The translations under genes and the position numbers were made by a program. The notes under the pieces are model-generated. The model saw only the letters and a list, made by a program, of their open reading frames with translations. It was not told the origin of the DNA and did not search any database. This document shows positions 1 through 4,893 of a stretch of 4,893 nucleotides of DNA, piece by piece. Numbering within the stretch: position 1 is the stretch's first letter; every line of letters begins with the position of its first letter. Source of the DNA: a virus (Duplodnaviria; Heunggongvirae; Uroviricota; Caudoviricetes); IMG/VR virus record IMGVR_UViG_2660238190_000007, positions 1 through 4,893 of that record. The stretch is one strand, 5' to 3'.

Positions 1-546
1 ATGGAAGTCAACAAAAAGCAGCTGGCTGACATTTTCGGTGCGAGTATCCGTACCATTCAGAACTGGCAGGAACAGGGAATGCCCGTTCTGCGAGGCGGTG
101 GCAAGGGTAATGAGGTGCTTTATGATTCTGCCGCCGTCATAAAATGGTATGCCGAAAGGGATGCTGAAATTGAGAACGAAAAGCTGCGCCGGGAAGTTGA
201 AGAACTGCGGCAGGCCAGCGAGACAGATCTCCAGCCAGGGACTATTGAGTACGAACGCCATCGACTTACGCGTGCGCAGGCCGACGCACAGGAGCTGAAA
301 AATGCCAGAGACTCCGCTGAAGTGGTGGAAACCGCATTCTGTACTTTCGTGCTGTCGCGGATCGCAGGTGAAATTGCCAGTATTCTCGACGGGATCCCCC
401 TGTCGGTGCAGCGGCGTTTTCCGGAACTGGAAAACCGACATGTTGATTTCCTGAAACGGGATATCATCAAAGCCATGAACAAAGCAGCCGCGCTGGATGA
501 ACTGATACCGGGGTTGCTGAGTGAATATATCGAACAGTCAGGTTAA
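1..546 (+). CDS. nu1: Terminase small subunit (lambda gpNu1-like), apparently full length at 181 aa
   Basis: Complete ORF from ATG at 1 to TAA at 544-546. The translation (MEVNKKQLADIFGASIRTIQNWQEQGMPVLRGG...) matches lambda gpNu1 from memory along its whole length with only scattered substitutions. The N-terminal helix-turn-helix-like segment (QLADIFGASIRTIQNWQ) fits the cosB-binding domain. The 3' end overlaps the A start by 26 nt, as in lambda. Confidence 0.93.
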   Translation: MEVNKKQLADIFGASIRTIQNWQEQGMPVLRGGGKGNEVLYDSAAVIKWYAERDAEIENEKLRREVEELRQASETDLQPGTIEYERHRLTRAQADAQELKNARDSAEVVETAFCTFVLSRIAGEIASILDGIPLSVQRRFPELENRHVDFLKRDIIKAMNKAAALDELIPGLLSEYIEQSG

Positions 547-877
547 CAGGCTGCGGCATTTTGTCCGCGCCGGGCTTCGCTCACTGTTCAGGCCGGAGCC
601 ACAGACCGCCGTTGAATGGGCGGATGCCAATTACTATCTCCCGAAAGAATCCGCATACCAGGAAGGGCGCTGGGAAACACTGCCCTTTCAGCGGGCCATC
701 ATGAATGCGATGGGCAGCGACTACATCCGCGAGGTGAATGTGGTGAAGTCTGCCCGTGTTGGTTATTCCAAAATGCTGTTGGGTGTTTATGCCTACTTCA
801 TAGAGCATAAGCAGCGCAACACACTTATCTGGTTTTCTTTTGTGCGCTTGCAGGCCAGCTTGGGATCAGCCGCCTGA
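521..877 (+). pseudogene. A: Terminase large subunit (lambda gpA-like) N-terminal fragment: about 104 native codons followed by 14 out-of-frame codons and a stop
   Basis: Translation MNISNSQVNRLRHFVRAGLRSLFRPEPQTAVEW...EHKQRNTLIW matches the lambda gpA N-terminus from memory. After the W codon at 830-832 the reading continues as FSFVRLQASLGSAA and stops at TGA 875-877. The DNA beyond 832 is C-gene sequence read in the wrong frame. Lambda gpA is about 641 aa, so the ATPase and nuclease regions are missing. Confidence 0.85.
831..834. other. Deletion junction 1: A codon 104 joined to the interior of C (about lambda C codon 29) at a shared GGTT
   Basis: Left of the junction reads as lambda A (...ACACTTATCTGGTT). 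Right of it reads as lambda C (GGTTTTCTTTTGTGCGCTTGCAGGCCAGCTTGGGATCAG = ...VFFCALAGQLGIS). GGTT is common to both parental sequences as I recall them. The join is out of frame: A is in frame 2 and C in frame 1. Confidence 0.75.
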
Positions 878-981
878 CGGATGCAGTATCCGGCGACAGC
901 CTGACTGCCGGAGAGGCACCCGCGGCGCTGGCGTTATCCGGTGATGATGACGGACCACGACAGGCCCGCAGTTATCAGGTC

Positions 982-2067
982 ATGAACGGCATCGCCGTGC
1001 TGCCGGTGTCCGGTACGCTGGTCAGCCGGACGCGGGCGCTGCAGCCGTATTCGGGAATGACCGGTTACAACGGCATTATCGCCCGTCTGCAACAGGCTGC
1101 CAGCGATCCGATGGTGGACGGCATTCTGCTGGATATGGACACACCGGGCGGGATGGTGGCGGGAGCATTTGACTGTGCTGACATCATCGCCCGTGTGCGA
1201 GACATAAAACCGGTATGGGCGCTGGCCAACGACATGAACTGCAGTGCAGGTCAGCTGCTTGCCAGCGCCGCCTCCCGGCGTCTGGTCACGCAGACCGCCC
1301 GGACAGGCTCCATCGGCGTCATGATGGCTCACAGTAATTACGGTGCTGCGCTGGAGAAACAGGGCGTGGAAATCACGCTGATTTACAGCGGCAGCCATAA
1401 GGTGGATGGCAACCCCTACAGCCATCTACCGGATGAGGTCCGGGAAACACTGCAGTCCCGGATGGATGCAACCCGCCGGATGTTTGCACAGAAGGTGTCG
1501 GCATATACCGGCCTGTCCGTGCAGGCTGTGCTGGATACCGAGGCTGCAGTGTACAGCGGTCAGGAGGCCATTGATGCCGGACTGGCTGATGAACTTGTGA
1601 ACAGTACCGATGCGATCACCGTCATGCGTGATGCACTGGATGCACGTAAATCCCGTCTCTCAGGAGGGCGAATGACCAAAGAGACTCAATCAACAACTGT
1701 TTCAGCCACTGCTTCGCAGGCTGACGTTACTGGCGTGGTGCAAGCGACGGAGGGCGAGAACGCCAGCGCTGCGCAGCCGGACGTGAACGCGCAGATCACC
1801 GCAGCGGTTGCGGCAGAAAACAGTCGCATTATGGGGATCCTCAACTGTGAGGAGGCTCACGGACGCGAAGAACAGGCATGCGTGCTGGCCGAAACCCCCG
1901 GTATGACCGTGGAAACGGCCCGCCGTATTCTGGCCGCAGCACCACAGAGTGCACAGGCGCGCAGTGACACTGCGCTGGATCGTCTGATGCAGGGGGCACC
2001 GGCACCGCTGGCTGCAGGTAACCCGGCATCTGATGCCGTTAACGATTTGCTGAACACACCAGTGTAA
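982..2067 (+). CDS. C: Prohead protease / minor capsid protein C (lambda gpC-like, S49 peptidase family), N-terminally truncated; 361 aa from the first in-frame ATG
   Basis: The frame is open from 811 and C-homologous from 832 (lambda residue about 29), but has no ATG, GTG or TTG before 982 (about lambda Met79). Translation MNGIAVLPVSGTLVSRTRALQPYSGMTGYNGIIARLQQAASDPMVDGILLDMDTPGGMVAG... matches lambda gpC from memory. Stop is TAA at 2065-2067. The native start and about 28 N-terminal codons were lost to deletion junction 1. Confidence 0.8.
   Translation: MNGIAVLPVSGTLVSRTRALQPYSGMTGYNGIIARLQQAASDPMVDGILLDMDTPGGMVAGAFDCADIIARVRDIKPVWALANDMNCSAGQLLASAASRRLVTQTARTGSIGVMMAHSNYGAALEKQGVEITLIYSGSHKVDGNPYSHLPDEVRETLQSRMDATRRMFAQKVSAYTGLSVQAVLDTEAAVYSGQEAIDAGLADELVNSTDAITVMRDALDARKSRLSGGRMTKETQSTTVSATASQADVTGVVQATEGENASAAQPDVNAQITAAVAAENSRIMGILNCEEAHGREEQACVLAETPGMTVETARRILAAAPQSAQARSDTALDRLMQGAPAPLAAGNPASDAVNDLLNTPV
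1672..2067 (+). CDS. nu3: Scaffolding protein Nu3 (131 aa), translated from an internal in-frame start within C
   Basis: In-frame ATG at 1672 preceded by AGGAGG at 1662-1667. Translation MTKETQSTTVSATASQADVTG...NDLLNTPV matches lambda gpNu3 from memory. The nested C/Nu3 arrangement is the established lambda organisation. Confidence 0.75.
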   Translation: MTKETQSTTVSATASQADVTGVVQATEGENASAAQPDVNAQITAAVAAENSRIMGILNCEEAHGREEQACVLAETPGMTVETARRILAAAPQSAQARSDTALDRLMQGAPAPLAAGNPASDAVNDLLNTPV

Positions 2068-2076
2068 GGGATGTTT

Positions 2077-2409
2077 ATGACGAGCAAAGAAACCTTTACC
2101 CATTACCAGCCGCTGGGCAACAGTGACCCGGCTCATACCGCAACCGCGCCCGGCGGATTGAGTGCGAAAGCGCCTGCAATGACCCCGCTGATGCCGGACA
2201 CCTCCACCCGTAAGCTGGTTGCGTGGGATGGCACCACCGACGGTGCTGCCGTTGGCATTCTTGCGGTTGCTGCTGACCAGACCAGCACCACACTGACGTT
2301 CTACAAGTCCGGCACGTTCCGTTATGAGGATGTGCTCTGGCCGGAGGCTGCCAGCGACGAGACGAAAAAACGGACCGCGTTTGCCGGAACGGCAATCAGC
2401 ATCGTTTAA
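2077..2409 (+). CDS. D: Head decoration protein D (lambda gpD-like), 110 aa, apparently intact
   Basis: ATG at 2077 with AAGGG at 2066-2070 about 6 nt upstream. Translation [27 protein letters not shown]...[12 protein letters not shown] matches lambda gpD from memory with a few substitutions. Stop is TAA at 2407-2409. The upstream ATG at 2071 would add MF, but lambda gpD begins MTSKE. Confidence 0.93.
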
Positions 2410-2426
2410 CCTGACCCTTCATCACT

Positions 2427-2451
2427 AAAGGCCGCCTGTGCGGCTTTTTTT
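2427..2451 (+). terminator. GC-rich hairpin followed by a T-tract in the D-E intergenic region (intrinsic-terminator-like)
   Basis: AAAGGCCGC-CTGT-GCGGCTTT forms a stem GCCGC/GCGGC (2431-2435 with 2440-2444), extendable by flanking A-T and G-U pairs, followed by TTTTTTT at 2445-2451. A second T-run at 2458-2464 lies just before the E start codon. Confidence 0.5.
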
Positions 2452-2464
2452 ACGGGATTTTTTT

Positions 2465-4318
2465 ATGTCGATGTACACAACCGCCCAGCTGCTGGCGGCA
2501 AATGAGCAGAAATTTAAGTTTGATCCGCTGTTTCTGCGTCTCTTTTTCCGTGAGAGCTATCCCTTCACTACGGAGAAAGTCTATCTCTCACAAATTCCGG
2601 GACTGGTAAACATGGCGCTGTACGTTTCGCCGATTGTTTCCGGTGAGGTTATCCGTTCCCGTGGCGGCTCCACCTCTGAATTTACGCCGGGATATGTCAA
2701 ACCCAAGCATGAGGTGAATCCGCAGATGACCCTGCGTCGCCTGCCGGATGAAGATCCGCAGAATCTGGCGGACCCGGCTTACCGCCGCCGTCGCATCATC
2801 ATGCAGAACATGCGTGACGAAGAGCTGGCCATTGCTCAGGTCGAAGAGATGCAGGCAGTTTCTGCCGTGCTCAAGGGCAAATACACCATGACCGGTGAAG
2901 CCTTCGATCCGGTTGAGGTGGATACCGGAGCTTTGTGGAAGCGTACAGCCGTCGGATTAACGAATTTCGCCTGGATCAACACATCCGGCGATACATATGA
3001 TATTTACGTTGAGATTGGCAATTATGCGACGAGTGTAAATATCCATTGGGATTGTACTACAAATGCGTCAGTTTCTATTTATACCTCGCCAACATATTCA
3101 GCGAGTAAGCCTTCCAGCGTTACCGGTGGTGTTGTTTATACGATGTATAGCTCACATCAGAAACCTACACCATCAGATATTGGAGCGCTGCCAACGACTG
3201 GAGGGACTATTTCAGGTCCGTTGTCTGTTACTGATGGGATCACCGGGGCACTGAAGGGGAACGCCGATACCGCGACGAAACTTGCGGCAGCCCCAAAAAT
3301 TAACGGTGTTAAGTTTGATGGCTCGGCGGATATTAACCTCACGCCGGAAAATATTGGTGCATTTGCCCGACGTTCGACGGGGGCTTATGCGGATTCGGAT
3401 GGAGCCGTTCCCTGGAATGCCGAATCAGGCGCTTACAATGTCACCCGCTCTGGCAACAGCTATATTCTGGTTAACTTCTATACCGGAGTCGGAAGTTGCC
3501 GGACCTTGCAGATGAAGGCACATTACAGAAATGGAGGTCTGTTCTACCGTTCCTCAAGAGATGGCTATGGTTTTGAGGAAGACTGGGCAGAAGTTTATAC
3601 CTCGAAAAATCTTCCACCAGAAAGCTACCCAGTCGGCGCACCAATCCCGTGGCCATCAGATACCGTTCCGTCTGGTTATGCCCTGATGCAGGGGCAGACT
3701 TTTGACAAATCTGCTTACCCGAAACTTGCAGCCGCTTATCCGTCAGGTGTGATCCCTGATATGCGTGGCTGGACGATTAAGGGCAAACCTGCCAGTGGTC
3801 GGGCCGTATTGTCTCAGGAACAGGACGGCATTAAATCGCACACCCACAGCGCCAGCGTATCCAGTACGGATTTGGGGACGAAAAACACATCGTCGTTTGA
3901 TTACGGAACCAAATCCACGAATAACACCGGGGCGCATACCCATAGTATTAGCGGGACTGCAAATAGTGCCGGTGCGCACCAACACAAGAGTTCCGGTGCA
4001 TTTGGTGGCACGAACACGAGCATTTTCCCTAATGGTTATACCGCGATTTCAAATCTAAGCGCGGGGATTATGAGCACAACAAGCGGTAGTGGCCAGACTC
4101 GTAATGCAGGGAAGACATCATCAGATGGTGCTCATACCCACTCGCTGTCCGGCACTGCTGCAAGCGCAGGCGCACACGCACATACTGTCGGTATTGGTGC
4201 TCATACGCACTCCGTTGCGATTGGTTCACATGGACATACCATCACCGTTAACGCTGCTGGTAACGCGGAAAACACCGTCAAAAACATCGCATTTAACTAT
4301 ATTGTGAGGCTTGCGTAA
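2465..4318 (+). CDS. Chimeric ORF of 617 aa: N-terminal 153 aa of major capsid protein E fused in frame to a 464-aa side tail fibre C-terminal region (Stf-like)
   Basis: ATG at 2465 gives [34 protein letters not shown]...[14 protein letters not shown], which matches lambda gpE residues 1-153 from memory. From 2925 the sequence no longer resembles E and encodes a tail-fibre repeat ([39 protein letters not shown]) and a C-terminus resembling lambda Stf ([69 protein letters not shown]...[31 protein letters not shown]). Stop is TAA at 4316-4318. The upstream ATG at 2438 lies inside the terminator hairpin and is rejected as the start. Confidence 0.85.
2924..2925. other. Deletion junction 2: E codon 153 joined in frame to the tail-fibre interior
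   Basis: The sequence follows lambda E through ...GTTGAGGTGGATA (to 2924). Lambda would continue TGGGCCGCAGTGAGG (MGRSEENN...), but the window continues CCGGAGCTTTGTGGAAG (TGALWKR...). The reading frame is preserved across the join. Confidence 0.75.
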
Positions 4319-4893
4319 TGGCATTCAGAATGAGTGAACAACCACGGACCATAAAAATTTATAATCTGCTGGCCGGAACTAATGAATTTATTGGTGAAGG
4401 TGACGCATATATTCCGCCTCATACAGGTCTGCCAGCAAACAGTACCGATATTGCACCGCCAGATATTCCGGCAGGCTTCGTGGCTGTTTTCAACAGTGAT
4501 GAGGCATCGTGGCATCTCGTTGAAGATCATCGGGGTAAAACGGTTTATGACGTGGCTTCCGGCGACGCGTTATTTATTTCTGAACTCGGTCCGTTACCGG
4601 AAAATGTTACCTGGTTATCGCCGGGAGGGGAATATCAGAAGTGGAACGGCACAGCCTGGGTGAAGGATACGGAAGCAGAAAAACTGTTCCGGATCCGGGA
4701 GGCGGAAGAAACAAAAAACAGCCTGATGCAGATAGCCAGTGAGCATATAGCGCCGCTTCAGGATGCTGTGGATCTGGAGATCGCAACGGAGGAAGAAACC
4801 TTGTTGCTGGAAGCCTGGAAAAAGTATCGGGTGTTGCTGAACCGTGTTGATACATCAACTGCACCGGATATTGAATGGCCAGCACTGCCGTAG
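4318..4893 (+). CDS. tfa: Tail fibre assembly chaperone Tfa (lambda gpTfa-like), 191 aa
   Basis: ATG at 4318 overlaps the stf stop as TAATG (4316-4320). Translation [79 protein letters not shown]... matches lambda Tfa from memory. Stop is TAG at 4891-4893. The last few codons differ from my recollection of lambda Tfa, which I think is slightly longer. Confidence 0.92.

Follow-up and report, generated by a model that had tools for sequence, protein, structure and literature searches.

The 4,893-nt stretch analyzed here (positions 1 to 4,893 of the IMG/VR record IMGVR_UViG_2660238190_000007, hereafter the window) carries undamaged genes of a tailed phage side by side with fragments of others, and the question it raises is whether such a locus is a prophage in decay or a set of genes kept for a use. 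Judged from its sequence and from that of its relatives, the window most probably (with a probability of roughly 0.93) corresponds to the eroded late-gene, or morphogenesis, region of a lambda-type Escherichia coli prophage, and thus to a defective remnant; the process is ordinary, recent prophage decay of an already known kind, and no new system is involved.

Regarding its relation to phage lambda (NC_001416), the window has the genes of the late operon (nu1-A-W-B-C/nu3-D-E ... stf-tfa) in the same order and orientation, and BLASTN aligned it collinearly in four blocks with identities from 86.7 to 98.4%, mostly 94-98%: window 1-834 with lambda 191-1024 (98.4%), 831-2924 with 4501-6594 (97.6%), 3635-3913 with 21245-21523 (86.7%), and 4181-4883 with 21836-22538 (94.3%). 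The identity of all the ORFs was confirmed by Pfam (Phage_Nu1, a GpA_ATPase fragment, Peptidase_S49, HDPD, Phage_cap_E together with Collar, and Caudo_TAP). Four of them, nu1, nu3, D and tfa, are open and full length; A breaks off after codon 104, neither W nor B is present, C is devoid of its first 28 codons, and E stops after codon 153, while FI through lom and stf codons 1-588 are also absent from the window. Compared with lambda, about 17.5 of 22.4 kb are gone (lambda 1025-4500, and 6595 to mid-stf), and two deletions took ~80% of the genes needed for a virus particle. Since gpA, gpB, full-length gpE and the tail genes are established as essential in lambda, the locus would be unable to assemble capsids or tails or to package DNA. 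The initial annotation had listed nu1, about 104 A codons, C starting near codon 29 with Nu3, D, 153 codons of E, the distal part of stf, and tfa as the surviving pieces, an inventory that proved exact to the codon, and the alignment it called for disclosed collinearity with two clean deletion junctions; its reading of a defective lambdoid prophage remnant is supported, and the tests it proposed all favored it.

As for the head genes, all on the + strand like the rest of the locus, nu1 (1..546, nohA/nohD type) encodes an intact terminase small subunit of 181 aa, with 98.7% nucleotide identity and two amino acid differences with respect to lambda nu1, and it covers the whole Phage_Nu1 profile (E 3.9e-101). 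It is followed by a fragment of the terminase large subunit gene, A' (521..877), in which 104 lambda A codons (521-832, lambda 711-1024) continue after the junction overlap into an out-of-frame tail that stops at 877; only positions 3-63 of the 247 in GpA_ATPase are matched. The head maturation protease/scaffold gene, C' (832..2067), is out of frame with A' and has its first in-frame ATG at 982; it has 96.8% nucleotide identity with lambda 4502-5737, no internal stop, and a Peptidase_S49 match with E 2.8e-44. Nested in the C frame, the nu3 scaffold ORF (1462..2067) is intact and open, and it corresponds to lambda 5132-5737 with 97.7% nucleotide identity and six amino acid differences. The head decoration gene D (2077..2409) is intact as well (110 aa, 98.8% nucleotide identity to lambda D, HDPD with E 2.8e-20), and E' (2465..2923) retains the first 153 of the 341 codons of the major capsid protein gene, with 98.7% nucleotide identity to lambda 6135-6593, no amino acid difference, and a match to positions 1-147 of the 329 in Phage_cap_E. 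In one of the complete genomes identical to the window over 1-4882 (L001), the PGAP annotation treats A', C', E' and stf' as pseudogenes.

The distal part of the side tail fiber gene, stf' (2924..4318, 464 codons), has a composite origin: window 2923-3978 is 98.6% identical to the gene encoding a 1035-aa Stf in the lambdoid prophages L010/L012, which occupy the Qin site, and enters it at codon 589, while the segments 3635-3913 and 4181 onward match lambda orf-314. BLASTN found no DNA match between window 2925-3634 and lambda stf; as this segment matches the Qin-site Stf instead, the ancestor was a lambda relative with a mosaic tail fiber and not lambda itself. Its middle thus sets the tail fiber gene apart from that of lambda, and Pfam assigns to stf' a Collar domain (E 3.7e-12) with weak Phage_fiber and gp37_C matches. 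E' and stf' are read in frame as one ORF of 617 aa, or of 626 aa from the GTG at 2438; the 626-aa GTG-start form is on record, and an exact-sequence look-up of the 617-aa ATG-start form gave no match. This chimera is most likely an accident, and an annotation of the 626-aa ORF should describe a capsid/tail-fiber fusion pseudogene and not a new protein family. The last gene, tfa (4318..4893), encodes an intact tail fiber assembly protein of 191 aa that ends in ...WPALP (Caudo_TAP, E 2.4e-43); it differs from lambda Tfa (194 aa) at the C-terminus, where it corresponds to the TfaQ allele. The 3' end of the window is of the TfaQ type, GGCCAGCACTGCCGTAG, and its last 11 bases are unlike those of the IAL and BS74R-D genomes.

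Turning to the junctions, the first (831-834) joins A codon 104 to C codon 29 over a 4-bp GGTT microhomology that is present at both parental sites, lambda 1021-1024 and 4501-4504, with C resuming at lambda 4502; the second (2923..2924) joins E codon 153 to Stf codon 589 in frame over a 2-bp TA microhomology, where the lambda E and L012 stf alignments overlap by two bases. Microhomologies of 2-4 bp at both junctions are as expected for illegitimate recombination, of the slippage or end-joining type. The late operon of a lambda-family E. coli prophage was most probably eroded by successive spontaneous deletions: one of ~15 kb fused E codon 153 to stf codon 589, and with it went FI, FII, Z-U-V-G-T-H-M-L-K-I-J and lom, together with the remainder of E and the proximal part of stf, and a second event fused A codon 104 to C codon 29, with the loss of most of A, W and the portal gene B, most probably in a genome that was already without lambda 1760-3882.

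This probable order of events comes from relatives at other stages of decay; the initial annotation had suggested comparing the locus with that of related strains, and fuller versions were indeed found. On either side of junction 1, the draft genomes L013/L014 match the window at 100%, and they have junction 2 in common with it; they contain 1347 bp more, from lambda 1025-1759 and 3883-4500, with an A'/B' deletion of their own, and they retain 350 A codons, part of the portal gene and an untruncated C. In L012, H-M-L-K-I-J-lom and a complete stf still precede a tfa allele identical to that of the window. At the other end, the prophage of the sister genome BS74R-D is the same except that 700 bp more are gone (window 508-1207), a loss that engulfs junction 1, removes the 3' end of nu1 and creates a Nu1'::C' fusion ORF of 452 aa. 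Shared flanks and differing losses form a nested series, from the L013 type to the window/IAL type and then to BS74R-D. The case is one of clean, datable erosion of a prophage in steps, represented by three nested states of deletion with identical flanking sequence.

Over 4415 bp, the window and L013 differ by no substitution, and the absence of change with respect to a less decayed relative points to a very recent decay for which selection is not needed. The genes nu1, nu3, D and tfa, as well as the fragments, would remain because they lie outside the deleted intervals and there was too little time for point mutations, so that retention for function is probably not required to explain the surviving ORFs, and the remnant would be evolving neutrally. 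Of the two options offered in the initial annotation, very recent decay is therefore the one that stood, given the lack of substitutions, the rarity of the alleles and the cut in nu1 of BS74R-D, while selective retention is disfavored. That prophages degenerate through deletion, and that those of the Qin and DLP12 types vary in size, has been documented (PMC6379469).

The alternative that survives best is the domestication of the module, namely that the host keeps Nu1, Nu3/D and E'::Stf'-Tfa for some use, either as a fiber-like surface or exclusion protein, or as a tail fiber tip and chaperone kept in store until superinfecting lambdoid phages rescue them by recombination. It would account for the four intact ORFs and the in-frame fusion, and for the fact that the Qin locus also keeps its edges, with a full-length 181-aa Nu1 within ~560 bp of tfaQ in seven of the 10 loci shown; moreover, the exact 191-aa TfaQ protein occurs in 7111 blocks of the collection, typically with pinQ as its neighbor at the Qin locus. 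However, a junction is expected to be in frame one third of the time, and in the nested series two of the four are in frame and two are not; with no substitution since the last deletion, there was no time for selection to become visible, the alleles are rare, and nu1 is already truncated in BS74R-D. The dN/dS values with respect to lambda (0.0-0.25, and ~1 for D on only four differences) are not evidence of retention either, because these differences predate the deletions and reflect the earlier history of the phage. Finally, the module could be expressed only with the late promoter and Q at work, but the early region driving Q is deleted in L001. Domestication is consequently very unlikely, and it is just as improbable that E(1-153)::Stf(589-end) and Tfa are expressed and used, as a trimeric receptor-binding stub that blocks or competes with incoming phages or as a ready-made host-range cassette acquired through recombination by superinfecting lambdoid phages; if they were, the fact that nu1 and tfa repeatedly persist on the margins of lambdoid late regions that have collapsed would be a matter of selection and not of geometry. 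The in-frame E'::Stf' and the four intact ORFs are, per se, compatible with a retained use, yet they are no evidence for it.

Regarding the chromosomal context, it is deduced from the relatives identical over window 1-4882 and not from the genome of the window itself. In these complete genomes, the block is part of a 19.95-kb prophage that occupies the lambda attachment site, flanked by ybhC on one side and by ybhB-bioA on the other. The L001 prophage has int, xis and both att cores (at 8311 and 28246), and an exact cosN, with the cosB sequence, 189 bp upstream of nu1, so that the relatives resemble lambda in both the upstream cos and the site of integration; exo-to-P is missing, lambda 31323 being joined to 40348. 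The flanks had been proposed in the initial annotation as the place where the missing genes might reappear: W, B, the E C-terminus and the tail genes are not adjacent in these relatives, and no portal, tail or full capsid gene was found next to the block in the 19.95-kb prophage.

The presence of cosN/cosB near an intact nu1, along with int, xis and both att cores, is what a satellite-like element of the cos type (cos-type PICI) might display, with a helper phage supplying capsids and tails and with nu1 and cos kept for packaging. Nevertheless, every piece is a lambda gene cut short, with 97-98% identity, and none is satellite-specific, PGAP calls the fragments pseudogenes, and the 19.95-kb element has no replication module, primase or satellite regulator, the ori having been deleted within exo-to-P; as a monomer, a 20-kb element would also be far below the packaging range of lambda. 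This explanation is exceedingly unlikely, and the assignment to phage satellites was rejected on the lack of autonomous replication, of a satellite-specific regulator and of capsid-redirecting genes in the 19.95-kb element.

As for the distribution of the junctions, window 1-4882 occurs at 100% identity in four complete Brazilian E. coli genomes, and a 100-bp probe spanning junction 2 has a full match in only five of 5426 complete genomes; in all, junction 2 is carried by five complete genomes and two drafts, the carriers outside the Brazilian set being one Swiss genome and the two drafts. Junction 1 is also found on the independent contigs L015-L017 and L020-L026, and both junctions occur together in Logan contigs from ~20 independent runs; an exact-pattern scan of the species-representative genome collection found neither. 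A mis-join of collapsed prophage repeats, suggested by lambdoid genes being repeated in E. coli (median of four matching places per genome), by repeats breaking short-read assemblies and by contigs L013-L026 ending inside repeats, has almost no probability and was rejected, because identical junctions, both on microhomologies and collinear with lambda, recur in four chromosome-level genomes, one complete genome, two drafts and ~20 unrelated Logan runs.

The decaying prophage can also be compared with the cryptic prophages of E. coli K-12, which have the arrangements nohA-stfQ'-tfaQ in Qin and nohD-aaaD'-tfaD' in DLP12. Like the window, both have a collapsed morphogenesis region between a Nu1 homologue and a tail fiber assembly gene; the TfaQ protein of Qin is exactly identical to that of the window, and window 1-513 and 4127-4893 have counterparts of 98-99.8% identity in the Qin-type loci L003-L011. 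A resolvase-family (pin-type) gene lies ~100 bp downstream of tfaQ in 10 of the 10 loci shown. In contrast, decay is less advanced in the window, which still has A', C'/nu3, D, E' and 1.4 kb of stf, and the complete-genome carriers have the block at the lambda attachment site and not at the Qin or DLP12 sites. The genes upstream of the block vary: L013, which shares junction 2, has Qin-type genes there, with lysis and cold-shock genes and the set cspB/F/I, gnsB, ydfO and ynfO, and in the IAL and BS74R-D genomes the block, at the lambda attachment site, follows genes of the DLP12 type. The same block behind both types of genes means that recombination between lambdoid prophages also contributed to its history. 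The importance of the locus is slight beyond bookkeeping, and it might serve as a small case study of the deletion mechanism (2-8 bp junction overlaps) and of how lambdoid prophages that share a host swap blocks of their late regions.

Finally, a scan of the window for repeats gave nothing beyond chance, and the promoter-like and terminator-like sites it contains, five and three, compare with 3.7 and 4.7 expected by chance, respectively. The Rfam family RF02111 (IS009) matches the + strand at 4661-4859 with 221.5 bits, over a gathering threshold of 117; the match falls wholly within the tfa coding sequence, so that it says nothing on a separate RNA gene and should be annotated as part of tfa.

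The window is what remains of a lambdoid prophage that decayed recently and in an ordinary way. BLASTN against phage lambda (NC_001416), together with pairwise alignments, returned four blocks collinear with lambda: window 1-834 (lambda 191-1024, 98.4% identity), 831-2924 (lambda 4501-6594, 97.6%), 3635-3913 (lambda 21245-21523, 86.7%) and 4181-4883 (lambda 21836-22538, 94.3%). On this alignment, 104 complete codons of A, C from codon 29 and exactly 153 codons of E are retained, as the initial annotation had counted them. Window 2925-3634 had no DNA match in lambda stf; from these alignments, the ancestor was a lambda relative carrying a mosaic fibre gene.

Regarding the gene content, defined by ORF listing and Pfam scans of the window, the genes lie on the plus strand; minus-strand ORFs were unsupported as genes, being shadows of those on the plus strand. 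nu1 (1-546) matches the whole Phage_Nu1 profile, and A', the terminase large-subunit fragment (521-877), covers positions 3-63 of the 247 of GpA_ATPase; C' (832-2067) is an S49 protease reading frame found by ORF listing and Pfam, followed by D (2077-2409, HDPD). The full-length open frames are nu1, nu3 (1462-2067), D and tfa (4318-4893, Caudo_TAP), the first three with 2, 6 and 3 residue differences from lambda, respectively. Between D and E, a G+C-rich hairpin followed by a T run (2427-2451, GCCGC-CTGT-GCGGC-TTTTTTT) was read by eye and is absent from the terminator scan list; it lies inside the block 831-2924, 97.6% identical to lambda.

Junction 1, the joint between A' and C', falls on GGTT (831-834), present at lambda 1021-1024 and also at 4501-4504; past it, A' enters C out of frame and stops at 877. 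Junction 2, between E' and stf', falls on TA (2923-2924); its E side was taken from the lambda alignment and its stf side from L012, a lambdoid prophage locus with a fuller late region, where 8657-9712 of the 1035-aa stf gene corresponds to window 2923-3978 at 98.6%. Codon phase is equal on both sides of junction 2, so that the frame of E codons 1-153 carries on through Stf from codon 589. The resulting ORF (2465-4318, plus strand) has 617 aa, or 626 aa from an upstream GTG at 2438, and matches Phage_cap_E 1-147 of 329 at its start and Collar, with weak Phage_fiber and gp37_C, at its end; it thus presents a capsid N-terminus, followed by the Collar domain of a fibre and a tip rich in His. Gene callers give it as a single 626-aa protein from the GTG, which might wrongly be taken for a novel domain architecture. 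Illegitimate recombination leaves short microhomologies at joints, and from the short microhomologies seen here both junctions would have formed in this way.

As for the deletion history, less decayed alleles occur in two draft-genome contigs (L013 and L014), 100% identical to the window on either side of junction 1 and having junction 2 in common; they hold 1347 bases more, join lambda 1-1759 to 3883-6594, and retain 350 A codons, a portal fragment and full-length C. BS74R-D, from Switzerland, carries a prophage of the type found in the Brazilian IAL genomes that also lacks window 508-1207 (700 bp; the two alignments overlap by 8 bp), and this deletion fuses nu1 to C in frame in a 452-aa ORF (14001-15359 of its locus), labeled by PGAP as terminase small subunit. 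In many strains the Qin locus (L003-L011) is reduced to nu1 1-513, the last 190 bp of stf and tfaQ; in L012 the genes H to J, lom and an entire stf still precede this tfa. Stepwise erosion, with every new deletion engulfing an earlier junction, is the simplest reading; that prophages degenerate by deletion and that Qin prophages vary widely in size is documented (PMC6379469). The last step is very recent, given that L013 and the window show 0 substitutions in 4415 aligned bases.

The shared late block lies behind Qin-type cold-shock and lysis genes in L013 and behind DLP12-type lysis genes in the IAL genomes, which indicates that late-region blocks have been exchanged between lambdoid prophages. 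Identity begins abruptly ∼550 bp upstream of nu1 (19450 in the IAL7255 locus, 5662 in L013), and this point is the recombination boundary of two lambdoid backbones with one decayed late block in common.

The initial annotation had proposed either very recent decay or selective retention of the intact genes; the first is favoured, while no evidence for the second was found in the junction frames, dN/dS, allele rarity or BS74R-D nu1. Of the four junctions in the deletion series, two keep the reading frame where chance predicts one in three, which is unremarkable; dN/dS relative to lambda records the phage stage that preceded the deletions; the junction alleles are rare, and nu1 is already truncated in BS74R-D. 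An assembly artefact is ruled out because the junctions recur in complete genomes, drafts and independent runs: window 1-4882 is found at 100% in four chromosome-level Brazilian genomes (IAL7250, 7252, 7254 and 7255), a 100-bp probe of junction 2 matched fully in 5 of 5426 complete genomes (these four and BS74R-D), the exact 626-aa product occurs in L013 and L014, and the junction-1 ORF with the 361-aa C' product was on short contigs from ∼20 independent sequencing runs, some covering both junctions.

The flanks were read in IAL7255, identical over 1-4882, where ybhC and ybhB-bioA enclose a 19.95-kb element that contains the block and ends in lambda att cores (8311 and 28246). The element has int and xis, 99% identical to lambda, and an exact cosN-cosB 189 bp upstream of nu1; its nin/Q/lysis region is of DLP12 type and includes a porin gene and iss/bor. 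A third large deletion, beyond the window, brought lambda 31323 (orf60a) next to 40348 (ren) at 11916-11923 and took away all of the recombination, immunity and replication genes (exo, bet, gam, N, cI, cro, O and P). Downstream of tfa lie AT-rich DNA, IS1, an AraC-family regulator and IS fragments; W, B, the E 3' half and tail genes do not adjoin the block, and in the PGAP annotation of this genome A', C', E' and stf' are already pseudogenes. With the collinear blocks and the two junctions, this sustains the initial view of a defective lambdoid remnant. The porin gene between quuD and essD (15890-16987), iss/bor (18762-19055) and the regulator by IS1 (26505-27248) are cargo that may explain the persistence of the whole element.

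Finally, the fibre tip (3840-4260) carries repeated His-x-His boxes (GAHTHS, GAHQHK, GAHAHT, GAHTHS, GSHGHT). The differences from lambda orf-314 are a 30-bp and a 27-bp deletion and a divergent stretch at ∼3914-4180, and that from L012 is a 51-bp length difference at 3979-4126; such differences are mosaic variation of the receptor-binding end. The Tfa C-terminus is unlike that of lambda (...WPALP, 191 aa vs 194 aa), and the last 11 bases (4883-4893) are those of the TfaQ allele; the IAL genomes and BS74R-D, otherwise identical, have another, longer 3' end (24883-24899 in IAL7255, tfa annotated as 193 aa), which suggests either that recombination broke at the extreme tfa end or that the window has another host locus. 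Neither this difference nor the block exchange changes the verdict. An Rfam IS009 match (RF02111; 4661-4859, plus strand; 221.5 bits against a gathering score of 117) lies entirely within the tfa coding sequence, and what the family represents is probably conserved tfa sequence of prophage pseudogene regions, not a separate RNA gene.

Follow-up and report, generated by a model that had tools for sequence, protein, structure and literature searches.

An in-frame capsid-tail fibre fusion in a lambda-like prophage of Escherichia coli as a probable neutral scar of prophage decay

A 4,893-nucleotide stretch of viral DNA (IMGVR_UViG_2660238190_000007:1-4893; called the window here, by which the whole analysed stretch is meant) was found to be the left (late) arm of a lambda-like prophage in which the beginning of the major capsid gene E is joined, in a single reading frame, to the distal part of the side tail fibre gene stf. 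It is likely, at a probability of roughly 0.85, that this chimera is a neutral, inherited deletion scar in a decaying prophage and that it is in frame by chance. The junction is genuine and rare, and it has been inherited vertically or through recombination. On this reading its mechanistic weight is small, since what it records is ordinary prophage decay with no new function. Its value is rather as a clean and datable case of decay in a lambda-like prophage, with an early shared deletion of 15 kb followed by at least three later, nested ones; the deletions were all microhomology-mediated, and some of them made long chimeric open reading frames (ORFs) by chance.

Organization of the window

The window contains, in order, Nu1, a stump of A, a 5'-truncated C, D, the chimera and tfa, all on the forward strand; apart from the missing DNA, this order is collinear with that of phage 2H10. 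The small terminase subunit gene (Nu1/nohD type, positions 1-546) is intact and encodes 181 residues matching the whole of Pfam Phage_Nu1 (1-164 of 164, E = 4e-101); it is named nohD in the carrier genomes. The large terminase gene is reduced to a 5' remnant of about 104 native codons (A', 521-834), which matches only positions 3-63 of the 247 in the GpA_ATPase profile. Homology to the A gene of phage 2H10 stops at window base 834, and the A' ORF runs on out of frame into C as far as a stop at 877. At this point lies the first deletion scar (A'/'C, 831-834), out of frame and with a 4-bp overlap, where 3480 bp are gone relative to phage 2H10. The following head protease/scaffold gene ('C, an S49 peptidase matched by Pfam Peptidase_S49, 831-2067) has lost its first ~28 codons; it is 99.2% identical to phage 2H10 and keeps an internal ORF at 982-2067. 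In the carrier genomes, the PGAP annotation treats A' as a pseudogene lacking its C-terminus and 'C as one lacking its N-terminus.

The head decoration gene D (2077-2409, 110 aa) is intact (Pfam HDPD, E = 3e-20) and is annotated as head decoration protein. Between D and E is a native hairpin (2427-2451), which RNA folding gives as a 9-bp stem with a 4-nt loop followed by a run of Us (a T run in the DNA). Its sequence is the same as in phage 2H10, its fold energy is unexceptional (z = -0.96), and it does not appear in the output of the consensus terminator scan. That consensus scan of the window for promoters and terminators found no surplus of sites and no promoter close to the chimera. At the right-hand end, the tail fibre assembly chaperone gene tfa (4318-4893, 191 aa; Pfam Caudo_TAP, E = 2e-43) is intact. 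Its product matches phage 2H10 Tfa in length and at the C-terminus, and this exact protein belongs to a cluster of 9381 members. An earlier note made from this DNA had described a cognate tfa adjoining the chimera through a TAATG overlap. This overlap of the chimera stop and the tfa start is present at 4316-4320 and is the native arrangement, as in phage 2H10.

The chimeric reading frame and its two halves

The chimera extends from an ATG at 2465 to a TAA ending at 4318 and encodes 617 aa plus the stop. The longest ORF call is slightly longer (2438-4318, 626 aa) and begins at a GTG; the ATG at 2465 is that of lambda E. The earlier note had proposed one in-frame ORF at 2465-4318, and it is borne out both by the ORF list and by the parents, each of which is read in its native frame.

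The first half, E' (2465-2923), comprises codons 1-153 of the lambda major capsid gene in its native start context. It is 100% identical to residues 1-153 of lambda gpE (7SJ5/7VI9), and in a search of PDB sequences the identity breaks off exactly at D153, the endpoint that had been claimed. Pfam Phage_cap_E (PF03864) is matched at aa 5-155, over profile positions 1-147 of 329 only; homology to the HK97-fold capsid family is present over the E' part, and the profile is not matched at full length. The claim that the native E start is kept also holds, as the 81 bases that cover the D-E intergenic region and the E start context contain a single mismatch to phage 2H10, which lies more than 50 bases from the ATG. 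To judge from the order in which the elements of the HK97 fold follow one another, and from a clearly helical stretch at residues 103-138, E' would contain the N-arm, the E-loop, the spine helix and the first strand, with no A-domain. Having only this N-terminal part of the fold and lacking the A-domain, the product could not serve as a capsid subunit.

The second half is the distal part of a side tail fibre, as the earlier note had said. It begins with aa 154-232 (2924-3160), which are the C-terminal ~79 residues of a module of ~144 aa; in the parent fibre (P0028) this module spans residues ~524-667 and the break falls at T589, so that the deletion cuts the module 65 residues in. These module limits were drawn from the sequence and from mosaic limits rather than from a structure, and PHROG profiles extend upstream of the first fibre residue. 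That the fibre part starts inside a module was a point missed in the earlier note. Further along, aa 296-391 (3350-3637) form a gp37_C / Mu S-like distal domain, similar to the Mu tail fibre S structure (PDB 8JU3, E = 5e-23); Pfam gp37_C is matched at aa 314-380, below the cut-off. The remainder, aa 386-617 with the stop (3620-4318), is a complete distal tip made of collar, HxH needle and receptor-binding head. It aligns with chain residues 27-242 of the T4 gp37 tip (2XGF) at E = 2e-83 to 4e-83; the collar and every HxH repeat are conserved, and the central part of the head is divergent. Pfam Collar is matched at aa 391-438, and the Phage_fiber repeat is also matched in the C-terminal half.

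The chimera therefore has the collar, needle and tip of an Stf protein and a cognate tfa downstream, and it lacks a tail-attachment domain: although full-length parents have the prophage tail fibre N-terminal domain PF08400, the Pfam search did not match it in the chimera. With neither an attachment domain nor a shaft, and with a fibre part that starts inside a module, the product could not be a virion fibre. It is physically plausible, by analogy with the T4 tip, crystallised as a trimer whose folding depends on chaperones, that at most the C-terminal tip would form a trimer with the help of Tfa. C-terminal gp37 fragments of this extent are said to have been found by Bartual and colleagues in 2010 to trimerise when co-expressed with chaperones. 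AlphaFold2, run without an alignment (available homologues are 98-100% identical), gave the chimera a mean pLDDT of 30.8 and a pTM of 0.19, values too low to be informative about its fold. A search of PADLOC-DB 2.0 at E <= 0.01 returned zero families for the chimera, Tfa, 'C and D. The sole hit from that database was a helix-turn-helix match of Nu1 to mad1, which was regarded as trivial.

The deletion junction and its parents

The junction was placed by a three-way alignment of the window, the E gene of phage 2H10 and the stf gene of E. coli 55989. The match to the E parent extends as far as base 2924 (GTGGATA, at which it ends, followed by TGGGC) and that to the stf parent starts at base 2923 (..GGGATTA CCGGAG..), so that only the dinucleotide TA is common to both at the crossover. 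This second scar (E'/'stf, 2923-2924) is in frame, and the alignment upholds the position 2924/2925 that the earlier note had given. The parent fibre named above, P0028, has 1052 aa and a PF08400 N-terminal domain and occurs in many E. coli and Shigella sonnei genomes; its residues 589-1052 match residues 154-617 of the chimera with 100% identity. When mapped on phage 2H10, homology runs in E to base 7338 and resumes in stf from ~22,372, which gives an estimate of 15,033 bp (~15.0 kb) for the deletion. It took away the 3' portion of E, the genes FI, FII, Z, U, V, G, T, H, M, L, K, I, J and lom, and the 5' portion of stf.

Since E and stf share a reading frame in the parent, a deletion by a multiple of three yields a fusion, and the prior chance of this outcome is 1/3. 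With each half read in its native frame, a stop codon would not be expected in the fusion, and the length of the ORF is thus no more than chance gives. The locus has the features of a deletion scar: both halves are collinear with an intact phage, the genes between them are gone, the microhomology is short, and the prophage is otherwise defective.

Carriers of the fusion and its annotation

An identical junction was found in 5 of 5426 complete E. coli genomes, namely four IAL72xx strains from human faeces in Brazil and BS74R-D from a rectal swab in Switzerland. It is also present in two independent drafts from 2014, E. coli 3-105-05_S3_C2 and _C1, so that the search for this endpoint in other genomes, which the earlier note had called for, located it in seven other assemblies. 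When compared at the DNA level, all eight copies, the window included, are 100% identical across the ORF. The exact junction 39-mer is absent from JGI metagenome contigs and from the GTDB species-representative genomes, among which E. coli has a single representative. The E-stf allele is rare. The earlier note had named an assembly or cloning artefact as the finding that would undo the fusion, and no evidence in its support was found. The same junction occurs in four chromosome-level Brazilian assemblies, a complete Swiss genome and two independent drafts, and these assemblies differ elsewhere in the prophage. As independent projects and sequencing technologies arrive at one junction, an assembly artefact is excluded, with hardly any probability left to an artefact of whatever kind.

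In the complete carriers the prophage occupies lambda's attachment region, flanked by ybhC on one side and ybhB/bioA on the other. Lambda-like prophages carry their immunity and replication genes between the DUF1317 gene and ren. In the complete carriers there are no annotated genes between the DUF1317 gene and a truncated ren. These genomes retain ybcN-quuD, a porin gene, essD-rrrD-rzpD and iss. The carriers have truncated copies of A and C, and nothing is left between E and stf, from FI through lom. In the IAL strains and BS74R-D, tfa is cut at window base 4882 by AT-rich DNA of non-phage origin, which is followed by IS1. The window pairs the A'/'C scar with an intact tfa, a combination seen in no retrieved genome, so that its source would be a further variant of the series. 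A search with the ORF that spans the A'/'C junction gave only three short contigs, none above 1.7 kb.

The fusion is annotated in conflicting ways. The exact 626-aa protein has been deposited in GenBank (KDT31377.1/KDT43764.1) as a 'phage major capsid E family protein', whereas RefSeq (PGAP) divides the same ORF into two pseudogenes, a capsid protein without its C-terminus and a tail fibre protein without its N-terminus. Beyond this ORF, a sister scar discussed below is called a 452-aa 'terminase small subunit', and another head-gene fusion is called a 1407-aa 'terminase gpA endonuclease subunit'.

A nested series of deletions

The carriers differ in what has been lost upstream of D, as mapped on phage 2H10. 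In the 3-105-05 drafts, an out-of-frame deletion of 2.1 kb affects A and B, while C is full-length and there is no A'/'C scar. The window and the IAL strains share the 3480-bp A'/'C deletion. BS74R-D has a Nu1/C deletion of 4188 bp with an 8-bp overlap, and this one is in frame and produces an ORF of 452 aa. These upstream deletions are nested, each containing the previous one, and the E-stf scar is common to all carriers, which makes it the earliest event. In-frame scars in the lineage number 2 of 4, with 1.3 expected. The earlier note had itself cautioned that random deletion is in frame about one time in three and does not imply function, and the analysis gave no signal of a function. In the drafts, the DNA upstream of ynfO/ylcI holds a lysis module that is 99.7% identical to that of K-12 Qin, and the complete genomes have DLP12-type genes, indicating that this module took part in prophage-prophage exchange.

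Interpretation and alternative explanations

The most probable course of events would start with illegitimate recombination at 2 bp of microhomology, which would have removed ~15 kb between E codon 153 and codon 589 of the 1052-aa stf and would have landed in frame by chance. The resulting 617-aa ORF would then have been passed on unchanged in a small E. coli lineage, as further deletions took the upstream packaging genes. If the late operon were transcribed, ribosomes would probably begin on the ORF at the E start, which is unchanged. The earlier note had expected capsid-protein levels of translation whenever there is late transcription, and on the strength of the start context this is plausible. 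Late transcription of the prophage's own is doubtful, because the immunity and replication region is lost in the complete carriers and there would be no obvious route to its own Q; in principle the region could be activated by a superinfecting phage whose Q is compatible. As all copies are 100% identical, they hold no substitution pattern from which selection could be measured, and it is in this sense that we infer neutrality. No observation contradicts this account directly, though some weigh on the other side. The ORF has come undamaged through no fewer than three later deletions and an exchange of the lysis module upstream; its start context, naturally strong, is unchanged, and the gene for the cognate chaperone is intact; and 3 of 3 head-gene::'stf junctions examined are in frame, in a sample biased to annotated ORFs.

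One possibility, which we consider unlikely although not far-fetched, is a role for the 'stf-tfa remnant as a reservoir from which infecting lambdoid phages with homologous stf and tfa would acquire the tip by homologous recombination and so change host range. Recombination of lambda with two defective prophages, Rac and Qin, through homology in stf-tfa has been demonstrated experimentally (PMC3945230). Several sequenced lambdoid phages contain stretches that match the fibre and tfa parts at 91-97% identity, and tip alleles are mosaic between relatives. However, the right-hand homology is shortened in the IAL strains and BS74R-D, where tfa is cut at base 4882, and the proposal is silent on the E' half and on the reading frame. 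Such a role would not depend on the chimera being expressed. It would be a by-product rather than a selected function, and is compatible with the neutral scar. It is improbable that in-frame junctions have been favoured because translation through 'stf couples at TAATG to tfa, or to genes beyond it, with selection acting on Tfa expression. The overlap of stop and start has been conserved, Tfa is an intact and very widespread protein (the 9381-member cluster), and the head-gene::'stf fusions of this chimera, of K-12 StfQ and of strain 300709 are all in frame, but in-frame fusions are annotated as genes and so get noticed, which biases the sample. Forms of stf that are truncated and have no in-frame upstream partner do exist (for example P0017 and P0095), and the carrier genomes themselves truncate tfa. 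We know of no host function for Tfa, which is a further point against such selection. The prospect raised in the earlier note of fibre-only proteins from internal methionines fares worse and did not stand up. In-frame ATGs are found at aa 227, 350, 408, 433 and 536, but none has a Shine-Dalgarno pairing stronger than the 5th-percentile background of the window (-7.0 kcal/mol), with scores of -6.4 for M227, -3.2 for M350 and -2.2 for M408. The only stronger site precedes a TTG at aa 157 (-7.8) and has a spacing of 12 nt. Internal initiation is accordingly very improbable.

A reading of equally slight probability takes the chimera for a domesticated anti-phage factor, in which the Q protein of a superinfecting phage would trans-activate the late operon and E' would poison capsid assembly or titrate gpD or scaffold, or the tip would sequester Tfa. 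The N-arm and E-loop of lambda gpE contact the neighbouring subunit and gpD (PMC5701804). Going by the order of the HK97 fold, both would lie within residues 1-153, which are 100% identical to lambda gpE and follow an unchanged start context; quuD and late-region genes are intact upstream in the carriers, and the ORF has outlasted later decay. On the other hand, there is no PADLOC family match, just 5 of 5426 complete genomes carry the chimera, no sequence variation is present to show selection, an in-frame result is expected a third of the time, and a fragment without the A-domain may misfold and be degraded. The more specific form of this idea, that gpE(1-153) would act as a poison subunit displayed three to each Tfa-folded tip trimer and induced by a superinfecting Q, so that a scar became a superinfection defence, is slighter still in probability. 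Proof that the chimera is expressed and interferes with lambdoid phages would make it a case in which the decay of a prophage had directly given rise to a defence function, but the results offer no pointer to this.

Relationship to known systems

The neutral-scar reading places the chimera among fusions already present in sequenced genomes. A close counterpart is StfQ (b1547) of the Qin prophage in K-12 MG1655, which is likewise an in-frame deletion fusion of the 5' end of a packaging gene to the 3' part of stf, with tfa next to it through the same overlap. Codons 1-3 of terminase A give StfQ its opening VNI, after which it continues with the last ~317 residues of a side tail fibre, of which the last 259 are 92% identical to chimera residues 360-617. 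The surroundings are also related: as far as the StfQ junction, the K-12 nohA region shares 99.4% identity with window bases 1-529, and the backbone of the draft-genome carriers is 99.7% identical to K-12 Qin. The StfQ deletion is, however, larger, extending from A codon 3 to ~320 codons before the end of stf and leaving no capsid gene material, and it is an independent event in a different stf allele (96.3% DNA identity). A second relative, in a degraded prophage of strain 300709 (WP_126125397.1), is an in-frame A::Stf ORF of 1407 aa, again with tfa next to it, whose fibre part is 88% identical to that of the chimera. It differs in that its N-terminal partner is nearly the whole terminase large subunit, with ATPase and nuclease domains, in that more fibre is kept (entry is in the Ala/Ser-rich shaft after residue ~640), and in its chromosomal site. 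Other arrangements of the distal fibre include an unrelated N-terminal segment of ~105 aa fused in frame to the Stf fibre (P0064) and the truncated stf forms without a fusion partner mentioned above. One of these, P0017, has 597 aa and belongs to a 90% cluster of 84 sequences; at its locus a 245-aa gene on the opposite strand lies between lom and the stf remnant. An enrichment of tail fibre genes in incomplete prophages has been reported (PMC7744054). The BASEL 2025 paper, which mentions cryptic prophages and tail fibres many times, was set aside, as its topic is O-antigen glucosylation rather than fibre remnants.

Compared with the intact proteins, the chimera is identical to lambda gpE over residues 1-153 and is missing residues 154-341, more than half of the HK97 fold, and the D gene and D-E intergenic region upstream of it are of lambda type. 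A lambda-type Stf has a tail-attachment domain and an Ala/Ser-rich shaft, both of which are absent from the chimera, while the C-terminal 232 residues align with the T4 gp37 tip (2XGF) and differ from it in the central head region. With these resemblances to StfQ and to the fusion of strain 300709, the chimera is one more member of a familiar class of prophage fusion scars.

Deletion and module exchange in the carrier prophages

The Nu1-to-C interval has been shortened by three distinct, mutually nested deletions, seen at 7046/8394 of locus L005 from the 3-105-05 drafts, at 831-834 in the window, and at 13384-13391 of locus L002 from E. coli BS74R-D. These deletions measure 2.1, 3.5, and 4.2 kb, with overlaps at the junctions of 6, 4, and 8 bp, respectively, and their carriers are 99.9-100% identical in the remaining sequence. 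That the terminase/portal region was lost repeatedly on so short a timescale could mean either that it is a hot spot for deletion or that A/W/B are selected against. As a separate observation on this region, residues 1-55 of Nu1 (window 1-165), its N-terminal helix-turn-helix, match the PADLOC defence-system model mad1 (E = 1e-11); we read this as generic DNA-binding-domain similarity.

In the complete-genome carrier locus (L001), the prophage (399-12000) occupies the lambda attachment region, flanked by ybhC on one side and ybhB/bioA on the other. Both int and xis are present, and the prophage still retains iss (a bor homologue) as well as a porin gene located between quuD and essD; no genes are annotated between a DUF1317 gene and a truncated ren. 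The Nu1-to-tfa module of the complete genomes is preceded by a DLP12-type essD-rrrD-rzpD-iss region (L001 1-11449), while the same module in the 3-105-05 drafts is preceded by a Qin-type lysis and cold-shock-gene region (L005 1-5661), the switch between the two types of flank falling within ynfO/ylcI. The differing flanks are evidence that resident prophages have exchanged modules.

Divergence at the end of tfa also separates the carriers. The IAL genomes and BS74R-D have a tfa that is interrupted 11 bases short of its stop (window 4882/4883; L001 16882-17600), and beyond the break lies AT-rich non-phage DNA, followed by IS1A and a regulator of the AraC family. In contrast, tfa is intact (191 aa) in the window, whose source is therefore a further variant, absent from what the searched collections returned. 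Two other genomes with a truncated copy of the chimera's fibre differ in the cargo directly 3' of tfa, both on the minus strand: one encodes a MASE4-GGDEF protein (L012 8452-9783), and the other a 534-aa reverse-transcriptase and TIR protein (L013 3257-4861) that looks like a defence gene. There seems to be a hot spot for cargo directly behind tfa.

Fusion reading frames and their annotation

At window 2915-2935, the E'/'stf junction places an E-derived Shine-Dalgarno-like GAGGTG 12 nt 5' of an in-frame, stf-derived TTG (residue 157). This pairing, at -7.8 kcal/mol, is the strongest internal one in the chimera ORF; spacing and start codon are poor, and the site is probably meaningless.

Other in-frame fusions carry ordinary gene names. 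In BS74R-D, a 452-aa Nu1::C fusion (L002 12885-14243) containing Phage_Nu1 and Peptidase_S49 is named simply "terminase small subunit" by PGAP, a label that is an annotation trap. In E. coli 300709, a 1407-aa terminase large subunit::side tail fibre fusion (L007 2189-6412; WP_126125397.1), comprising nearly the entire terminase large subunit and the distal ~770 residues of the side tail fibre, is annotated as "terminase gpA endonuclease subunit". In K-12 MG1655, stfQ (L011 4886-5848, minus strand) encodes a protein with the N-terminus VNI, which corresponds to codons 1-3 of terminase A, and its start codon is the GTG of A, located within the end of nohA. StfQ thus opens with A codons from A's own GTG, which makes the reference "gene" stfQ an A'::'stf deletion chimera in its own right, with its two parts in frame.

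Follow-up and report, generated by a model that had tools for sequence, protein, structure and literature searches.

We find that positions 3620-4318 of the 4,893-base stretch of DNA analysed here (the window) very probably encode a receptor-binding tip of the T4 gp37/lambda Stf type, in which seven His-x-His (H-x-H) motifs would serve as structural metal sites and which now appears as a relic within a capsid-fibre fusion. The window itself is a leftover of the late operon of a lambdoid E. coli prophage. Its positions 1-4882 are 100% identical to sequence in four Brazilian human isolates, IAL7250, IAL7252, IAL7254 and IAL7255. In IAL7255 the window sequence lies in a degraded prophage that is flanked by ybhC and ybhB-bioA, the lambda attachment region. 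The genes of the window are as follows.

1-546: intact small terminase gene of the Nu1 type
3' of the Nu1-type gene in window order: fragment of terminase A
After the terminase-A fragment in window order: fragment of an S49 head protease
2071-2409: head decoration gene
2465-4318 (from ATG) or 2438-4318 (from GTG), + strand: long chimeric ORF
4318-4893, + strand: Tfa tail fibre assembly chaperone gene, assigned by Pfam Caudo_TAP and likeness to lambda Tfa

The long ORF would yield 617 amino acids from the lambda E start codon (ATG at 2465) or 626 from the upstream GTG at 2438. Residues are numbered here from the GTG and are therefore nine higher than in the sequence-only reading that preceded this analysis, which counted from the ATG. 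Pfam families follow one another along the ORF in the order Phage_cap_E (residues 14-164), Collar and Phage_fiber, and PHROGs assigns the protein to tail fibre families. Its parts, on the + strand throughout, are these.

2465-2924, + strand: residues 1-153 only of the lambda major capsid protein gpE, by identity to PDB 7SJ5/7VI9
2920-3619, + strand: fibre shaft modules upstream of the tip, with the deletion junction at 2920-2924
3635-3778, + strand: phage tail Collar domain (Pfam PF07484), residues 400-447
3839-3985, + strand: predicted descending needle strand with motifs 1-3; between the first two of these lie two decapeptide repeats, xDxGTKxTxx
3986-4132, + strand: His-free hypervariable head, residues 517-565, the putative receptor-contacting end
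4133-4237, + strand: predicted ascending needle strand with motifs 4-7, spaced by 14, 9 and 9 residues as in T4 gp37
4238-4318, + strand: conserved C-terminal strand (last 26 residues), by sequence identity, and stop codon

The likeness to the gp37 and Stf tip families that the sequence-only reading had proposed is significant across residues 395-626. A phmmer search against the PDB matched these residues to chain positions 27-242 of 2XGF, the crystal structure of the T4 gp37 tip, with E = 4.4e-83. By BLASTP the region is 65% identical to T4 gp37 residues 812-1026 (E = 2e-82; 64-65% over the tip as a whole, 231 residues) and 68% identical to the C-terminus of lambda Stf (orf-314; E = 1e-105). 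The Collar domain scores 46.4 bits (cut-off 24; E = 3.8e-12) and shares 83-88% identity with T4 and lambda. Over its last 26 residues the ORF shows 100% identity to lambda and 88% to T4. Domain D10 of T4 consists of residues 811-881 plus 1010-1026 (PMC6957217); as in gp37, the C-terminal strand would go back into the collar domain. Upstream of the tip, residues 305-400 match fibre S of phage Mu (8JU3, E = 4.7e-23), and a weak Pfam gp37_C match covers residues 323-389.

Immediately downstream lies the Tfa gene, whose first codon shares bases with the end of the fibre ORF in the sequence TAATG at 4316-4320. The Tfa protein matches Pfam Caudo_TAP (E = 2.4e-43). Its identity to lambda Tfa is 96.9%; to T4 gp38, the chaperone that gp37 requires for folding (PMC6957217), it is 28% (E = 1.4e-17). 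Sequence similarity, motif register, collar, C-terminal strand and chaperone gene of the gp37/Stf tip family are all found together at the sequence level. Homologous tips are widespread. Of 50,697 phage records covered by a translated search, 703 contain the tip, with lambdoid siphoviruses, T-even myoviruses and Salmonella and Yersinia phages among the matches, and large protein collections hold about 1,800 relatives.

Translation of the ORF at 2438-4318 contains exactly seven H-x-H motifs. Counted between the outermost histidine codons, those that open motif 1 and close motif 7, they span 3839-4237 (residues 468-600).

3839-3847, + strand: motif 1, SHTHS, starting at residue 468
3935-3943, + strand: motif 2, AHTHS, residue 500
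3977-3985, + strand: motif 3, AHQHK, residue 514
4133-4141, + strand: motif 4, AHTHS, residue 566
4175-4183, + strand: motif 5, AHAHT, residue 580
4202-4210, + strand: motif 6, AHTHS, residue 589
4229-4237, + strand: motif 7, SHGHT, residue 598

The seven pentapeptides and the span that they cover are exactly those given by the sequence-only reading, and the middle stretch that it quoted (ending KTSSDG) is likewise present in the ORF translation. Direct DNA repeats in this region are short, and apart from the recurrent coding of GAHTHS they account for nothing. All 14 histidines of residues 400-626 fall inside H-x-H motifs, and the remaining 399 residues contain only four histidines. Might the motifs then be a by-product of repetitive sequence rich in Gly, Ser, Thr, Ala and His, with no metal binding at all? 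The composition of the region is indeed biased, and DNA repeats of 12-18 nt join some of the motif-coding stretches. However, none of 100,000 composition-preserving shuffles of residues 400-626 reached seven motifs (maximum six), nor did any of 100,000 shuffles of the whole protein (maximum five). The seven-motif pattern is not chance. Moreover, among 43 homologues, in an alignment blind to motif spacing, nine of the 14 histidines are invariant and the other five are at least 90% conserved, while neighbouring head residues vary freely. In T4 the aligned motifs hold iron, and at two of the matching histidines substitution is not tolerated: replacement of gp37 H929 or H931, which correspond in the alignment to H514 and H516 of the ORF, by alanine abolished plaque formation, and the histidines are described as needed for folding (PMC6957217). 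We therefore give the by-product explanation next to no credence, and structural metal sites remain the preferred reading.

For a comparison motif by motif, T4 gp37, lambda Stf and the mEp332 fibre were taken from annotated phage records and aligned. The seven motifs of the ORF align one-to-one with T4 gp37 motifs at 883, 915, 929, 966, 980, 989 and 998. Successive spacings are 32, 14, 52, 14, 9 and 9 residues in the ORF and 32, 14, 37, 14, 9 and 9 in T4 gp37 (MAFFT, BLASTP). They are alike except between motifs 3 and 4, and both stems are thus in identical register with T4. The 14-residue Phage_fiber repeat of Pfam PF03335 was found over motif 2 (residues 495-508) as a marginal pass, at 21.2 bits against a cut-off of 20.

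With the homologous T4 gp37 crystal structure as a guide, the tip would be a trimer of intertwined chains. Each of the three would exit the collar, descend with motifs 1-3, build the head from residues 517-565, ascend with motifs 4-7 and end in the collar. At each of seven levels, two histidines from each of three chains, six in all, would hold one buried ion octahedrally on the three-fold axis, the ion being Fe(II) in T4. These ions would be structural, setting chain register and needle stiffness, and would make no contact with the receptor; specificity would lie in the hypervariable head, and folding would need the Tfa encoded directly downstream. Trimer geometry, the receptor, and which metal fills the sites and to what extent are inferred. 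AlphaFold2, run on a single chain of the 232-residue tip with a 43-sequence alignment, gave a mean pLDDT of 44.5, a pTM of 0.16 and almost no secondary structure; a lone chain of an intertwined trimer would have no reason to fold.

Relatives of the tip offer a view of the needle that draws on sequence only. Among 194 unique full-length tips, the number of motifs per tip ranges from 4 to 10, and 121 of them have no histidine outside H-x-H motifs. In 186 of the 194, the distance between motifs 1 and 2 equals 32 + 10 × (n − 2), n being the count of motif spacings of 9 residues on the C-terminal side, so that each additional C-terminal-side 9-residue H-x-H repeat is paired with an additional 10-residue repeat between motifs 1 and 2; the 194 tips are interrelated, and the rule may rest on few independent events. 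In 123 tips, the head is flanked on both sides by a motif spacing of 14 residues. Paired insertions on both arms are what a down-and-up hairpin needle would call for, and the rule supports an arrangement in which the descending and ascending arms would lie side by side. Lambda Stf illustrates one step of the rule. It has eight motifs against seven in the ORF, which follows the T4 layout; its additions are one IGAHQHPVV nonapeptide on the ascending strand and one SFDYGTKTTG decapeptide on the descending strand.

Which metal would occupy such sites? Seven iron atoms are spaced along the gp37 needle, bound by histidines of three chains (PMC6957217). H-x-H sites of this kind, octahedral and built from six histidines with two per chain, occur in gp37, R-type pyocin fibres and the P2 and phi92 spikes, and the authors consider their likely role to be folding and stiffness (PMC6116203). 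The fold and the sites could be as proposed here while the metal is zinc, nickel or another ion instead of iron. Octahedral sites of six histidines are not strictly specific for iron, which counts for such a substitution. Zinc occupied the H-x-H site in crystals of T4 gp12, but that protein had been refolded in a zinc salt (PMC6116203). Against this, the closest solved homologue, with 65% identity and the same seven sites, has iron, and iron is likewise bound by this motif in pyocin fibres and in the spikes of P2, phi92 and R2 (PMC6957217, PMC6116203). A metal other than iron is thus unlikely, and iron remains the preferred assignment for the putative sites.

The part of the tip that differs most from its relatives is the stretch between motifs 3 and 4. 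In a comparison of 111 tips that share this arrangement of motifs, the head has a mean column entropy of 2.23 bits, and the collar, both stems and the C-terminus have 0.06-0.30 bits. Head identity is 26% to T4, 30% to lambda and 100% to mEp332, whereas the ascending stem and C-terminus are 86-100% identical to lambda; the sequence-only reading had described just such a mosaic, lambda-like at the 3' end and divergent in the middle. In T4, gp37 residues 933-949 at the tip govern OmpC/LPS binding (PMC6957217), and they fall in the stretch equivalent to residues 517-565 of the ORF. We infer that residues 517-565 are the receptor-contacting, specificity-bearing head. With the histidine stems almost invariant and the head variable, the conserved histidines read as scaffold, in agreement with T4 genetics, and the His-free stretch as the specificity element. 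The motifs had previously been placed in the fibre tip; the assignment to a gp37/Stf-type needle stands by homology, but the motifs would line the shaft, and the head itself is the stretch free of histidine. Since the head is 15 residues longer than that of T4 and only 26% identical to it, T4 gives no receptor assignment.

A direct role of the metal in host recognition has also been put forward. In the 'Ferrojan horse' idea, discussed for H-x-H tail fibres (PMC11705849), iron itself is bait for host siderophore receptors, and the motifs would set host recognition directly. The pattern seen here, conserved motifs and a variable His-free head, is the opposite of what a specificity determinant would show. 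T4 binds OmpC and LPS through head residues, with a need in folding given for the histidines (PMC6957217), iron in pyocin fibres is described as buried inside the shaft (PMC6116203), and Ur-lambda Stf is reported to use OmpC. These observations make iron as bait highly improbable for this tip, and we retain the reading of the ions as buried structural elements.

How did a fibre tip come to be joined to a capsid protein? ORF residues 10-162 are identical to lambda gpE residues 1-153 (PDB 7SJ5, 7VI9), and the sequence is unrelated to gpE after residue 162. In other E. coli genomes, matches to the capsid DNA stop at window position 2924 and matches to the fibre DNA start at 2920, which indicates that the fusion arose by a deletion with no more than 5 bases of microhomology at its junction. 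This event put gpE 1-153 in frame with the final 464 residues of a fibre and removed the remaining head genes, every tail gene and the attachment end of the fibre; the reading frame happened to be kept. PGAP annotates the ORF in the identical genome IAL7255 as two abutting pseudogenes, a capsid gene without its C-terminus and a fibre gene without its N-terminus; in that prophage, of identical sequence, it annotates no tail genes from the head genes to tfa. The N-terminal virion-attachment region and the tail genes that go with a complete fibre gene are both missing. With the attachment end and all tail genes gone, no particle from this prophage would carry the fibre. The chimeric gene is a truncated fusion pseudogene in a defective prophage, a relic rather than a working fibre gene. 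A scan of 2300-4893 for promoters and terminators returned no more sites than shuffled sequence. In an exact look-up, a product of 626 residues beginning at the GTG was on record; one of 617 residues beginning at the ATG was not.

The needle sequence itself is apparently intact and shows no gap in a 368-residue alignment with the mEp332 fibre. In two draft assemblies the same fusion occurs together with 1,347 bp that are missing from the window between positions 834 and 831, and the window has therefore undergone a second, later deletion. Could a fusion with an intact tip and an intact Tfa have been retained for function, rather than as debris? It might act as a host-range cassette, available by recombination to incoming lambdoid or T-even phages, or be expressed as a soluble needle that occupies the receptor and blocks superinfection. 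Two observations give this an outside chance: many E. coli proteins are in-frame fusions of the same tip to unrelated phage genes (terminase, Nu1, portal, ClpP, Lom, ParB), and the exact fusion has stayed unchanged through the further upstream deletion. A relic of deletion remains the preferred reading. A site-specific recombination site at a cluster of fusions near ORF residues 346-349 was also considered and dropped. The boundary falls there in only 4 of about 260 proteins, two of those four differ by a 3-residue deletion only, and no invertase-type crossover sequence was seen by eye.

Set beside named systems, the tip combines features of several fibres. It shares with T4 gp37 the Collar domain, the seven motifs in order, the stem spacings and the C-terminal strand. 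It differs from gp37 in its longer, divergent head and in its chaperone, which is a lambda-type Tfa; the upstream fibre is lambdoid rather than T-even, truncated and joined to a capsid fragment. With (Ur-)lambda it has in common the stf-tfa gene order, with overlapping stop and start codons alike, as well as the closely similar Tfa (97% identity). The best match among the phage records searched is the fibre of the lambdoid phage mEp332, whose tip is 99.1% identical at the protein level, with 15 synonymous and 2 non-synonymous codon differences. Identity to this fibre is 90% from residue 259 on, and about 97% at the DNA level with mEp332/ev099 from window position 3386 to 4882. Unlike the window copy, which consists of the last 464 residues only, mEp332 and ev099 have apparently whole fibres (678 amino acids in mEp332; two adjoining tail-fibre CDSs in ev099). 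mEp332 is an isolated, viable phage with a near-identical tip, and since the two heads are identical in sequence, its receptor specificity and that of the window's tip are presumably the same. A paper search for the mEp332 receptor found none; only methods work on qPCR matched.

R-type pyocin fibres, P2 gpV, the phi92 spikes and T4 gp12 also bring three H-x-H copies together in an octahedral site on the trimer axis (PMC6116203). They have one such site per trimer, in contrast to the stack of seven predicted here. No sequence relationship of the ORF to these proteins was found except in the collar region of gp12. gp12 shares the collar fold (PMC6957217), and the short tail fibre chain 9CUY matches residues 391-483 (E = 6.5e-9).

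Tip structure, metal sites, chaperone dependence and mosaic evolution of the gp37/Stf family have already been described, and this sequence is a further member. For annotation, its value is that the ORF of 626 codons is to be taken for a capsid fragment followed by a fibre tip rather than for a novel protein. Residues 517-565, shared with mEp332, would be the place to look for receptor specificity. Finally, the needle-length rule, by which histidine layers appear to be gained or lost as a paired repeat of 10 descending and 9 ascending residues, may help in the design of chimeric fibres.

Two deletions and one set of module boundaries lie in the window:

Window 831-834: second deletion, after which a terminase-A fragment runs out of frame into the S49 protease gene; the missing sequence corresponds to positions 5047-6393 of contig L006.
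Window 2920-2924: in-frame deletion junction, where residue 153 of the lambda capsid protein gpE is joined to the last 464 fibre residues.
Window ~3542-3631: commonest upstream limits of similarity between the query ORF and its relatives, at ORF residues ~369 (37 proteins), ~386 (38 proteins) and 395-398 (~43 proteins).

At the capsid-fibre junction, matches to the capsid gene end at position 2924 and matches to the fibre gene start at position 2920; the two sides therefore share a microhomology of at most 5 bases. The overlap at the terminase-A/S49 protease junction is 4 bases, and the missing 1,347 bp are retained in contigs of GCA_000700205.1 and GCA_000700185.1 that are otherwise 100% identical to the window.

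Upstream of the capsid-fibre junction, a GC-rich inverted repeat with a T run behind it (aaaggccgcctgtgcggcttttttt) was spotted by eye at window 2421-2456, in the gap that separates the decoration gene from the start codon of the capsid gene; it was absent from the output of a terminator scan of window 2300-4893.

Where does the exchangeable part of the fibre begin? The three similarity limits mark the left edge of a collar-needle cassette. Directly 5' of the collar, ORF residues 305-400 (window 3350-3637) match the tail fibre protein S of phage Mu (PDB 8JU3, E = 4.7e-23) and give a weak match to Pfam gp37_C, under the cut-off for that family. This segment is a further mosaic module of the fibre.

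The needle itself (window 3839-4237) was compared with 194 related tips drawn from database proteins P0001-P0264, T4 and lambda. The needle is modular in length, and the number of H-x-H motifs per tip ranges from 4 to 10. In 186 of the 194 tips, every additional 9-residue H-x-H repeat in the ascending strand has an additional 10-residue counterpart, xDYGTKxTxx, inserted between motifs 1 and 2, which are then spaced by 32, 42, 52 or 62 residues. The 14-residue spacings on either side of the histidine-free head are likewise paired.

The last 11 bases of the window (4883-4893) differ from the IAL72xx E. coli genomes, which are identical elsewhere, and annotated tfaQ matches in other genomes run through to position 4893; together these suggest a recombinant 3' end. 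The window Tfa ends in ...WPALP, whereas the IAL72xx proteins end in ...WPVAPIG and lambda Tfa in ...WPAVPVME.

Many E. coli database proteins are unrelated phage genes fused in frame to the same fibre tip (P0007, P0041, P0047, P0048, P0050, P0055, P0059, P0069, P0070, P0080, P0091 and P0092). The partners are terminase GpA, Nu1, portal, a ClpP-type protease, Lom, a ParB-like protein and a DUF977 (PF06163) protein. P0048, a GpA-tip fusion, was found on 480 contigs. Repeated loss of the tail region, with the tip and tfa retained, seems to be a feature of decayed prophages.
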